Under the pieces are notes generated by a model. The model was not told the DNA's origin and did no database searches. It worked only from the letters and a program-made list of their open reading frames with translations. Shown one piece after another: positions 1-64,000 of a stretch of DNA of 64,000 nt. Source of the DNA: a virus. How positions within the stretch are numbered: position 1 is the first letter of the stretch; every line of letters begins with the position of its first letter. The stretch spans positions 1,459 to 65,458 of the IMG/VR virus record IMGVR_UViG_3300048577_000531. One strand, given 5' to 3'. Made by a program: the position numbers and the translations under genes.

Positions 1-5
1 GGCTT

Positions 6-725
6 TCATCCTGGTCTCGGATTGCGCACTGAGTAGCCCGCGAGCGAGCGGACATGCCGCCGTGTCAGGCCTCGCCCTGAGTTGGCGTCATAGGCGAGCA
101 CCCGCCCGGGCCCGACGACGTCCTCGATGACAAACACGTGGCCGCGGCGGACAGCGACCATGCCGGGCGCCGGCACCGCCGGCGGGAAGCGGAACCAGTT
201 GGCGGCGAGCCACAGTGCCCGCACGGGCGCCCCGAACACACGCACGGCCGCGCCGCAGCCGCAGAACAGTCGGCGCGGACAGCCGGGCGGATGAGGCAGG
301 ATTTCCGCCGCTACGCGCTCGCCCCGCGGCGCCTGAGAGGCCCGCGCCAGGCGCACGGCCTCATGAGCCTGGCCGCCGGCACGCTCACCGGCGGGCTCGG
401 CAGCCCCGAGGACGAGCCTCCCGTCATTGTCCGTCTGCCCAGCCACCCCGCCAGCGCCAGCGTGAACAGCGGGCCCACCAGTGCCACCATGCCGGCGAGC
501 TTCGCGGCCCTGGCGAAAATGCCGGCGGTCGCGCTGGACCGCCCTCCCCTCGGGTTTCTTCGGGCATGCCTTGAAGCCGAAGCGCTCGGAGTCGACGACA
601 CCGAAAGTGCCGGACGCCATGACGGCGCCGCAGGGTTCGGCCGCGACCGGCGGAGCGGTGAGTGTCAAGGCGAACATCGCGAGCGCGAAGGAGATCGCGC
701 CCGCGCCGGGGTGGCGCAGGTTCAT
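6..725 (-). CDS. Secreted protein with C-terminal CHAP/NlpC-like domain
   Basis: Signal-peptide-like N-terminus, low-complexity linker, then GCPRRLFCGCG...LAANW...RRGHVFV...DANSG (Cys/His pattern of CHAP-like proteins); start uncertain. Confidence 0.55.
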   Translation of the reverse strand: MNLRHPGAGAISFALAMFALTLTAPPVAAEPCGAVMASGTFGVVDSERFGFKACPKKPEGRAVQRDRRHFRQGREARRHGGTGGPAVHAGAGGVAGQTDNDGRLVLGAAEPAGERAGGQAHEAVRLARASQAPRGERVAAEILPHPPGCPRRLFCGCGAAVRVFGAPVRALWLAANWFRFPPAVPAPGMVAVRRGHVFVIEDVVGPGRVLAYDANSGRGLTRRHVRSLAGYSVRNPRPG

Positions 726-792
726 AGACAGGAATCCTTGGCTAGATCAGTAGGAGATGATCGAACACACCCGAGGTTGGGGTGTGCGGGGG

Positions 793-2052
793 TCAGAGCC
801 CCAAATCCGAAGCGTACTTTTTGGCCCACGGCTTACGGAAGCGCAAAGTCGCACTGCCCGCTCCAACACACCGGCCCCCAAGCTGGATTTGAATGCTGGA
901 TAGAATTTTGCCAGCAGGCATCATGATCTTGTTCGACCGCATCGTCACGAGCTTCTGGCCAGACGAAAGGGCGGCCTTCCCTGAGGAGGTGCGGAAGAAA
1001 TAACCCTGCAAGAAGGTGGTGTCGGTAAAGTTGAAATTGAGCTGGGCGTAGAGGTCGGCCAAATTCGTGTGGCCGGCATCTACATCGATCTGACAGCCAA
1101 CACGGAAGATATCGCCCGACACTATTCCCGATGACGGGAGCGCCTGGACGAGGCGGACCCCGCCAAGCGTCCCAGCCGTGTTGTTGGCGGTAAGCGCCGC
1201 GACAATTTCCTTGCTCCCATCGCCGCGCGTATTGACTGAGAAGACGGACGAGCAGTTGGCGTTGTCACGACCGCTGGTAAAGGAAGCGGGGAGCGGCCCC
1301 GTGTTTCCGGTGCCGTTTGTGCCGCCAGTACCCGTTGCGAAGTCTGCGTTCGAAACCAGACTTCCGACAAGGTCTGGATCGGTCCCGGCCACAACAAGCG
1401 AGCCAAGAAGGGTCAGAAGTTCTGCGCCTGCCGCTTCGCAGCCTGGGTTGTCGAGATGGGTCCCATCATACGAGAACCCGGAGTTAAATGCGATTGGGTT
1501 GGTCGTTGCGAGGGCGAGCTGGGCCAGATCGAAGAGGATTGCCTCCGGATGGGCCGTACAATAGTCCCGGATCAAGTCGTTGAGGCCGCCCGTGCCATGA
1601 AAGGCGTTACACTGATCGCTCGTAAAGCCCGTGGACCCTGGGTCGGTGTGAAGCACCGGGACCACTCCCCGCGCGATTGCTGCGTCTGCCATGGTCGCAA
1701 GGTTGGCAAAGGTGGTTGCCGTGTCAATTGCAGCAGCCGGATCGTTGATGCCACCCAAGATGACCAAGAACGCTGGCCGCGACGCCAGCGCCTCACTCAG
1801 GCGGGTTAGCATCTGTGTCGTCGTGTCGCCGGAGACACCCCAGTTACCCGTGAAGAAGAACTGCTGCTTAGAAAGGGCCAGAAGCCAGTTTAAGTGGCAC
1901 TGCGAGGCGCTCTGGATGCGGGCGGCGTCGAAGTTGATAATCGAAAACCGGCTGTCACCGAGCGGAGCGATGGCGTTCTCCGCAATCGGCGGCGGCACCC
2001 CCACGCCCTTGGTGAGGGTGGCAATCCCCATCGGGGAATTGAGTGGAAACAT
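793..2052 (-). CDS. SGNH/GDSL esterase with C-terminal beta-rich domain (probable virion-associated deacetylase)
   Basis: Blocks GDS (PLGDSRF), GxND (LGGIND) and DxxH (DGTH); ATG at 2052 overlaps the upstream stop (TGATG). Confidence 0.8.
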   Translation of the reverse strand: MFPLNSPMGIATLTKGVGVPPPIAENAIAPLGDSRFSIINFDAARIQSASQCHLNWLLALSKQQFFFTGNWGVSGDTTTQMLTRLSEALASRPAFLVILGGINDPAAAIDTATTFANLATMADAAIARGVVPVLHTDPGSTGFTSDQCNAFHGTGGLNDLIRDYCTAHPEAILFDLAQLALATTNPIAFNSGFSYDGTHLDNPGCEAAGAELLTLLGSLVVAGTDPDLVGSLVSNADFATGTGGTNGTGNTGPLPASFTSGRDNANCSSVFSVNTRGDGSKEIVAALTANNTAGTLGGVRLVQALPSSGIVSGDIFRVGCQIDVDAGHTNLADLYAQLNFNFTDTTFLQGYFFRTSSGKAALSSGQKLVTMRSNKIMMPAGKILSSIQIQLGGRCVGAGSATLRFRKPWAKKYASDLGL

Positions 2053-2906
2053 CACACCCTCCCTTGATAGCCCTTGAAGCGCGGGGTGAAGGTAGTGGAG
2101 TTGGCCGACGGCGTCGCATCGCTCAAGGTCTGCAGTTGCCACCACAAGCGCTTGCCGCCCGTCTCAGGATTGCAGATCAGCACCGTGGGGCCATCCGGAA
2201 TCAGGACGCCTTTGGCGCCATCACTGAATGCCGTCATCGTGCCGGAGAACGATCCAACCCATCCGGCACGCTTTTGGGACCATGCGGCGTTGTCGCCCGC
2301 GCCGACGCCGGTACTAGCGGTCGGGTCGCTGTTGAACACATGCACGCGGACGGTCTTGCCGCCAAAGCCGGTATCCGTCGTGTCGAGCAAGACCTGCGTG
2401 ACATTGACCGGGTCGTCATTGGTGTCACTCACCGTCACCGGCAGCGCCGTCACTGATCCCGCTGTCGCGTTGTCCGACACGGAATCATTGGCGCTGTACG
2501 GCGTCGTGTTTGTCGGCCGGGTCAGTGTCGTCCCGGCGATGTTAAAATGCCGGGTATTGATTTTGCCGATTTCGGCGGGGACATCCGGCGCCGTGATGAA
2601 CGACAGCTTGTCGCCTGGATTGCAGGTGATGGCGCGCGGACCGCCGGGATCAACTCTCAGTCCATTCGACGTTGCCGTCGGGTCGGCTCCCCATGCGACA
2701 TAGACCGGCCCGCCGAGCGCCGTGACGACGGCATAGTATCGGCGAGAGTCCGGGCCCGTCGGGACGACGGGACGGCTTTCGGCCGCTGTCGCCACGCCAG
2801 TGACGGCGAGCCCACGCACCGGCGTTGCCGGCTGTCCATCGTTGAGGCCTTCGTTGAAATTCCCGTACAACGGAAACACGAATTCGACGTCGACTGTCGT
2901 CGCCAT
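2052..2906 (-). CDS. Hypothetical phage structural-like protein
   Basis: 284 aa, Thr/Gly/Ala-rich beta-type composition, TRPTNTTPYSANDSV motif; translationally coupled to the SGNH gene. Confidence 0.6.
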   Translation of the reverse strand: MATTVDVEFVFPLYGNFNEGLNDGQPATPVRGLAVTGVATAAESRPVVPTGPDSRRYYAVVTALGGPVYVAWGADPTATSNGLRVDPGGPRAITCNPGDKLSFITAPDVPAEIGKINTRHFNIAGTTLTRPTNTTPYSANDSVSDNATAGSVTALPVTVSDTNDDPVNVTQVLLDTTDTGFGGKTVRVHVFNSDPTASTGVGAGDNAAWSQKRAGWVGSFSGTMTAFSDGAKGVLIPDGPTVLICNPETGGKRLWWQLQTLSDATPSANSTTFTPRFKGYQGRV

Positions 2907-3017
2907 GGTGAGTGATCCTGATGAGGGTGGAGAAAGGTGATGAGGGTCACGCGCCCGCGCCGAGGTGGCGCAGGGTCATGAGGATGGGTTCCCGTGCTGG
3001 TGGAGGATGGCTGCCAG

Positions 3018-3422
3018 TCAGTGCGGCATGCTATCGAGCTTGTTTTCGAGCCGCGCGAAGCGGGTATCGATCTTCTTGTCCATGGTGTCGATCACGTGGC
3101 CGAAGCGATCGATGGCTTCGAGAACGGCTTCATTCCGGGCGTCGTTGCGAGCGACGGCGACATCGAGGGTGTGGAGCTTGGCGACGACGTTGTCGCGTAT
3201 CCAGAATTCGACCTGTTCCACCTTTTCATTGGACGCTCTGATCGTCTCGCCGACCTCGCGGCGGACCCTGTCATCCTCCCCCTTGAATTCCTCGCGAAGT
3301 TCGTCCTTCACCGCCTCGAACCTCCCTCGCAACATCCAGATGGTGCCCCCGACGGAGAACCCGATGGTGATGAGAATGCCGATCGCCGTCAGGGCCGGCC
3401 CCGCCCAGGTCGCCCCACCCAT
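3018..3422 (-). CDS. Membrane-anchored coiled-coil protein (lysis-region, holin-like)
   Basis: Single N-terminal TM helix followed by a charged helical region. Confidence 0.5.
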   Translation of the reverse strand: MGGATWAGPALTAIGILITIGFSVGGTIWMLRGRFEAVKDELREEFKGEDDRVRREVGETIRASNEKVEQVEFWIRDNVVAKLHTLDVAVARNDARNEAVLEAIDRFGHVIDTMDKKIDTRFARLENKLDSMPH

Positions 3423-3552
3423 TTACTCCACCTCAACCAGTTCGGTGATCTGATCGCTCGCCATCGTGAAGTCCCCTTATGGCTTCGTGGTGGAAGTGGT
3501 CGGCCGATCGGTTGCGCCCGATCGGCCGGCCCGCTGTTGTTGTTGGAAGGCG

Positions 3553-3861
3553 CTACGATCCCGGCTTGTCGTCCGACGGCGCCCCGAAGAAGAACACGAA
3601 CGGCCGCCACAGCGCCTGCGCCTTGTTCGCCGGCCATTTTGCCGCCAGCAGACTCCAGAAGCCGAAGGCGCCTGGCCCGTCCATGTCATCGGGCAGCCGA
3701 CCGGCGGAACGTGGCCGGAGCTGATAGCTCATGACCTCGCCGTCATTGTCGATCCAGTCGCGCCGCCAGATGAATTCCGCCCGCATCAGGCCGAAGAACC
3801 AAGGCACGATGCGGCGATCGTTCGTGCGATACCATTTCGACCAGTGGGCCATTGGCATCAC
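3553..3861 (-). CDS. Hypothetical protein
   Basis: Trp/Phe-rich 102 aa ORF; start overlaps the upstream stop. Confidence 0.45.
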   Translation of the reverse strand: MMPMAHWSKWYRTNDRRIVPWFFGLMRAEFIWRRDWIDNDGEVMSYQLRPRSAGRLPDDMDGPGAFGFWSLLAAKWPANKAQALWRPFVFFFGAPSDDKPGS

Positions 3862-4127
3862 CTAGGCTTGATGTTGAGCGGTTGGCCTGCCGGCGCCGCC
3901 GCGCCCTTGCAGGCCTTGACGACGTCCCGTTGCTTGATGGCGACCACGCCCATTTCCCGCAGGGGATGACCGGCCGGGAGCTTGCGCAGTTCCGCCGCCG
4001 CCGCCTGTTGCTTGGCCGCCGGCCATGCCACCACGGGCGGGCAGACGACCGCCGTCGGCTGCGGCGGCAGCTCGCACGTGATCGAGGCTATGATGAAGGC
4101 GAAGCCCGTGCAGGTGATCGAAGCCAC
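3858..4127 (-). CDS. Putative o-spanin (Rz1-like)
   Basis: Small Cys/Pro-containing protein (CPPVVAW...C) directly after the i-spanin candidate; lipobox not canonical. Confidence 0.45.
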   Translation of the reverse strand: MASITCTGFAFIIASITCELPPQPTAVVCPPVVAWPAAKQQAAAAELRKLPAGHPLREMGVVAIKQRDVVKACKGAAAPAGQPLNIKPR

Positions 4128-4128
4128 G

Positions 4129-4377
4129 TCACCCCTCCCCGCGGTCGAGGCGTGCGATCACGTCATCCTCGCCGAGGGGTTTGGCGGCCTCCTCGGCGAT
4201 CTGCTCGGCGGCCCGCCGGCCGGCGATAGCCTGGTCGCGCTCCGCCGTCACCTGTCCGAGCTCACGCTGCGCCTGCGACGCCTGCCAGGAATTCCAGGCA
4301 TCGAGAAGAAGCTTGCCGAGGAAGCCGAGCAGCAGCCCGGCCCCCTCTTTGCCCAGCCATGCCAGGACCGCGCTCAT
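4129..4377 (-). CDS. Putative i-spanin (Rz-like)
   Basis: N-terminal TM, Ala/Gln/Arg coiled coil, ends DDVIARLDRGEG; lysis cassette position. Confidence 0.55.
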   Translation of the reverse strand: MSAVLAWLGKEGAGLLLGFLGKLLLDAWNSWQASQAQRELGQVTAERDQAIAGRRAAEQIAEEAAKPLGEDDVIARLDRGEG

Positions 4378-4378
4378 G

Positions 4379-4885
4379 TCAGGTGGCCGGCTGCGACGGC
4401 GTCGTCGGATTGGCGACGTCCAGGGCGACGGCCTGCGCTTGCGCGACGCTCGGCACCTTGGGGATGTAGTCGACGATCATCTCGGCGACGCGCGCCGGCG
4501 TCAGGCCGAAGTACTTGTAGATTTGCGGGATCGCGAGCAGCGCCGCATTGGCCGCTGCCGCGAGGCCTTCGCTCGCGACGTCGATCTTGACGCCCTGCAG
4601 CTTGACGTCGCCCTGCGCGACCAGCGAGGCCGCTTGCCGCTGGAGGAACGTGGTCAAGCCGTCGCGGTAGCTGTCCTCGATGCTGATCCCGAGCTTGGAC
4701 TGGATTGTGTACCAGAGCCAGCCGACGGCAATCGAGATCACCCCGCCGATCACGGCGTTGATGGTCTCGCCGAAGGCGGACGAGATCGCGCCGCCGATAT
4801 CGATCGAGAAAGCGAAGGCGGGATTGACGAGAAGCAGGCACGCAAAGCCGAGCGCCATCGCGCCGGCGAGAAACCGGAACTTCAT
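4379..4885 (-). CDS. Putative holin
   Basis: Two hydrophobic segments; lies between endolysin and spanin candidates. Confidence 0.5.
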   Translation of the reverse strand: MKFRFLAGAMALGFACLLLVNPAFAFSIDIGGAISSAFGETINAVIGGVISIAVGWLWYTIQSKLGISIEDSYRDGLTTFLQRQAASLVAQGDVKLQGVKIDVASEGLAAAANAALLAIPQIYKYFGLTPARVAEMIVDYIPKVPSVAQAQAVALDVANPTTPSQPAT

Positions 4886-4942
4886 GGTTCACCTATCGGT
4901 TATTGAGAGGGAGTTTGCCCGGTCACCCGCCGGGCGCGGGCA

Positions 4943-5122
4943 TTACCAGCCGTTGACCCATCCCACCCACAGCAGGATGGTGATGGCACATGCGGCCGCG
5001 AGCAGTCCGATGCCCTGCGTCGGGGCACTCGGGGCACTCGACATCATGTTGGCGAAAAAGACTGCGGCGGCAAGCAGCAACGTCCCGATGGTGGAGAGCA
5101 TCGCGAGGATGAGCAGCAGCAT
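4943..5122 (-). CDS. Small two-TM membrane protein (holin/antiholin candidate)
   Basis: 59 aa, almost entirely hydrophobic, immediately after the endolysin. Confidence 0.45.
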   Translation of the reverse strand: MLLLILAMLSTIGTLLLAAAVFFANMMSSAPSAPTQGIGLLAAACAITILLWVGWVNGW

Positions 5123-5124
5123 GA

Positions 5125-5892
5125 TCACGCCTCCCGTACCGTGTTGCCCTTGGCATCGACCAGCGGCAGCCGATCGAATCCGATCTGGTCCTCCCGCGGC
5201 AGCGGATAGTCCCGCGGCCACCAGAAGCCCTTGTTGAAGGCCGAGACCGCATAGGGAGCGACATTGACCATGTCGTTCTGGTTGCCGCCGCAGCAGGCGA
5301 GCCGGCCATCCTTGGTGCGGCCGGCGACGAACGTCACGTGGCCGCCGCCATTGCGGGTCTTGACCGCGACGGCGCCGAGCGCCGGCGCCGCGAGCCGCAC
5401 GCCCCAGCCCTCGGCGTAGGACAGCGCCCACAGCGGCGACTTCGACGGCTTCAAGCCTGCCTTGGCGATGCAGTACGACACCCAGCCCGCACACCAGGGC
5501 GTCGCGTCGACCTGGTAGTCGTCGGCGACGGTCTGGATCATGTCGACCAGCTCGGCATTATTGGCCGATCCGGCTGCCTCCCTGAGACCCACATGGGAAA
5601 GCGAGACCGACAGCCACAGCGCCGGCTGATCGGCGACTTCGGCAGCCGGTCCGGTGGCGACCGTCAGGGCGGCCTCGAGCTCCCGCGCGGTCGAAAAGCC
5701 GACGACGCCGTCGGCGACAAGCCGATGCCGGCGCTGAAAATCCTCGACGGCTGTATCCGTCGATGGGCCGAAATAGCCGGTCCCCGACAATGGATAGCCG
5801 AGGCTGCGAAGCGCAAGCTGCAGCGCGCGCACGGTTTCGCCGGACGCGCCCTGTCGCAAAGACGCGCCCGCCAGGAGGGCGGAGAGGATCAT
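5125..5892 (-). CDS. Endolysin: peptidoglycan-binding domain plus TIGR02594/NlpC-P60-like peptidase
   Basis: LQLALRSLGY...FQRRHRLVADGVVG (PG-binding); PWCAGWV, GGGHVTFV, GGNQ motifs. Confidence 0.88.
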   Translation of the reverse strand: MILSALLAGASLRQGASGETVRALQLALRSLGYPLSGTGYFGPSTDTAVEDFQRRHRLVADGVVGFSTARELEAALTVATGPAAEVADQPALWLSVSLSHVGLREAAGSANNAELVDMIQTVADDYQVDATPWCAGWVSYCIAKAGLKPSKSPLWALSYAEGWGVRLAAPALGAVAVKTRNGGGHVTFVAGRTKDGRLACCGGNQNDMVNVAPYAVSAFNKGFWWPRDYPLPREDQIGFDRLPLVDAKGNTVREA

Positions 5893-5967
5893 GGGATCAC
5901 CTATGTGCTCTTGGCCAGCCGAAATTCCGACGCTAAACTGACATCAGGCGGGCTGGGGGGTTCGGGA

Positions 5968-8025
5968 ATGGCGTACTTGAGGATGAGTGCCGATCCGATC
6001 GCGATCGACGTTCCTAGAACTGACCAGAAATCCAGCGCAAACTATCGAGCCGACATTGACGGCCTACGCGCCATCGCAGTTCTAGCCGTTATACTATTCC
6101 ATTATCTCCCGAGCGCGCTTACCGGCGGTTTTGTCGGGGTGGATGTCTTCTTCGTTATTTCCGGGTATTTGATAACGGCCATTCTGGCTGCTGATCTGGA
6201 AACCGGACGCTTTTCGCTGCTTGGCTTTTACGATCGTCGCGTGCGGCGCATTTTTCCAGCACTGCTCACCGCTTTGCCAGTTTGGCTAGCTGCCGGATAT
6301 CTCATCTTGCCTCCTGGTGATTATGTGGAATTAGGCCGGAGCGCTGCCGCCGCCGCTGTCTCGCTAGCCAACGTCTACTTCCTCCATCATACCGGATATT
6401 TCGATCAAAGCGCCGATCTCCTGCCGCTGCTGCACACATGGTCGCTGGCGGTAGAGGAGCAGTTCTATCTGACCTGGCCGCTGCTGCTCGCCGGAATCGT
6501 CCGCCTATCGCGCAATTCGAGGCGGATCGCCATGGTTTTTGTTCTCTCCGTTGTGCTCTTCAGCTTCGCGTTCGCCGTGCGCGGCGTGGCCGTCGATCCC
6601 AAGGCCGCGTTCTTCCTGCCACACACGCGCGCATGGGAACTGGCGCTGGGTGGCCTGCTCGTCTATTTGCCTCCGCTGCCAGCGAAACGCGCGGCGACGG
6701 AAGCGGCCCGGACCGCTGGATTGGCGCTGACCATTCTTGGCGCTGTCATTCTGACCGAGGCAAGCCGGCTCCCTGGTCTCAGCGCGCTCCTGCCATGCGC
6801 CGGAACAGCTCTCCTGTTATGGCCATCCAAATCAACATCCACGATCAGCAACGCCTTAGGGACACTTCCGCTGCGCGCGATCGGGGCGATCTCCTACTCC
6901 CTATATCTCTGGCATTGGCCCGTTCTGGTATTCTTCCGATTCTATGCCAATGGCGATCGACCGTCCCTCCCGGAAGCAATGGCGCTTTTCCTCGTCTCGA
7001 TCGTGATCGCCGCTGTGTGCTACGCCCTGATCGAGCAGCCCTTCCGGCAGCGGATAGTGCAGCCACGTTTTACCGTGCTGACCGGCGCAACGATGGCTGT
7101 CGCCATCAGCGCGTGCGGCCTGCTCGTCTCCAACAACGACGGTTTTCCAGCGCGGATCTCGCCACAGGCGGAGGCTCTCAGCGGTTTAGAACGCATGTGG
7201 TATTGGGAATGTCAGCGCGTTCCCAAGCTCGAAGGACTCGCCGAGGGCTACTGCAATTTTGGCCTCACATGGGCCTCCGCACACACGAAGGCGTTTCTTT
7301 GGGGTGACAGCCATGCCGAACACATGGCACCGCTCATCGAGGCCGCCACCGCGGACCTGCCGATTGCTTTCCTGCTCTATACGAAATGTCCAGCATCGCT
7401 CGGCGGCCACGTCAGACGAGTATGGGACGAGCAGCCTCGATATGTTTCCGAATGCGCCGACCGGCGGCGGCGTGCCATCGCGCTACTGCGCAGCGATCCT
7501 GAGATCAAGCTTGTCATCTTCTCCGCATCTTGGGGCACACTATCCAGGCAGGTCTCACAGGACGGCGAACTGGCTGGTGACCCCAGCGGCCCGGAGCTTG
7601 TGAGGAGTGGACTTGATGAACTCATCGATCAAACCGCGATGCCAGGCCGACGATTCATTATCATCGCGGACGTTCCCCGCCTGCCTCGCGATCCGATCCC
7701 ATGTGCCTTGGCGGCGGAGGCGGGCCTGGTCCGGCGCCAATGTTCAGAGCAGGGCGTTTCCACAGCTGATTTTTGGGCGTTCCATGGCGACGTATATCGC
7801 GAACTCGACAGCATCGCGGCCCGTAAGGACGTATCGATTGTGTTTCCCGGAAAGTCGCTCTGTTCCGGCGCGCGGTGTCAACTCTATCTCGACGGGGAAT
7901 TCTTGTACCGCGATAACGGCCACATACGACGCAATTTGGCGGAACGGACCAAACGCGATCTCTCCGATCTGATCGGGCTGACCACCATATTAAGAGGCGC
8001 CAGCGAATTCCCAGCGACCCGTTAG
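5968..8025 (+). CDS. OafA-like O-acyltransferase (acyltransferase-3 membrane domain plus periplasmic SGNH domain); moron
   Basis: YRADIDGLRAIAV, GFVGVDVFFVISGYLI, HTWSLAVEEQFY, SYSLYLWHWP, then WGDSHA and DNGH; opposite strand to its neighbours. Confidence 0.93.
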   Translation: MAYLRMSADPIAIDVPRTDQKSSANYRADIDGLRAIAVLAVILFHYLPSALTGGFVGVDVFFVISGYLITAILAADLETGRFSLLGFYDRRVRRIFPALLTALPVWLAAGYLILPPGDYVELGRSAAAAAVSLANVYFLHHTGYFDQSADLLPLLHTWSLAVEEQFYLTWPLLLAGIVRLSRNSRRIAMVFVLSVVLFSFAFAVRGVAVDPKAAFFLPHTRAWELALGGLLVYLPPLPAKRAATEAARTAGLALTILGAVILTEASRLPGLSALLPCAGTALLLWPSKSTSTISNALGTLPLRAIGAISYSLYLWHWPVLVFFRFYANGDRPSLPEAMALFLVSIVIAAVCYALIEQPFRQRIVQPRFTVLTGATMAVAISACGLLVSNNDGFPARISPQAEALSGLERMWYWECQRVPKLEGLAEGYCNFGLTWASAHTKAFLWGDSHAEHMAPLIEAATADLPIAFLLYTKCPASLGGHVRRVWDEQPRYVSECADRRRRAIALLRSDPEIKLVIFSASWGTLSRQVSQDGELAGDPSGPELVRSGLDELIDQTAMPGRRFIIIADVPRLPRDPIPCALAAEAGLVRRQCSEQGVSTADFWAFHGDVYRELDSIAARKDVSIVFPGKSLCSGARCQLYLDGEFLYRDNGHIRRNLAERTKRDLSDLIGLTTILRGASEFPATR

Positions 8026-8026
8026 C

Positions 8027-9070
8027 TCACCAATCGGCTGGCAGTTTCTGGTAGAGCAATGTGCCATACCCGCCAAGCGTTGGCTCCGAAGCGCTTCCGG
8101 ATACACTTCCGCCACACGCCTTGATGCCACCGAACACAGACCTCGCGAACGGCACCATAATCGCGCCAGTAAACCGCAATTGATGAGTATCGCTGATCTC
8201 GTCAAGCGTATTAACCGCTGCGTCTGGGCGCGCCATACCCAACCACGAAATATCATGAGACGAAACCCCGCGGACAAATCCGTTCGTAAAATCTTCCGGA
8301 AAGTTTGTGCTGACCAAAGTCTCCGCCGCCGAGCCGCTAGGGATCGATATGCCGATTGATGAGAGGGCGAGAGTGGATAGCCTAGCGATGCGTGCGAAAT
8401 ACGCTTCGCGCGGATCTCCGACCGGATCATCGACCAAGCTCGGATCGCAATAATACATGTAGCAGTAGGGGTGCGATGGTGATGAAGTGATAGTTGTCCC
8501 GGCTGTAAGTTCTAGCGCGTTTGCTATGTCCAGCTTGCGATGAAAGTATGGCCCATTACTATTGATCCATGTAAACCACATGTTGAGCGCATACCACGTC
8601 TTTCCCTCGGGGACGACCCATGTCGGATCGGAACCGCCGACGAACGTGTATGCTTCCGGACTGAGAAGCTTGTACATTCGCCGCCAATAAGCCAATTCAC
8701 TTGCCCCAAAGACGCGATAATTCACTTCGCGCCAAATGCCATCTCCGATCGAAACAAATTGCATCACTTCATTGGGGGCCATCTGTCGGTCAAGACCGTT
8801 CGACAGCATCAACTTGCTGGAATTGTAGAGCGTCGGTGAGTCGGGGAAGATGAGCGTTATCGGCGGCCCGGCAGGATTTGGCGCAATTGCGCGGACGTCC
8901 TCCGAACCGTCGACCATAAATGTGTCCCCGAACATCGTATTGATCGGCAGTTCGCTTTGCGCTTCGACGCGCCCCGCGAAGACGTGCGGCGTCTGCGGCG
9001 GCAGGAACGGAGGAAGAGACGAAGAGGCGCGCTGGCGTTCCATGGTGCTGTCCAGATCGGTACGCAGCAT
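8027..9070 (-). CDS. Tail-fibre-related protein
   Basis: Segment TLYNSSKLMLSNG...EVMQFVSIGDGIWR resembles the TLTHNATSLILP...FVSLGSGNWR motif of alphaproteobacterial fibres; lower GC. Confidence 0.5.
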   Translation of the reverse strand: MLRTDLDSTMERQRASSSLPPFLPPQTPHVFAGRVEAQSELPINTMFGDTFMVDGSEDVRAIAPNPAGPPITLIFPDSPTLYNSSKLMLSNGLDRQMAPNEVMQFVSIGDGIWREVNYRVFGASELAYWRRMYKLLSPEAYTFVGGSDPTWVVPEGKTWYALNMWFTWINSNGPYFHRKLDIANALELTAGTTITSSPSHPYCYMYYCDPSLVDDPVGDPREAYFARIARLSTLALSSIGISIPSGSAAETLVSTNFPEDFTNGFVRGVSSHDISWLGMARPDAAVNTLDEISDTHQLRFTGAIMVPFARSVFGGIKACGGSVSGSASEPTLGGYGTLLYQKLPADW

Positions 9071-9176
9071 CAGTCACCCGGAAAGTACGGGCGGCCTATT
9101 GCTGCTGGTTATGTGGAAAGGAGTTGCCGCTTCAGCCGGCGCGGCGCCGTCCGCTCAACAGATCGACGTCATGCGA

Positions 9177-9557
9177 TCAAGCATCCCCGCCGTGAGCGAT
9201 GACGTTGAACGTCTCGGCGTTGTGGGTGGACGCCTTGAGTGACCAGCCATTGGCGAGCCACAACCCGCCGAAGAAGTCGCGTTCTGCCGAAAAGACTTCG
9301 ACGGTCGAACTGGGCGTCACGGCGGAAACTGGGACTTCTTTGACCAGTCTCGTGTTCGTCCCGTCGTACACGAACAATCGCACCATTCCGGCCGTCGTGG
9401 TGCCGGCGGCGACGACGCGCACCTTGTCGATGCGGCTGCCGGACGTCCCGCCAGCGGCGACCGTGACGGTGCTGCCGCTGCCATCCCGGGCAGTGTTCGC
9501 CGCCGTGAGCTGCGCCTGCCAAGTTTTCGGAGTCGTGAATGTCGCTTGCGTAGCCAT
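9177..9557 (-). CDS. Small tail-fibre-associated structural protein
   Basis: 126 aa beta-rich protein in the fibre cluster. Confidence 0.55.
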   Translation of the reverse strand: MATQATFTTPKTWQAQLTAANTARDGSGSTVTVAAGGTSGSRIDKVRVVAAGTTTAGMVRLFVYDGTNTRLVKEVPVSAVTPSSTVEVFSAERDFFGGLWLANGWSLKASTHNAETFNVIAHGGDA

Positions 9558-9569
9558 GACTGTGCGCCC

Positions 9570-9806
9570 TCAGTAGTAGCCGGTTGCGAAGTTGACGATG
9601 TTGGTGGCGTTGCCGGAAGCGAGATTGGCGATCTGCTCCTGCACATAAGCCTCGGTCGCGATCGGTTTGCCGCCTGCGGTCGAGCCGTCATGCAAGATCG
9701 GACGCCAGTTGGTCACGTCGATGATGATCTCGCGAGCGGCAAGTGTCGCCACCGCATTTTCAGCCGCTGTCAACCACGCGCGCTGTAGTCTCGAATATGC
9801 GCTCAT
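9570..9806 (-). CDS. Stand-alone Mtd N-terminal-like (fibre anchor) domain protein
   Basis: TAAENAVATLAAREIIIDVTNWRPILHDGSTAGGKP matches the pattern of major-tropism-determinant N-terminal domains. Confidence 0.65.
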   Translation of the reverse strand: MSAYSRLQRAWLTAAENAVATLAAREIIIDVTNWRPILHDGSTAGGKPIATEAYVQEQIANLASGNATNIVNFATGYY

Positions 9807-11053
9807 GCTGCATGCCCCAGGTCGAAGAGTTCTGTTATCGTGTCAGTTGCGTGCCCGAGATCCCCGAGCGCCGTTGCTCCGCCGATGTAAGTCGGCCCGG
9901 CCCAGTCAGCAGTTGCACTTGATGCCTTCACCCACAGCCGGTATGGCGAAACATCGGTCTGCAGAAAGGCGTAGTCCCGCGCTTCGCTGTCGTAGACCGC
10001 CCGCTCACTCAATGTTCCGCTCGTATCGTACGCAAGGCCTTGTCCGGCTTTCCCCTCCGGGCCTATTGGCCCTGTCGGTCCCGTCGGCCCTATTGGCCCT
10101 GTCTGTCCTGTCAATCCGGTCTGCCCACGCGGACCTTCGACGGAGTCACCTTTGTCGCCTTTCTCTCCCTTCGCGCCACGCGCGCCAGTGATCGCGATCG
10201 TCCATGACGATGCCGACCCGACACCCTCGACATAATCGACATTGAGGGTGAGTGCTCCGGTCGACGAATTGTAGCTCGTCACCGCGCCGACAAGCACTTG
10301 CGATAGGTCGGCAGATACGGCGCGCAGTCGCTGACCGACCGACCAAGCGATGCCCGCCTGGGTCGTTAATGACTTGGCGCCTATCCCGACAAGAACGGTA
10401 GACGAGCTGGTGCCAGCGATCGTCGGCGCTGGACCGGTTGGCCCGGTATCACCCTGGGCCGCAATCACGGCCCACCATGAAGATGATGACGCCGGCGTGT
10501 GATTTGTGTTGTTGGCTTGGAGCGAGATGTATCCTGCTCCAGATGAAGCGACAGTATCGCCGATGGCGTATGTCGTCCCGGCTGAGTAGATCCCTTTAAA
10601 CGATGTTCCTACAGGCGTCCCCTGCAGCTCCCACACTCCACCCGTTTTGAGCCACAGCTTCCAACTCCCGACATTTGTCTTGAGCGCGTATTGCCCTTCG
10701 CTTCCGAGCGATGGATCGGGCGCGTCCCCGCTCACCGCGTAGATGACGCTCGTCTCTTGCAGGTAGCCAAGCATCTTGAGAACGCGAACCATCGCCTCGG
10801 CGGTGCCGTAGCGCAGCATCGAGGTCTGATAGATCACATAGGATACGTTCGTCTTAGCGCCGCCGCCCCACGCCTTGATGGTCAGGTGGGTCGAGTCGAC
10901 GACGTCCATGACGCGCACTGGCTCGGCACCATCGATCGAGATTTCGTCGAACCGTTCCGCGTTCGGGAAATCCAGTATCCCGCCACTGATGGTTACGGTC
11001 GTTCCGCCGGCGCCGACCGATGCGGTGCCGGTTGAGTATTCAAGGTCTGCCAT
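9803..11053 (-). CDS. Tail fibre with carbohydrate-binding-like motif and collagen-like repeats
   Basis: FKGIYSAGTTYAIGDTV...WW (CBM5/12-like); Gly-X-Y run GAKGEKGDKGD...GPTGPIGPEGKAGQG. Confidence 0.8.
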   Translation of the reverse strand: MADLEYSTGTASVGAGGTTVTISGGILDFPNAERFDEISIDGAEPVRVMDVVDSTHLTIKAWGGGAKTNVSYVIYQTSMLRYGTAEAMVRVLKMLGYLQETSVIYAVSGDAPDPSLGSEGQYALKTNVGSWKLWLKTGGVWELQGTPVGTSFKGIYSAGTTYAIGDTVASSGAGYISLQANNTNHTPASSSSWWAVIAAQGDTGPTGPAPTIAGTSSSTVLVGIGAKSLTTQAGIAWSVGQRLRAVSADLSQVLVGAVTSYNSSTGALTLNVDYVEGVGSASSWTIAITGARGAKGEKGDKGDSVEGPRGQTGLTGQTGPIGPTGPTGPIGPEGKAGQGLAYDTSGTLSERAVYDSEARDYAFLQTDVSPYRLWVKASSATADWAGPTYIGGATALGDLGHATDTITELFDLGHAA

Positions 11054-11082
11054 GGTGATTGGTTCCCGCTAGACGACCGCAG

Positions 11083-11427
11083 CTATAGAAAGTGCTTATA
11101 TGGATCGACTATAACGGTGATCTCAGCAATTGTCCCTGCCGATCTGACCTTTCCGATCAGGTCGCGGCGCAGGACTTCACGATCCAAAACGTCGTCAGGC
11201 TTTGCGATTATGACATCAGCAAGCGCCTCAGCTGATAACCCGGCTGCCGTCGCCTCTTGCTTAAATGCGGCAGGGGCCTCCTCGCCGCTCTTCACCGCCG
11301 ATGCCACCTGCCGTTTGTAGCTGTGCACAAGATCGAGCGGAGATGTCATCGCTGCAAACGCAGCATTAATCGCTTTCTCTGCCCGCGTTCGATGCGCGCC
11401 GATCTCCGGATATGCTTCTATTTTCAT
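11083..11427 (-). CDS. Hypothetical tail-fibre assembly-like protein
   Basis: Helical 114 aa ORF coupled to its neighbours. Confidence 0.5.
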   Translation of the reverse strand: MKIEAYPEIGAHRTRAEKAINAAFAAMTSPLDLVHSYKRQVASAVKSGEEAPAAFKQEATAAGLSAEALADVIIAKPDDVLDREVLRRDLIGKVRSAGTIAEITVIVDPYKHFL

Positions 11428-11846
11428 GACGCTGCCTTCGCTACGATGACGTATGACCACGACACGTACGGCCAGCACTCGAAGTGCAGACGATACTCTC
11501 CAGGTACGCCAGTCGTGAATTCGATCGCAGATCCGTCGGCCGTTTCGGTCCGCACCGATAGTCCATCGAATATTTGGACTGCGGTGCCAGCAGGCACGTC
11601 CGTGATCACCGCCGCGTCCTTGCCGTCAGAGATGATCTCTTGCTTAGAAATCTGCGACGGATTGGTCGGACGACGGACGATCTTTTGCTCGACGTAAACA
11701 TCCAAAAGCGAGTCGATTTGCGTCTCTGTCGTGATGACGTTGCCGCCATCGGCTTGATACTTGCGCGCCAGCTCCGGGTCGGCGCCGTTAGCCTGCGAGC
11801 TGGTGATACGGCCTGACGCCGCATCGTAAACGATTAAGGTTGTCAT
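11424..11846 (-). CDS. Hypothetical tail protein
   Basis: ATGA overlaps on both sides; Ig-like C-terminus (GTAVQI...EFTTGVPGEYRL). Confidence 0.55.
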   Translation of the reverse strand: MTTLIVYDAASGRITSSQANGADPELARKYQADGGNVITTETQIDSLLDVYVEQKIVRRPTNPSQISKQEIISDGKDAAVITDVPAGTAVQIFDGLSVRTETADGSAIEFTTGVPGEYRLHFECWPYVSWSYVIVAKAAS

Positions 11847-12379
11847 GCGAGCGCTATCCACTTGAAATTATTGAGAACACCGAGTTCTCCGGATCCGTTC
11901 CCGTAATCGAAAACCCCAGTGCCGTTTGAATTATACCATTCCACCCCCCATTCGTGGACTTGGGCTGAAGCCCGTTGGGTGCTATAGATGGTGAATCCCC
12001 AATTATATACGACAGCCCACGCCCCACGATATGCGCCAAGCCACGGGCTCGGCCATGCAACTGCGAAGAACGACGTCAACGCCACCTGAATTCCCGTAGT
12101 AGTTTGCCAGCCGAACACGAGCGTCGGAGGCTGCGGGTAACTACGGCTAAAATAAACAGTCTGGCTACCTGGAGTAACGTCGTCCCATCTGTAGCTATCA
12201 ATATAGACGCTGAATACACGACCGCACTGCATCCCGATAATCGTCCCGCGCTCGACTTCCCGCATCGAAGCGAAGCGTGCATCGAACAAGAGATCGTCGA
12301 GTTTGGCGACGTCGACGCCTACGCCAGCACGAGACACCGAAAATTTTCCAGGTTCGGCACGAAGGAATTTCTCCGCCAT
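11843..12379 (-). CDS. Tail-tip accessory protein (paralogue 3)
   Basis: SRAGVGVDV..LDDLLFD N-terminal motif shared with the two upstream ORFs. Confidence 0.6.
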   Translation of the reverse strand: MAEKFLRAEPGKFSVSRAGVGVDVAKLDDLLFDARFASMREVERGTIIGMQCGRVFSVYIDSYRWDDVTPGSQTVYFSRSYPQPPTLVFGWQTTTGIQVALTSFFAVAWPSPWLGAYRGAWAVVYNWGFTIYSTQRASAQVHEWGVEWYNSNGTGVFDYGNGSGELGVLNNFKWIALA

Positions 12380-12813
12380 TATGTTGCATCCTTCGCCACC
12401 ACAAAATAACGAAGATACATATCCGTAGCAGGGTATCCGAGTTGTGACTGAAGGGCGGTGAGTCTGTTATAGACAGTGATGCGATCTGTATATGATGTCA
12501 CCTCAAACCGATCTCCGGACCACGCTCCTATAGAGTGGTAACACAACTGCGGAAACGTGTAATAGCTGCCATATATCGCGGAAAAGAAAACAAGCGGCGG
12601 GCTGTTGGCCTGTTCTGTAAAATATACTGTCCTAACTGTGCCATATGGAACGCCGACAATTCCGCGCGTGATAATCATCAGATTGGCGCCGAATGGCGAA
12701 ATCAGAAGATCAGCGTCGGCGGCATACCTAACGTCAACGCCAGGGCGCGACAGGAATACGCTGCGCACTGCGTCGCTGGCGCGTAAACCCATGAGCAGTT
12801 GCGGCGTTGCCAT
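12379..12813 (-). CDS. Tail-tip accessory protein (paralogue 2)
   Basis: SRPGVDV...DADLLIS motif; PPLVFF. Confidence 0.6.
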   Translation of the reverse strand: MATPQLLMGLRASDAVRSVFLSRPGVDVRYAADADLLISPFGANLMIITRGIVGVPYGTVRTVYFTEQANSPPLVFFSAIYGSYYTFPQLCYHSIGAWSGDRFEVTSYTDRITVYNRLTALQSQLGYPATDMYLRYFVVAKDAT

Positions 12814-13253
12814 CAGGTCTGATTCCTGAACACAAAGAACGCCCAGTCAAAACTCTGCAGCACATTCGTTGCACTGGCTGTCAAATCTACGGTGCTGAGT
12901 GTTGTCCTCCACGAATACGGGACCCTCCATGAGAAGAAGAGAATGCCACCGGAAGAAGACGTCGCACCGCTCACAACCAACTCGTCGCGATGTATTGTCG
13001 TTCCTGGCGTGAGAGGAACAATGAGAGCCAGTGGCGCAGTTGATAGTGCTGGGAAGGGAAACGTGATCGATCCGGCACCGCTTGGGATCGACGATGCCGA
13101 AACCTTTCCCTTTGCGTGAAGCCGTTCGATCTTTGGCCACGTCCAATCGATCGCCAGATAATCCTCGGTCAGCGCGGGCGGCGCCAGAACGTTGACGCCA
13201 GGCAGCGAAACACGCAGCCCCTCGGGCTGGATCAGCGTCATCGGCGTCGGCAT
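12813..13253 (-). CDS. Tail-tip accessory protein (paralogue 1)
   Basis: SLPGVNV...EDYLAID motif; follows the J-like gene. Confidence 0.6.
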   Translation of the reverse strand: MPTPMTLIQPEGLRVSLPGVNVLAPPALTEDYLAIDWTWPKIERLHAKGKVSASSIPSGAGSITFPFPALSTAPLALIVPLTPGTTIHRDELVVSGATSSSGGILFFSWRVPYSWRTTLSTVDLTASATNVLQSFDWAFFVFRNQT

Positions 13254-15925
13254 TACGGCCTCGACATGATAATGCGTGGCACGCCCGGCTCAATCCGCAT
13301 CAGTTGGCCTGTCGCGTCGGTGATCACGCCCGCCGTTAGAGTGCCCATGTTCGCAGTTATCGCGGACAAGGAACCGACGCTCATTTTTGTTGCCGTCACC
13401 GAACTGTCGATCAGAATGTAATCGGCTCGGATTCCGAAGCGCGCCGCTCCATTGACGTATCCGAATGTCAGAAGATCAGTCGGACCCTGAACGCCGGGAT
13501 AGGCGAAGCGGAATCGGTCGGCGAGGAACGTGATGCCGCTCTGCTGATTTCCACCGTTGAGCAGTTCGATCCCCGCTCCGTATCCATTGACGTCCGTCCA
13601 GATCGTGTATCGAGACGCTGCCCATCCCTCAATCGAGGCAATCGACTGTCCCTGCGCCGACACGCTCGACGTGAGTCCGCCGATTTGCGACGTCGTCTGC
13701 TGCTGAAATTCGCCCGTCGTGTACTGCAGATTCGTCAGCGACGTGATGGTTGATGTGAGCGAAGTCGACAACTGTCCGAGCGCGGTATTGGCCTCGATCT
13801 TGTAGGCAGCCAACGCTGCATCGACATCGGTCGCGACTTCGCGCACCTCATTGATCTCGGCGAACGCCGCCGTCGATCGCGACGACAATTGCGAGCGGAT
13901 GTCCTTGTGCTCCAGCCATGTTCTGGCCTGCGCGTCCGCGATCTCCGGGAATCTCGCTTTGATGGCAGCAATGTCGCGGGCGATCACTTCGAACAGCTTG
14001 GTGACTTGGTACTTGACGGCAGCGTCGAACTCTTCGACCGAATATCTGACGTCCAGCGTCGTGACTGGGATCCATCCGGACCACAGCGTGTCGCGCGGGG
14101 ATGACGGGATGTATCGCCCCCGGACGTCATAGCTCTGCACCGGCAAGATGGACTGCGTAATGATGACGGACCCGGCGGCAAGATTGTCCGTACGGCCTCG
14201 CGTCACCACGACCTCGTCGCCGGCGCGACGCACCTCAAACTGGACACCGGAGACGTCCGCGACGTCGCCCTCCCACGTCAGCAGGATCGCGGGCCGCCGC
14301 TGGATCCCATCGTCATCATAAAGGATCGTGGCTTGAGCGTCGAAATCGACGATCGCCTGAGCCGGAGGACGGATGATGACGGTCGGCCCGCTGGTAACCG
14401 GCGTGAAATCCGTCTCAAAATCGTAGTCGTAATCCGCCGGATCGATCTCGGTGAGATCGAGGATGACGTCGAGGTTGCCCTTATCGACTACGCCATCGAC
14501 GCGGAACTGCTTGGTCGTGTAGCTATTGCGCTCTGACGTCCACTCGCCGATGTCGCCGGGCTCCACCGGCCAGAAAGCAGGCGGCAGGTGGAAGGTATGG
14601 CGCCGCGCCCGCTGCGCCTCGGCAAGTGCCGTCTGCATCAGGTCCTGGACTTGCCGTGCATACGGCACCATGTCGAACGCGACGTCGGCCATCAGGCGGC
14701 GATTGCCGGCCAAGACTTCCAGATCAGCACGATACAGCGGCGGCGCCGACTTCGTGTTCCATGCCTCGTCCGGCGCCGGATAGGTCGCGGCAACCCCGTT
14801 GATCGTGTCGGAGAGACCGAAGAACGGCGTGAAGGTCTGCTCCTCCGTCGACAGGATATCGTCGTCGGTGAGATAGAATGTGGTACTACCTGGCGGGCCG
14901 CAGTAAAGCTTGTAGAACCCGCCGATCTCGGAAAGCCGACCCTGCATCGAGGTCAGAAGCTGCTCGATCGTCGAGGCGATCTCGTTACCGACTCTGACCT
15001 CGCCGCCGGCCCGATAGCGGGGCTCCATGCCGCTTTCGCCCTGGACCTCGGCGCGGCACGTGTCGATCTGCGCGATCCAATTCGCAGCGGGCAACCGGGC
15101 GCCGGTCATCTGCTGCAGGCCGTAGAACCAGTCACTTCCATACGTGATGCCGCGCAGGATGTTGTAGGCCTGCACCGCTGGCAGGTGGTCGCCGTCGCCG
15201 CCCCATGTCGCCGGATTATTCCAGCGATGCGATCCGGACCCGCCCGCCGTGTCGTCCTTGCTGATGTCGTAGAGCTTGACGCCATCAAGGACGAATTTGA
15301 ACGACGGGAAGCCCGAGAACAGCGTGTCATCGACCAGGGCCGTGCAGACCGCGTAGGCCACGCCGACTCCGACGCGTGTGGACTGATAGGGGCGTTCGGA
15401 TGATCCGAATTTCGCGACCAGATAGGCGTCCGCGGTCGCCTGTGCGCCGCCGTAGAACTTGACCCACAGGTGATCTTTGCCATCCTTGGCATACTCGGTG
15501 ACCGGATAGCCATAATCGGCATGTGCGGTCGCCCCAAGCGTCACCAGCTCGCCGTTGATCCAAACCTGCGCAAGCCCTGATACCGGCAGATCGGAGACAG
15601 CAATCACCTGGACAAAATAGGCGTTCGGCGTGTCGCCGTCCTGCCCCCACGTTCCCGTGTAGACAAGCGATCCCGCCGTCATGCCGCGGCCGAACATCGC
15701 CGAGCGGCCGATATCGCCGCCAGCGCTCAGCTTGCCTTGAACAGAAAACCCTGGCTGCGTCGTGTCGGTTGTTGCAGCCTCGTCGCTGCCTGAGATCGCC
15801 TTGGCGACCAGGCTGAGGCCGGTACCAACGGCCATATTGAGCGCAAACGTGCCGAACGCGCCAAGCCCGCCGATAAACGTCCCGATGGCACCGATCGCGG
15901 CGCCGATGGCGGTGAAGATGGCCAT
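13253..15925 (-). CDS. Tail tip / central fibre protein (lambda J-like)
   Basis: 890 aa after TMP, Dit and L-like genes; coiled-coil region then ITFLADRFRF (DUF1983-like) near the C-terminus. Confidence 0.85.
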   Translation of the reverse strand: MAIFTAIGAAIGAIGTFIGGLGAFGTFALNMAVGTGLSLVAKAISGSDEAATTDTTQPGFSVQGKLSAGGDIGRSAMFGRGMTAGSLVYTGTWGQDGDTPNAYFVQVIAVSDLPVSGLAQVWINGELVTLGATAHADYGYPVTEYAKDGKDHLWVKFYGGAQATADAYLVAKFGSSERPYQSTRVGVGVAYAVCTALVDDTLFSGFPSFKFVLDGVKLYDISKDDTAGGSGSHRWNNPATWGGDGDHLPAVQAYNILRGITYGSDWFYGLQQMTGARLPAANWIAQIDTCRAEVQGESGMEPRYRAGGEVRVGNEIASTIEQLLTSMQGRLSEIGGFYKLYCGPPGSTTFYLTDDDILSTEEQTFTPFFGLSDTINGVAATYPAPDEAWNTKSAPPLYRADLEVLAGNRRLMADVAFDMVPYARQVQDLMQTALAEAQRARRHTFHLPPAFWPVEPGDIGEWTSERNSYTTKQFRVDGVVDKGNLDVILDLTEIDPADYDYDFETDFTPVTSGPTVIIRPPAQAIVDFDAQATILYDDDGIQRRPAILLTWEGDVADVSGVQFEVRRAGDEVVVTRGRTDNLAAGSVIITQSILPVQSYDVRGRYIPSSPRDTLWSGWIPVTTLDVRYSVEEFDAAVKYQVTKLFEVIARDIAAIKARFPEIADAQARTWLEHKDIRSQLSSRSTAAFAEINEVREVATDVDAALAAYKIEANTALGQLSTSLTSTITSLTNLQYTTGEFQQQTTSQIGGLTSSVSAQGQSIASIEGWAASRYTIWTDVNGYGAGIELLNGGNQQSGITFLADRFRFAYPGVQGPTDLLTFGYVNGAARFGIRADYILIDSSVTATKMSVGSLSAITANMGTLTAGVITDATGQLMRIEPGVPRIIMSRP

Positions 15926-15929
15926 GCGA

Positions 15930-16394
15930 TCAGATCGGTTTCAGGAAGTGGACTTCGGCTGCGCGATAGCCGCGCCGCTGGTAGAGCTTGCCGACGACGG
16001 GGTCAGCCCCCATGCCGGCCATGCCGACGAACCGACACCCCCGCTCTTTCGCCCACGCCTCATAGGCATCAAGCATGCGCACCGCAGCCGATCCGCGATG
16101 GGCCGGGTCGATCCACCAGAGCGTTTCCTTTGCGATCCACACCGGCCCGAATGGATGCTCGAAGGCCGTGGCCATGAGGATGCCTTGCGGCACACCGTCG
16201 ACGTCGTGCACGGCGCAGTATGCGTGGCGACCGCCCATGACGTGCCGTAGGAACAGCCGTTCGGCATAGGCCGGATCGTACGGGAACACGAAGCCGGTCA
16301 GGCCGGCCGGATCGTCGAACCCGGCCCCCTCGCGGGAATCCTTGAGCAGCCGCACCACTGCGGCGCAGTCGCTTTTGCGGGCCGCCCTGATCAT
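15930..16394 (-). CDS. GNAT-family acetyltransferase in the tail operon
   Basis: MIRAARKSD..., WWIDPAHRGSAAVRML, LYQRRGY (acetyl-CoA motifs A and B). Confidence 0.85.
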   Translation of the reverse strand: MIRAARKSDCAAVVRLLKDSREGAGFDDPAGLTGFVFPYDPAYAERLFLRHVMGGRHAYCAVHDVDGVPQGILMATAFEHPFGPVWIAKETLWWIDPAHRGSAAVRMLDAYEAWAKERGCRFVGMAGMGADPVVGKLYQRRGYRAAEVHFLKPI

Positions 16395-17023
16395 ACCGTC
16401 GTCCCCGACGACTTACCCCAAAACAGTTCCCACTCACCAACGACCGCGACGTCTTGATAGAAGTTGTCCGTGGCGCTGCGGCGCCGTTGCGAAGCATCCG
16501 ATCGTGTGTCCGGATTCGACCGCGTCATCTCCTGGGTGTGCGACTTGCACCGCAGGCTGACGCTTCCCTCTTCTCCCTCTTTCGGCGTCGTGATCGGCGC
16601 CTCGTCGATGAAGCCGACGAAACGCGGCTCCGCCGGCGCGACCAGCGAACGCGTGTCTGGATCGAACAGACCACGGAATATCTCGACGCGACCCTGTTTG
16701 CAGTCGTAGCCGCGCACCAGATCGTTCACATGGTCGACGACCTGAGACAGCGTGATCGTGACCGCCTGCACCTGCAGGTTCGACACTAACGGAATATCCG
16801 AGATCGACACCAGCATGCCGGCGCCGTTGAACGTCCGCGCGACCGGCGAACCCGTATCCGGGCTGATCACCTGGCAGGTGATCGAGCCGACATCCGACCA
16901 CATCCCGTCCGTGACTGGGTCGCCTGTGTCGCGGTCGCGCACCACGAACCACAGAAAATCGCGAGCGACGAGGCGTCCCGCCGCCAGCGCGGCAGCGACT
17001 TCTGATGAGACCGTGCGACTCAT
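16391..17023 (-). CDS. Tail tip protein (lambda L-like)
   Basis: Position; RVEIFRGLFD...FVGFIDEA; RTDASQRRR..DNFY; ATG at 17023 overlaps the upstream stop. Confidence 0.7.
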   Translation of the reverse strand: MSRTVSSEVAAALAAGRLVARDFLWFVVRDRDTGDPVTDGMWSDVGSITCQVISPDTGSPVARTFNGAGMLVSISDIPLVSNLQVQAVTITLSQVVDHVNDLVRGYDCKQGRVEIFRGLFDPDTRSLVAPAEPRFVGFIDEAPITTPKEGEEGSVSLRCKSHTQEMTRSNPDTRSDASQRRRSATDNFYQDVAVVGEWELFWGKSSGTTV

Positions 17024-17664
17024 GACAGATACTGCACGGCCTGGAAGGCAACCGATCCAGAAAGCCCAGAGCGCATCTGAGGATTGACTGAGCCAGGCAC
17101 CAGCATGAACACACCCATCGGCTTCTTGAGCGTGACAGAGATCGCCGGAGAGAGCGTCCACCCAACGCGCAGATGCGGCCGCACCTCAAAGTAGGGCGTC
17201 AATCCCGAACCATTGGCGGTCGCGCTTTCCATGACCTGGTGCAAGGCCCGGTTGGTCCCGTATGTGAACGACAGATAATCACCTACGGACAGGACGAAGC
17301 CGGCATCGAGACCGCTGATCTTGATCGCTTTGTTGTTCGAATCGACAGCGTTGAGCACGCCCGTGTCGTTGAAGCTTCCACTTGCGTGCGCCTTCGGATA
17401 AGGCCGCCGCATATCGCCCGCTTCGAACGTCTGGATTGAGCCATCGAGCGAGTTCAGCGTCGCTTCGAAGCTCACCATGTCATCGAGGTCGAGCTCCGTG
17501 GTGACGTAGCTCCCGAACCATAGCGCGGGCCCGAGATCCTTGGCGACCGTCACTCCACCCGCCGTTCGGCTCGACTCCTGGCGCGAAGTCAAACGCAACG
17601 GCACGGCATCCGGCGCGTAGCCGCAAAAGCTCATGATATCGGTGCGTGGGAAAGAGATCGTCAT
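17020..17664 (-). CDS. Distal tail protein (Dit/M-like)
   Basis: Immediately after the tape measure; SRTAGG, W.GSY, LNSLDG pattern. Confidence 0.7.
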   Translation of the reverse strand: MTISFPRTDIMSFCGYAPDAVPLRLTSRQESSRTAGGVTVAKDLGPALWFGSYVTTELDLDDMVSFEATLNSLDGSIQTFEAGDMRRPYPKAHASGSFNDTGVLNAVDSNNKAIKISGLDAGFVLSVGDYLSFTYGTNRALHQVMESATANGSGLTPYFEVRPHLRVGWTLSPAISVTLKKPMGVFMLVPGSVNPQMRSGLSGSVAFQAVQYLS

Positions 17665-19865
17665 CAGGACAACTTCCGCTCGCTCTTGGCTTGTCGCACC
17701 TTTGCGATGACGATCGCTTCGAATTCCGGCGTTGCCACATAGTTACGGACGGATTTGACGACATCGGCGCCGTCTGCCGATGATCCGCTGGAGATCGGCA
17801 GTGTCAAATTGACGGTCGTCGAACCGCCACCAAACGCCGCCGCCGCTGCCACACTCGGAAACACCGGCTCCCCACGGCGCAGAATGGCCGGCACTTCATC
17901 CGGAGCCAATCCCGCGAGCCCACCTCCATGGTAGCGCGGCGCATCGTCGAAATAAGCCGGGTGGACGTAGCGCGATCCAGACCCCGTTTCACCTACGATG
18001 CCGCCGGTGTGATACAGGCTCGACAGCACGCTACCCATGCCGCTGCTCGCGATGGTGCCGGATCCGCTGGCGGCGAGACTCATCGGCCGGCTTCCGCCAA
18101 GCCCCAGGAACCCAAGCAAGCCTCCCCCACCAGAGCCGCCAAGCGCATTGGAGACGAGATTATTGACCGCCATATCGATGAGCTTGTCGGCGAGCCGGTT
18201 TAGTGCATTGCCGAGCGCTTCGGTCGCCGTTGCACTATTGCGCATATCGCGCGCAAAGCCAGAAGCAAAGTCCGACATCGCGTCTCGCATGTCGCGAATA
18301 CGGTTAGTCGTTCGAATATACTGCGCTTCCTGCGAGTTAAGCGCGGTCGTGATGTCTGGATAGATGCGCTGCAACTGGTTGGCGATTTGGACGTCTTCCT
18401 GCGACATCGCCGCGAAGGAACGGTCACGACCAATCTGATTCTGAATTTGGATCCTGGCGAGGCTCTGCGCTGCATCAGCGGCGCGTTGGGATAATCGCTC
18501 AATCTCGTCTGCATGCTGCTTGACAGCCTCGGTGCCGCCAGAGCGCATCGCTGCTTCGGTCAATACCGCTTGGGTGCGCAGCTTTTCCTGCTCGGCGGCG
18601 CCAAGACCAACCGCCTTGGCGTTTGCCTCCATGACGGCGATGTTCTTGGTCACCTGATCCGATGCGCGATCGTAGGCGTCGCGAAGCTCGTCGGTCGACT
18701 TCTTGGCCTTGTCAGTCTCCTTACCGACGTTGGCAAGCGCGTTGATGTCGCCGCCGAACCGGTTAGCAAAGTTTTGCTGCGATCCCATGCCGGCTCGCAA
18801 ACGATCATACGCTGTACCGAGCGCAGAATTGAGTTCGCCGCCATCCCTGCGCTCGATCAATCGATTAGACGCAGATGCGCTATCCCCACCCATTCCCCAG
18901 CTTGCAGCCACCCCCGCCACACCGCCGGCGACGGCACCGACGCCCGTTCCGATCACCGGCACGACAGATCCAACAGCAGCGCCCGTCGCAGCGCCGAGCA
19001 TCATCGAAATCGCCCACTGCGGCATGCTGTTGAGCTTGTCGACGGCCGCAGCGACAAGCTCCACGATCCTTACCCACACCGCCTGCAATTTCAGGCCGGC
19101 ATCATTGAGATCGAGTTGCACGCGGAAGAAGTCATCGATCGTCTTTTTGGCATCGTTGAGCCGAGCACCAAGCTCGGTAGCGCGCTGGACCTGTTCGGCG
19201 GACAGGTTTCCATCCTGGAACTTGGTCAGCTTGGCGAGGTTCTCGTCGACCCCACCTACGAGGTCACGCTGCGCATTGCCGTACTTATCCAGCAGCGACG
19301 CCCCCTGATCGATCGTCGCCATTAGGAGTTTGAACGCGGCCGTGATGACCGTCACCGGAATGGCAAGACGCGACAAAAACGCCAGCACGGGCGACAAAAC
19401 CCGCAACGCGGTCGACGCGAAAGATACAGTCGCCACGCCGGCGGCCGTCATAGCGTCGGCGATAAGCGGATTGGCGAAAGCCCGGAACGCGGGCGAATAG
19501 AGATAGGCTGCTGTTGCAGCGAGCTTGACGGCATTCGCGACCTTGGCCGCCTGTTCGGCTTGCTCTTCGAACGATCGGCTGACAGCCTCCATGTTGTCGT
19601 TGGCGGCGGCATAGCTTCCCGAGGCATTATCGTTCGCCGCTTTAACAGCACGCAAGGCGGCGAGCTCGCGATCTTGCAGCGCCATCATGGCTCGCAGGCG
19701 CCGCTCATAGGCTTCGGTCGCCTGTTCCGAGCGCAAGGTTGCCGTCGCGGTGTCGTCGTGCGCCTTGGCGGTCGCACGCTGGCGCTGTTCGTACTGCTCG
19801 GCACCGACCGTCCGGTACTCAGTAATGACGGTCAGGCGGTCGATCGCTTCGGCGGTCGTGGTCAT
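17664..19865 (-). CDS. Tail tape measure protein
   Basis: Long Ala-rich helical protein; C-terminal YHTGG...PDEVPAILRRGEPV motif; likely start MTTTAE at 19865. Confidence 0.9.
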   Translation of the reverse strand: MTTTAEAIDRLTVITEYRTVGAEQYEQRQRATAKAHDDTATATLRSEQATEAYERRLRAMMALQDRELAALRAVKAANDNASGSYAAANDNMEAVSRSFEEQAEQAAKVANAVKLAATAAYLYSPAFRAFANPLIADAMTAAGVATVSFASTALRVLSPVLAFLSRLAIPVTVITAAFKLLMATIDQGASLLDKYGNAQRDLVGGVDENLAKLTKFQDGNLSAEQVQRATELGARLNDAKKTIDDFFRVQLDLNDAGLKLQAVWVRIVELVAAAVDKLNSMPQWAISMMLGAATGAAVGSVVPVIGTGVGAVAGGVAGVAASWGMGGDSASASNRLIERRDGGELNSALGTAYDRLRAGMGSQQNFANRFGGDINALANVGKETDKAKKSTDELRDAYDRASDQVTKNIAVMEANAKAVGLGAAEQEKLRTQAVLTEAAMRSGGTEAVKQHADEIERLSQRAADAAQSLARIQIQNQIGRDRSFAAMSQEDVQIANQLQRIYPDITTALNSQEAQYIRTTNRIRDMRDAMSDFASGFARDMRNSATATEALGNALNRLADKLIDMAVNNLVSNALGGSGGGGLLGFLGLGGSRPMSLAASGSGTIASSGMGSVLSSLYHTGGIVGETGSGSRYVHPAYFDDAPRYHGGGLAGLAPDEVPAILRRGEPVFPSVAAAAAFGGGSTTVNLTLPISSGSSADGADVVKSVRNYVATPEFEAIVIAKVRQAKSERKLS

Positions 19866-19866
19866 G

Positions 19867-20730
19867 TCAACGATACCTGACGATGATGGTCGGGAAGCGA
19901 CGACCGGACCGGTTGTGAGCCGTCTTGCCGAACTTCTTGGCGATCCGCGTTTCGAGGAGACCCGAGGCCGCCCGAGGCTCCGTGGCATCGCCCAGCCACC
20001 AGGGCTGGCCGTAGCTGTGAGCGAGCGCCTGGCTCACCATGTTGCCGCCAACCACACCCTGCATGGTAAATTCAATGTCGCAGTCCGCCGCGAACTTGCT
20101 GCCGGCCTCGTCGCCGGTGCGCTCGTAGATGCGATTGGGAACCTGGATGACGAAGTCGCGGCCATCTTTGGTAACCCCGACCTCGATCTTGCGGCTGTAC
20201 GGCACCGTATTGGCGAAGGCGTAGACCTTGGCCTCCGGGATATCCAACCCGGCGATGACGTCCGCCGCTGTCCCGACTTCGACGCCGTCTGCGTAGAGGA
20301 TGTGGTTGTCGCGATACTCGCCGGACACGACCGGCGAGCGCTCCCACAGCCGGCGCGCGATCCAGACCAGCGGATCGGCCTCGCCATTGCGCTGCTGGCG
20401 CGACCGCATCAACGTCGCCAGCATTGCCGCCGTGAACAGAAACGCGACCGCAACCTTGACTGTCGGGATTGTCCGGGTCTGCCGCACGACCAGATCACGG
20501 ACCGCTGTCCTGACCTGGGGCGCCAGCAACTCACCGACACCCGAAGACACCACGACACCGTTCACCGTGACGGTGTAGGGCACATCCATGCCGACGATGG
20601 CGCGGTTGACGACCTGCACCTCGCGATGGCGCATCGACACATGGTCGACGATGACGCGCGATAAGAGATCGTCAGCGAGGCGTCGCCGTTCCGCGACCTG
20701 GATTCGTTCGAAACGGGTGTGAATTCCCAT
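19867..20730 (-). CDS. HK97 gp10-like tail completion protein
   Basis: SPVVSGEYRDNH...NTVPYSRKIEVG motif. Confidence 0.65.
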   Translation of the reverse strand: MGIHTRFERIQVAERRRLADDLLSRVIVDHVSMRHREVQVVNRAIVGMDVPYTVTVNGVVVSSGVGELLAPQVRTAVRDLVVRQTRTIPTVKVAVAFLFTAAMLATLMRSRQQRNGEADPLVWIARRLWERSPVVSGEYRDNHILYADGVEVGTAADVIAGLDIPEAKVYAFANTVPYSRKIEVGVTKDGRDFVIQVPNRIYERTGDEAGSKFAADCDIEFTMQGVVGGNMVSQALAHSYGQPWWLGDATEPRAASGLLETRIAKKFGKTAHNRSGRRFPTIIVRYR

Positions 20731-20731
20731 G

Positions 20732-21154
20732 TCAGCGCTGTTTCGTTGGCGGGGACGTGTTTGGCGCCGGCTTCTTCGTCTTCTCCGATACCGCGATCGC
20801 GCGCACAGAGCCGAGCTTAACCAACAACCGCGCCTCCCACGGCTCCAAAGCGTTGCCGGTCAATTCCGACCACCAACCGATGTCAGCCCACGTCACCATC
20901 GGCGGAGCAAAGCCGTTGGCTGCCAGACCATCCAAGATCTCTTCGAACCAACCCCACACATAACCGAGGAGATAAGGGAAGGCTGGCGGCTCCGGCGCGA
21001 CCTCTTCCTTTGACTTGCGCCCCAGCATCGCCAGCTGGCGCGCTGCAGACTCGCGATGCTGCCGCTCCGTTGCCCCGTCGGATTCCTTTCGCTCTATGCG
21101 GAATTCGAATTCCGCGTAGGCGATCAGCTCTTCGGCGAGGCCTTCGAGAAATTT
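20732..21154 (-). CDS. Tail assembly chaperone, frameshifted (T) portion
   Basis: Open -1 frame from the slip site (KFLEGLAEELIAY...) through VWGWF...TWADIGWWSELTG to the stop at 20732. Confidence 0.75.
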   Translation of the reverse strand, partial: KFLEGLAEELIAYAEFEFRIERKESDGATERQHRESAARQLAMLGRKSKEEVAPEPPAFPYLLGYVWGWFEEILDGLAANGFAPPMVTWADIGWWSELTGNALEPWEARLLVKLGSVRAIAVSEKTKKPAPNTSPPTKQR

Positions 21155-21546
21155 CCGCGGTCGCCCGCAAACTCGTCGACCTGCTCGCGCAGCCAGGACA
21201 CCGCGGCGTCGCCATACAGCTCCCGTGCATTCTCCTGCGAGAACGGGACATCGATCGGCCGCCCGGCTAGATCGACGAGATACCAGTCGGCGGTGAGCGC
21301 AGCGAGCAGATCGACCATCTCGCCTTCGAGCTCTTCCGGCGTGAGCTTGACGCGACCGCGCATCGCGAGCCGCCGGCGCTGCACCGCACGTTGGTGTTTA
21401 CGCGCCGGCTCGGAGTCGTTCGAATAGAGATCGACGAACGCTTCCTTCCCTTCGGCATCCCGCAGCGGCTGCCGGCTGACAGGATGTACAATGGTCATCC
21501 GGCCCGGCTTGTCGACTTCGAGCGCAAGAGCGGCGAACTTTGACAT
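21124..21546 (-). CDS. Tail assembly chaperone (G portion)
   Basis: Between tail tube and TMP; FSQENARELY...WLREQVDEF; ends with a slippery heptamer. Confidence 0.85.
   Translation of the reverse strand: MSKFAALALEVDKPGRMTIVHPVSRQPLRDAEGKEAFVDLYSNDSEPARKHQRAVQRRRLAMRGRVKLTPEELEGEMVDLLAALTADWYLVDLAGRPIDVPFSQENARELYGDAAVSWLREQVDEFAGDRGNFSKASPKS
21148..21154 (-). other. Programmed -1 ribosomal frameshift site A-AAT-TTC
   Basis: X-XXY-YYZ heptamer in frame at the end of G; the -1 frame equals the downstream T ORF frame. Confidence 0.8.
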
Positions 21547-21652
21547 GAATACGATCCTCTGGCGGAAGGGATGGGCCGGAGCGCCGCCAGACGCCCCCGC
21601 CCCGGTGATCACCGTTTGGGTTGGATGGTCCGCCCTGGCGTGCGGATCAGGG

Positions 21653-22900
21653 TCAGGCCGCCGCGGAGTCGCAGTATGCGATCGTGGTGGTGTCGACACC
21701 GGCGGTAGAACCGCCGTAGCGCAGCGCCTGGAACGGCATGGTGATGGGAACGCCACCCTCACCTTCGATACCGACCTGGGCGTCACCGAATTTTACCTTG
21801 GGCATGAAGATCGTGATGAAATCCGACGCATCAGCCGATGACGTCAGCAGTTGAAGCAGGATCGACACTTCTGTTTCGTTGCGGAAGTAGTCGACCAGCG
21901 TCAAGTCCTCGAGGAACGCCGTCAGCTGCCCGGTGACGTTGGCGCGGCCGAGAAAGATTTCCGGGACGAAGTTCTGGCCCACAACCGGGTCGGCGCTCGG
22001 ATTCAGCGCCATGTTGACCTGGGCCCCTGTGATGACGCCCTGGGCGACACCCTGCACCCGGATCAGCCCATTGACAGCGGCCGCAATACCGGTCGTCGTC
22101 ACGTCCGTCGGGGACGAGAAGAACGGCGCGGAACCGGCCGAATAGGTCTCCATGTCCCGACCCATCATCGGGATTTCGATCGTCGACATGCCGGAAGCCG
22201 GCAGACCGAGATTGACGCCGCCGACACGGCATTCGGTGAACAGCCGAGCGATGTCGAGATCCGCGTGATAGGTCTCGACCGCGAACTTGCGCGACACGTG
22301 GCCGGACGCCGGCACGATCACGCGTTTGCCGATCGACGCGACGCCGAAGGCCGTGTCGGAGCTCATGGTTGTCGGCGCTGGGAAGACCGTGACCTCGCGG
22401 TTATTGGAGCCGCCGAAGCCGGTGATCATGAAGTTCTTGGAGTTGTTGCCGGTCTCCGAGAGGTTCGTGAATCGGATAACCATCCCGACCTTGAACCCAT
22501 CCGTCACTGGATTGCCGCCGCCGAAGGTGAACTTGGATGTGGCGTTGTCGGCGGTGACGCTCGTATAGTCGGACTCGGTCTTGCTGATTGCCGACGTTTC
22601 GGTGCCGCGACAGGCCGCCTCGATAAAATCCCAGTAGGTGCCGGGCGACAACTCGCCGGTGATCGAGCCCTGCACGCGGCGAACACCATGACGGAAATCG
22701 CCGATCTGCCGATCGGTTCGCACCTCGTTGCTCGCGTAGGTGTCCTTGCTCAAGGACAGCGTGCAACCGGTGCGGCGCAGGATCTGCGCACCAGATGCGC
22801 CCGGGTCACTCGATGACACCGCCTGCGCATTGGAGGTGATGATGCCCGTCGAATACGCCTTGTAGGCGACGCGCGCGGATACGCCTTCGGAAACGCTCAT
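21653..22900 (-). CDS. Major tail (tube) protein
   Basis: 415 aa; SNEVRTDRQI, GSITGELS, VTGQLTAF pattern of tail tube proteins. Confidence 0.85.
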   Translation of the reverse strand: MSVSEGVSARVAYKAYSTGIITSNAQAVSSSDPGASGAQILRRTGCTLSLSKDTYASNEVRTDRQIGDFRHGVRRVQGSITGELSPGTYWDFIEAACRGTETSAISKTESDYTSVTADNATSKFTFGGGNPVTDGFKVGMVIRFTNLSETGNNSKNFMITGFGGSNNREVTVFPAPTTMSSDTAFGVASIGKRVIVPASGHVSRKFAVETYHADLDIARLFTECRVGGVNLGLPASGMSTIEIPMMGRDMETYSAGSAPFFSSPTDVTTTGIAAAVNGLIRVQGVAQGVITGAQVNMALNPSADPVVGQNFVPEIFLGRANVTGQLTAFLEDLTLVDYFRNETEVSILLQLLTSSADASDFITIFMPKVKFGDAQVGIEGEGGVPITMPFQALRYGGSTAGVDTTTIAYCDSAAA

Positions 22901-22946
22901 GGACGTGCTCCGTAATGGTCAGAGGGAATGCGGGACGTCCCGCGGG

Positions 22947-23411
22947 TCAGCCAATCTGGTCGAAGTGCAAGCTGACTTCGACTGCAGCCCAAAAGTAGTT
23001 GCCGACCTCGGACGAGAGGCCAGGCGGCTTAAGACTTGCTCCGTCGCCGCCCGGCATCACGCTCGCGTCGAAGCAGGACACATCGCCATCGCGATACGAG
23101 CGGAACAACGCCGCCACGGACTCGGCAATATCCGTCGCCGGCGTCAAACCCCACCCCTTTGGCACGAACACGAAAGCATCGAACACCGCCGGATTGCGGT
23201 ATGTATTGGCGCCACGGCCGGCACCGAAAGAAACTGGCGGCCCGGCGCGCTCGGCGATGAACTCGCAATAGATGAATGGCGCCGGCGTGTCGGGCAGCGG
23301 CCCGCCGTCCTCGTTCTGCCAACGCAGCGGGATGAGTGCGCCGCTGTAGGTTGGCGCATTCGCCTCGAGGCGGGCCCGGAGCAGACTGTAGGCCTGGGTC
23401 GCGGTTGTCAT
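22947..23411 (-). CDS. Tail terminator-like protein
   Basis: LRWQNED..P..P..., position before the tail tube; start at 23411. Confidence 0.65.
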   Translation of the reverse strand: MTTATQAYSLLRARLEANAPTYSGALIPLRWQNEDGGPLPDTPAPFIYCEFIAERAGPPVSFGAGRGANTYRNPAVFDAFVFVPKGWGLTPATDIAESVAALFRSYRDGDVSCFDASVMPGGDGASLKPPGLSSEVGNYFWAAVEVSLHFDQIG

Positions 23412-23752
23412 CCGCCAACCCGCAGCACATAAGCAACCGGCGTTCCGTCCGGCGCAGTACGGCATTCGTGCATTGCCTGGCCGAGCTCGGCTCCCTTCAC
23501 CACGACTTTGTCGCCATCGAGCAACGGCAAGGTGAGGCCGCACAAAATCAAATCGTCGACTAGCAGGATCACAACCAGCTCCGCCACCTTGAGGTCAGCG
23601 ACCAACTTGCGGGCTTCCGAATCCGGCAACACCCGGGCACGGGCGGACACGTCAAACCGTGACCGCAACGGTCCGGCGCCGGAAAACCTGCGAACGACGA
23701 CGGTCTCATGCAGGTTCGCGGCATAGGCCGCCTTGATGGCATCGGCGTTCAT
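23408..23752 (-). CDS. Head closure protein
   Basis: ETVVVRR..., GDKVVVKG; neck-gene position. Confidence 0.6.
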   Translation of the reverse strand: MNADAIKAAYAANLHETVVVRRFSGAGPLRSRFDVSARARVLPDSEARKLVADLKVAELVVILLVDDLILCGLTLPLLDGDKVVVKGAELGQAMHECRTAPDGTPVAYVLRVGG

Positions 23753-23874
23753 TGGACGATGCCCAACATGTCGCGCCACAGCCATAGTGACTGCGGCTCA
23801 CCTATCCGCGCCAGCCCGTATGACAAAGCGACCGTGGCACCTAACATCAGGAGCGCGAGCAGACGTCGCATCAT
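23749..23874 (-). CDS. 41-aa membrane peptide
   Basis: MMRRLLALLMLGATVALSYGLA...; ATGA overlaps at both ends. Confidence 0.45.
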   Translation of the reverse strand: MMRRLLALLMLGATVALSYGLARIGEPQSLWLWRDMLGIVQ

Positions 23875-24323
23875 CTCACGTGGATCCGCAACGTCAGCCC
23901 GGTATTCCCAGAGTAGGCCGCCCCTGCCCCCTTGATGATGCGGGCGCGGAAACGATCGCCGATGATCCCGTCTTTGACCGTGTCGTCGGACAGCGCCGCC
24001 GGCGTGTACACCGCGACCGGAGTCAAGGCGGACAGGTTTGCGACCTTCTGCGCTGATGCCATGGCGAAGGCGAAGCGAGCCACCTCCACCCATGTCGTCC
24101 CCTGGTCCGGGGTTGTCTCGACCACCACCTTGAGCGTGTCGCCGCCGGCGCCGTACGTGAAGCTCGCCGAGATCAGCACCGCCACGGCGCCCTGCAGCCG
24201 ATCGACATAGGGTTGCGTCACGCCCTGCTCGTCGGCTGCCAAGGTCACCACGGCCCCTGCCGTCGCTGCGTTGATGGCAGCGAGCGCGACGTCGCCAAGT
24301 GTGCGAATGCCGGGATTGTCCAT
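23871..24323 (-). CDS. Hypothetical virion protein
   Basis: 150 aa beta-sandwich-like sequence (VVVETTPDQGTTWVEVARF). Confidence 0.6.
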   Translation of the reverse strand: MDNPGIRTLGDVALAAINAATAGAVVTLAADEQGVTQPYVDRLQGAVAVLISASFTYGAGGDTLKVVVETTPDQGTTWVEVARFAFAMASAQKVANLSALTPVAVYTPAALSDDTVKDGIIGDRFRARIIKGAGAAYSGNTGLTLRIHVR

Positions 24324-24324
24324 G

Positions 24325-24939
24325 TCAACCCACCCAGTGGTTCGTGTAGGGCCCGAGCAGGTCCAGGATCTCCTGCGGGATGGCCGGATCGTCGGACGGG
24401 CCTACCCACCATTCGCGCTCGATCACGCCTGGGATCGACTCGCGCTTCAGCCCCGATCCGCCCGAACCGCCTTCCGAATGGAAGACCTGCGCCAGCTTCT
24501 CGGCGGCGAGCCGAAGATCATCCGGCACCGTCGCCCACCCGGCCGAATAGGTCATCACGACCTTGCCGGATGACCAGCACACGCGTTCATCCCCCGATAG
24601 GCGATAGAGCAGGCCCGCATCCGCCTCGACTTCGAAGTCGACATCTTCCGCCAGCGTCGTCGATCCCTCGACAAGCGATGTCACCGAGACGACCGGCCGT
24701 CGCGACAAGATCAGCGCTTTCTGGTGCGACTTGAGACGATAAGTGTCGACCACTTCCTCGAGGCGCAGCGTCGGCGGGATCGCACCCGCCGCCGCCACAT
24801 GGCACGCCCGAACGATCGCCGCCGACACGCGCGCGTTGAGCTTCGCCAGAACCGGCCCAGCCACATTCGGTATCGCCGCGGCAATCTCCGCATCGGTCAA
24901 CAGCAGCCGATCCGTATTGGGGGACGGGATGGTGAGCAT
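24325..24939 (-). CDS. Head-tail connector (gp6-like)
   Basis: LSRRPVVSVTSL, YSAGWATVPDDLRLAA, LLGPY. Confidence 0.8.
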   Translation of the reverse strand: MLTIPSPNTDRLLLTDAEIAAAIPNVAGPVLAKLNARVSAAIVRACHVAAAGAIPPTLRLEEVVDTYRLKSHQKALILSRRPVVSVTSLVEGSTTLAEDVDFEVEADAGLLYRLSGDERVCWSSGKVVMTYSAGWATVPDDLRLAAEKLAQVFHSEGGSGGSGLKRESIPGVIEREWWVGPSDDPAIPQEILDLLGPYTNHWVG

Positions 24940-24944
24940 GTCGG

Positions 24945-25208
24945 TCAGCGCTTCGGCTTGCGTTCCGGGGCGGCAGCCGCGGACGGGACATCGGACACCG
25001 GCCCGCTCAACGCCGCGGTCTCGAACAGCGCCCGCGGGCGCTCGCCTGTCGCTGGCGCCTTGCGCTTCGGCTCTTCGATGTTGCCGGCAGCGACGAGCCC
25101 CGACACGAGCTCGTCCCTGATCTCCTGATCAGTCCCGGCCTGCAGCATGACGGTCCGCAAACCGTCATGCGCGTAGGGGAAGGATTTCAACACGGTGACT
25201 TTCATCAC
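24945..25208 (-). CDS. Small head-region hypothetical protein
   Basis: KVTVLKSFPYAHDG... typical post-capsid ORF. Confidence 0.55.
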   Translation of the reverse strand: MMKVTVLKSFPYAHDGLRTVMLQAGTDQEIRDELVSGLVAAGNIEEPKRKAPATGERPRALFETAALSGPVSDVPSAAAAPERKPKR

Positions 25209-25864
25209 GCCACGTCGCCGAGATTGATCCAGTTGATGGTCACAACACCAGTGAACGTGCCGGTACCGGACGTGTGGCTGGCGCTGTCGTCGATGACGAA
25301 GTTCAGGTAGGCATCCTTGGCAGTGCCGGTGCCGTTCAGCACCGTCATACCCGCCGAAGCGGCCGCGATGGCTGCAACCTTTGCGACCGCCGCCGCAACA
25401 TCGTTCTCCGCCATGATGTCGGCTTCGGTCGACGTCAGGGTGTTGCCGGTCGTCGCCGTCGCGGTCCCAATGGCGACGCCGCCCGCGTAGGTGTCGGTGA
25501 TGGTGCCGGTCGTCCCAAGGGTCAGGTCGCCGTCGACGACGCAGCCCAGAATCCCGATTGCCCCGTCCGGGAAGTCGTAAATCTTTCCGGTGCTGCCATA
25601 CTGGGCCACGCCGGCGTCATCGGTGATCGTCACCGGAGTCGCCGTGAATGTCAGCACGGTCTTGTGCACGACGCCGTTGCCGTATTCGACCGCCGTCACG
25701 GTCGCGCCGTTCTTGGCGCCCAGGCCTTCGGTCGTCAACGCGTTGGCCAAGTTGACGATGGCGCCGGCTTCGGCCGTGAGCGTTCCGCCACTGGCGATGA
25801 CCTGCTCGTCACCACCCTGCTTGCGGTAAACTTTGGGCCCATAGGTATTGTCGGCCATGATCAT
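25205..25864 (-). CDS. Putative head decoration/fibre protein
   Basis: Thr/Ala/Gly-rich; KVYRKQGGDEQVIASGG. Confidence 0.55.
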   Translation of the reverse strand: MIMADNTYGPKVYRKQGGDEQVIASGGTLTAEAGAIVNLANALTTEGLGAKNGATVTAVEYGNGVVHKTVLTFTATPVTITDDAGVAQYGSTGKIYDFPDGAIGILGCVVDGDLTLGTTGTITDTYAGGVAIGTATATTGNTLTSTEADIMAENDVAAAVAKVAAIAAASAGMTVLNGTGTAKDAYLNFVIDDSASHTSGTGTFTGVVTINWINLGDVA

Positions 25865-25948
25865 TCTCCTTTGCTGCGACGAACCGGCGGGGCATGGCGT
25901 CCCCGCCGCCGTCTAGCGCTGATGCGCTCGGATGTTGCTGGATAGCGC

Positions 25949-26374
25949 TTACGCAGGCGGGTTGGCAGTCGGCCGCAGATCGGGCTCGGTGATCCATGCG
26001 CCCGCGAGATAGACGTCGCCGGCGTCGTTGCCGGCCGGCGTCACCGTGACGCGGATGTAGCGCTTTGTGTCGATGAACCCGAGCTTGAAACACTTGTTGT
26101 CGTCAGAGAAGAGCGGCGTCGCCAGCGCTTCGGTACCAAGCAGGTTGGCGTCGGCGATCGCGGTATTGTCCGACAGGGCCGAGTTGTCGCCCTCCTCGGC
26201 AAGCACCGTGAACGTCGCGTTGGCGTCCGACAGCGACCCGGTCAGAAGGACGAACGTCGCACTCTTGAGGCCGAGCGTGTCGAGGATTTGCGACACGAAC
26301 GCGGTATTGGCGTTCGTGACGACGGCGGGCGAAATCCCCCGCTTGACGTCGATGTTGTTCATCAGGTCACGCAT
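25949..26374 (-). CDS. Putative head decoration protein
   Basis: 141 aa directly after the capsid gene; KRYIRVTVT. Confidence 0.6.
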   Translation of the reverse strand: MRDLMNNIDVKRGISPAVVTNANTAFVSQILDTLGLKSATFVLLTGSLSDANATFTVLAEEGDNSALSDNTAIADANLLGTEALATPLFSDDNKCFKLGFIDTKRYIRVTVTPAGNDAGDVYLAGAWITEPDLRPTANPPA

Positions 26375-26444
26375 CTGCGTGTCTCCTTGATCTGAATGGA
26401 TAGGGTTGACGCGCCCAGGAAAGCCGGGCGCAGTTCGCGATGCG

Positions 26445-27827
26445 TTAAGCCGCGCTGACGACCTGCAGCTTGATTGCTTCGAAGTTCGTCACGTCGCCGC
26501 CGACCCGCTTGCGCGTATAGAACTGCACGAACGGTTTCGCCGTGAACGGGTCGCGCAGCACGGAGATGCCGAGGCGATCGACGATCGTGTAGCCCTGGCG
26601 GAAGTTGCCATAGGCGACAGCAAGAGCGCCGGCGCCGACGGTAGCCATGTCCGCAGCCTGGTACACGGGCGCTCCCAAAAGAACGCTCGGCTTGCCGGCC
26701 TGGTTGTCGGTGCGCCAGATGTACTGCCCATTACCATCTTTGAGCAGCATGACGTTGCCGACGGACGCGCGCTTCATCAGAAACGCGGCACCTGCCGCGT
26801 ATTCCTCCTTCAGCGCCACCATCAGCTTGATCAGACCATCGAAGGTCAGGTCCGTGGCATCGCGGCTGGGAATCTGCTCGATCGTTCCGCGCGTGGTACC
26901 GTTTGGATAGGTCAGGAACCCGCGGGGCCGCTTGATGCCGTTTCCGCCCACGAAGGCGGTCGCCTCGAGACGGCCGAAGCGCTGGCCGATCTTGCTTCCC
27001 AGCCACGCCTCGATATCGACCGAGGCATCCTCGAGCAGCTTCTGCGTCGCCTTCGGCTGGGCATAGAGCTCGTGGACGGGAATACGCTGCACGCCGACCT
27101 GCGGGGTCGTCGTCTCGGATCGCGTCTCTTGCTCTCCGACCCAGCCGCCACCGGCCTCGCCATCGTCGATCGGGTATTCAACCGCATCCGTGGAGATTGT
27201 CTCGACCGTCGCGAGCTGCCGGATCGGCGAGGACTCGTAGATGATCGACAGGATCCGAGGCGACATGTACGGCGTGACGAAGTAGCCGCCGTCCGGATCG
27301 GAGCCGACCGACATGGACTTGCCGTCGAACTGCGGATCGCGATCGCCGCGACGGGCATAGAGCGCGAAGGCGGGCCGATAGGATTTGATCTCCTCGAAGT
27401 TGATCTTGTCGTCCGACACGTCGGTGCCGGCCTTGAGCTCGCCGCGGGCCGCGAGCACGGTCCGATGGAAGTCCCGCGCCGACTTCATCTCGGAGTCGGG
27501 CTCGCCGGTGCCGGAACCGCCGAAGCGGACGCGATTGAGCTTCTTTTCGATCTCGTCGAGGCGATCTTGGGCGGCCTTGACCGCCTTCGCCTCGATTTCC
27601 TTGACCTGCTTCTCGATAGCCTCGTGCTTGGCGGCGACACCTTCGGTCAGCGCTTTCAGATCCGCCTTGAGCTGCGTGCCCTCGGCAGCGTCCTTGCCAG
27701 CCTTCTCGGCAAGATCGCGGACCGACTTGAGGTCCTTTTCCATGGAATCCTTCAGCGCCTTGACGTTGTCGCCGAAGCTCTTCACTTCCTTCTGGACGTC
27801 GTCCAGGACTTCCTTGAGTTCGGGCAT
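26445..27827 (-). CDS. Major capsid protein, HK97 fold
   Basis: Coiled-coil delta domain, DGGYFV, AFVGGNGIKRPRGFL, GNFRQGYTIVDR, RVGG. Confidence 0.96.
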   Translation of the reverse strand: MPELKEVLDDVQKEVKSFGDNVKALKDSMEKDLKSVRDLAEKAGKDAAEGTQLKADLKALTEGVAAKHEAIEKQVKEIEAKAVKAAQDRLDEIEKKLNRVRFGGSGTGEPDSEMKSARDFHRTVLAARGELKAGTDVSDDKINFEEIKSYRPAFALYARRGDRDPQFDGKSMSVGSDPDGGYFVTPYMSPRILSIIYESSPIRQLATVETISTDAVEYPIDDGEAGGGWVGEQETRSETTTPQVGVQRIPVHELYAQPKATQKLLEDASVDIEAWLGSKIGQRFGRLEATAFVGGNGIKRPRGFLTYPNGTTRGTIEQIPSRDATDLTFDGLIKLMVALKEEYAAGAAFLMKRASVGNVMLLKDGNGQYIWRTDNQAGKPSVLLGAPVYQAADMATVGAGALAVAYGNFRQGYTIVDRLGISVLRDPFTAKPFVQFYTRKRVGGDVTNFEAIKLQVVSAA

Positions 27828-27842
27828 GATTGCCTCTCGGGA

Positions 27843-28532
27843 TCAGGTTGCGGAAAGACCGGACCGCGCCTCGCGAAGCGTGCGCAGCAGGTCGCTCATC
27901 GCGCCGTCCTCATCCCGAGGTTCCGACGACTTGAAACCGCGCGAGGCGATTGCCTTCGCGGCAGCATGCGAGAAACCTCCAACGTCCCGCAGGAAGTCCT
28001 CGAATTCACGAATTGTCTTGATGCGATCTGCCGCCTTGACGGCACCAACGCGAGCCTTGTCGTTCGCCGGAAATGTCACGATCGACAGTTCCCACAGATC
28101 GATGCCGGTCAGTTTGCGACGCGGCTCGCCCGGCTTCGTGCCGGCGACAAACTCCTTGACCTCATAGCCGATCGACAGTCCATCGAGCGTGCCGGCTTTC
28201 AGGCCTTCGTAAATGTACTGGCCACGCTCGGTCGACATAGCAAACAACTGGCCCTCGACCTTGAGGCCCTTGCTGTTCTCTTCCATTTTGGTCCACTTGC
28301 CGACCGGCAGCATGTCGTCGGCGCTGCCGAGGAATCCGCCGCCGTGCTGCAAGAGCATGGGTGGATACTTTCCCTTGCCTTCCCAGTCCCGCAGCGTGTC
28401 CTTAAACGCGCCCTTTTCGATCACGTCGCCGTAGGAATCGACGTTGCCGAACACGGCACCGTATCCGGAAAAGGTACCGTCCGGCGCACCGGAAGCGAAC
28501 TTGATCTCAAACCCGAGATTGAGATGTTCCAT
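27843..28532 (-). CDS. HK97-family prohead protease
   Basis: FSGYGAVFGNVDSYGD, MLLQH, LDGLSIGY, LWELSIVTFPAN. Confidence 0.95.
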   Translation of the reverse strand: MEHLNLGFEIKFASGAPDGTFSGYGAVFGNVDSYGDVIEKGAFKDTLRDWEGKGKYPPMLLQHGGGFLGSADDMLPVGKWTKMEENSKGLKVEGQLFAMSTERGQYIYEGLKAGTLDGLSIGYEVKEFVAGTKPGEPRRKLTGIDLWELSIVTFPANDKARVGAVKAADRIKTIREFEDFLRDVGGFSHAAAKAIASRGFKSSEPRDEDGAMSDLLRTLREARSGLSAT

Positions 28533-28533
28533 G

Positions 28534-29805
28534 TCAACCCCCAGCCGATGCTGCCGGCCGCTGCTTCGCAATCATCGGCACGCCATCGGCGCCGATCGGA
28601 CCCACATTGACGGGCGCGAAGATGTTGTCGCCACCCGGCACCTGCCCATCCTCGTCGTCGGCGCGAACTTCGTTGATCTTGCGCCAGCCCGGATTGCCGC
28701 CGCCGCCGAGCGCGATCTTGTTGTATTCGGCCTTCGACTTCATGTCGGGCGCCATGAAGTCAGCGTCGACGAAGCGGATGTAATAGCCTGCCCGACGATC
28801 TTCCTTCGACAATAGCCAGCGCCGCATGGACGACGCGACTCGCGACTGCCACGGTCGCACGGTGTGCACCAGGTGCTGCAGAAACATCTGCTCGGCGGAT
28901 GCGAAGGTCGGCGCCTTGTCTCCGGAGTAGCCGACCATGATCGGCATGACGCCAAAGCCGCGGCAGATTTCCTCAACCTGGAACTGGCGAAGCTCGATGT
29001 GCTGGGCGTCCACGCCCTTCATCATCATGGGTTCCCACTTGAGCCCGTTATCCAGCACGAGCGTTCGGAACTTGTTGGCGACTCCCTGGTACGAATTCGC
29101 CCACATCTCTTTCAGGCGGTCACGGGCGTCTTTGCCAAGCTCCTTCTCGGTCGTCAGGATGCCCCCGGGCTGACCGCCATTGCTGTGCAACCGTGCGTGC
29201 GTCTCCTCCGTCGCGATGGCGAGACCGATCGCTTCGCGCAACAACTTGATCGCATCCATGCCGACAGCACCGTTCCACGACGGCCCGCGGATGTGCCAGA
29301 TTTCCTCCTGGTCGAAGATCGCGTAGCTGCCATCAAGCATCTGTACGCGGTATTTCATGCGGAAATCGCTGCCGAGCTTCGGCTCGACCCGGTGCGGCTC
29401 GATCGGAATCAACTCGTCGATCTTGCCGCCCAGCGTCCCGATGAACGAATAGTGGTTGAAGCAAAGCGCGAGATGCAGCCCGATCGTCTCGCGATACCCA
29501 AACCCGTCCTGCAGATCGTTCGGCTCGTCGGCAATGATCTCGTACAGTTCGTGATCCGAGGCTTCCTCGCGGCTTTTGGTGCGCGGATCCTTGCGATACA
29601 GCTTGCAAGGAACGGTTAGCGCTTCTGTAATCCGACGCGCGCAGCCGAGAACCGTCGTCGTCTGCAGCGCGGTCTGCACATTCACCGAAACGCCGGACTT
29701 GACCGCGGCGCCGCCGAAGATGTCCTTCCACAGCTCAAGCCCGCCATAGCGGATGTCCGCCTTGGCTTCGAGCCCAGCCGCCATCGTTCGGAACAACCCG
29801 GCCAT
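28534..29805 (-). CDS. HK97-family portal protein
   Basis: EIWHIRG, NGGQPGGIL, LVLDNGLKW, EEICRGFGVMP, INEVR. Confidence 0.95.
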   Translation of the reverse strand: MAGLFRTMAAGLEAKADIRYGGLELWKDIFGGAAVKSGVSVNVQTALQTTTVLGCARRITEALTVPCKLYRKDPRTKSREEASDHELYEIIADEPNDLQDGFGYRETIGLHLALCFNHYSFIGTLGGKIDELIPIEPHRVEPKLGSDFRMKYRVQMLDGSYAIFDQEEIWHIRGPSWNGAVGMDAIKLLREAIGLAIATEETHARLHSNGGQPGGILTTEKELGKDARDRLKEMWANSYQGVANKFRTLVLDNGLKWEPMMMKGVDAQHIELRQFQVEEICRGFGVMPIMVGYSGDKAPTFASAEQMFLQHLVHTVRPWQSRVASSMRRWLLSKEDRRAGYYIRFVDADFMAPDMKSKAEYNKIALGGGGNPGWRKINEVRADDEDGQVPGGDNIFAPVNVGPIGADGVPMIAKQRPAASAGG

Positions 29806-29809
29806 TCAA

Positions 29810-30010
29810 TCAGCCGCCCGCATGTGTCCGGCTGCCCGCGACCTGCAGATACAGGCCGAACAGCACAAGTATTCCCCCGACGACGAAGCCTGCCGGCTGA
29901 TAGATCAGCCATACCCCATAGGCGATGGCGCCGGCGGCGCCGAGCGCGATGACGTCGCGGATAAGCTCCGGCACCGCGCGCGCGGCACCGATGGCGATCG
30001 ACTTGAACAT
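29810..30010 (-). CDS. Small two-TM protein between terminase and portal
   Basis: Hydrophobic 66 aa; typical position. Confidence 0.7.
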   Translation of the reverse strand: MFKSIAIGAARAVPELIRDVIALGAAGAIAYGVWLIYQPAGFVVGGILVLFGLYLQVAGSRTHAGG

Positions 30011-30017
30011 GAAGACC

Positions 30018-31748
30018 TCAGAGGACGAGTAATGGCTCGCGATCGAGATAGGAGCCGCCGGCGGCGACAGTCGGATTTAAGCTCATCAACTGCGCCGCAT
30101 CTGCGAGCGCCATGAACGGATCGACCTTGCCGAAGCCCGCCTCGTCTCTTGCCACCATCATCGCGGTTCGCGTCGCGACCACACGAAGATTGCCGACGCA
30201 CCAGGCGAGCATGTCGGAACCGCAGTGACAGAACGAATAGTCCGCGAGCTTGATTTCCAGCGTCTTGATCGCGCCCATGAGCGCGATGCCTTGCGAGACG
30301 CTATCGAGCTCGTGGTCGTCGCCTTCCTGAGTCACGCCGATCTCGGCGAGCGCATCGACGATGGCGCCGATGCCGATACGGTCGACGCCGACCCCGCCGA
30401 GCAACCCGCGATCCTTGATCTTCTTCACCAGATCGACACAGTAGCGGATGTTGATCGGTGTTCCGATCTTGGTCACGTCTTCCGGCTTGACGTAGATGAA
30501 CTTGGTCAGATCGCCCTGCTGTTCGAACTTGTCGTAGTCGACGATGTTCGCCTTGCGCCGCTCGATGCCGACGTCGCTGATCATCGCATGCGCCCAACCG
30601 AGCCAGCGCTTGGTCACCTTCTCGCGGCCGATCACCGCGATGCCGAGCAAATCGTCAAGGCCGCCGCCGTCGATCCCGACCGTCACGACTTCGCAGCGAT
30701 CGAGAAGCGCATCGAGCGTGAGCGTCTTGTCGATTCCCCGCTCCCACACCAGCACGCCGGCCCAGGAGTCCGATCGCTCGGCCATTCCCGGTTCGACGTT
30801 GAGGTGCTTGGCGAAGAAGTTGATCAGCGACGAGCGGCCGGCGTGTTGCGCCTTGGCCATCTCGTCGACGAGATATTGCTCGCTGACGGAGACGTTGAGA
30901 TTCGGGTTCGGGATGTAGAAATATTCGCGCTTCTTGTAGTCCCCGCTTTCGATGAAGCGCTTCGGATATTCGTAGAGGACGCCGAGGCTACGCGGATCGC
31001 TGATCCTGCCGTCGCGCACGGCGCGGAAGTATTCCAGGCGCTGGGCATAGACGCCGGCCGGCGGTGCGTCGGGCTTGGTCGATGCCGAAATAACGAACCC
31101 TTCCGGCCGCGAGGCCAATCCGCCCTTCGCTTCGCGGATCATCGGTTCGGCGTTCGCGCGCTTGCCGAACAGCCACAGTTCGTCGATGAACAACCCGATG
31201 GTCTTCTTGCCGCCGACCGTTTCCGAGTCGGCCGCCACCACCTTGAGGAAAGCTCCGGTCTTCCGGTGCGTGATCATCCGAAAGTTCGGCTGCACGTGCA
31301 TCAAGGCCTTGAGCTCTTCATCGGCGTTGACCATGTCGCGCGCCGGGAAGAACGAATTGTCCGCGATCTCCTTCGTGGGGGCGAGAATGTAGAACTCGCC
31401 GGACTCACGCCAGTTGATGCTCAGTGCCGTCAACATCACGCCGGCGGCGAGCGTCGACTTGATGTTCTTCTTGGCGATGTCGAGGTGAAAGTCGTTGATC
31501 CACCTGATGCCGGTTTCCGGGTCGTAGGCTCCGAAGATCGCGCCCGCGAGATCGGTCGCCCATGGCTTGCACGACTCGCCCATCGTCGGCCGGTTGGCCA
31601 CATCGACGAGCCGCAGCGACTTGAACCGCTCGAGCGCGGCCTCGGCTTGGTCCGGAAACAACGGCGCGATCGGAATAAGCGACCGGCCTTCAACGATCCG
31701 CTGCTCCCAATCCTCGCACGCCGTCGACCACCAGGGAGCGACGATCAC
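30018..31748 (-). CDS. terL: Terminase large subunit
   Basis: IAKKNIKST (Walker A-like), LFIDELW (Walker B), GIDGGGLDD, KVDPFMA. Confidence 0.95.
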   Translation of the reverse strand: MIVAPWWSTACEDWEQRIVEGRSLIPIAPLFPDQAEAALERFKSLRLVDVANRPTMGESCKPWATDLAGAIFGAYDPETGIRWINDFHLDIAKKNIKSTLAAGVMLTALSINWRESGEFYILAPTKEIADNSFFPARDMVNADEELKALMHVQPNFRMITHRKTGAFLKVVAADSETVGGKKTIGLFIDELWLFGKRANAEPMIREAKGGLASRPEGFVISASTKPDAPPAGVYAQRLEYFRAVRDGRISDPRSLGVLYEYPKRFIESGDYKKREYFYIPNPNLNVSVSEQYLVDEMAKAQHAGRSSLINFFAKHLNVEPGMAERSDSWAGVLVWERGIDKTLTLDALLDRCEVVTVGIDGGGLDDLLGIAVIGREKVTKRWLGWAHAMISDVGIERRKANIVDYDKFEQQGDLTKFIYVKPEDVTKIGTPINIRYCVDLVKKIKDRGLLGGVGVDRIGIGAIVDALAEIGVTQEGDDHELDSVSQGIALMGAIKTLEIKLADYSFCHCGSDMLAWCVGNLRVVATRTAMMVARDEAGFGKVDPFMALADAAQLMSLNPTVAAGGSYLDREPLLVL

Positions 31749-32377
31749 TGTACCGCCTGCGTTCTACGCGGCGGCTCCGGAACAGCCCAGCGCCCTTGCG
31801 CTGCCGCCTCAGCGGCCCGCTGCGCCTGCTCCTTCTTGCCGAGCGGCTTTTCGCGCATCTCGTCCGGCATCCTGGCGGTTCCGACCGTCCCGCATTCGCG
31901 CTTGATCAGCGCCTTGTGAGCGGCCACCCGGGCGGTTTCGCTCAGGCTGTTGTCCGCGATCTTGGTGAGCACCAACACCGCCAAATTGGCGTATTGCTTC
32001 GCCTGCTCTCTGACCTCGCCGATCGCCGACGGCGCAAACGTCGGCGCCGCGGCGAACGGCAGCATGGGCGACGCGGCATCGCCGCCGATCTCCACGGCCG
32101 GCTTGCCGAAGCCGCGATCGAGCACTTCCTCAGCCGCGACGATCCGGGCGGAGTCGCTGCCGGCATGAAGCATGATGGCGACCAGCCCCTTGAGCGAGCT
32201 CTTAGCCCGGCCACGAAGGGCGCCGTCGATCTCGGTCGGCGCCGGCGCCGCCATCGCTGCTGCAAGATCAACGCCTGTCACCGCGGTCGGTGACTGCGCC
32301 GCCTTGGGCTTCCGCCCGGCACCCTTGCGGGCGCCGCCGCGTCGGCTGCCATCCTTCGCCACTCCCTTCGCAACCAC
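31745..32377 (-). CDS. terS: Terminase small subunit
   Basis: RGGARKGAGRKPK N-terminus; GKKEQAQRAA...GRW..PEPP C-terminus; overlaps terL start. Confidence 0.8.
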   Translation of the reverse strand: MVAKGVAKDGSRRGGARKGAGRKPKAAQSPTAVTGVDLAAAMAAPAPTEIDGALRGRAKSSLKGLVAIMLHAGSDSARIVAAEEVLDRGFGKPAVEIGGDAASPMLPFAAAPTFAPSAIGEVREQAKQYANLAVLVLTKIADNSLSETARVAAHKALIKRECGTVGTARMPDEMREKPLGKKEQAQRAAEAAAQGRWAVPEPPRRTQAVQ

Positions 32378-32474
32378 GTTTGAATTCCTTTGAATTCCGA
32401 CGTGGTAATCAAAGGTCTACGGCGCCAAGAATTTTGTGCGCGTGACCCCCACGCGGTTCGGACGCCCCAACCCC

Positions 32475-32822
32475 CTAGGGATTTTGACCCCCATCCCCCT
32501 GGTAGCGGCGCCGCCGTTCGTCCGCCGTTTTCCTGGTGTGGCAGGCGCCACATCGAAGCAGGATGTTCGTCTTGACGAGGGCGAGGTGCGGCGCATCACG
32601 CCGCTCTTTGATGTGGTCTCCGAAAATCCGAATGCCTGTGCGCTGCTTCGCCGGATCGTGCTCTGGATCTTCGCAGCGTCGACCACGCTCCTTGATGATC
32701 TGGTCCATCAAGGCTCGCCACTCGGGCGAGGTGTAGAAGGGATCGACCATCTTCTCCGCCGTCCTGACCTTGACCGAACGAGGCGGCCCAAGCTTCTGAC
32801 CAATGGAGCGAAGAACCGTCAT
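32475..32822 (-). CDS. HNH endonuclease (terminase-associated)
   Basis: FYTSPEWR, RCED, DHIKERRD, NILLRCGACHTRKT. Confidence 0.9.
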   Translation of the reverse strand: MTVLRSIGQKLGPPRSVKVRTAEKMVDPFYTSPEWRALMDQIIKERGRRCEDPEHDPAKQRTGIRIFGDHIKERRDAPHLALVKTNILLRCGACHTRKTADERRRRYQGDGGQNP

Positions 32823-32832
32823 CCTACCCTAT

Positions 32833-32868
32833 GAACGAAAGCGGGCCGCACCGTTGCCGGGCGGCCCG
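32833..32868 (-). terminator. Hairpin with T-rich tail (late leader unit 3)
   Basis: CGGGCCGC/GCGGCCCG stem at 32842-32868 followed by CTTTCGTTC on the minus strand. Confidence 0.55.
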
Positions 32869-32949
32869 AAGTCAAGGGAGGAAACGCCCAAGGAGGGCAC
32901 CGAAGTGAGCCACGTTCAACGGGGGTCAAACGCGTCTCAACCTATGGGT

Positions 32950-32994
32950 ATGAAACGAGTGAGGCCCGGGCACCCTTTCGGATGTCCGGGCCTC
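32950..32994 (-). terminator. GAAA-loop hairpin (late leader unit 2)
   Basis: GAGGCCCGGACATCC-GAAA-GGGTGCCCGGGCCTC, then ACTCGTTTC. Confidence 0.5.
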
Positions 32995-33071
32995 TTCGCG
33001 CACCAGGAGGGAGGGGTCGACTTTGCCAGCCCGGCATGGTCGGGCCGCACGCCGCTACACCCTATGTCCTG

Positions 33072-33108
33072 AAAAGCGAAAGCCCGGCGCATCACTGCGG
33101 CCGGGCTT
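33072..33108 (-). terminator. Intrinsic-terminator-like hairpin (late leader unit 1)
   Basis: AAGCCCGG/CCGGGCTT stem followed by TCGCTTTT. Confidence 0.65.
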
Positions 33109-33143
33109 CATTATCTCGTGCGCTGCCATCCCGCGTGGTCGGG

Positions 33144-33191
33144 ATCGTGATTACGTTCGTGATCGTTATCGTGATCGAATTCGTGATCAGA
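33144..33191. repeat. Four 12-bp tandem repeats, core WTCGTGAT
   Basis: ATCGTGATTACG / TTCGTGATCGTT / ATCGTGATCGAA / TTCGTGATCAGA. Confidence 0.9.
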
Positions 33192-33864
33192 GCTTTTCGA
33201 TGTCGCCTAATTCCATTTCGACAGGCGTCTCACGACCGAAGATGTGTACCAGAAGCTTGAGTCGGCACGTAGAGTCAAGTTCCGAAATCGGCACGTCGGG
33301 GAGTTCTTCCACAGTCGCATTGAACATCGCAAACGGCCCAGCCGCCACTCGCACCACCTCGCCGACGTCATACGCCAACTGCCGAATACTGATTTCCGAG
33401 CGGATCGCGTGCTTGTTGTCCTCCCTCGATCGCAGCACGTCAATCGCAGCATCGGCAACAGGTGCCGGCAACGGTCGGCCCCCGGACTCCTGGCACACCA
33501 TGCCCTTGATGCCCATGAGGTCGAATACCTCGTGCCATTGTCCATCGAACAAGCTGAACCGGATGAACAGGTAGCGCGGGAACATGGGGACCAGGATCGG
33601 CGCCTTGACCGCGAACGGACTGCGCCGCTGCTTCGGTGACAGCTTGTTCTTCGGCACTTTTCTGACTTCGTAAGTCTTCGGGTAGTAGACTTCGTAGCCA
33701 CCATTTTCGAGACCCTTGATCGCCCGCGCATCACTGTCGTGCGTGCTGAACCCGAGGTACCACGCCGGCCCTTCGGGCAGCGGCGCGACGATGTTGACCT
33801 CTTGCCACGACCGCTTGCTTAGCGGCTCGGCGTGTTCTTCCTTCGCTCGAATTCCCATGTACAT
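33187..33864 (-). CDS. NusG/RfaH-family transcription antiterminator (NGN plus KOW)
   Basis: WYLG..., VPMFPRYLFIRF, DVGEVVRVAAGPFAMFNATV, LVHIFGRETPVEM; RBS GGAGGGAGG before ATG 33864. Confidence 0.92.
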   Translation of the reverse strand: MYMGIRAKEEHAEPLSKRSWQEVNIVAPLPEGPAWYLGFSTHDSDARAIKGLENGGYEVYYPKTYEVRKVPKNKLSPKQRRSPFAVKAPILVPMFPRYLFIRFSLFDGQWHEVFDLMGIKGMVCQESGGRPLPAPVADAAIDVLRSREDNKHAIRSEISIRQLAYDVGEVVRVAAGPFAMFNATVEELPDVPISELDSTCRLKLLVHIFGRETPVEMELGDIEKL

Positions 33865-33908
33865 CCCGCCTCCCTCCAATTCCGAATTTCCAAGCCCTGG
33901 AATGTTCT

Positions 33909-34748
33909 TCACTCGGCTGCCTGCGGCGGCGGTCCTGTCGCACTGCCGTCGTTGGGTGGGTAGAGGCTCGGCAGGTACCAGCCACGCCGCCGCTTGCCGT
34001 CGACCTCGGCTGTCGTGACCGGCAGCGAGCCGACGCCAGTCGTTCGCTTGCGGTAGGCACACCACGATCGCCAAGCGTCCGAATTTTCGAACACGAACGT
34101 CCGGGCTGATGCCTTCGCTGCGAGTTCCCTAATCCGTTCTCGCTCGATCGCTTCGTCCTGCGCCTTCCTCGAAAAGCCGACGGCGGGAGTCCGAGTCTGT
34201 GAGTCAGTAGTAGTAGATTTGGGTTCTGATGACGTTTGTGGGGTGCCACCTATGGCACTCGGCACTCGGTCGCCGTGGCACTCGGCACCCGGTACTTTTC
34301 CACAGGTCGACGGCTCAGATTCACCGGGTGCCATCATGGCACCCGGAGTTACGTCGGTTTCTTCGGTTCCATCGGGGTTTCCGTCGTCGTCGACCACGTC
34401 AGGTTCCGGCCCGTCGACCGCGTCCGCGACCTCATCTTCCGGCCGCGTCCACATCCATTCGCCCCACTCCGCGGCATTGCGATCCAGCTGCAGGTAGTAG
34501 GTGTTGTTGCGCTGGCGCCCGTGGTCGTCGCGGGTCTTTTCGATGCGGATGTAGCCGTTCCGCTGCAGGGCATAGAGGTGGCGCATCAGCGAGCGCTTGG
34601 GCACGCTGGTCTCCCGGGACAGCAGATCCAGCCCCGGGAAGCACATCCCCGTGACGCGGTCGGCGCGGTTGGCAAGTGCCAGCAGCACCACCTTTGGCTT
34701 GGGCGGGAGTTCTTGATCGAACGCCCAGGTCATAGCTTGAACGGTCAC
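33909..34748 (-). CDS. HTH replication initiator (lambda O-like)
   Basis: AMTWAF...KVVLLALANRAD...CFPGLDLLSRETSV.KRSL.RHL..L...GYI. Confidence 0.8.
   Translation of the reverse strand: MTVQAMTWAFDQELPPKPKVVLLALANRADRVTGMCFPGLDLLSRETSVPKRSLMRHLYALQRNGYIRIEKTRDDHGRQRNNTYYLQLDRNAAEWGEWMWTRPEDEVADAVDGPEPDVVDDDGNPDGTEETDVTPGAMMAPGESEPSTCGKVPGAECHGDRVPSAIGGTPQTSSEPKSTTTDSQTRTPAVGFSRKAQDEAIERERIRELAAKASARTFVFENSDAWRSWCAYRKRTTGVGSLPVTTAEVDGKRRRGWYLPSLYPPNDGSATGPPPQAAE
34241..34346. repeat. Iteron-like TGGCAC repeats and palindromes inside the initiator gene (candidate origin)
   Basis: TGGCACTCGGCAC(T/C)CGG twice, GTGCCA-N4-TGGCAC, and an 11-bp inverted repeat CCGGGTGCCAT-C-ATGGCACCCGG. Confidence 0.65.
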
Positions 34749-34785
34749 GACGTCACGGTCTCATCTTCGGGTTTCTGTTCTTGGT

Positions 34786-35646
34786 TCACGCGAGGGAACT
34801 CGAACGGATAGAGCACCCGCCTTTACGCGGCGGGACGAGCTTGTATCGGGACTGCTTGATGCCAAGCGAACCGTCGCCGCGCCAATGCGCACGCACGATC
34901 TCAAGACGGCCAAGCTTGATGCGGAGGTGCGCACGGCAGAAGTGGAGCGCGCGCTTGCCGGTCAGATGTGCTTCGTGCTCGCCGTCGCTGGTCATGTCGC
35001 GAGGCGCGGCGACCTCAAGCTTGATCTCTGTCCATGCATGCAGCGGGAACTTTCCAACCGACTTCATCGCGCGGACAAGGTCACGCTCCAGACCGCGGTG
35101 CGGCATATGCTGACGGCGGCCGATGATGCGGGGCGTGTTGATCATGGCGAGGAAGCCATGAATTCTAAGCATGAGGCTAGCCAACTCCGGCTTCACCTGG
35201 TCATCAGGCATTGGGCCGTCTTTGCTCGCCTGGAACGCGCTTGGGTCGCTCAGCGACAGCCGATACTGCTGTTCGCCGGAGCAAAACAGTTCTCCGCCAG
35301 ACTGCGCAAGACGCACTCGTACCCAATCGCCATCTTCGGTGAGCAGTACGCCAGACCGGCCTCCAACGTCGTTCGTCCATTCCAGCCACGTCTTTGGGGC
35401 CGGCAGGAATGACGTCACCTCGGATATCGATTTGGCGCGTTGAAGGATCGTCTGCCCGCGAATTTCGGTATCGGGGATTTCGGCTGCAGAGCCGACAACC
35501 AGATCGCGAGCGGCCTCATAGACTTCCGAAACGTCGAAACAGTGGACGTCCGACATTCTGGATAGCAGGCCGCAGCCATCCTCGAATGTTCGCCGCTTCA
35601 ACGGCAGCGTTAGTTCTCTGACGATCCTGTGCGCAAGCGGCGTCAT
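34786..35646 (-). CDS. Hypothetical phage protein with C-terminal HxxRxH...VRAHWRG motif
   Basis: HFCRAHLR...VRAHWRGDGSLG. Confidence 0.65.
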   Translation of the reverse strand: MTPLAHRIVRELTLPLKRRTFEDGCGLLSRMSDVHCFDVSEVYEAARDLVVGSAAEIPDTEIRGQTILQRAKSISEVTSFLPAPKTWLEWTNDVGGRSGVLLTEDGDWVRVRLAQSGGELFCSGEQQYRLSLSDPSAFQASKDGPMPDDQVKPELASLMLRIHGFLAMINTPRIIGRRQHMPHRGLERDLVRAMKSVGKFPLHAWTEIKLEVAAPRDMTSDGEHEAHLTGKRALHFCRAHLRIKLGRLEIVRAHWRGDGSLGIKQSRYKLVPPRKGGCSIRSSSLA

Positions 35647-36065
35647 TTTCCGACCGCCTTCGTGAATGTGCCCGCCCCCAACACCTCCGCTTCATCCGGA
35701 TTCGCGGCGAAGATTGCCGCCGAGGTCGGACGCTGGAACAGGTACGGCGGGCATTGTCCGTCATATCGTTCCATGTGATCGATAACCCGAAGGTGCGCGG
35801 CCGATGTGAGAGGTGGGACGCGATCGGTCGCCCTCAACGCGACTAGGTCCGCTTTGCGTTCGGCAAGCCACGTTGGCGACATGCCGGCATACTCTGTTTG
35901 AAGGGGGGCATAATGCGCCCGATCGGCAACCCGCGCCAAACGGCGCTCATTGCGCGCCGCTGCCGCCTCTTCGTCGCTCGGAGTTGTCGCCCAATCGATC
36001 AGGCGACGCACATAGCGGTGCAGGACGCTGAAGCGGACGCCTTCGCCTCGATAGAAAGTCGTCAT
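35643..36065 (-). CDS. Hypothetical protein
   Basis: Coupled ORF in the early operon. Confidence 0.5.
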   Translation of the reverse strand: MTTFYRGEGVRFSVLHRYVRRLIDWATTPSDEEAAAARNERRLARVADRAHYAPLQTEYAGMSPTWLAERKADLVALRATDRVPPLTSAAHLRVIDHMERYDGQCPPYLFQRPTSAAIFAANPDEAEVLGAGTFTKAVGK

Positions 36066-36087
36066 TTCCCTCTCCTCTGTTTCTTGC

Positions 36088-36375
36088 TCATTCCGGCAAC
36101 CCTTCCTTCATCCCCGTACAGGGCGGGGCGTGTTCGATCTGCGCCCGCATGCCGGATGCCGTGCGCCACGCTCGATACGCAAGCCCATGGGGCGGATGCA
36201 CAGTGATCTTGACCAAGCCACAGTGGATGCACGCGCGCTCGGTCTCCTGGCAGCCTGAGGCGCCTTGAGGGATGGCGATGGGCTCACCCCAGCGATGCTT
36301 GCGGGCGGGGAGCTCGGAGACGGGTGCGGGTGCCAGCGGGTCCTCATCGGGGCTGAATGTGCGGATCTCGCTCAT
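36088..36375 (-). CDS. Hypothetical Zn-binding protein
   Basis: HRW...CIHCG...C. Confidence 0.5.
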   Translation of the reverse strand: MSEIRTFSPDEDPLAPAPVSELPARKHRWGEPIAIPQGASGCQETERACIHCGLVKITVHPPHGLAYRAWRTASGMRAQIEHAPPCTGMKEGLPE

Positions 36376-36689
36376 CCCGCCAGCGCCTCCCGCGCGATGT
36401 GGTCGGGCTGCGGGCCGCCGGCGCCGAGCGGGCGCCACTGGCAAGCGGCACCGCACAGCCCGTACCACGTCAGCCCGCCGCCGTTGTGGTCGATCCAGTG
36501 CGCCCTGGCGGTCGCGATGTAGCCTTCCTTGTGCGGATCGTTGCAGTAGGCGGCGAGCACATGCACGAGGCGGATTTGCACTTCGGTGCCGTCTTTCGGG
36601 ACGGTTTCGATCGGCTGCCAGCCGTGCGATTCGAGCGCGGGCGTCATCGCCATCAGCAGCTTGAGACGCGGATCAATTCCGTCGCTCAC
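36372..36689 (-). CDS. DUF551-like phage protein
   Basis: WQPIETVPKDGT...W..L. Confidence 0.65.
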   Translation of the reverse strand: MSDGIDPRLKLLMAMTPALESHGWQPIETVPKDGTEVQIRLVHVLAAYCNDPHKEGYIATARAHWIDHNGGGLTWYGLCGAACQWRPLGAGGPQPDHIAREALAG

Positions 36690-36872
36690 CCTCTCCTCCC
36701 CTTCCCTATCTTCCTTGCGATCTTCGGCAACCTGTTCGCTTCCCTTGCCCGTCTCCAGATTTCCTTCACCGACTTGATCGAGGTCTTGTGACGTAGAGCG
36801 ACGATGGCCGGGTGTTCACCAGCGAAGAAGGCAAGCTCGATCAGGGTGCGGTCGGGACGTGGGGTCATGGAG

Positions 36873-37622
36873 TTAGGCCTCCGCTTGTGCGAAGAGGGCT
36901 CCGCCCGCGATCCGAACGCGGGCTATCTCGGCAAACTCGGGATCGCCTTCGATCAGTGTGCAGTTGATGCCGTGCTGCTTGGCGACGACGCCAGTCGTGC
37001 CGGACCCAGCAAAAGGGTCTAGGCACACCCCCCCCTGCGGGCAGGCGTAGAGCAGTAAAGGCTCAACGATCTCGATCGGCTTCTGCGTCGGATGTTCAGC
37101 GCGTCCGTGTTCGGAGCGCGCGAACATCACACTGCGCATCAGGCGCGGGCCACCATCTTCTGATGTGTAGGTGTAACCCTTGCGCTCGCCGTGAAAGTGC
37201 GTCGGCTTAGTCTTGCGGCGAACGATGCGAGCCGTCGCATCTGGTGTGTACTGCGGCGCCTTATAGACCTCCGACCACTTTGCGTCGTCACGGTAGAAAT
37301 GCAGCGCGAGTTCATGAACCCGGCGAAAGCGATCATTGAGGAAACCGCTGCCATTGTGCTTTTCCCAGACGACGTCTTGGGACTGCACCCAGCCGGCAAA
37401 TTCGCCGGCATGCTCCAGGAACATGCGCGTTGAGCCGAAGCACCACATTGAGCCCGTATGCTTAAGCACCCGCCGCGCGAGCGCCGGCCACCCTGGCACC
37501 CAACGATCCCAAGCTAGCGACGTCTCGCCGTACGGAGGATCGGTCAGGATGCAATCGACCGATTCCGGCTCCATCTGGGCCATCACATCCCTGCAGTCGC
37601 CGGTGATGATGCGGACCGTCAT
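36873..37622 (-). CDS. N6-adenine/N4-cytosine DNA methyltransferase (beta class)
   Basis: GDCRD, TDPPYG, HPTQKP, LDPFAGSGTT. Confidence 0.95.
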   Translation of the reverse strand: MTVRIITGDCRDVMAQMEPESVDCILTDPPYGETSLAWDRWVPGWPALARRVLKHTGSMWCFGSTRMFLEHAGEFAGWVQSQDVVWEKHNGSGFLNDRFRRVHELALHFYRDDAKWSEVYKAPQYTPDATARIVRRKTKPTHFHGERKGYTYTSEDGGPRLMRSVMFARSEHGRAEHPTQKPIEIVEPLLLYACPQGGVCLDPFAGSGTTGVVAKQHGINCTLIEGDPEFAEIARVRIAGGALFAQAEA

Positions 37623-38362
37623 CCCGCCACCCATTGATCACGCCCGACGCTCTTGCCGGCGCCGCGCTGCAGGGTCTGCCGCAACTTCGCCTGCCAGCTC
37701 GGATTGCGCTTCGCCTTCGGGTGTTCGGCGAAGGCCTTGTAGAGATCGGCGACGGCGACGGGGCCGCGCTGCCGGCGCAGCCATGCCAGGACTGCCTCGC
37801 GCCATGTGGGCTCTAGAGCAGCGATAACAACGCTTCGGGGCAGCCGCAGCGGCATGAAGTGGCCGTTGATGCCGCACAAGGCGAGCACGTCGGCGTCGTC
37901 TGTGCCGAAGGCGGCGAGGACGACCGGGGCGCCCGAGTTGGCCGCCTTGCCAAAATGCTTCGCGCCCGGGTTGCTGATCCTGATCAGGTCGCCGTCGGGC
38001 GCATGGAAGATCACGCGGCCGGCGAGGAACAGCAGCGCCGAGGCGTGCCGCCAGATCCCGCCGAACCAGTCGGTTTCGGTGCGCACATGGACGAGCGCGG
38101 TGCCGCGGCCGTGCCGCGCCAATCGATCGATGAAGGCGCCGACCACTCGCCGATCGAACGGCGGGTTGAGCCACACCCTCCCGAACCAGGGCAGCACTAG
38201 ACCGTTATCGGCTTCGGTGTATGTCGTCGCTGCGCAGTCCCACGGCCGCGGATCGTTACCGGCCGGGTCGAGATCGAACGCCCCAAGCGGATCGAGAATC
38301 CACTGAGGCGTGATCGCGACCTGAGACTTGCCGATCGTGGTCTGGTGCGATCCGAGGGTCAC
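37619..38362 (-). CDS. Phage N6-adenine methyltransferase (T1 Dam-like) with C-terminal winged helix
   Basis: TPQWI.DPLG.FDLDP, NGL..PWFGRVWLNPPF, RTET.WF. Confidence 0.88.
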   Translation of the reverse strand: MTLGSHQTTIGKSQVAITPQWILDPLGAFDLDPAGNDPRPWDCAATTYTEADNGLVLPWFGRVWLNPPFDRRVVGAFIDRLARHGRGTALVHVRTETDWFGGIWRHASALLFLAGRVIFHAPDGDLIRISNPGAKHFGKAANSGAPVVLAAFGTDDADVLALCGINGHFMPLRLPRSVVIAALEPTWREAVLAWLRRQRGPVAVADLYKAFAEHPKAKRNPSWQAKLRQTLQRGAGKSVGRDQWVAG

Positions 38363-38793
38363 GTGATCGACCCTCCGAGTGCTGGCAGGAGAGGATCATC
38401 GCCGCGCCTGGCAACGGCGAGCGTCACCGGATCGAGATCGAAGATCGGTTTGAGCCCTGTCGCGAAATACACGACCTCGTGCTCGATACCCTTCGATTCC
38501 CGCCACCCGTCCATGTGGGCGACGAGCAGCACGTCGGCGACGTGCATCATGGCCTCATCGAAAGGAAGCCAGATGTCGTGTGCCAGCGGGTTGATGCCGC
38601 CATAGATCGCCAGCGGATGGGTGTGGGCGATAGGGCTGTAGACCTTGAGGCCTTCAAGCATCAGGCGGGCGGCCAGCGCTGCCGCGTCCTCAAAGGCCTT
38701 CGTGATGCCACCGCGATACTTGCTGTAAGGTGTCGCCAGATAGCAGAGAGGCGATATGCCGTTGGCGAGAGTGAGGATGGTGCGGGCGCTCAT
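38359..38793 (-). CDS. DUF1937-family protein
   Basis: YLATPYS, VYSPIAHTH, W..S.GI..E. Confidence 0.8.
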   Translation of the reverse strand: MSARTILTLANGISPLCYLATPYSKYRGGITKAFEDAAALAARLMLEGLKVYSPIAHTHPLAIYGGINPLAHDIWLPFDEAMMHVADVLLVAHMDGWRESKGIEHEVVYFATGLKPIFDLDPVTLAVARRGDDPLLPALGGSIT

Positions 38794-38999
38794 GCGAGTA
38801 GACTCCAGATCAGCCACGCAATCAGCGACATGATCGCAGCAACGCCGCAGCGAAACAGGCCGCCGAGCGCATAGCCAAGGCCACTGAACATGCCGCCGTT
38901 CGGCCGCTCGTCTTCCCGCATTGGGATTGCCCAGGCGAAGCTCGCGATCGTAAGAAGCAGCGGCATGAGCCGCCATCCGAGTGTGATGCTGACGTTCAT
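38790..38999 (-). CDS. Small membrane protein
   Basis: Two hydrophobic helices; ATGA overlaps. Confidence 0.55.
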   Translation of the reverse strand: MNVSITLGWRLMPLLLTIASFAWAIPMREDERPNGGMFSGLGYALGGLFRCGVAAIMSLIAWLIWSLLA

Positions 39000-39268
39000 G
39001 CCTTGGTGCTCCATCCACGCTTCCACATGAAGGCGCAGTAGGCGGCAATATCGAGTGGGTCGCCTTTTTCCAGGTGTTCGCGCAAGTGCGCGCGGCACTC
39101 CGCTTCCCAGTCCTCCGTCAGCCAGCCGTCGCTGTAGCCGTACTTCTCTTCGGCCTTGCGAAGCTTGGCAGCGAGCGCTTCAGCGAATTCGATCACCAGC
39201 ATCTTGCTGCTCGCATTGAGGCGTGCAGGCAGTCCGATTTCAAACGTATGCGTGACTTCGCTCACCAT
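38996..39268 (-). CDS. Small phage helical-domain protein
   Basis: KL.KAEEKYG..GW.....L.EH.EKGDPLDIAAYCAF. Confidence 0.6.
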   Translation of the reverse strand: MVSEVTHTFEIGLPARLNASSKMLVIEFAEALAAKLRKAEEKYGYSDGWLTEDWEAECRAHLREHLEKGDPLDIAAYCAFMWKRGWSTKA

Positions 39269-39515
39269 CCCCTCACCCTCCATCCGACGACCCGCGGCGC
39301 CAGGCGCACGCCGGCCTTCGCGTTGATCCATCCGCGTTCTGTCTTGCGACACGGAAATGGAAGGACCTGGTGCCCGAACACGTCGTGAGCCTGGACCTCG
39401 AGGTCCACATCCATCGGCGCGGAATCGACGTCGGGATCGAATGCGCCACCCTTGATCGTGCGCTTCGACCGTCTGGCGTTACGTTGATTGGCGATGTTGG
39501 CAAAGTGCGAGGGGG

Positions 39516-40028
39516 TCATGATTGCTCCCCTTTTTCGCTGAGGAGATCGACAAGGCGGTAGCCGCCGCCCTTGAGGCCGGCGATCGCCAGCCCGATCGGG
39601 ATGATCCGGGAGTTGATCGGATCCTTGGTGGCCTTCACGGCTTCCGGCTTGATGCCAGCATGCTCGGCAATTTCCCGGCTGCAGATGCGCGCACCGGCGT
39701 CCGCCATCGCGGCGCGGAAGATCGCGTCGAAGACGAGCACGTCGAAGCCGCCGAGCTTGACCGCGATGCCGGCTCGCCTGATCTCGGCCTTGGCGACATT
39801 CCATTCGGCGTCGCGCCAGCGCTGTACATTCGGATCGTGGTTGCGGATGAAGTCGTTATCCCGTTCGCTGAGAGATAACGTCAGGTCGATCGCATGACGC
39901 TTGGCCACGTTGCGAAGGCGTTGCGTCGTCCACCCGAGGCGGGCGGCAATCAGTGAATCGACACTGCCGCCGGCCATCGCCTTGATGCGGGCAAGCGTGT
40001 CGAGATTGTAGGGCGCGGGCTCGCTCAT
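39516..40028 (-). CDS. HTH/winged-helix protein
   Basis: IAARLGW; C-terminal IAGLKGGGYRL. Confidence 0.55.
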   Translation of the reverse strand: MSEPAPYNLDTLARIKAMAGGSVDSLIAARLGWTTQRLRNVAKRHAIDLTLSLSERDNDFIRNHDPNVQRWRDAEWNVAKAEIRRAGIAVKLGGFDVLVFDAIFRAAMADAGARICSREIAEHAGIKPEAVKATKDPINSRIIPIGLAIAGLKGGGYRLVDLLSEKGEQS

Positions 40029-41401
40029 GATGCACGTCTCAGAAAAGGAGGAATGTCGATGTCTTCCACTTCGATCGGATGGACAGCCGGCGACGGTTGG
40101 GCCTGGTGATCCGTCGCCGGCTCTTCTGCGGATTGCTCCGCAGGTGCGATTTCTGACTCAAGGCGAGCGGAGCGGTCGCCGATCGGGTCATCGGTCACCC
40201 GGGCGTGGGTGGGGGCGTCGACCATGTCGGTGACGTCACCGGGATGGTGGGGCTCGATGACCTCGCCCGTCTCCGGGTCGTGCTCCGGCAGTTCCGCCGT
40301 GTTTTTCGACTGGTTTCCCCAGGTGAAGAAGTTCGGCGGCAGGACGTGCTCGTCGTCCTCGCGGGCGAAGAGCTCGAGGACGGGCACGCCGCCCGTCATG
40401 TCGTTGATCATGTCGCGATAGAACGTCGGTTTCGCCGAATGCCCGCCGGCGCGCTCGCGATGGTTCGACCCGTACTTCTTGTCAATGTCCGGCTTCGGCA
40501 GGCCGCGGCCGCGCTTGAACAGCAGCAGCAGTTCGTCCTGGTCCCACGCGATCAGGCCGAGGCCGCTGTCGTCGGGAAATTCGTCGTCCGTCTTCGTCCA
40601 CACAAACGCAGTGGAATAGGCGTCGAAACCCCAGCCTTGAGCGACAGCCGATGCCAGGGGATATGGCACCTTGGCGCGGCCGAGCGGCGTCTCGATTTCG
40701 GTCGGGTGCAGGGCGAGCACATGCGCCCTGGGTATCCACAGAAACAGCCATGCATCGGGGAGTACGCGTTTTGCGACTGGCATGCCGATGATCTGGTCCC
40801 AAGTCATCGTCGTGTAGTGATTTTCGTATGCCCGATTGCCGACGCCTGCTTTCCTTAACCATGCGGGGTCGGCATAGACGACCGGGAAGCGCCGGCCGGA
40901 CGGTTGCAGCGCGGTCGCATCGGACAGTTCGCGAGCAAGCTGGCGGCGGCTCTCGGTGTTCCGCTTGCCCAACTCGCCCTGAATGACGCCGCTGGCGATC
41001 CTGCCGCGTTCGCGGCTCTCTATTTCAAAGCGCTCCAGCGCCCTGTCGACAGCCTCTCCGCCAAGATCGGCAAGCTTGCGGGACTGCGCCGACAGTTTCT
41101 TGTCGACGCCGATATCCTTCAGTGTCGCCGGTGAAGGTTCCGAGTCGGAACCTTCGTTTTTGCGCTGCCCGCCACGCGCGGCGATGATCCCGCGCTCTTC
41201 GGCTTGCCGCAGCATTTCGCCAAGCCGAACTTCTGCGCGGGTGCGGAGCTTGTGAGCATGGATTTCTAGGTCAAGGTTCTGCGCCACGCGCGCGACTGCT
41301 GCGATGGCTTTCGCTTCAAGATGGACGTGCATCACTTCGTCCGCCTTGACGGCCGCGGCGAGAGCGGCGCATGCGGCGTCGTATCGCGCAAGCTCGGTCA
41401 T
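40025..41401 (-). CDS. MT-A70-family adenine methyltransferase with helical N-terminal domain
   Basis: VVYADPAW, HYTTM, LFLW, FVWTKT, HSAKP, LELFAR, WGNQ. Confidence 0.9.
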   Translation of the reverse strand: MTELARYDAACAALAAAVKADEVMHVHLEAKAIAAVARVAQNLDLEIHAHKLRTRAEVRLGEMLRQAEERGIIAARGGQRKNEGSDSEPSPATLKDIGVDKKLSAQSRKLADLGGEAVDRALERFEIESRERGRIASGVIQGELGKRNTESRRQLARELSDATALQPSGRRFPVVYADPAWLRKAGVGNRAYENHYTTMTWDQIIGMPVAKRVLPDAWLFLWIPRAHVLALHPTEIETPLGRAKVPYPLASAVAQGWGFDAYSTAFVWTKTDDEFPDDSGLGLIAWDQDELLLLFKRGRGLPKPDIDKKYGSNHRERAGGHSAKPTFYRDMINDMTGGVPVLELFAREDDEHVLPPNFFTWGNQSKNTAELPEHDPETGEVIEPHHPGDVTDMVDAPTHARVTDDPIGDRSARLESEIAPAEQSAEEPATDHQAQPSPAVHPIEVEDIDIPPFLRRAS

Positions 41402-42111
41402 CAGAAACCCCGGTCCACTTCAATGACAGCGATGCCAATGTGCTCGATAAGCTCAGCCAGCCATATCCCGTCCTCTTCGACGTAGGGGACCGCGACGGTC
41501 AAACGCGCATTGCTGTAGTGCTGCGCGTAGCGGCGAAGCTGATTGACGGCGGCAACGATATCGGAGCCGGAGCCGGATGCCTTACACTCAATGATCTCGT
41601 TAGCTGTCACATCCAGAATGTCGATACGGCCTGCACCGCAGATCACCTGCCGTTCAACGAGATGACCGAGCCGCCCCCGGTGCTCTGCTAACGGCTTCTC
41701 AACTTGCTCGCGCTCGCGCTGGACGTTGCTCAGTTTCCGTGGCTGGTTCATTTCGGCGTCGTACTTGCGCCGGTCGGCTGACTTCACGAACCAATGCAGA
41801 CTCTCTCGGACGTTTGGGTCGAATATGCGTATCGCGATCAGATCATCGGCGGGCTCTTCGCTGAACATCTCGCCGCGCGAGACCCATTCTCCGATCGGCC
41901 AGCCCGCGTGCCAAATCGTTCGATCGTCACCAAACCTAAACGCGGGCTTCTCGCCGCGGCAAAAGATGCCCTGCAGAAGCGCCACCTTCACGTAATCGCC
42001 CGCAACCTTCAGAATTTCGTCCAGGCTTGGCCCGCTCACGCCTCGGTTCCGACGCTCCCTCGCGGCGGCCGCCATTCCGTCAAGTTCGGATTTAAACTCG
42101 CGCTCTGTCAT
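41401..42111 (-). CDS. PD-(D/E)xK nuclease-domain protein
   Basis: ERQV...GRIDILD...IIECK......QL.RY. Confidence 0.75.
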   Translation of the reverse strand: MTEREFKSELDGMAAAARERRNRGVSGPSLDEILKVAGDYVKVALLQGIFCRGEKPAFRFGDDRTIWHAGWPIGEWVSRGEMFSEEPADDLIAIRIFDPNVRESLHWFVKSADRRKYDAEMNQPRKLSNVQREREQVEKPLAEHRGRLGHLVERQVICGAGRIDILDVTANEIIECKASGSGSDIVAAVNQLRRYAQHYSNARLTVAVPYVEEDGIWLAELIEHIGIAVIEVDRGF

Positions 42112-42112
42112 G

Positions 42113-42460
42113 TCACACCATCCCAAGGGCGACCAAGTACGTATCGAGGATCGCTTCCTGCTCCGCCCGTTCATCCTTGTCCTGCTTACGCAGGCGGATG
42201 ACGGCACGGAGGGCTTTGGTGTCGAAGCCGTTACCCTTCGCTTCCGCGTAGACGTCGCGGATGTCGTCGGAGATGGTTTTCTTTTCCTCTTCGAGACGCT
42301 CGATGCGTTCGACGAAGGCGCGGAGTTGATCCTTGGCGAAGCGGGGGCCGGGGCCGGCGCGCTCCGAGGTGAGCGCGTCCGCAGCCTTGCGAATGCCCTC
42401 GGTCGTGGTGTGGATCGGCTCTTGGCCGGGCACTGTGATCGTCACGCTGCAGTCTTCCAT
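42113..42460 (-). CDS. GapR-like DNA-binding protein (DUF2312)
   Basis: [48 protein letters not shown]. Confidence 0.92.
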
Positions 42461-42522
42461 CCCTCACCCCTCCCCGATCGCCCGCAGGGCGATGCCTTTG
42501 CGTCCGATCATGACCGGCATCA

Positions 42523-43368
42523 TCAAGTCCGCCTCCGCTTCGGCTCGAACTCCGCCGCCAGCGCCTCGACCAGGCGCGCCTCGAACTGATCCGTGATGGA
42601 CGAGCCTTGAATGCGCGCGGAGATCGCGGCGCTTTCCTCCAGCATGGTCGAGAGGTCCAGGCGGGCGAACACGCTCTGCAGCCGAGTGTCGACCTTGAGC
42701 CAGTCGGGATGGTCGGCGAGAACTTCGGCGGTGCCGTAGATGATCGGCGCGCGCAGGCAGTTGACCTCCTCGCCCGCGCAGCAGATGGCGCCCAGCGCCG
42801 AAATGACGATGCGGTCGGTGAACTTCTTGATCGCACGCCTGATGACGACGACGGCCATGGTTTCGCGCGGACCGATCGAACGCCAGTCTTTCGGGTAGCG
42901 CAGGATCGTCACGTTGGCGGCGCGGCAGACACGATCGACAACGGCAGCGTCCGCCTCGCCGGCCGCGAGCGAAGCGTGGTAGAGCTGCATGCTGGAAAGT
43001 TTGGTGACGGTGCCGTTGATGGCCCGAAATGCTGCCGCCTGAGTGCGCCGGTCGGCCGCGATAATTGCCGCCGGCACCTGGTCGTGGCCGCACAGTTTCG
43101 CGGCCGTGGTGCGGTGCTGACCGTCGACGATCGCGTATTTCCCGCCCTCGACCGGCGCGACCACGATCGGGGCGAACTTCGTCCAGTCGAACGATTGAGC
43201 GATCTTGCGCACATTGCCGCGCCCGACCAGCGCAATGTCCCGCTGATAAGCGGGATCGACCACAAGATCGGCGATCGCCAGCCATCGCAGCTCCGGCGCT
43301 GGCCCGAAGCTCTCGGGAATCCTGATGGCGGCGTAATTGCTGGCGTCGATCGGGCGAAGCGTGGCCAT
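42523..43368 (-). CDS. ParB-like N-terminal domain protein
   Basis: LVVDPAYQR...PIVVAP...YAIVDGQHR. Confidence 0.8.
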   Translation of the reverse strand: MATLRPIDASNYAAIRIPESFGPAPELRWLAIADLVVDPAYQRDIALVGRGNVRKIAQSFDWTKFAPIVVAPVEGGKYAIVDGQHRTTAAKLCGHDQVPAAIIAADRRTQAAAFRAINGTVTKLSSMQLYHASLAAGEADAAVVDRVCRAANVTILRYPKDWRSIGPRETMAVVVIRRAIKKFTDRIVISALGAICCAGEEVNCLRAPIIYGTAEVLADHPDWLKVDTRLQSVFARLDLSTMLEESAAISARIQGSSITDQFEARLVEALAAEFEPKRRRT

Positions 43369-43667
43369 CAGATCAACCCCTTCTCTTTCGCCAGCCATGA
43401 CGGCAACGACACGACAACGACACCACTGCCACGAGTTTCGATCTCGATCTTGGACTTGGGGAGCCACACCCAGGACGCGCCCGGCTTCGCCGGATCGACG
43501 ACGGCAATTGCAAGCGGCCTGTTCGCTTTGGCTTCGAGCGTCAGGTCGATGATGTCCGACCGAGCATCCGCATTGCAGCGGATCGAGGTGTCGCTCGCCT
43601 CGCCGTCGCCGAAGCGTCCACGCGGGCGATCCTCGAACATGTCGAAGGTGTCGCGTTCGCGGGTCAT
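43368..43667 (-). CDS. Conserved phage hypothetical protein
   Basis: VWLPKSKIEI...LPSWLAKEKGL. Confidence 0.7.
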   Translation of the reverse strand: MTRERDTFDMFEDRPRGRFGDGEASDTSIRCNADARSDIIDLTLEAKANRPLAIAVVDPAKPGASWVWLPKSKIEIETRGSGVVVVSLPSWLAKEKGLI

Positions 43668-44344
43668 TCGTCGTCGCCTCCGAATTCCCAGTCTTGATCG
43701 GGCGCGCGTTCGAACTTCTCGGCGGCGACCGTCCCCGCCCAGCGGGCAAACACGGGCATTTCCCCGACGGTCAGTCCGTAGGCGCTCGACTCCGCCAACT
43801 GCCCGATGAGATCGAACAGCAGAGCGGCGCGCTCGCCGATGCTGTCGCGCTTGAGAAAATCGCTGATTTCGGTCTGGACCCCGCCGACATCCACGACGAG
43901 GCGTCCGGGGCACATCACCGCGGCATAGTCCTCGCCGGACTTGACCCGCTCTTGTCTCCTAAGATCGAAGGCCTTGTCGGCGAGATCGTGTGCGCGGCCT
44001 TGCGTCGTTACCGGCGAACGCGATTCGTCGACCGTGACCGTGTGCGGATCATTCTCGCTCGCCAATTCGAACGAGCGCGCGAGCGCAAAGCTAATCGCCT
44101 CCTGTTGTCCTTTGGGTGTCAACACGAGATGCTCGCGGTCCATCAGCCGCTCCGGCGAAACCGCGACATAGCCGCTCTTCGTCAAGCGATTGACGATCGC
44201 TTGCGACAGAATGAGGTTGCCGCGCCACGTGTTCAGTGACCATCGCTTGTCGTCGATGCGCAGGCACGGGCTGCCGCAGATGTCGAGGAGAACGGCGCCG
44301 ATCGGCCCAACACCGATCATGAACTTATAGGCTTGCTTGCTCAT
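43664..44344 (-). CDS. Hypothetical protein
   Basis: Coupled 226 aa ORF. Confidence 0.55.
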   Translation of the reverse strand: MSKQAYKFMIGVGPIGAVLLDICGSPCLRIDDKRWSLNTWRGNLILSQAIVNRLTKSGYVAVSPERLMDREHLVLTPKGQQEAISFALARSFELASENDPHTVTVDESRSPVTTQGRAHDLADKAFDLRRQERVKSGEDYAAVMCPGRLVVDVGGVQTEISDFLKRDSIGERAALLFDLIGQLAESSAYGLTVGEMPVFARWAGTVAAEKFERAPDQDWEFGGDDE

Positions 44345-44565
44345 TCGAGACGCCCTCCCCTGATCGGGTCGCGGACCGGGAACGGGGCGAGGTCGGGATC
44401 GTCAAACGCAGCCGGATCGGCAGCGGCAAGCACCTCGCCGAGATCGCGCTTCCACTCGGCGCCGCACCACTCGCACTTGAACCCGACCACGCAATCGAGA
44501 TCGCGATCGACCACATGGATGACGTGATCGGAGCCGCAGGTTGGGCAGAGTTTGGTACCGGTCAT
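44341..44565 (-). CDS. Zinc-ribbon protein
   Basis: CPTCG...CEWCG. Confidence 0.6.
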   Translation of the reverse strand: MTGTKLCPTCGSDHVIHVVDRDLDCVVGFKCEWCGAEWKRDLGEVLAAADPAAFDDPDLAPFPVRDPIRGGRLE

Positions 44566-45704
44566 GTCCGCACCTCCGGAAAATCCGAGTGCTCGACACC
44601 ATCGAGAAGACGGCCGGCGGCGCGCTTGCCGACGCGCTGCGCCCACGCTGCAACGGGAAAGTATTCGTCGCGACCGCGCGAACCGCCGACATGCAACGTG
44701 CCGTCGGACTCCCACATCACGTAATTCCGCGAGGCGAGGCCCCGCGAAACATCGCGCGGACCCCAACCACCATCCTGCCAGTGAGCGACTTTTCGAGCGT
44801 TGTCGGTTGGCCACGGGTCGTTCTGCCCCGGCAGCCAAGAACCCCACTGTTTGAAATAGAACGGCACGCCTGCCGCCTTGCACTGGTCGCGAAGATCCCG
44901 CGCCCATCGGGGATGCATGGGGCGGGCGTGGGAGCCGGACTCGCCGCCGACTATGACCCAGTCGAGGGATGGCGCGGAGACAGGCTCGGAGCTGCATCTG
45001 GACGCCGCCCCCGCCTCGCACCACCTGGTGGAGTTATCGAGAGCGTTGAGACGCATATGCCCGCCGCAGCACTGCTCTGCTCCGCATTGTTCCGGGTCGA
45101 TCCGCTCCGCTGGCAGATTTGTCAAATCGATCGCCCCCAACAATGGCTCGCACGATACGAATCGCACCGCCGCCGGAGTCGCCAGGAGATCGGGAATACG
45201 TTCGTCAGCGCGCTGCTGATCTTCGGCGGAGACGCCGAGCCAGACGTTGGGGAGAGGCCAAGCGATGTCAGGATCGGCGCCGTTGCACCATTCGCGCATC
45301 CGAGCGGAGCGCTTTGTCAGAACCTGGAAGGTGTGATGCTTTGCGCGGCGCATGACTTCAAACACGCGCTCGATCCATTCGTCGGGGATCGACTCGTGGA
45401 ACAAGTCGGACATGGAGTTGACGAAGATGCGGCGCGGGCGCTTCCAGCGCAGCGGCAACGTTAGAATATGATCCGGGGCCTGCACGACCTTGCCGGTCCA
45501 CACAGGCTTTAGGTTGACGGTTTTCGTAGTCCCGAAGTAGTGCGTCTGCGGGACAACGGGATCTTCGCCTGTCGGCGCCATGCGTTCGATGCGTCGCGCG
45601 GTCGACATCGCGTAACAGTTTGTGCAGCCCGGACTCACGACCGAGCAACCCACGATCGGATTCCACGTCGCATCCGTCCACTCGATCCCGGTCTTGTCAG
45701 CCAA
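44562..45704 (-). CDS. DUF5131 / Gp37-Gp68 family (radical-SAM-like)
   Basis: TGIEWTDATWNP..GC..VSPGC.NCYA, IFVNSMSDLFH, WVIVGGESG, VPFYFKQWG. Confidence 0.93.
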   Translation of the reverse strand: MADKTGIEWTDATWNPIVGCSVVSPGCTNCYAMSTARRIERMAPTGEDPVVPQTHYFGTTKTVNLKPVWTGKVVQAPDHILTLPLRWKRPRRIFVNSMSDLFHESIPDEWIERVFEVMRRAKHHTFQVLTKRSARMREWCNGADPDIAWPLPNVWLGVSAEDQQRADERIPDLLATPAAVRFVSCEPLLGAIDLTNLPAERIDPEQCGAEQCCGGHMRLNALDNSTRWCEAGAASRCSSEPVSAPSLDWVIVGGESGSHARPMHPRWARDLRDQCKAAGVPFYFKQWGSWLPGQNDPWPTDNARKVAHWQDGGWGPRDVSRGLASRNYVMWESDGTLHVGGSRGRDEYFPVAAWAQRVGKRAAGRLLDGVEHSDFPEVRT

Positions 45705-46011
45705 TCTCCCCTCCCCGTGTCAGGGGCGCCGGGAACATGACCGGCTGGGAGATGAAATCCCGCTCCGGCCGTTGCGCCTGGTGGATCGCGGACGGAAGGT
45801 CGTCGTTGATGGCGGCCATGGCGTCCGGTTCGGAGTCGTTCTCACGCTCCGCCCGGAAGAGCGGAGACACCATGGCGTGGAGGCCTGCCGCCATCAGCAT
45901 GACAAAGCCGACGACGATGGCCGCGCATGTGCAGGCGCCGACGATGGCAAGATAAACGATGGCCTCGCCGAAATTCTGGCCAGTGATGATGACGTCGCGC
46001 ATTGCGGTCAC
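45697..46011 (-). CDS. Hypothetical membrane protein
   Basis: N-terminal TM. Confidence 0.5.
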   Translation of the reverse strand: MTAMRDVIITGQNFGEAIVYLAIVGACTCAAIVVGFVMLMAAGLHAMVSPLFRAERENDSEPDAMAAINDDLPSAIHQAQRPERDFISQPVMFPAPLTRGGEIG

Positions 46012-46331
46012 CGCTTGGTCTTGCGGCGACGGGCGGGCTTGCGTCGAGGCGCGAGCACGCGCTCGGCAAGTGCTTCCAGCTCGCTGCCGATCTCAGTCGC
46101 GGTCACCGGCACCGGCTGGGCGGCCGTCAAGTCCGGCTCACCGAACCAGCCGCAGACTGGCCGGCCGCTCTCGTTAAGCCACCTCAGGAGATACAGGTCC
46201 GAATCGCCGGAGACATCGGGCGCCTCCATGACATCCGTCGTGCGCGGCGTCGACACCACCCCCTGCACGCCCTTCTTTCCCGGCACATTCACGCGCTGAC
46301 CGAGCGCGAAGGCAAACGCTTTCCATGCCAT
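46008..46331 (-). CDS. Hypothetical protein
   Basis: FAFALGQRV..G..GVV...Y.LRW...GRP...WF.E.DL. Confidence 0.6.
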   Translation of the reverse strand: MAWKAFAFALGQRVNVPGKKGVQGVVSTPRTTDVMEAPDVSGDSDLYLLRWLNESGRPVCGWFGEPDLTAAQPVPVTATEIGSELEALAERVLAPRRKPARRRKTKR

Positions 46332-46425
46332 GTTGAAGCACCCCCCGTGCTATCGCCGGAAAAGGCCGGCGGGCCTTACGCGTAGAAGATTTGTGGACTA
46401 TGACCGCCGCACTCGCGAGCGGGCA

Positions 46426-46617
46426 TCACTGGTGATCAGACGCTTGCGATTGTTGCTTGATCGTCAGGCAGATTTGGTCGATGCCGGCGATGAAAGTCGT
46501 GAACGCGCCGCCGGCCGCCACGATCGGCAGTTCGAAGCCGAGCCCAAGCGCGATGATGACGACGCCGAAAGTCGCGGCAACCGCATTCACGTTCCAGGGC
46601 CATCCCTGCGTGCTCAA
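46426..46617 (-). CDS. Small membrane protein
   Basis: 63 aa hydrophobic; RBS GGGGAGGG upstream. Confidence 0.5.
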   Translation of the reverse strand: MSTQGWPWNVNAVAATFGVVIIALGLGFELPIVAAGGAFTTFIAGIDQICLTIKQQSQASDHQ

Positions 46618-46641
46618 CCCACCCTCCCCTTGCTGATTGAA

Positions 46642-46784
46642 TCTCGCGGGCCGGGCTTGATTCCGGCTCCCCAGGTCGTCGCGACCTCTGGCCTACCCTC
46701 ACAGGGCCGCTGCATCGGCTCATCGCGACATTCGCCGGTCAGCAAGACGCCCACAGGCGCGTGTCCTTCCACGCCGCCGCGAGA
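46642..46784 (-). ncRNA. tRNA-shaped non-coding element with 91-nt insert in place of the anticodon/variable arms
   Basis: 8-bp acceptor-like stem TCTCGCGG/CCGCGAGA; D-like arm GCGTG-GAAGGA-CACGC; T-like arm GCCGG-AATCAAGC-CCGGC abutting the acceptor stem. Confidence 0.6.
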
Positions 46785-47176
46785 ACTGAATTCGTGGGGA
46801 GGACCAGGACGCCGCCGGGCGATCCTCCCCTGAATGCGTGGCGCCACGGTCGCGCCGGTGACCGCCCTGCCGTGCCGCGCGATGGCGGAGCTGGCGTCCT
46901 TGCATGAGGATCGGCGCGCCGGATCGTCGCAAGCCGCGAGGCCGCTACCCTTGCTTGTCGCCCAGCTAAGAGGGGCGCGCGCCGAACTGTGAATTGATGC
47001 CGGGCAAGAGTGGCGAGCGTCCCCGCCCCTCCCCTTCATCGGCGTCCGGGTCCGCCGGCGTGAGATATCCGCTGACCGGGCGACTCTCACGCTCGCCGTT
47101 CCGATCAGCCCCGTGACGGCTTGCGCCGGCATGGGATCGTGCTTGCTGCACTCAGGGTTCGTTGTGCGGATTCGCA

Positions 47177-47467
47177 TCATGCGTCACCCGCTCGGCAGTC
47201 GAGATGCTTGATTTTGGCGTCGGAGGCCACCCATGCGCGTCGAAGCTCTTCGGTTTGAGCTTCGGAAAGACGGCCGCGCCACGTAAGGACATCAGCGGTC
47301 TTGCTCTCCCGCATTTTCTTGATGTCTTTCATCCGCATGCGCCCGCCGACCTCGCACCATCGAGCGATGTCCTCCCACCAGTGAGCGCGCTGGCGATCGG
47401 CCTTCGCGAGCGCAATCCATCGGTCGGCACGCCAGTTGGCGAAGCGGGCGACGAGATCAAGGATCAC
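47177..47467 (-). CDS. Hypothetical protein
   Basis: GTG start overlapping the upstream stop. Confidence 0.45.
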   Translation of the reverse strand: MILDLVARFANWRADRWIALAKADRQRAHWWEDIARWCEVGGRMRMKDIKKMRESKTADVLTWRGRLSEAQTEELRRAWVASDAKIKHLDCRAGDA

Positions 47468-47922
47468 CGGCGTGCCCTCCTGGCAAAGGGGAGATCGTCT
47501 TGCGCGGCGCGGCTCGCTTCGCGCTGGCGTTTGCGCTCTTCGTAGGCGCGCTCTTCCTGTTCGGCTCGGGCATCCTCGAAGCGGCGTTCGAGATCGCGCT
47601 GCCACACGGCACGCGTAGCCGGCGGAATGCGCTCCCACATCTCATCGAGCACCTTCGCGCCCAACATCGGATCGATGGCGAGCACCTTGAAAAAGTGCTG
47701 CATATCCATTTCGCGGGTGTCGGACTGCCAGTATTCGACGGTGCGCTTGCCGCAAGCGATCTCGTCGGACACATCCTCCGCCACCTTGCGGAGGAAGCGT
47801 TGCGCAATCCGCATGGCTGCGGCTGCGAAGAAATTGTTGCGCACGTTCGTGCGGAAAGCACCGCACGTATTTGCGGAATCGAATTTGAGTGTGGCTGCCG
47901 TCGCGGCGTATCGTTGCGTCAT
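47464..47922 (-). CDS. CII-like / HTH regulator
   Basis: KVAEDVSDEIACGKRTVEYW helix-turn-helix; downstream of cro. Confidence 0.55.
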   Translation of the reverse strand: MTQRYAATAATLKFDSANTCGAFRTNVRNNFFAAAAMRIAQRFLRKVAEDVSDEIACGKRTVEYWQSDTREMDMQHFFKVLAIDPMLGAKVLDEMWERIPPATRAVWQRDLERRFEDARAEQEERAYEERKRQREASRAAQDDLPFARRARR

Positions 47923-48018
47923 GCAGCGGCTCCCTGGTGCGTATCGCTAAGGCCGCCCCCTCCGGCGAATTGCCGGGGCGCCGCTGCAACCGAGTTCATC
48001 GAGACGAGAGACGACGCG

Positions 48019-48132
48019 ATGCCCGACCTGACCTTCATCCTCACCGGCGCCGACGCCTTCGACCTGGCGATGGTGATCGCGTGGGTGGTGGTGATGGTGA
48101 TGGGCGCGTCGGTCGTGACACGGGAGGCGTGA
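48019..48132 (+). CDS. 37-aa hydrophobic peptide, counter-oriented
   Basis: MPDLTFILTGADAFDLAMVIAWVVVMVMGASVVTREA; purine-rich upstream sequence. Confidence 0.4.
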   Translation: MPDLTFILTGADAFDLAMVIAWVVVMVMGASVVTREA

Positions 48133-48619
48133 ACCATGGGGACGACGACGATGAAGCCCCTTGTGCAGCCCTCGCCGGCTGGGATGGAATGGGTGTGGGC
48201 CGCCATCGGCTTTCGGTTGATGCGAGATGACCCGCGGCCGTTGCACACGGCAGCGGCCGGACGGCGGGGGTTAGGCCCCGCTGCATCAGCCGACGGGAGG
48301 CCTTGCCATGCGCTCACATGGCAGAGGGCCGAAGGACGTGCTGGTTCCGAGGTATCGACGCTGGGTCCGCGGCAAGCTGCAGGGAGTGTCACAAGCACTC
48401 CGGGCAGCGAACCACAGGCGGTCCCTGCGAAAGTCCCGGGATCAGCTGTCCTTTGCCTTCGAACGCCGGGGCTCATGATCCCGGCATGCCGATGGCGGCT
48501 CACCTCTGGATTTGCGCGAGCCGCCACAGCCCAACGTCGCATGCTCTGGAGGTCCGGCGCGACGACGGGGCTCACACCCCCGGCAGGACGGTGGCGGCTC
48601 ACCTGGTGGGAACGGGCCA

Positions 48620-48808
48620 TCATGACGTGCCCTCCCGTGCGTCTTGACGATCGAGGGCAGCCTCGATGATGTCGAGACAGCGCATCTGGTGCCGCAGATC
48701 GATCGCAATTTGGGTAATCGCAGCGCGTTGCGCGCGGATTTGCTCGCGCGCCCACGCGCGGGTGGATGCCTTACGGGCCAACTCCAAGGGAATGACGACG
48801 GCGCTCAT
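48620..48808 (-). CDS. Small coiled-coil hypothetical protein
   Basis: RBS GGAGG before ATG. Confidence 0.5.
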   Translation of the reverse strand: MSAVVIPLELARKASTRAWAREQIRAQRAAITQIAIDLRHQMRCLDIIEAALDRQDAREGTS

Positions 48809-49440
48809 GAGCACCTCCCGCGGAGGTGCGGCGCCCCGAAGGCACGGGAGGCGTGACATGCACGCCCGGAATCCCGCATCATCGATCTGTCGAAAGGACC
48901 GACGGCATGGAGATCGAGTTCAAAATCTCGATCATCCTGTCCGACCGGGCCCGCGAAGCGCACAAGGTTCGCGCCGCACAGCAGGTGTTGTTGATGATGG
49001 CGGCGGAGATCGTGCGCGCGAGCGCGAGCTGGGATGGACGGGTAAAGGACGCCGACCCGAAGGCCTGAGGCCGCGAATTTTTCGCCGGCTGGCCCGACGT
49101 CACCGGCTGGCCCTCGACACAACCCAGGATTATGGAAGGCCGGATAGGGCTGTTTTCGCCACTTTAATGTGTGGATGGCGGCCGGCGTTGATGGACCATA
49201 AACCGACGCCAGGGTACGAGAGCGGCCCGGATATAGATCAACAGCAACCGGATGTTTTATGCCGCAGCGGCACGCGACCACGCCGGAACGTGGCGCACAA
49301 ATACCTGAAATTACCGTTAAGTTGCAGATGGTTACGCCCGCTTTCCGCTTGCGGCTCACAGCCGCGCGTGAAGGCGATACCGGCAAAGTTCCATGGGGGT
49401 AGCATTCCGCACGGAGTTTCAACGTGCGGGAGTGTTGGGA

Positions 49441-49857
49441 ATGCCGAATCTTGCCGATTGCCCCAATGCGCCGTTGGCGCAACGAGGGCGGCCGCCGCAG
49501 TACTTCGTCACCGAGCTGGCGGCCTTCAATATGACCAAGGAGATCGTCGCGCTTCGCTTCAACGGATGCGAGGCGTCGGAGCCGGCGCTCGATATGGTCG
49601 CGCCGCACTCCTCTTTCCGAAAAATGCGCGCGAAGATCGCTCTGTTGATGAACGAGAACAATGTTACGGCGCTGGTCGCAGCGCCGGTTGTCGACATCCT
49701 GGCAAGCGAAGCCCTGCCCATCGTGCGGCGGGCCGGCATGGTGTGTCTCGCCTTCCGGCGCGGCGACCAGATCACAACGGTCGCTCTCTCCCCATCCGCT
49801 TTCGAGGACTTGTCGCGGCAGATCGTTGCAGGCCCGCCACCCAGCCTCTTGAGCTGA
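49441..49857 (+). CDS. Hypothetical protein convergent with cro
   Basis: 138 aa ORF with GGGA before the ATG; ends 6 bp from the cro stop. Confidence 0.5.
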   Translation: MPNLADCPNAPLAQRGRPPQYFVTELAAFNMTKEIVALRFNGCEASEPALDMVAPHSSFRKMRAKIALLMNENNVTALVAAPVVDILASEALPIVRRAGMVCLAFRRGDQITTVALSPSAFEDLSRQIVAGPPPSLLS

Positions 49858-49862
49858 TCGCA

Positions 49863-50123
49863 TCATCCGACCTGCTCCGGGGTGAGATTTGCTTTTTCCG
49901 GTCGCGGAATGTCTGCCGGCCACGGCGCGTCCTTCGGCCAGTGGTCGGAGAACCACGTGATCGCCTCTTCAAGGCGCCTCACGCCAATGTCGCGGCCCGC
50001 CCGAAGCTCCCGAAGGCGCTTACCGTCCTTCATCACCCGAGTTGAGATGGTCGCCTCAGCAAGGCCCGTCGCCTTGCGGTAAGCGTCCACGAGAGAGAGG
50101 AAATGGTCGAGGCGAATCACCAT
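49863..50123 (-). CDS. cro: Cro-like repressor
   Basis: LVDAYRKATGLAEATISTRVMKDGKRLRELRAG...WFSDHWP; divergent from cI. Confidence 0.85.
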   Translation of the reverse strand: MVIRLDHFLSLVDAYRKATGLAEATISTRVMKDGKRLRELRAGRDIGVRRLEEAITWFSDHWPKDAPWPADIPRPEKANLTPEQVG

Positions 50124-50139
50124 GGCGGCGACGAATATG

Positions 50140-50177
50140 CGGTACATGTACCGTTTTCGTCAACGGTGCATGTACCG
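50140..50177. promoter_or_regulatory. Operator pair between cro and cI
   Basis: CGGTACATGTACCG (50140-50153, perfect palindrome) and CGGTGCATGTACCG (50164-50177); minus-strand TTGACG at 50163-50158. Confidence 0.85.
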
Positions 50178-50213
50178 CTAGCCTGGGGATTGTTGCGCGG
50201 TGAATATCCCGCA

Positions 50214-50915
50214 ATGCCCACAGCATCAAACCGCACGATTTTGGCGCGAATTCACGAAGCCCTTGAAAGGAAAGGGATGTCGGCCCGCGCCGCCTCTCTC
50301 AAGGCGGGTTTAGGGGCGGATGCCATCCGCAACTTGGAGCGCGACGAGGCAATTTTACCGCGCATCGACACCCTGGAGCGGCTTGCGCCTGTTCTCGGCT
50401 ATGACCCTGCCGTTCTGGCCTGGGGAGCCGCCCGCAATACCCGGCGCAAGGCAAACGCCCCGAAATCCGTTGCCGTTATTGGCGAAGTTGCCGCCGGCCT
50501 GTGGCATGACACCGAGGGAAGAGACGAGCGCGAATACCCCCAGCATCCAATTTCCTTCGACGAGCGGTACCCGCCAGAAGCTCAATACGGGCTCGTGGTG
50601 ACGGGAACCTCCATCAACCGAGTGGCCGCTCCAGGCGAAATCCTTCACTGCGTCGACGTCGCGATTGCTGGGCTAAGTCCGAGCGAGGACGATTTGGTGA
50701 TTATCGAGCGGCGCCGAGCGCAAGCCGGCCAAAAGGAGGTCACCGCAAAGCGGTTTCACCGCGGCCGAAACGGCAAGATCGAGCTGCGCCCGGATTCGAC
50801 CGACAAGCGATGGTCCGAGCCTGTGGTTTTCGATCCGCGCCAGGCGCCCGACGGCGAAGAAGTTGCGGTAATCGCCCTCGTGATCGGCATATATAAGCCC
50901 CTGACTCGACCCTAA
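50214..50915 (+). CDS. cI: CI-type repressor, HTH plus S24 peptidase
   Basis: HTH_XRE N-terminus; GEVAAG cleavage site, TGTSI (Ser), VTAKR (Lys). Confidence 0.93.
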   Translation: MPTASNRTILARIHEALERKGMSARAASLKAGLGADAIRNLERDEAILPRIDTLERLAPVLGYDPAVLAWGAARNTRRKANAPKSVAVIGEVAAGLWHDTEGRDEREYPQHPISFDERYPPEAQYGLVVTGTSINRVAAPGEILHCVDVAIAGLSPSEDDLVIIERRRAQAGQKEVTAKRFHRGRNGKIELRPDSTDKRWSEPVVFDPRQAPDGEEVAVIALVIGIYKPLTRP

Positions 50916-50987
50916 GTAAATGCCTTTCCCGTTGATTTCTCGCATAGATTGCAGGAAGCTGTTTGGCGGGCTGGAGGGAAATGTGTC

Positions 50988-51374
50988 ATGCGTACCATCA
51001 TGGTGGCGGCGCTCGGGATAGCATTGGCGGCTTGCGCCGGCCGCGATCCGCAGCCGATCGCAACGGTCCAGATGACGGACCAGACAGCGACCTGCACGCA
51101 AATTCAGGCTGAAATTCTGGCAAACAATGAACGGGTTAAGGGGTTGGCCGACGAGCAAGGGCTTAAGGTCGCCCAGAACGTTGCCGCCGGCGCCGCTGGC
51201 CTGTTCATCTGGCCCATCTGGTTCGCCATGGATTTCAAGGACGCTGCAGGCAAAGACGTTTCGGCGCTACAGGCCCGTCAGCAGTACCTGACAATGCTGG
51301 CGACGGAGCGCTGCGCCCCGCCTCCGGCGCCATCTGCGCCCGCCCCCGCCGCGAGACGCGCGCCGTCCCGATAG
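50988..51374 (+). CDS. Lipoprotein downstream of cI
   Basis: Lipobox IALAAC; internal hydrophobic helix. Confidence 0.8.
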   Translation: MRTIMVAALGIALAACAGRDPQPIATVQMTDQTATCTQIQAEILANNERVKGLADEQGLKVAQNVAAGAAGLFIWPIWFAMDFKDAAGKDVSALQARQQYLTMLATERCAPPPAPSAPAPAARRAPSR

Positions 51375-51427
51375 CGACTTCACCTTTCCCCTTACCCGGG
51401 GTCAAACGATGCCGCATGATCCACATG

Positions 51428-51477
51428 CGGTACATATACCGTTTTCCTCTTGACACGGTATATGTACCGCATAGAAT
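51428..51477 (+). promoter_or_regulatory. Early promoter with operator pair
   Basis: TTGACA (51450)-N16-TAGAAT (51472); operators CGGTACATATACCG (51428-51441) and CGGTATATGTACCG (51456-51469). Confidence 0.85.
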
Positions 51478-51498
51478 GCTTCACGTGAAACACACCAC

Positions 51499-54400
51499 GT
51501 GGAGCCGCAGATGCCCGCCACCATCACCAGCCTCACCCACACCGCCCGCATCGCTTTGGCGATCCATGGAGCGCTTCAAGCCTCCGGGCGGATGAAGCGT
51601 ATCGCGCTCGAGCAACGGCTCGCCGACATGCTGGGCACCTCCTTCACCGATCAGGACTTCGAGGCCGGCGTCGCGGCGCTGGGGCGGAAAGTCATTCGGG
51701 TGCGTGGGCAGGGCGGGTTTTTCGCGCTGTCGTGAGGCGACCTGAAATCGACACACCGAACACTCGGGGAGTGGGGAAGATGGGGATCAACTCAGCACAG
51801 GATCACGGTTTTCAAATGGAGCCGTTCGGGCTCGATGTCGCCATCGGCGACACTTTCCGCCAGTGTTGTGCGCTTGGCATTTCTGAGTACGAGGTTTGGC
51901 GCCGGCACCGCGATGTCGGCTATTTCGAGTGTGTGTTCCGTCGATGGGTGACCGACGTGCCCGATTTTCGGCAGGGCTTCGTCAACTCTATCCGGGTCTT
52001 CTCGCGCGCACAGATCATTGATGCGATGAGGGCCGCATAATGCCCTCCCCTACCCGCACCATCGCCCGTTCCGCCTGTCGGTTGATCCGCACGGCTCACC
52101 GCCTCGGGGGCGTCGCCGCCGAGCTTCGCGCCGCCGGCTACATGACCGATGCAGAGACGATCCGGCTCAAAGCTACCGACCTTGCCGCCATCGGACGGAA
52201 GATCAACGGCCGGGCTTCCCTTGAAGCCCAGATGGCTTTGATCGCCCAGGCGATCGCCGGGCATGACCGGAGGGCACAGGCATGACGCCCGCCACCCACA
52301 TCGTCGACGTCCGGGACGCAGGCCCCAGCCCGTTCATCGCCACCACAGCCGAGCAGGCTATCGCGATGATCGAACAGGCCACGGAAGTGATCGTGTGGGC
52401 GCGCGATCCCAAGGGCCGCCCGATCGGTTTTCGCATCGACAAGGACGAGGCCGCCTCGACCATCCGGCTCACGACCGGTTACCTCGCGCTCGGCTTTCCC
52501 AAGGTCGAGGCGGCCTCCGTTGACGGCCACACTGTCTGGATCGGGTGACGCCATGCTCGCACGCACGCCACAAACCCAGCCGAACGAGGAATACCGCATC
52601 TCCGGATCGGTCATCCGCAACGGCGTTAAGGCCAAGTTCAAGGCGACCTGGCTCGGCGACACCGTCGGCAATTTCGTGGTCGAGATCACCGATCACTTTG
52701 GCGAGCGCACCACCTGCGAGTTCGTCTCCGAAGCGGAGGTGTGGGCGCAGATCGGGATCGGCGTCGCCGTGGCGACGGACGAGGCCCGGCAGGTGATGAA
52801 ACAGACAACGGAGTATGGCACGTGAGCAAGCTTCAAGGCGATCCCGGCTATCGCGCTGGCTGGTGCATTCACTATCGGCCGCCGACTGGATTTGGTCCGG
52901 GCGGAAAAGGCCACGACGATTGCGAAGCAGGCGTCCGCTACGACACCTTTGCCCAGCCTCGGATAAGAACGCAACCCTGCTTTCTGACCGACAAGGGCGA
53001 GAGCAAGCCCGACGCCCTGCCGTGCGAGAAGCTGCGCCGACCGACGCCGGAAGAAATTGCAGCCCATGAAAAGTGGAGTGAGGATCGCATGGGCGCGTTT
53101 GGCAAGGTCATGACAACCATCCTGCCATGGCGCAAGGCCAACAAGGGCAAGAACGCCAGGACGACGATGGACTGTCCCGCCTGCGGCGCCGCGCAATCTC
53201 TTCACCTTTCGATTTCCGCTTTCAACGGACACGTGCACGGCCGATGCGACACTGCCGGCTGCGTTACATGGATGGAGTAGGCGACGTCATGGACAAACTC
53301 AGCCGACCTCGCCGCGAACTTCTACAAGCTCTTGTGAAAGCCGGTGGCTCCCTCAAGGCCCGGCAATTGACCGTTCCGGCTCGCGGACTGGCGACGCGAA
53401 TGCAGAGCGACGGTTTGGTGCAATGGGAGAAACCAACACTCGACGAGTGCCTCGCGGGCCTTGGCCAGTCGCTTCACATCACCGACGCCGGCAGAATCAT
53501 CTTGATTTCGGAGTAACCGCGTCATGAGCTACATCACCGCCCGCCTCGCCGGCATCCACACCAAACCGCCCGCGTCCGCCCCGATCACCGAGGCCGTCTA
53601 CAGGACCGGCGAGGAGATGGCCGCCGACCTCAACGATGCCCAGCGTTATGGGCTGCTGGTGGTGCGGGGCGGCGAAGCAGCCGGCAAGCTCCGCGCCGTC
53701 ATGGACGCGATGGGATGGCCGGCGCCGGGCGACGCCGACTGGCACGGTCTGCGCCGCCTCGGCCTGGTGCAGCGCCGCCGCGACAGTCTCTATCACGACC
53801 TCTTGCCCAAGGGCCTGACTGCAGCGACAGCGATCACACGGGACCTTTGCCGCAAGTTCAACGTCCACGTCCTCTACGTCCAGGAGCGCAAGCCGGGTGT
53901 CGCCCGCAACGGCCATTGCTCGTGTGGACTGATGCGGCATACCGAAATTCACGGGACCGACGGCAGGGTCGAGGCCAAGTTCTCGCACCACGTCGCCCAG
54001 ATGCGCCGCGACCCGGGTGGCTACGAATCCGAGCGGCGCCAGCAAGCCATCATCGACAGCGTCGCCGAGATGGGCGCCGAGGCGTGGCACCAGTTCCAGG
54101 AGCGTCGCCATGCTTGACCGCTTCCCCGACTCCGCCCTCGTCCCCGCTACTCTTCTCGCCGCCATCCTCGCCATGGGCGCGATGATGGTCCCGAGCGCGA
54201 ACAAGGTGATCGCCTACATGACTTCCCCGGCCGGCATCGAACCCCACTCCATGCCGGCACCCCGGGCCGGCGTCGCGTTCCCCAGCGCGACGCCGGTCTC
54301 GATCACAGAGGCGAGGTGAAGCGATGGCGATCAGCAGATCGAGGAGCCGCACCGCGTTGTCGGTGTTGTCGGAGCGCGCGGAAATCGAAGTTCTGATCGA

Positions 54401-55204
54401 GGCACACCGGACGGCGATGTATCGCGCCGCCGAAAACGAAGAATACCAGGATGCAGCCGCCCACCAAGCTCGCATCGAAGAATTGAGCGATATCGCCAAG
54501 ACGCCGCTTCCTGGACCTGACGAGGATGCCGCCCATGCTGAACCCTGATTCCAAATCCATCCCCCTCGCCACCATGAGCGAAGTGCAGGAGAAGACGGCG
54601 GATCAATTCATTCGCGCTACGGCGGTCGGCACCAACCTGCGCGCCTTTGCGAAGATTGCGGACCAGCGCGGAAACGTCACCGAGGCTGCACGTTATAGAA
54701 CTGTGGCCAGGATCATCGATCGCCAGCGCTATCTACTCACCCGCCTCTCCCACTTCATGCGCCGCTGCAATCCCAACAGGCTCAAGCCTGGAGAGGAACA
54801 AGTCTCCGACGGCGAATGGAACGCAATGGAGGCGGAGGTGAACGCGGCGATCGGCGGGGCGCCGAACCGCACGGAGATGGACCATGGCTGACCCCGCAAC
54901 CGCCCTCGCGTTTCAGATCCCGTCGCTCCCCTTCTCGATCGCCGCTGCGAGGATCGAGCAGCGTCTCGCGATCGAAACGACCGCCCGCAAGATCGATCGC
55001 GGCGCCCTCCATCTGGTCGACGACGACGATAACCCGCTCCACTCACTTTCATCCTCGCTGATGTACGGCAGCCCTCCCGATGCCGGTGACGGCGACGTCT
55101 ACAGCCTTCGAGTTCCATGCTGCCCGGCACGTCCGGAAGGACTGACATGTGAGCCGATGGATACGAAGCCGGTGTGTCGCTGGTGCGGGGCGAGGTGGGT
55201 CTAG
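51499..55204 (+). other. Run of about 12 small co-oriented early-gene ORFs of unknown function
   Basis: Tightly coupled ORFs, e.g. 51499-51735, 52040-52285, 52282-52548, 52822-53280 (Cys-rich), 53524-54117, 54324-54548 (UVR-like), 54884-55204. Confidence 0.7.
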
Positions 55205-56504
55205 GTGGCCGCCTATTACAACGAGATCGATCCCTATGCAGCGCAATGGCTTCGCAACCTCATCAGCGCCGGACACATCGCCCCTGGTGACGTCGACGAG
55301 CGGAGCATCGTCGACGTCCGAGCCGACGACCTCAAGCCCTACACCCAATGCCATTTCTTCGCCGGCATCGGCGGATGGAGCCTCGCCCTACGTCTCGCCG
55401 GATGGCCTGACGACCGACCTGTTTGGACAGGCTCTTGCCCCTGCCAACCGTTCTCAGCCGCCGGAAAAGGCAAGGCGGCCGATGACGAACGCCACCTGTG
55501 GCCTGCGTGGTTTCCTCTCATCCGCGAGCGGCGCCCTGCAATCGTTTTTGGAGAGCAGGTTGAGGCGGCGGTTGGATGGGGCTGGCTCGATCTTGTTTTC
55601 GCTGACCTGGAAAGCGAGGGCTACGCCTGCGGGGCGGCCGTATTGCCAGCTTGCAGCGTCGGCGCGCCGCACATCCGACAGCGATTGTGGTGGGTGGCCG
55701 ACGCCGACACGAGACGAGGCAGGCGGGACGCCGGAACAGTTCTTGGCGCGCAAGGCGAAGCTGGACGGCGCGTGCGGGGTGACGTTGACGGCGCTCAATC
55801 TGGTGGTGCAACTCGCGACTTGGCCGACGCCCCAGGTGAGCGACGGGACGGGAGCGAACTCGCCGGAGCGTCTGCAAGAGCGGCGGGAGAACGCACCGAA
55901 GCGAGCGAGCGGCGGACCTCCGGGATTTGCGAACCTTCGGGATGCAACCCAACTGGCAACATGGCCGACACCCCGATTTTCGGACGCAGACAAGAACGTG
56001 AGGACGCCGGCCGGCGCGGCGAAGGAACTGGAACGCAAGCCACACGGGGCGGACCTGGTGACGGTTGCGCTGGCGGTTGGATGGGCGACGCCGCAAGCGC
56101 GGGACCACTTCCCAGCGCACACGGACGAGTACCTGGAGAGGAAGAGGAAGCAGCACAACAATGCTGGCGGGATGGGCGGCGACTTGCCGGACCAAGCGGC
56201 GCGGATAGCGCCTTGGGCGACTCCGACACATCGCGACTATCGCCACGCAAACGCGGAATCATACGAGAAGAGAGGGGGGGGCATGAAGGGCGAGCAGTTG
56301 AACAACCAGGTCATTCACCATGGTCCGACCTCGAATGGCTCCCCTGCAGCGACGGAAAAGCGCGGCCAACTAAACCCGGCCTTTTCCCTCTGGCTCATGG
56401 GATACCCGGACGCGTGGGAAAGCTACGCGCCGCAGGCAATGCGATCGTCCCGCAGGTCGCGGCCGAGTTCATTGCCGCCGTCATCGGAGATGATCAACCC
56501 ATAA
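55149..56504 (+). CDS. Overlapping +1-frame partner of the C5 MTase (WPTP repeats, motif-IX-like end); start uncertain
   Basis: 451-codon same-strand open frame; five W(P/A)TP...D repeats; GQLNPAFSLWLMGYPDAW. Confidence 0.7.
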   Translation: MSRWIRSRCVAGAGRGGSRWPPITTRSIPMQRNGFATSSAPDTSPLVTSTSGASSTSEPTTSSPTPNAISSPASADGASPYVSPDGLTTDLFGQALAPANRSQPPEKARRPMTNATCGLRGFLSSASGALQSFLESRLRRRLDGAGSILFSLTWKARATPAGRPYCQLAASARRTSDSDCGGWPTPTRDEAGGTPEQFLARKAKLDGACGVTLTALNLVVQLATWPTPQVSDGTGANSPERLQERRENAPKRASGGPPGFANLRDATQLATWPTPRFSDADKNVRTPAGAAKELERKPHGADLVTVALAVGWATPQARDHFPAHTDEYLERKRKQHNNAGGMGGDLPDQAARIAPWATPTHRDYRHANAESYEKRGGGMKGEQLNNQVIHHGPTSNGSPAATEKRGQLNPAFSLWLMGYPDAWESYAPQAMRSSRRSRPSSLPPSSEMINP

Positions 56505-56536
56505 CCCCCATCTCCCCACAGAGAGAGGAAGGATAG
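55205..56536 (+). CDS. C5-cytosine DNA methyltransferase, catalytic frame
   Basis: FFAGIGG (I), SCPCQPFS (IV), FGEQV (VI), PHIRQR (VIII), LRAAGNAIVPQVA (X). Confidence 0.92.
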   Translation: MAAYYNEIDPYAAQWLRNLISAGHIAPGDVDERSIVDVRADDLKPYTQCHFFAGIGGWSLALRLAGWPDDRPVWTGSCPCQPFSAAGKGKAADDERHLWPAWFPLIRERRPAIVFGEQVEAAVGWGWLDLVFADLESEGYACGAAVLPACSVGAPHIRQRLWWVADADTRRGRRDAGTVLGAQGEAGRRVRGDVDGAQSGGATRDLADAPGERRDGSELAGASARAAGERTEASERRTSGICEPSGCNPTGNMADTPIFGRRQEREDAGRRGEGTGTQATRGGPGDGCAGGWMGDAASAGPLPSAHGRVPGEEEEAAQQCWRDGRRLAGPSGADSALGDSDTSRLSPRKRGIIREERGGHEGRAVEQPGHSPWSDLEWLPCSDGKARPTKPGLFPLAHGIPGRVGKLRAAGNAIVPQVAAEFIAAVIGDDQPITPISPQREEG

Positions 56537-56538
56537 AT

Positions 56539-56775
56539 ATGGGCTGCCATCCGAACATCACGGCGACCAAGTTTCCGAAGCAATCGAAGGTCGGCGAGCC
56601 GTGCAAGGTGTTGTTTCACTACGGCGCCGGCGGCGAGGCGCGGGGCGTGATCGTCCGCGACGACGTCGGGGAACCATGGATCGGCATCATCAAGCTCGAT
56701 GACGGCCGGCACATCCTGTTCACCGAATGCCAGTATCAGCCGCTGTCGCTGGCGTTGCCGAAAGGAAGCGCCTGA
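56539..56775 (+). CDS. Hypothetical phage protein (SH3-like)
   Basis: RBS GAGAGGAAGG; GVIVRDD..EP...IKLDDGR. Confidence 0.6.
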   Translation: MGCHPNITATKFPKQSKVGEPCKVLFHYGAGGEARGVIVRDDVGEPWIGIIKLDDGRHILFTECQYQPLSLALPKGSA

Positions 56776-56777
56776 CG

Positions 56778-57164
56778 ATGACCCTCACCTCCCGCCAGCG
56801 CGAAGAGCTTTACGACCTCTGCCGCGGCGAGGCGGAATATCCGACGTGCAACATTTGCGGCGGATTGATCCTGAAGGGGCAGCGCTGGCACGAGAGCCAC
56901 AATCCCTTGCTGCCTGGGGCGATCGGCGGCGAGGTCACCGGCATCGCACACGAGCGCTGCAACTTGCGCCACAACAACCTTCACGACACCCCGCTTGTCG
57001 CCAAGGTCAAGCGCCAACGCCAGCAGGATATCGGCGCCTACGTCAAAGCGCCGACGTCGCGGCCGATGCCGGGCTCCAGGCGCAGCGGAATCAAGATGTT
57101 CATGGACCGCCGCCGCCAGCCCATCTGGCGAGACAGCGGGCGGCCGGTCGGGAGGGAGAGATGA
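56778..57164 (+). CDS. HNH-like protein
   Basis: CNICG...WHESH...AHERCN..HN. Confidence 0.7.
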   Translation: MTLTSRQREELYDLCRGEAEYPTCNICGGLILKGQRWHESHNPLLPGAIGGEVTGIAHERCNLRHNNLHDTPLVAKVKRQRQQDIGAYVKAPTSRPMPGSRRSGIKMFMDRRRQPIWRDSGRPVGRER

Positions 57165-57484
57165 ACGCACCTTTCACCGACACCCCGGTCAAGTGCTCGT
57201 TTCTTCTCGATCACCGCTACACGTCGACGACGATTGAACTGTGGGTGTGGCAGAATTTGATGCGGATGGCCGGCGAGCGTGGCTTGTCGCGGCAGGCCTT
57301 GATCCAGGAGATTCACGACCGCCGGCGGCGTGGCGTTCGCCTGTCGGTCGCGCTTCGCGCCGCCGTAGCGGAAGATCTCATGAGAAAGGCGTTCGGCGAG
57401 GCATCGCCGACGTTAGTGAGGTGTTTTTGCCAGTCGACGCGCCCCGTCGACAAACCGAAGGAGACTTGTAATGCGTACTCCTGA
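57161..57484 (+). CDS. Ribbon-helix-helix (RHH_4-like) DNA-binding protein
   Basis: TTIELWVWQNLMRMAGERGLSRQALIQEI...LSVALR. Confidence 0.7.
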   Translation: MNAPFTDTPVKCSFLLDHRYTSTTIELWVWQNLMRMAGERGLSRQALIQEIHDRRRRGVRLSVALRAAVAEDLMRKAFGEASPTLVRCFCQSTRPVDKPKETCNAYS

Positions 57485-58589
57485 CATCGAGATCCTGAGT
57501 AACCCTTTCATCCTTCATCCAAGCGGCCGTATCGGCGCCGACATGGAGACGATCACCCGGGTAATCGCCGAAAGCCCGATCACGGCGCCGACCGGAGTCG
57601 TCTTCGACGGCACGCTGGCGAGCCTGATCCGCTGCTACCAAGCCGATCCGGACTCGCCGCTCAAAGACACCCGTTACAAGACGCGCCTTTTCTACGACTC
57701 GATCTGCCGCCGGCTGACGGCTGATTGCGGGAGCGAGCGCCTTGCGGACTTCGACGTCCGCCGCGTCAAGCGTCTTTATGAGGGATGGTCGGCCGACGGA
57801 AAGGTGACGATGGGCCACACCTGCGTCGCCATGCTGCGCATCGTGCTGACCTACGGCACCACCTATCTGCGCGATCCGGCGTGCCGCGACCTTCGCCTGC
57901 TGCTGCACGACATGCGGTTCAAGATGCCGGCGCCCCGGCGCGAACGACTCACCGCCGAGCAGGCGACGCTCATCCGCGCGCGGGCGCACAAGGTCGGTCG
58001 TCACAGCGTAGCGCTCGCCCAGGCGATCCAATTCGAGTGCATCCTTCGCCAGAAGGACGTCATCGGCGAATGGGTGCCCGATAGCGAGCCGGTCGCCTCC
58101 GACATCCATCACGGCGGCTTCAAATGGATCAGGGGCGCTCGCTGGAGCGAGGTCGACGCGGATCTCGTATTGCGCCACACGACGTCGAAGAAGCTTAAGG
58201 ACGTCGAGATTGATCTGACGCTCGCCCCAATGGTGATGGAGGAGATCGATCTTTTGCCGACGTCGGTGCAAGCGCGCCGCGGCGATGGTGGCCCAATCAT
58301 CGTCGCCGAGAAGAGCGGGTTGCCGTGGCTTTCTGGCGAATTCAGGCGCATCTGGCGTCTGATCGCGCGCGACTGCGGCATCCCCGACAGCGTTCGCAAC
58401 ATGGATACCAGAGCCGGCGCGATCACCGAGGCGACAGAAGCTGGCGCGCCAATGCTTGCGATCAAGCAGGCCGCTACGCATAGCCAGATTTCAATGACTG
58501 AACGCTATGCGCGGCCAGGCCCGAAGGCGTCAGCAGAGGTCGCGCGCTATCGCGTCGCGCATCGAAACGTCGGCAGCAGTATGAACTAG
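57471..58589 (+). CDS. Second tyrosine recombinase (internal)
   Basis: ILRQKDVIGEW (R), TTSKK (K), RNMDTRAGAITEA (R), ATHS (H), TERY (Y). Confidence 0.85.
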   Translation: MRTPDIEILSNPFILHPSGRIGADMETITRVIAESPITAPTGVVFDGTLASLIRCYQADPDSPLKDTRYKTRLFYDSICRRLTADCGSERLADFDVRRVKRLYEGWSADGKVTMGHTCVAMLRIVLTYGTTYLRDPACRDLRLLLHDMRFKMPAPRRERLTAEQATLIRARAHKVGRHSVALAQAIQFECILRQKDVIGEWVPDSEPVASDIHHGGFKWIRGARWSEVDADLVLRHTTSKKLKDVEIDLTLAPMVMEEIDLLPTSVQARRGDGGPIIVAEKSGLPWLSGEFRRIWRLIARDCGIPDSVRNMDTRAGAITEATEAGAPMLAIKQAATHSQISMTERYARPGPKASAEVARYRVAHRNVGSSMN

Positions 58590-58600
58590 GGCATAGGAAC

Positions 58601-59479
58601 ATGACGGTCGCCGAGGAGATCGAGTATCGACGCGATAAGGAGCGCGAGGCCGTGCGTCTCGCCGCGAAGTACGTCAAGACGGAGAATTACGACGACGCAG
58701 CCAGTTGCTATAGAGCGGCGGCGTTCCATCGAGCGATCCGTCTGCACCTCGAACAGCGCAAGCGGCGCTAACCAGAGCATAGCGAGGAACCAGGGACTAG
58801 ATGGAAGATGTCGAAGGCCAACAGGAAACTGACGCCGATCGGGAAGACCAGACAGAAATTGGAGCGCATATGGAACGCAAGACTCTTACGTACCGAGACG
58901 GGCTCGAACGAGCGGCCGAAGAGGTCCAGATCGTATGCGACCGGCTCGATAAGCCAAAACTCGGAGAAATCATAGCTTCGTGGGTCCGTGGCCTACCGGA
59001 CGATCCGACCGCTTTGCACATAGGGACGCCGGCGCAGAAACGTGATTAACCCAGAGCAGCACAATGACGCCAGAAATCGGCACGTTCAAAACTGTCTACA
59101 TCTGGAAGCGCACAGGAGAGTTGCGCCAACGGATGCACGTCTGTGATCTGGGGATGATGCAGCAGACTCCTATACTGGAACAAGCGTGGATCTGCGAGCA
59201 AACCGGCGAGACTGAGTGGCGCCGCGTTCCCATAGTTAAGCAGTGCGACTGCGAGCAGAGGTGATGGAGCAAAGGAACGAGGCGATGGCAAGGGGCGACA
59301 CCACGTACAGCGATGAAGTTCCTGGAGCCAGGGGCAATTACGGCTGGCCAGCTACGTTCGACCTTACGGACGGATACCTTGGCATCACTCAATTCGAAGG
59401 CGACACCGTGAAAGATCGCGTGTTGCTGTCCCCGCGACAAGTCGCGGCGCTTGTCGCCTTCGTGTCGAAACGAAAGTGA
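58601..59479 (+). other. Four small early ORFs (58601-58771, 58801-59049, 59064-59264, 59264-59479)
   Basis: Co-oriented short ORFs; lower GC. Confidence 0.5.
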
Positions 59480-59495
59480 TGGAGCATTAAGGCAA

Positions 59496-60221
59496 ATGCG
59501 CTCGCTAGACCTTTTCTCGTGCCTTGGCTTCCACGCTATCGGATTCGAGCGGGCCGGCATCAAGACAAGGGCGTTTTGTGAGATTAACCCCTACAGGCGA
59601 ATGCAGATCAGGCGCAGATTTCCAGGGATCGAGGTCGAATGTGACATACGAGATTTCTACTATGATGGGACGCCATCCGCTGACATCGTCATCGGCGGCC
59701 CACCCTGCCAGCGAACAAGCGTCGCCGCCGCAATCCACGGCAAACGAACCGGTGAAAGCCTTTGGCCATACATGCTCACTGTCGGACAGTGCAGCGGCGC
59801 CGATTGGTTTGTCGTGGAGCAGCCCCCTGGAAACGCGTCGTGGGAAGCCGAAGTCGCTTGTGACCTTTCCAAGACTGGCCGCCACGTCGCCCGATTTGAG
59901 TTCGGCGCTTGCGACGTTGGTGCGCCTTATCTTCGCCGGCGAGTGTTCTTGGTTGCCAGCTCCAGCCTGCCGCGATTGGAGGTCGCCAGGCAAGCGCTCC
60001 CATCCGCGATTGCAGAGGTCAAGAGGTCAGCAAATGCCAGAGGTGATTGGAACCCGCATCAGCTCGCAACTCTACCAGTGGATGCTCGGAGTGCCGGTGA
60101 GTTCGATCAGGGCCACGCGAGCCGAGAACGGCGGGAGTTGATCGAGGCCCTGGGCGACAGCAATCCGCCGCATATGGCGGAAGCGATCGGTCGCGCGATC
60201 GTCGCGGCAAACCAGTGTTAA
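59496..60221 (+). CDS. Second C5-cytosine DNA methyltransferase, catalytic frame
   Basis: LDLFSCLG (I), GGPPCQ (IV), VVEQP (VI), PYLRRRVF (VIII), LGDSNPPHMAEAIG (X-like). Confidence 0.85.
   Translation: MRSLDLFSCLGFHAIGFERAGIKTRAFCEINPYRRMQIRRRFPGIEVECDIRDFYYDGTPSADIVIGGPPCQRTSVAAAIHGKRTGESLWPYMLTVGQCSGADWFVVEQPPGNASWEAEVACDLSKTGRHVARFEFGACDVGAPYLRRRVFLVASSSLPRLEVARQALPSAIAEVKRSANARGDWNPHQLATLPVDARSAGEFDQGHASRERRELIEALGDSNPPHMAEAIGRAIVAANQC
59524..60141 (+). CDS. Overlapping +1-frame partner of the second C5 MTase; start uncertain
   Basis: WLPAPACRDWRS and ISSQLYQWMLGVP, mirroring the first MTase partner. Confidence 0.6.
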   Translation: MASTLSDSSGPASRQGRFVRLTPTGECRSGADFQGSRSNVTYEISTMMGRHPLTSSSAAHPASEQASPPQSTANEPVKAFGHTCSLSDSAAAPIGLSWSSPLETRRGKPKSLVTFPRLAATSPDLSSALATLVRLIFAGECSWLPAPACRDWRSPGKRSHPRLQRSRGQQMPEVIGTRISSQLYQWMLGVPVSSIRATRAENGGS

Positions 60222-60389
60222 CCTGAGGATATGAACGACGGTAGACGGTGGGTTGGTTGGCGCGTTTCTGACCCATTCGTGACAGGCTCGGCGGGCGGCC
60301 CCGTTAGCGTGAATCTCTGTGCTGGCCAGTTTTCACAGGGAAGAGCGCAAAAGCCCGCATAAATTCAGAGTTAACGGGAGATCAACCAC

Positions 60390-61858
60390 AATGAACGACG
60401 AAAATCTACTTAAGCAGCTCGACGAGTTTGTGAGCGAGCACATGCGCGCCGACCACAAGACAGCGGGAGAATGTCTCTCCAAGAAAGACGATATCGGCGC
60501 AAACTGGTGGGGTGGGAGGTGGAACGGCCTCTCCCTCGTCAAGGACTGGATCGCGGAGAAGCGCAGCTAACGGAACATTCGCGATGAGTGAAGCCATCGA
60601 ACGAGCTGCTGCCGCGATAGGTCTTGAACTCGGTCCTCCGGACTGCTGCGGGCCGTGGACTGAAAGCTACCGGCCTCATGTGAAGTGGCCGGACGACTAC
60701 TCCAAATCTGAACGAGCGAAACTGCGTTCTGCCGCTGCAGCCGCTTTGATGGCCGCGAACGTCATTCATCAGTAGGTTGGGAGGAGATCGTGAGTGGCGC
60801 CAAGAAGATCATCGAAGGACTAGAGGACGCGATAGCGGGCAACATTGAGCGCGCAACCTTCTTTGGTATCGACTTCGGAAGTGGGGATATGGGCGCGCTC
60901 CGTTGCCCGCGGTGCGGCTCTCCGAGCTCATGGTCGGCACCAGATCCCGCCCCGTCGCATTGCTGGGATTGCGGCATCGAATTCCGGTTTCGATAGGAGC
61001 ACTAACGATGACGCAGGAACAACCTGAGATCCGAACTATGGTTTGTCCGTACTGCGGGTACATATGCCGGACAGCGTCAATCGGGGCCGTCCATTGCGGG
61101 CCGCATATATCGTCTTTCGGCGGCAACTTTTATCCAGCCGTGCGAATGGTCGAGAAGAACGCCGTTGCCGGTGAGATAGTTGGGGAGTCGAAGCCGTGAC
61201 CTCAGATGACAAAACATTCGACGTTGTGGTCAGGGTATACTCCTTCGTCGTGCTCGCCGCGGGTATTGGACTTGGATGGATGATCCGAGCCGCCCTGTAT
61301 TGATACCGAGGTAGTGAAGGAATCGAAGCCATGAACATGGCGACCGCGCCCGAGATCGAGGTTGACGAGGACACGTTGCGCCTACGGTGGGCTGGCGATG
61401 GCGAGAGCTTCACAATTGTGATCGAAAACGGTCGCGCCTTGGCCGTCAGTTGCAAGCTTGACCCGGCCAGCGCGTTAATCCCATGGAGCATTGCGCTCCC
61501 CGACGGCCTCATCCGAGTTGACGAGAGTGCAGTTGTTTCCTGATTAACGAGGTTTGCGATGGATGCGGAGACTATGGCCGCCTTCGGTGCATCAGAAAGC
61601 GCCTGCTACAAGTGGCCTGACGACACGGACATGCATAGAGCGTGTCGTGCCGCATTTTGTGATGGCGCCGGTTGGGCAGCCGCCGAGATCGAGCGCCTGA
61701 CGCGCGAGAACGAGCGACTGCGGGACATGGTAGATAACCGCAACGAGTTCATCGCTGAGCGCGGGTTGTGGCGTGAACTCGGCCAGTACCTTAGCGAACC
61801 AAGCGCTACTGAGCAGTCTATGCCGGCCACCTCTATTCCTTCACCATCCGAAGGGTGA
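60390..61858 (+). other. Cluster of small hypothetical early ORFs, including Zn-ribbon proteins
   Basis: Co-oriented 60-100 aa ORFs; CPRCG..CWDCG, CPYCG. Confidence 0.55.
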
Positions 61859-61862
61859 GAGG

Positions 61863-62090
61863 ATGCCCGACGAATATCTTCGCTACCCGATCACGATCTT
61901 CTGGAGCGACGAGGACGCGGCCTTCATAGCGATCGCGCCAGACCTCCCTGGTTGCTCGGCATTCGGCGTGTCGCGTGGCCGCGCCGCCGTCGCGATCAGT
62001 CAGGCGATCAATTGCTGGATCGATGCCGCCAGGAAGGCCGGCAATCCGGTGCCGGCGCCGAGCGCCGGCCCGCGGCCAGCCGGAGGGTGA
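61863..62090 (+). CDS. HicB-like antitoxin domain protein (no adjacent HicA)
   Basis: YPITIFWSDED..FIAIAPDLPGCSAFG...AI..WI.AA...G.PVP.P. Confidence 0.88.
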   Translation: MPDEYLRYPITIFWSDEDAAFIAIAPDLPGCSAFGVSRGRAAVAISQAINCWIDAARKAGNPVPAPSAGPRPAGG

Positions 62091-62149
62091 GAGAGGATGG
62101 CCGAGCGCGTCCGCCTCGCCGTAGCTGCCGAGATCCTGGGGAGTTGATT

Positions 62150-62449
62150 ATGTACACATCTAGCGACGCGAGAGATTTTCCTGCCGCCCCTCCCCGCACC
62201 TATTGGAGGGGGAAAACGCTTTGGGCGAACCTTCAGGTCGCCGGCCGACAATACAGAAAATCGCTGCACACCAGCGACCCAGCGACAGCGGCGCTGCGCG
62301 TCGAAGAGTTGCGCGCAGCGCTTCCACGGGACGAACAGATTTTACTGACGCGATTTCGAGCATACTGCACGAAAGGTGAATGGTTCCTGCGCGAAGGCTT
62401 GCTTGATCGATGGATCAGCGAGGGCTTCCCGTCAGCTCTAGATGGATGA
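62150..62449 (+). CDS. Integrase arm-binding-like fragment fused to a short GEWF tail
   Basis: WANLQVAGRQYRKSLHTSDPATA; RFRAYCTKGEWF. Confidence 0.55.
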   Translation: MYTSSDARDFPAAPPRTYWRGKTLWANLQVAGRQYRKSLHTSDPATAALRVEELRAALPRDEQILLTRFRAYCTKGEWFLREGLLDRWISEGFPSALDG

Positions 62450-62890
62450 ATGGCGATGGCCTACATCGAGCCCGCCTCGCTTGAAACTCGCTCGCCGGTG
62501 CCGGCGCGCGTGCTGGCAGCTTTCGATGGCCGGGCATACCTGACCTTCCCCGAGCTCGCCGCTGCCATGGAGATGGACGCCAAGACCTTGCGGCGGTGTT
62601 GCGATGCCGGTCAGATCGATTGCCTGCGCAAGGGCACCGGCGGCGTACGCACCCACAGGGTCTTCACCCTCGCCCAGGTCGAGGCGTACTATCTCAGGAA
62701 TCAGATCAGGGGTGGGGACGCATGTCCGTCTACAGGCACCGGAATTCGCCTTGCTGGCAATTCGACTTTCAGCGCGCGGGTTATCGATTTTCCGGGACAA
62801 CCGAGGTCCCCGTCGACCGACCTAAGGCCGAAGCTCAGGCAGCGGAGGCCGCGAAGATTGAAGCCGCCGAGCGGCTGGTCAAAGACATAA
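62450..62890 (+). CDS. xis: Excisionase-like HTH protein overlapping the int 5' end
   Basis: YLTFPELAAAMEMDAKTLRRCCDAGQI...RVFTLAQVEAY. Confidence 0.7.
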   Translation: MAMAYIEPASLETRSPVPARVLAAFDGRAYLTFPELAAAMEMDAKTLRRCCDAGQIDCLRKGTGGVRTHRVFTLAQVEAYYLRNQIRGGDACPSTGTGIRLAGNSTFSARVIDFPGQPRSPSTDLRPKLRQRRPRRLKPPSGWSKT

Positions 62891-63909
62891 AGGCGAGCGG
62901 CCGCGCGCCGATGACGCTGGGTGCCGCCTGCGACCGCTGGTGGCAAGAGGTCGGTCAGGACCTTGCCGAGCATGCCACGATCAAGCCCGCCCTCGATTTT
63001 CTCAAAGCTCAGATCGGTGCCGGGAAGCCCCTACATGGGTTGACCGAGAACGACGTCCTGGAGGCCATCCGGGTGCGTCGGACGCACCTCAAGCGCGTGG
63101 GCCGCGACGCCAAGGGCAAGCAACTCTACCGGCCGATCGGGCCCCGCACGGTCAACAACACCGTGCCGATCCTGCTGCGGCGGATCGTCCGGCGCGCGCG
63201 CGACCTGTGGAAGGCCGTTGTGCTGCAGGAGCCGGCCTGGAGCCGGCTTTGCCTGGAGGTGCCGAAGTTCAAGACGGCCGAACTTTCGCTCGAGGAAGAG
63301 GACGCGATCGACGCGAGCGAGCGGGATGACTACCAGGACATTCGTCACTTCGCGACCATCACCGGCCTACGGCTGAGGGAGGCCATCCTGCGCTGGCGCG
63401 ACGTCGACTTCGACAATGCCGTCGTGCACGTCATTGCCAAGGGGCACGAGCCCCGCACCGTACCGCTTTCCCGGGCCGCCTATCAGATCCTGTGGCGCCA
63501 GCGCGGCCGGCATCCGGAATTCGTGTTCACCTTCATCGCCGAGAGGACCAAGATCGACCCCCGATCGAAACGCGAGTATGTCCGTGGCGCACGCTACCCC
63601 ATCACGACTTCCGGGATCACTTCGAACCGCAAGCGGCACTGGCCTGTCAAGAAGCGCTGGCACGACCTGCGCCACACGACCGGCCGGCGCACACTTCGCG
63701 AAACCGGCAACCTCAAGATCGTGCAGAAGTTGCTAGGCCACAGCGACATCAAAACCACGTCGGAATTCTACGCCGACGTCCTGATCGACGACATCCGCCA
63801 AGCCATGAATGCGACCGAAACAGCGATCGAGTCCCGGAGAAATTCCAGGATGCGTGCCAACGAAGCCGGCAAGCAATTGAAGCAAAAGACGAAACGGAAA
63901 TCAGACTAG
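62722..63909 (+). CDS. int: Prophage tyrosine integrase
   Basis: MSVYRHRNSPCWQFDF arm domain; TGLRLREA, AKG, WHDLRH, LLGHS, EFY; adjacent to att. Confidence 0.96.
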   Translation: MSVYRHRNSPCWQFDFQRAGYRFSGTTEVPVDRPKAEAQAAEAAKIEAAERLVKDIKASGRAPMTLGAACDRWWQEVGQDLAEHATIKPALDFLKAQIGAGKPLHGLTENDVLEAIRVRRTHLKRVGRDAKGKQLYRPIGPRTVNNTVPILLRRIVRRARDLWKAVVLQEPAWSRLCLEVPKFKTAELSLEEEDAIDASERDDYQDIRHFATITGLRLREAILRWRDVDFDNAVVHVIAKGHEPRTVPLSRAAYQILWRQRGRHPEFVFTFIAERTKIDPRSKREYVRGARYPITTSGITSNRKRHWPVKKRWHDLRHTTGRRTLRETGNLKIVQKLLGHSDIKTTSEFYADVLIDDIRQAMNATETAIESRRNSRMRANEAGKQLKQKTKRKSD

Positions 63910-63916
63910 AAGCCTT

Positions 63917-63958
63917 CGAATCTGAGGGTCGGCGGTTCGAATCCGTCCGAGCGCGCCA
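63917..63958 (+). tRNA. 3' half of tRNA-Arg (attR); not an intact gene
   Basis: CGAATCTGA-GGGTC-GGCGG-TTCGAAT-CCGTC-CGAGCGC-G-CCA; D arm and 5' acceptor strand absent; Arg(ACG) identity inferred from the GCGCTCG-type acceptor. Confidence 0.85.
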
Positions 63959-64000
63959 GCAACATCCATGTCCGACCTGGAGACATGGGTGACGGAGCGT

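Follow-up and report, generated by a model that had tools for sequence, protein, structure and literature searches.

An suhB/MmgR-family RNA between a NusG-like gene and the packaging genes of a prophage: a candidate antitermination-gated late leader

A 283-bp region on the minus strand of a prophage, located between a gene for a NusG paralogue and the first gene of the packaging operon, contains a genuine member of the RF00519 (suhB/MmgR) small RNA family, extended by a 5' hairpin. Its best explanation is that of a leader through which the late (packaging/head) operon of the prophage is regulated. By analogy with lambda PR'-tR' and StxS, the leader may be gated by antitermination, with the NusG paralogue as the antiterminator and an anti-Shine-Dalgarno (anti-SD) sRNA as the short product; we assign this whole reading a probability of about 0.5.

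Organization of the leader

The window, that is, the whole 64-kb stretch of DNA analysed here, is part of an IMG/VR provirus record of 65.5 kb, and the relevant genes all lie on its minus strand (Table 1). A gap of 365 nt separates the NusG-like gene from the HNH gene. Read along the minus strand, this region consists of T1, box 1, unit 2 (hairpin, CCCCUCCCUCC, T2), box 2, unit 3 (SL1, GCCC/GGGC hairpin, UUUCCUCCCU, T3), box 3, and the HNH start codon. The plan of a unit is best explained as a box (CA-TAGG(G/T)T), a 5' hairpin, a single-stranded C/U-rich anti-SD segment, and an intrinsic terminator, with two such units in tandem after T1. A preliminary description had regarded the region as a late leader beside nusG, and this is supported, with a NusG paralogue as the neighbour.

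Table 1. Features of the leader and of the adjoining genes (window coordinates)
Feature	Position	Strand	Remarks
Replication-initiator-like gene	33909-34748	minus	
NusG-like (NGN+KOW) gene	33187-33861	minus	Last gene before the late operon; candidate antiterminator
Five direct repeats, GATCACGA-like words	33135-33191	minus	12-nt period; begin at the NusG-like stop codon
T1, terminator hairpin and U-rich tract of the NusG-like gene	33071-33109	minus	Fold
Box 1, CATAGGGT	33059-33066	minus	
Unit 2	32947-33058	minus	Fold; 5' hairpin, single-stranded CCCCUCCCUCC (33016-33003), T2 (32961-32994)
Box 2, CATAGGTT	32939-32946	minus	
SL1 of unit 3, 5' hairpin	32906-32939	minus	Fold
Unit 3 core, suhB/MmgR-family RNA with U-rich tail	32835-32905	minus	RF00519 match
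Unit 3 SL2, GCCC-UCCUU-GGGC	32886-32898	minus	
Unit 3 single-stranded GUUUCCUCCCUU	32885-32874	minus	
Unit 3 T3	32843-32867	minus	
Box 3, CATAGGGT	32826-32833	minus	5 nt upstream of the HNH start codon
HNH endonuclease gene	32475-32822	minus	First of the packaging operon; PHROG HNH families, E 3e-14
TerS gene	31745-32377	minus	Downstream of HNH
TerL gene	30018-31748	minus	Downstream of HNH; Pfam TerL domains

The GC-rich hairpins reported ahead of each CATAGG were borne out by comparison with shuffled sequences, which fold less well: the T1 region reached -25.8 kcal/mol (z -3.4), unit 2 -53.3 (z -2.4), and unit 3 -49.3 kcal/mol (z -4.1), with z -5.3 for the whole leader. The T-tracts downstream of T2 and T3 are interrupted, and the U-tract of T2 is poor. 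A simple terminator scan flagged none of T1, T2, and T3 (0/3) because their stems are bulged. The division of the array into three units proved only partly right; units 2 and 3 are sRNA-like, and what had been counted as the first unit is just the NusG-like gene's terminator. The GGATGGCAGCGCA...hairpin...TTTCGCTTTTCAGG-CATAGG block of T1 has homologues in two related loci (L089 and L112; L numbers denote individual loci of the comparison described below), and every terminator in the leaders, T1 included, is followed by a box.

Repeats comparable to those at the stop codon of the NusG-like gene (4-5 copies, period ~12 nt) were also observed after the stop codon in L089, L112, L103, L116, L053, L077, and L244-L254. 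The repeated word varies by phage, being CAGCCACCC in L089, L112, and L103 and GTCACG in L053 and L077, with CAGCCATCC and GCCACG also found in relatives. A GGATGGCAGCGCA-like block, common to the relatives, comes after the repeat array. Judged by their layout, the arrays look like phage-specific protein-binding sites (iterons or activator sites).

Unit 3 as an suhB/MmgR RNA and unit 2 as its possible duplicate

A covariance scan against Rfam, as proposed in the preliminary description, placed unit 3 in RF00519 above the curated cut-off, with 56.1 bits (gathering 41, E 3.4e-10) over the full model (1-77). This match (32828-32905) was obtained on the minus strand only, and no other Rfam family matched anywhere in the window. 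Unit 3 was also recognized by model R1, from whose construction the window was excluded (46.4 bits, E 4e-11). The RF00519 match covers the helix, the unpaired GUUUCCUCCCU anti-SD tract, and the terminator, in agreement with the fold, in which the GCCC-UCCUU-GGGC helix and the T3 hairpin are formed and GUUUCCUCCCUU is unpaired. The C/U-rich motifs described earlier at 33016-33003 and 32897-32874 are found at these positions, and their proposed connection with an alphaproteobacterial anti-SD sRNA family agrees with the RF00519 membership of unit 3.

The suhB motif is known from many alphaproteobacteria, in multiple copies that each have their own promoter and terminator and no fixed neighbours (Corbino et al., PMC1273637). 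Known members of RF00519 include S. meliloti MmgR (alpha-r8) and Sphingopyxis SuhB, and the family shares a clan with AbcR-type RNAs. MmgR, SuhB, and AbcR are Hfq-dependent trans-acting RNAs that use C/U-rich anti-SD sequences to base-pair with ribosome-binding sites (PMC7143759; 10.64898/2025.12.09.693200). The seed in MmgR, AbcR, and NfeR1 is an anti-SD motif (PMC7143759), and SuhB together with Hfq represses the translation of its targets (10.64898/2025.12.09.693200). Unit 3 resembles these RNAs in its GCCC/GGGC helix, unpaired GUUUCCUCCCU, and intrinsic terminator, and in belonging to a multi-copy, mobile family (PMC1273637). It differs from them in having the extra SL1, in being headed by a CATAGG box where a -35/-10 promoter would stand, and in its location in a prophage, after a NusG paralogue and ahead of an SD-less late operon rather than at the chromosomal mmgR site. 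For the alpha-r8 mmgR orthologues, a conserved chromosomal microsynteny is reported in the work of Lagares et al. 2016, as cited in PMC5913331; the neighbours of unit 3 are instead the NusG-like, HNH, TerS, and TerL genes.

The added 5' hairpin is itself a conserved structure. SL1 of unit 3 in the window is 13 nt longer than that of its relatives and of another sequence, and it occupies the same position. In a 28-sequence alignment, the SL1 interior differs between phages yet pairs (94.9% of cells paired), and the covariation across related prophages that the preliminary description had called for is seen in seven pairs with compensatory changes on both sides. Only 0-1 of 500 shuffles reached the observed values, and slid registers fell to 27-64% paired. 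SL1 contains many G-U pairs, and the strand is therefore fixed. The SL2 helix is invariant in the 28 relatives and thus contributes no evidence of covariation. An RfaH ops site in SL1 was considered as a defining feature and rejected: the 9-nt GCGGTAGCG occurs only in part of the family, the stem interior covaries, and the protein of the window resembles NusG more than RfaH. Unit 3 of the window lacks GCGGTAGCG and is not a member of the ops element class (12-nt GGCGGTAGnnTG).

Unit 2 follows the plan of box, hairpin, single-stranded CCCCUCCCUCC, and terminator. It gave no Rfam match at E<=10; blastn disclosed no homologues in IMG/VR, and a 14-nt pattern scan returned unrelated matches only. 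Model R1 aligned to unit 2 as box, 42 nt, and CCUCCCU, a spacing that is the model's own, with a score that is not significant (8.2 bits, E 0.46). We read unit 2 as a degenerate duplicate and a candidate second sRNA. A first unit ahead of the MmgR-like unit is also present in L002, L005, L053, L091, L095, L102, L103, and L254, and most of these first units contain GGAG, a 7-9 nt gap, and an ATG with a stop after 0-4 codons. Such conserved start-stop mini-ORFs were observed between box and terminator in the first units of L002 (~2890-2925), L091, L053, L103, L005, L095, and L244, and CCUCCUC tracts take the place of the start-stop element, or accompany it, in L254, L069, and L053.

A duplex target scan within the window yielded only non-specific GC-rich matches. 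The best match of unit 2 (56771-56810) is antisense to the start of a plus-strand gene; it was rejected as a target, being antisense to a gene start and thus a sequence resemblance. The start of this plus-strand ORF (56776-56803, ATGACCCTCACCTCCCGCCAGCGCGAAGAG) resembles the unit-2 seed in the same sense, with ~22/28 nt in common and a 10-nt exact run, and the likeness is probably due to chance.

Gene order and boxes among the relatives

A blastn search with the core of the RNA recovered the Bradyrhizobium phage ppBeUSDA76-1 and many Methylobacterium, Bradyrhizobium, and Microvirga plasmids, and a pattern search located the exact 17-nt core in at least 119 IMG/VR contigs. We assembled 123 loci from the listed IMG/VR matches together with the phage, plasmid, and window loci, and annotated them by iterative local HMM searches seeded with the proteins of the window. 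A NusG-like ORF ends 110-770 nt upstream of the RNA, on the same strand, in at least 33 of the 123 loci (window included); in L120 it lies ~3.3 kb upstream. HNH was detected in at least 23 of the 123 loci and TerL in at least 22, almost all of them just downstream of the RNA, and an HTH_36 replication-type gene in at least 22 of the 123, almost all upstream of it. The common order is NusG-like gene, terminator, box, SL1, anti-SD RNA, terminator, and first late gene. This order is kept in the cultured Bradyrhizobium phages ppBeUSDA76-1 and ppBdUSDA122-1, in whose records the RNA is unannotated; of their upstream proteins, one matches Pfam NusG (25.7 bits) and the other NusG (21.7 bits) and KOW (18.3 bits).

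The NusG-like protein of the window matches Pfam NusG (44.5 bits) and PHROG 6386 ('transcription antiterminator'). Among PDB entries it matched E. coli NusG with E 3e-14 versus E 0.9 for RfaH; by these scores it is nearer to NusG than to RfaH. The phage NusG-like proteins have diverged widely, to a mean identity of 22%, and in L007, L040, L096, L071, L082, L105, and L014 the NGN domain is kept and KOW is replaced by a Lys/Arg-rich tail (KKKRRWKNRK-like). The alignment of all 28 proteins was too divergent for a profile search, and a six-member subfamily was used. With this six-member profile we could check the association starting from the NusG-like subfamily and not from the RNA. An anti-SD RNA unit was found just downstream of the gene in 8 of the 11 closest IMG/VR relatives (33-45% identity), scoring 33-80 bits with model R1. 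The sRNA body is absent in the remaining three (L244, L251, and L252), so the switch does not require the RNA. Terminator and box are what remains constant, and the anti-SD RNA often accompanies them without being a requirement. A search with the NusG-like protein revealed no close relatives of the window's phage in IMG/VR, and a TerL search in the species genomes gave one match, with 52% identity and without the RNA.

The preliminary description had located plus-strand CCTATG (minus-strand CATAGG) at 32828, 32941, and 33061, with spacings of 113 and 120 bp, and these positions proved accurate. The minus strand of the window contains six CATAGG in all, three of them inside 239 nt; this clustering is not attributable to chance, since ~0.02 are expected per 239-nt span at the density of the window. 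The same description held that CATAGG closes each unit, but it opens the next one, on the 5' side: the distance from box to SL1 is fixed at 4 nt in the relatives, whereas 7 to 17 nt separate the box from the upstream hairpin, so we assign the box to the unit that follows. In 24 loci, the core is preceded by CATAGG at a distance of 38-55 nt, most often 41-46 nt, compared with ~0.6 loci by chance, and ~15 further loci display the variants CGTAGG, CTAGGG, CTAAGG, TATAGG, and GGTAGG at the same place. A logo of 36 sequences reads cA-TAGG(G/T)T-GTGCGG, with invariant T-A-G-G; upstream of it come a GC hairpin and a T-rich tract.

The box may mark either a promoter or a processing site. A -35 element sought upstream of the box was absent from the logo of 36 sequences, and a promoter scan of the window leader revealed no promoter-like site. 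The invariant AGG is unusual for a sigma-70 -10 hexamer, and taking TAGGGT as this hexamer would place the start inside SL1 and, at box 3, past the ATG. The box lies 0-5 nt upstream of an ATG in the window, L252, L244, L246, and L023, a position that fits a processing or recognition site better than a promoter. The CATAGGGTAG(G/C)ATG junction of box 3 is also found in L252, there ahead of a different first late gene. Canonical promoters are present at copies without a NusG-like gene, for example L017, L073, and L123; in L073 the predicted start is just ahead of SL1, and L123 displays TTGACA, 16 nt, and TAGGTT ahead of its RNA copy. A sigma-54 promoter with TTGCA as the -12 element was rejected, as the GG-to-GC spacing is inconsistent and TTGC is missing in many loci (by eye). 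The box directly before a tRNA in L074, considered as evidence of processing, was dropped because this 'box' is the acceptor stem of a tRNA-Met.

Elsewhere in other phages, the RNA family occurs before capsid (Phage_capsid_2), Mu-F-like, and TerS genes, and it is also found on plasmids. Anti-SD RNAs inside late operons may thus be a wider habit of alphaproteobacterial phages. In L028, L015, L032, L050, and L054 (core at ~830, 9694, 2337, 3756, and 1104, respectively), the RNA comes right after the upstream stop codon, and downstream of it lie a TTGACA-type promoter and the gene for a Phage_capsid_2 major capsid protein; from this arrangement it looks like a 3'-UTR-type sRNA within the head operon. 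The Microcystis phage Mwe-JY08 (PP395640.1) contains at 42325-42354 a stretch of 30 nt that is 100% identical to the MmgR-like core, under a 'hypothetical protein'. Mwe-JY08 is a cyanophage, and its host group is unexpected for the suhB/MmgR RNA family. A tRNA directly follows the MmgR-like RNA in L074 (6068-6145, tRNA-Met) and L034 (2784-2859, tRNA-Thr), and these segments may be host flank or an attachment site, not phage DNA. In L183, L232, and L234, around a CCCCTCCCTCCTGG match, TATAGG, a CCCCUCCCUCCUGGGG tract, GCGGTAG, and CCCTCCTTGG lie within ~120 nt, and this block may be another relative of the anti-SD leader RNAs.

Late-gene starts, competing explanations, and known systems

In the window, the HNH start codon is located 20 nt past the T3 stem, and no AGGA, GGAG, or GAGG precedes it. 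The start codon lies 7-23 nt past the terminator stem in 14 of 22 HNH loci (those with the terminator correctly placed by the automated fold), and inspection by eye disclosed five more in which it is equally near. An SD-like motif (AGGA, GGAG, or GAGG) upstream of the late start codon was present in only 2 of the 22. There is no room for a separate promoter past the terminator, and therefore the late mRNA must start upstream and pass through the sRNA terminator. This geometry forces late transcription through the leader terminators, which had already been suspected of standing in the path of the late genes. The leader thus has a terminator between the regulatory and the late genes, with no alternative promoter.

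We infer that transcription starts at the box or close to it and is terminated in the leader, that the NusG paralogue brings about antitermination, and that the RNA acts in trans. For the late genes to be expressed, RNA polymerase would have to read through T2 and T3. Encoded just upstream, in the place that Q has in lambda, the NusG paralogue is the obvious candidate for making the polymerase terminator-resistant. In its absence, transcription would stop at T2 or T3 and RNAs of ~100 nt would be released, whose anti-SD seeds could act in trans on host or phage mRNAs, like those of MmgR, SuhB, and AbcR. Lambda PR'-6S-tR' and StxS would thereby have a counterpart in alphaproteobacteria.

Units 2 and 3 could instead be stand-alone cargo sRNA genes, each with its own promoter (the box) and terminator, inserted at a permissive module junction. 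Their expression would then be constitutive or lysogenic, the NusG paralogue would have other targets, and the late genes would depend on leaky read-through or on box 3. This agrees with the multiple copies of suhB RNAs, their own promoters and terminators, and their lack of fixed neighbours (PMC1273637), with the same family at other phage sites (capsid, Mu-F, TerS) and on plasmids, with the three close NusG-like relatives that lack the RNA, and with the TTGACA-16 nt-TAGGTT sequence of L123 and the canonical promoter of L073 that starts just ahead of SL1. We nevertheless consider it rather unlikely, given the tight, repeated placement before an SD-less late gene, no more than 23 nt past the terminator and with no other route for late transcription, the retention of the unit in 8 of the 11 closest NusG-like relatives, and a box without a -35 element. 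Similarly doubtful is a leader that acts purely as a barrier in cis, in which the boxes would be RNA cleavage or recognition sites between modules and no late promoter would lie in the leader. Transcription from the early/middle operon would cross the NusG-like gene but end at T1-T3 as long as too little antiterminator has accumulated, and the C/U tracts would pair in cis, with the purine-rich boxes or with the SD and start-stop elements of the relatives, rather than being trans sRNAs. In its favour are the box after every leader terminator, T1 included, and the boxes 0-5 nt before the ATG (window, L252, L244, L246, and L023), where a -10 element would have no room. The AGG that never varies in the box is SD-like and rich in purines, first leader units in relatives have GGAG, 7-9 nt, ATG, and a stop after 0-4 codons, and StxS is matured by RNase E (PMC7547250). 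However, the RF00519 members characterised to date are trans-acting, and no covariation between box and anti-SD segment was seen; loci with CCCTGAC have an unchanged box.

SL1 and SL2 might also constitute a protein-independent antiterminator RNA of the HK022 put or EAR type that modifies the polymerase in cis, as two stem-loops between the start region and the terminator resemble put and the structure of SL1 is conserved. We regard this as very improbable: the sRNA family to which the RNA belongs acts in trans, a cis antiterminator immediately ahead of a terminator would serve no purpose unless it could be switched, and the neighbouring gene encodes a dedicated NusG paralogue. Moreover, no sequence similarity to the put or EAR models in Rfam was found. 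Least credible of all is a small protein encoded on the plus strand, for which the GGAGG motifs would be ribosome-binding sites, serving either the ORF at 32803-33072 (89 aa) or a GTG at ~32904. The 89-aa ORF is open, but it has no Pfam match, the covariance-model match is confined to the minus strand, and the G-U pairs of SL1 would become A-C mismatches on the other strand. In addition, the distance between box and core (38 to 55 nt) varies by non-multiples of three, and two antisense frames are about equally open in the relatives, as expected in GC-rich DNA, where the openness of antisense ORFs was discarded as an uninformative coding test.

The antitermination-gated leader, our preferred reading, can be compared with several established systems. 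Tandem anti-SD sRNAs with hairpins and their own terminators are represented by CcsR1-4 of Rhodobacter. AbcR1/AbcR2 of rhizobia share with the leader the tandem units, the hairpins, the unpaired C/U-rich anti-SD segments, and the separate terminators (PMC7143759). AbcR and CcsR are chromosomal stress or nutrient regulators, whereas the array described here is a phage leader with a degenerate first unit. In lambda PR'-6S-tR' with Q, and in StxS, a short leader RNA likewise ends at a terminator between the last regulatory gene and the late genes, and late expression needs antitermination, a point on which the late leader of the window may be likened to them. The Hfq-bound, trans-acting sRNA StxS is the short transcript that runs from the late promoter of Stx phages to tR' (PMC7547250). 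Unlike these cases, the candidate antiterminator here is a NusG paralogue and not Q, the RNA is of a host sRNA family, and both terminators and units are in tandem.

Specialised NusG paralogues beside their target operons are well established; genes controlled by RfaH lack an SD, and rfaH-like prophage genes have been noted (PMC7819879, PMC7593976). As with RfaH/ops, LoaP, UpxY, and TaA, an NGN(+KOW) gene adjoins a long operon with leader terminators (PMC7819879, PMC7593976). In contrast to RfaH/ops, the protein of the window is nearer to housekeeping NusG, and there is no conserved ops element. In the searchable literature, which is incomplete, we found no paper linking suhB/MmgR RNAs to prophage late operons, so that the gap counts as absence of evidence and no more; a review of phage sRNAs from 2025 mentions no alphaproteobacterial case. 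The RNA family is thus a known one, its phage context appears to be undescribed, and the mechanism is plausible.

These findings give a recurrent context, the prophage late leader beside a NusG paralogue, to a subset of the suhB RNAs, which have been known since 2005 as multi-copy RNAs without fixed neighbours. Should the antitermination model hold, it would provide a phage-borne NusG paralogue with a target and a testable leader, and, alongside StxS, it would be a second independent case in which a by-product RNA of antitermination has a regulatory role. The presence of the module in two cultured Bradyrhizobium phages makes it testable at the bench. More tentatively, a widespread group of temperate phages of alphaproteobacteria, of the Bradyrhizobium/Methylobacterium type, could use a NusG paralogue to time their late genes via a leader that copies the MmgR/AbcR-type anti-SD regulator of the host, with the sRNA entering the carbon/nutrient regulon of the host when late transcription is blocked. 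If this is true, part of the multi-copy suhB RNAs in these genomes would be prophage late leaders. The module suggests how prophages might gain access to the regulons that rhizobia and methylotrophs control with anti-SD sRNAs (PHB, ABC transporters).

Follow-up and report, generated by a model that had tools for sequence, protein, structure and literature searches.

Two overlapping open reading frames

The window, i.e. the whole 64,000-nt stretch of viral DNA analysed here, carries two long open reading frames that overlap on its plus strand, and an earlier note on this DNA had interpreted them as a split C5 methyltransferase. Frame A, the alpha gene (55205..56536, 443 aa), starts with a GTG codon immediately 3' of the TAG codon that ends the upstream ORF and is preceded at about 8 nt by a GAGGTGG Shine-Dalgarno sequence. 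Frame B, the beta open frame in the +1 register (55149..56504), comprises 451 codons from a GTG at 55149, and about 1.3 kb are open simultaneously in both frames. When compared with the PHROG collection, the two match separate families, phrog_363 (1e-83) and phrog_1008 (1e-27), each labelled DNA methyltransferase. A tRNA scan of the window returned none.

The alpha frame

The N-terminal 177 residues of alpha (55205..55735, plus strand) are predicted with a pLDDT of about 90 to form the catalytic domain of a C5 methyltransferase. Based on the sequence and an alignment with M.HhaI (71-170), all motifs that the earlier note had assigned to frame A could be located: motif I as FFAGIGG (aa 51-57), motif IV as SCPCQPFS (aa 77-84; 55433..55456), motif VI as GEQV (aa 116-119), motif VIII as R158-x-R160 and motif X as GNAIVPQV (aa 411-418; 56435-56458). 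The catalytic cysteine C80 of motif IV is invariant among 44 homologues, as are E117, R158 and R160. In this proteobacterial subfamily, a YYNEID...N segment resembling motifs II/III lies upstream of motif I. The Pfam family PF00145 matches alpha with 57.5 bits (cut-off 22), the match being confined to aa 75-165, and TIGR00675 scores 33.6, under its cut-off of 100.65. Foldseek retrieved M.HhaI (E 7e-8), DNMT1 and M.HaeIII in alignments of about 170 columns, the E-values ranging from 7e-8 to 1e-6; only the catalytic half of M.HhaI has a counterpart in the alpha fold.

Residues 178-367 (55736..56305), the linker, are predicted to be disordered (pLDDT 30-40); the earlier note had described the middle of frame A as low in complexity and devoid of motif IX. 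From motif VIII to the C-terminal hairpin, nothing ordered in alpha could act as a recognition domain or motif IX, and the arrangement of both elements in one chain between motifs VIII and X is not found in it. The protein concludes with a C-terminal hairpin (aa 377-389) followed by the motif X helix (together 56306..56533).

The beta frame

Beta has three candidate starts: GTG 55149, which has a GGAAGGA 7 nt 5' of it, ATG 55236 (422 aa), whose Shine-Dalgarno sequence is weak (-3.0 kcal/mol), and ATG 55482. Past the last B-frame stop, the next ATG falls at codons 23-37 after the YYNE anchor in 40 of 49 loci; codon 33 after this anchor is ATG in 39 of the 49 and is frequently preceded by GAAAGGAG. 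The ATG kept in these 39 homologues is missing from beta of the window, which, together with the weak Shine-Dalgarno sequence of ATG 55236, counts against the two-subunit model proposed below.

Counted from ATG 55236, beta begins with a leader of 94 residues (55236..55517) that is predicted to be disordered (pLDDT <50) and is unconstrained in sequence, yet free of stops. An unconstrained, disordered leader of about 90 residues is an odd translation product and likewise counts against the model. The leader is followed by a helix and β-hairpin (aa 96-143; 55521..55664; pLDDT 76-90) and by five W(P/A)TPxxxD modules (55695..56260), presumed to be the target-recognition part. Across homologues their number varies from one to five and changes by entire in-frame units. 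Tandem Repeats Finder detected nothing in 55100-56600, and the modules repeat at the protein level only. The C-terminal sequence of frame B, GQLNPAFSLWLMGYPDAW (56364-56417), contains a motif IX-like block, LNPAFSLWLMGYPDAW (56370..56417), whose DNA reads KPGLFPLAHG in alpha. The motif IX-like ending that the earlier note had recognized in the +1 frame is indeed present, but this frame carries far more, namely the five modules and the confidently predicted helix-hairpin. The latter and the motif IX helices are the predicted ordered parts of beta.

Pfam and NCBIfam searches with beta did not assign a family; a sub-threshold match to TEX13B_C was dismissed as spurious. Among PDB sequences, beta has no match at E <= 10. 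A comparison of the beta model with 48,161 PDB representatives gave a best Z of 4.4 that covered only the helix-hairpin, without a methyltransferase small domain; this structure search says little because the model is of low confidence (mean pLDDT 56).

Conservation and selection

Interruption of the +1 frame in homologues, which the earlier note had named as evidence that would speak against dual coding, is the exception: 102 of 112 full homologous loci with GC contents of 42-71% keep both frames intact, and the exceptions examined are mostly single indels that displace both frames alike. Two loci (L030 and L094) were excluded by motif pattern alone, and another (L038) is a partial relative. 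The pairing of A and B is obligatory over about 100 loci from hosts of three bacterial phyla, and the nested layout also occurs in phages of Paenibacillus (45% GC) and Mycobacterium. Loci in distant phages are matched by A and B alike, for example in Ralstonia phage YO163_3 (A, 46% identity, 1e-84; B, 37% identity, 5e-39).

Segment-wise dN/dS values from 21 independent pairs reveal that the constrained frame alternates along the gene from A to B and back to A. In the catalytic domain of alpha, frame A is under purifying selection (dN/dS 0.14-0.33). Over motifs I-IV, dN/dS is 0.14 in A versus 1.67 in B, the latter value being that of the beta leader. The stretch encoding the helix-hairpin of beta overlaps motifs VI-VIII of alpha and is under constraint in both frames (A 0.33, B 0.88). 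Subsequently, the relation is inverted, with 0.47 in B versus 1.16 in A for the modules and 0.26 versus 1.03 for the motif IX-like block, before motif X and the C-terminal part of alpha return to 0.20 in A versus 1.35 in B. The alpha linker is a passenger reading of the beta modules, i.e. it is stop-free but unconstrained in sequence. The same mosaic is obtained with a second set of pairs that reuses the near-identical loci L077-L081, and the codon-position entropy pattern is consistent with it. In epsilon15, WLMG of B is unchanged, while A goes from LAHG to LVDG.

Predicted complex

The earlier note had suggested structure prediction of the heterodimer as a check. The predicted alpha-beta complex reached ipSAE values of 0.90, 0.89 and 0.90, as compared to 0.00 for the best of three controls; that mark was attained for 58 of 80 solved complexes and for 2 of 110 mismatched pairs. 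Contact agreement between runs was at least 45% and the pLDDT of the partners at least 52. In the model, the helix-hairpin of beta contacts alpha 141-159, and the motif IX-like helix of beta contacts alpha 407-417, i.e. the motif X helix. The predictor may in part be recalling the packing of motifs IX and X from solved single-chain enzymes. Moreover, alpha and beta have nucleotides in common, which could in principle lead to correlated alignment columns, though the rows of the two input alignments, both built in this analysis, are out of register.

These contacts bear on the alternative that both proteins are made, but that beta fulfills a separate function, for example in DNA binding or anti-restriction, while alpha acts alone or with a host factor. 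Such an independent role would suit a protein without Pfam or NCBIfam family whose likeness to motif IX is a short pattern. It would, however, leave alpha without any ordered segment to serve as recognition domain or motif IX, and it is at odds with the obligatory pairing across host phyla as well as with the predicted packing of the motif IX-like helix against the motif X helix. We regard this alternative as unlikely.

Depletion of stop codons

In 49 non-redundant loci, synonymous permutation within regions yielded an expectation of 57 B-frame stops over the catalytic domain of alpha and of 129 A-frame stops in the middle, and none was observed in either case. Permutation over the whole gene gave 0 versus 112 and 0 versus 163 expected, respectively. 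For the window alone, the A-frame middle contains 0 versus 4.0 expected stops (p = 0.0075), and the corresponding result for B-frame stops over the domain of alpha is weak (0 versus 1.5 expected, p = 0.09). The double open frame is no accident of a GC-rich genome, because the 102 intact loci extend over a wide range of GC contents and because stops are absent where many are expected.

The same data can be set against a single chain that is produced when ribosomes shift frame twice in a programmed manner, by +1 after motif VIII and by -1 between motifs IX and X, which would restore the canonical succession of motifs I-VIII, recognition domain, IX and X. The order of the selected segments follows precisely this succession, and the spacing from GYPDAW to GNAI would be short but conceivable. 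Yet, such a mechanism leaves the middle of A and the first ~120-165 codons of B unused, although exactly these parts are depleted of stops, and frame A runs uninterrupted even through the 159 codons of an HNH-like insertion that two loci carry (L019 and L100). In addition, the junctions are devoid of a conserved slippery heptamer or homopolymer (in-phase heptamer in 1 of 49 loci; A/T runs >=6 in 0-1 of 49), and the zone between motifs IX and X comprises just ~9-12 nt that are not conserved. The double frameshift, which had been offered in the earlier note as an alternative, thus finds no support in junctions or open frames and is very improbable. That frame B is a shadow ORF without function, opened by GC richness and seemingly conserved via frame A, is hardly credible: the window has 65% GC with long ORFs in several frames of the region (three on the minus strand), and conservation of B over the N- and C-terminal parts of alpha is indeed a by-product (dN/dS B 1.35-1.67), but the idea is contradicted by stop depletion and by the dN/dS values of the middle and motif IX, where B is constrained and A is not, by the open B frame in copies with 42-55% GC (L031, L003, L125) and by module numbers that change in complete in-frame units.

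Proposed two-subunit enzyme

Taken together, the two frames most likely encode the catalytic and the DNA-recognition half of one methylase. The heterodimer suggested in the earlier note gains support from the retention of both frames, the A-B-A selection and a complex prediction that passed its controls, and the locus is probably a prophage C5 DNA methyltransferase of two separately translated subunits, alpha and beta. The open and conserved frames, the mosaic of selection and the predicted order and disorder are compatible with this two-subunit model; from them we infer separate translation, assembly of the chains, their division of labour and the biological role.

In this model, the locus specifies an orphan C5 DNA methyltransferase whose two polypeptides derive from overlapping frames of one DNA stretch. 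Alpha would provide the AdoMet-binding and catalytic domain with motifs I-VIII, followed by a linker of ~190 disordered residues whose sole task may be to remain stop-free, with the hairpin and the motif X helix at its C-terminal end. Translation of beta could start anywhere from ~60 nt 5' to 120 nt 3' of the alpha start codon. Its unconstrained leader would then be followed by the helix-hairpin, docked onto the motif VII-VIII strands of alpha, by W(P/A)TPxxxD modules, one to five in number and five in the window, as presumed readers of the DNA target, and by the terminal motif IX-like helix, which would pack against the motif X helix of alpha. Cytosines in the DNA of phage and host would be the methylation targets of the resulting heterodimer, which presumably serves to escape restriction.

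Annotation and implications

A large phage family shares the nested layout, and its annotation usually lists a single frame or treats the gene as broken. The beta profile matches 32,269 cluster representatives (E <= 0.001), and all named proteins among the 120 best matches are entered as 'hypothetical protein'. In RefSeq, an intact E. coli prophage copy appears as two pseudogene fragments. The earlier expectation that standard annotation would miss the dual coding therefore holds usually, but not throughout, since two phage records list both nested ORFs as methyltransferases. In the literature library searched, a description of the nested gene in the present phage family was not found, which does not disprove that one exists.

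If both products are made, the locus would be a clear example of two bacterial-virus genes that overlap on the same strand for a kilobase, and a very widespread one. Its A-constrained and B-constrained segments along with two doubly constrained patches would offer a natural system for studying two proteins in one DNA sequence. There are practical consequences as well: methylome or anti-restriction work that clones a recoded version of the annotated frame A alone would lose beta, and tens of thousands of frame-B proteins stand in the databases without a family name. It is a tentative and rather doubtful extension that this family might comprise more long genes nested on the same strand than any other in phages and prophages, with a linker that purely keeps the frame and with the one to five modules acting as target-recognition units that can be added, dropped or exchanged, their number and identity setting specificity or multi-specificity, and with homing-endonuclease insertions being tolerated if both frames stay open.

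Comparison with known systems

The single-chain enzyme M.HhaI (PDB 2i9k, 1mht) shares with alpha the catalytic fold, motifs IV-VIII and motif X, whereas its small domain with the recognition domain and motif IX is absent from the ordered structure of alpha. The methyltransferases of Bacillus phages SPR and phi3T are multispecific and carry tandem recognition domains on a single chain in one frame. By architecture, the present phage enzyme resembles them in that the tandem modules separating motif VIII from motif IX vary in number, but here two frames would be used and the part played by the W(P/A)TP modules is presumed. M.AquI is encoded by two consecutive ORFs that overlap briefly, and motifs IX and X are both found on its beta chain. 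Like M.AquI, the present enzyme would be split into two polypeptides within the variable region that follows motif VIII and precedes motif IX; in contrast to it, the genes are nested and motif X is back in alpha. M.AquI, from Agmenellum quadruplicatum, was reportedly described as a split C5 methyltransferase by Karreman and de Waard in 1990.

The closest layout is that of M.EcoHK31I (YGGCCR) from E. coli HK31. This C5 methyltransferase consists of two polypeptides, the second of which is encoded in another frame wholly within the alpha gene (PMC2836561). The earlier note had described this precedent correctly; the requirement for association of both polypeptides for activity was demonstrated for M.EcoHK31I only (PMC2836561). 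Set beside that description, the present locus likewise has a second open frame nested in the alpha gene and, judging by motif pattern, selection and predicted packing, motif IX in beta with motifs I-VIII and X in alpha. The beta chain of M.EcoHK31I is small (61 aa), whereas those predicted here comprise 200-450 aa and have an additional helix-hairpin. While the alpha chain of M.EcoHK31I holds the recognition domain, recognition-like modules here reside in beta, and no ordered or constrained segment takes that place in alpha, whose middle is, in contrast, an unconstrained linker, with an overlap of ~0.6-1.3 kb. Finally, M.EcoHK31I is part of a restriction-modification system, whereas the present gene is a prophage orphan. 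If the two-subunit model holds true, the layout of M.EcoHK31I would no longer be a curiosity but a common design.

Two overlapping frames in one gene

The earlier note had described a C5 DNA methyltransferase gene split across two same-strand reading frames, the +1 frame being open for 451 codons, and both ORFs are indeed present in the window with near-complete overlap. Frame A (alpha; 55205-56536, +) has a GTG start and encodes 443 aa, and frame B (beta; 55149-56504, +) is the 451-codon +1 frame. The assignment of motifs I (FFAGIGG), IV (SCPCQPFS), VI (GEQV), VIII (RQR) and X (GNAIVPQV) to frame A was confirmed from the sequence itself and from the alignment to M.HhaI. The Pfam match to PF00145 covers only aa 75-165, the segment aligned to M.HhaI 71-170. 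The C-terminal end of frame B is GQLNPAFSLWLMGYPDAW (56364-56417). PHROG places the two frames in distinct families, phrog_363 for A (1e-83) and phrog_1008 for B (1e-27), both labelled DNA methyltransferase. In the proteobacterial subfamily of alpha, a motif II/III-like segment (YYNEIDPYAAQWLRNLI; aa 1-22, 55205-55270 in the window) lies ahead of motif I, whereas in the versions from Paenibacillus and Mycobacterium phages motif I comes first, as in the canonical order. The N-terminal strands may thus have been locally permuted.

Conservation of both frames

With either frame as tblastn query, the same loci were found in distant phages, such as Ralstonia phage YO163_3 (A 46% identity, 1e-84; B 37% identity, 5e-39) and, likewise matched by both, Burkholderia, Erwinia and Cylindrospermopsis phages and Salmonella phage epsilon15. 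A search with frame A yielded 119 homologous loci (numbered with the prefix L), 112 of which contain the full gene. In 102 of these 112, at GC contents of 42-71%, frame A runs uninterrupted between motifs IV and X and the +1 frame is open too, so the frame on which the earlier note's reading hinges is not interrupted. Its C-terminal LNPxxSxWLMGxPxxW lies, in most loci, exactly 65 nt upstream of the motif X GNA. Most of the exceptions viewed in detail (L012/L097, L036, L037, L088 and L111) carry a single indel that shifts both frames together; these are either defective copies or errors of sequencing. Only the motif pattern makes L030 and L094 exceptions, and L038 is a partial relative.

Synonymous-codon permutation, confined to each region and applied to 49 non-redundant loci, predicted 57 frame B stops over the catalytic domain of A and, from permuted B codons, 129 frame A stops across the middle, while none was observed in either case. 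The looser whole-gene permutation gave 0 versus 112 (B) and 0 versus 163 (A). For the window alone, the regional values are 0 versus 1.5 (B; p = 0.09) and 0 versus 4.0 (A; p = 0.0075). These data bear on the rival explanation that two frameshifts generate a single chain instead of two polypeptides. Such a chain would need neither the middle of A nor the first ~120-165 codons of B, yet both are strongly stop-protected; conserved slippery heptamers or homopolymer runs are found at neither hypothetical junction, and in L019 and L100 frame A stays open through an HNH-like insert as far as motif X. A frameshifted chain is hence very improbable.

Nei-Gojobori dN/dS values from 21 independent homologue pairs reveal that selection switches from A to B and back to A along the gene, with two patches in which both frames are constrained. 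The values for A and B are 0.14 and 1.67 over motifs I-IV, 0.33 and 0.88 over motifs VI-VIII (beta's helix-hairpin), 1.16 and 0.47 over the W(P/A)TP modules (repeated units of beta, presumably for target recognition), 0.65 and 0.71 in the 25 codons before motif IX, 1.03 and 0.26 in the motif IX block, and 0.20 and 1.35 in the motif X region. Codon-position entropies agree with this switch. In epsilon15, A has LVDG in place of LAHG through a substitution silent in B, which retains WLMG.

Start of beta

Counted from the YYNE anchor, which precedes motif I in alpha, B-frame stops in the 49 loci reach codon 39 at the latest and are absent from there through the rest of the catalytic domain. The first ATG past the last B-frame stop falls at codon 23-37 in 40 of them, and 39 have an ATG at codon 33, formed by alpha Asp-Val as GAT-GTN and often preceded by GAAAGGAG, itself formed by alpha Asp-Glu-Arg-Ser. 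The codon-33 ATG is absent from the window, where the open B frame extends further upstream. Candidate starts (all +) are GTG 55149 with GGAAGGA 7 nt upstream, ATG 55236 with a weak Shine-Dalgarno sequence, and ATG 55482. The GTG is situated inside an upstream 106-aa ORF (54884-55204, +), whose TAG stop directly abuts the alpha GTG (TAGGTG), suggesting translational coupling of alpha to this ORF.

Predicted structures and complex

Predicted alone, alpha is confident over residues 1-177 (pLDDT ~90) and disordered over 178-367 (30-40), followed by a hairpin (377-389) and a helix (416-427); the match of its ordered part to M.HhaI, DNMT1 and M.HaeIII is confined to their catalytic half (E to 7e-8, ~170 columns). 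In beta, numbered from ATG 55236, residues 1-94 are predicted to be disordered, helix 96-116 and hairpin 121-143 are confident (pLDDT 76-90), confidence is intermediate for the W(P/A)TP modules, and short helices (381-397) lie over the motif IX block. Prediction of the heterodimer, a check proposed in the earlier note, used alpha and beta 83-422 with an own alignment for each chain and gave ipSAE values of 0.90, 0.89 and 0.90, versus 0.00 for the best control; contacts agree by at least 45% between runs, with partner pLDDT of at least 52. In the calibration, run without such alignments, 58 of 80 solved complexes reached the same mark, as did 2 of 110 mismatched pairs. Contacts are predicted between alpha 141-159 and the beta hairpin, and between alpha 372-429 (hairpin, motif X helix) and beta 323-400 (motif IX block). 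The predictor may partly be recalling IX/X packing from solved single-chain enzymes. Although the two chains share nucleotides, paired covariation is an unlikely cause of the score, since their alignment rows are not in register.

Distribution, insertions and genomic surroundings

Among 1.84 billion cluster representatives, the beta profile matched 32,269 at E ≤ 0.001, of which 8,932 reach E ≤ 1e-30. None of the 120 best matches has a Pfam domain, and the named ones among them are called 'hypothetical protein'. Paenibacillus phage Likha (45% GC) and Mycobacterium phage Royals2015 have the nested arrangement as well. The expectation that standard annotation would miss the dual coding holds in part: NCBIfam has no model for beta, and RefSeq divides the intact E. 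coli prophage locus L129 (NZ_CP041110.1 1933222-1934391), in which alpha (~390 aa) and the 343-codon beta frame are both open, into two pseudogene fragments, one labelled 'missing C-terminus' and the other 'missing N-terminus'. It fails for the records of Escherichia phage K1ind2 and Likha, in which both nested ORFs are annotated as methyltransferases, so the layout has already been seen by some annotators.

Some loci harbor endonuclease-like insertions. In L019 (2552-3028) and L100 (2387-2860), an HNH-like ORF of ~159 codons follows in frame B right after the beta stop, between motifs IX and X; its matches to Pfam HNH and HNH_3 (E 1e-4 to 5e-3) fall short of the cut-offs. The insert end duplicates the beta tail (EWDxCAPTA), and frame A is open across the entire insert (522 and 506 aa). 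L127 (alpha 2470-4419; called beta 2501-4786, P0020, 761 aa) has a ~150-codon insertion between alpha motif VI and the following WLD segment with both frames open; its frame B translation resembles an HNH_3-type endonuclease (SLDRLD...GY...N) incorporated in frame in beta, and Pfam gave no match at E ≤ 0.1.

The source record of the window is an IMG/VR provirus, and the window encodes a CI-like repressor (50103-50915) and an integrase (57471-58589). As no restriction-endonuclease family was detected among the neighbouring ORFs scanned, the methyltransferase was treated as an orphan enzyme. A 145-aa ORF (56727-57164, +) between methyltransferase and integrase displays CxxC and His-rich patterns (CNICGG..., HERCNLRHNN); Pfam gave nothing for it at E ≤ 0.1. 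On the strand opposite the methyltransferase gene (55454-56262, minus strand), three ORFs of 155-242 codons were taken for GC-rich shadow frames.

Comparison with known systems

Taken together, the open frames, the stop depletion, the dN/dS mosaic and the complex prediction lend computational support to the heterodimeric reading of the earlier note, and alpha and beta are probably separately translated subunits of one methyltransferase. The precedent it invoked is sound: in M.EcoHK31I, beta is wholly encoded in another frame of alpha, with motifs I-VIII plus X, as well as the recognition domain, in alpha and motif IX in beta (PMC2836561). Our literature search found no paper describing the nested gene of this phage methyltransferase family. 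Its layout would be a variant of the M.EcoHK31I-like nested design and as such of an already known kind. In both, the genes are nested and motifs IX and X are placed alike, but in the phage family the recognition-like modules reside in beta, and the middle of alpha appears to be a mere linker.
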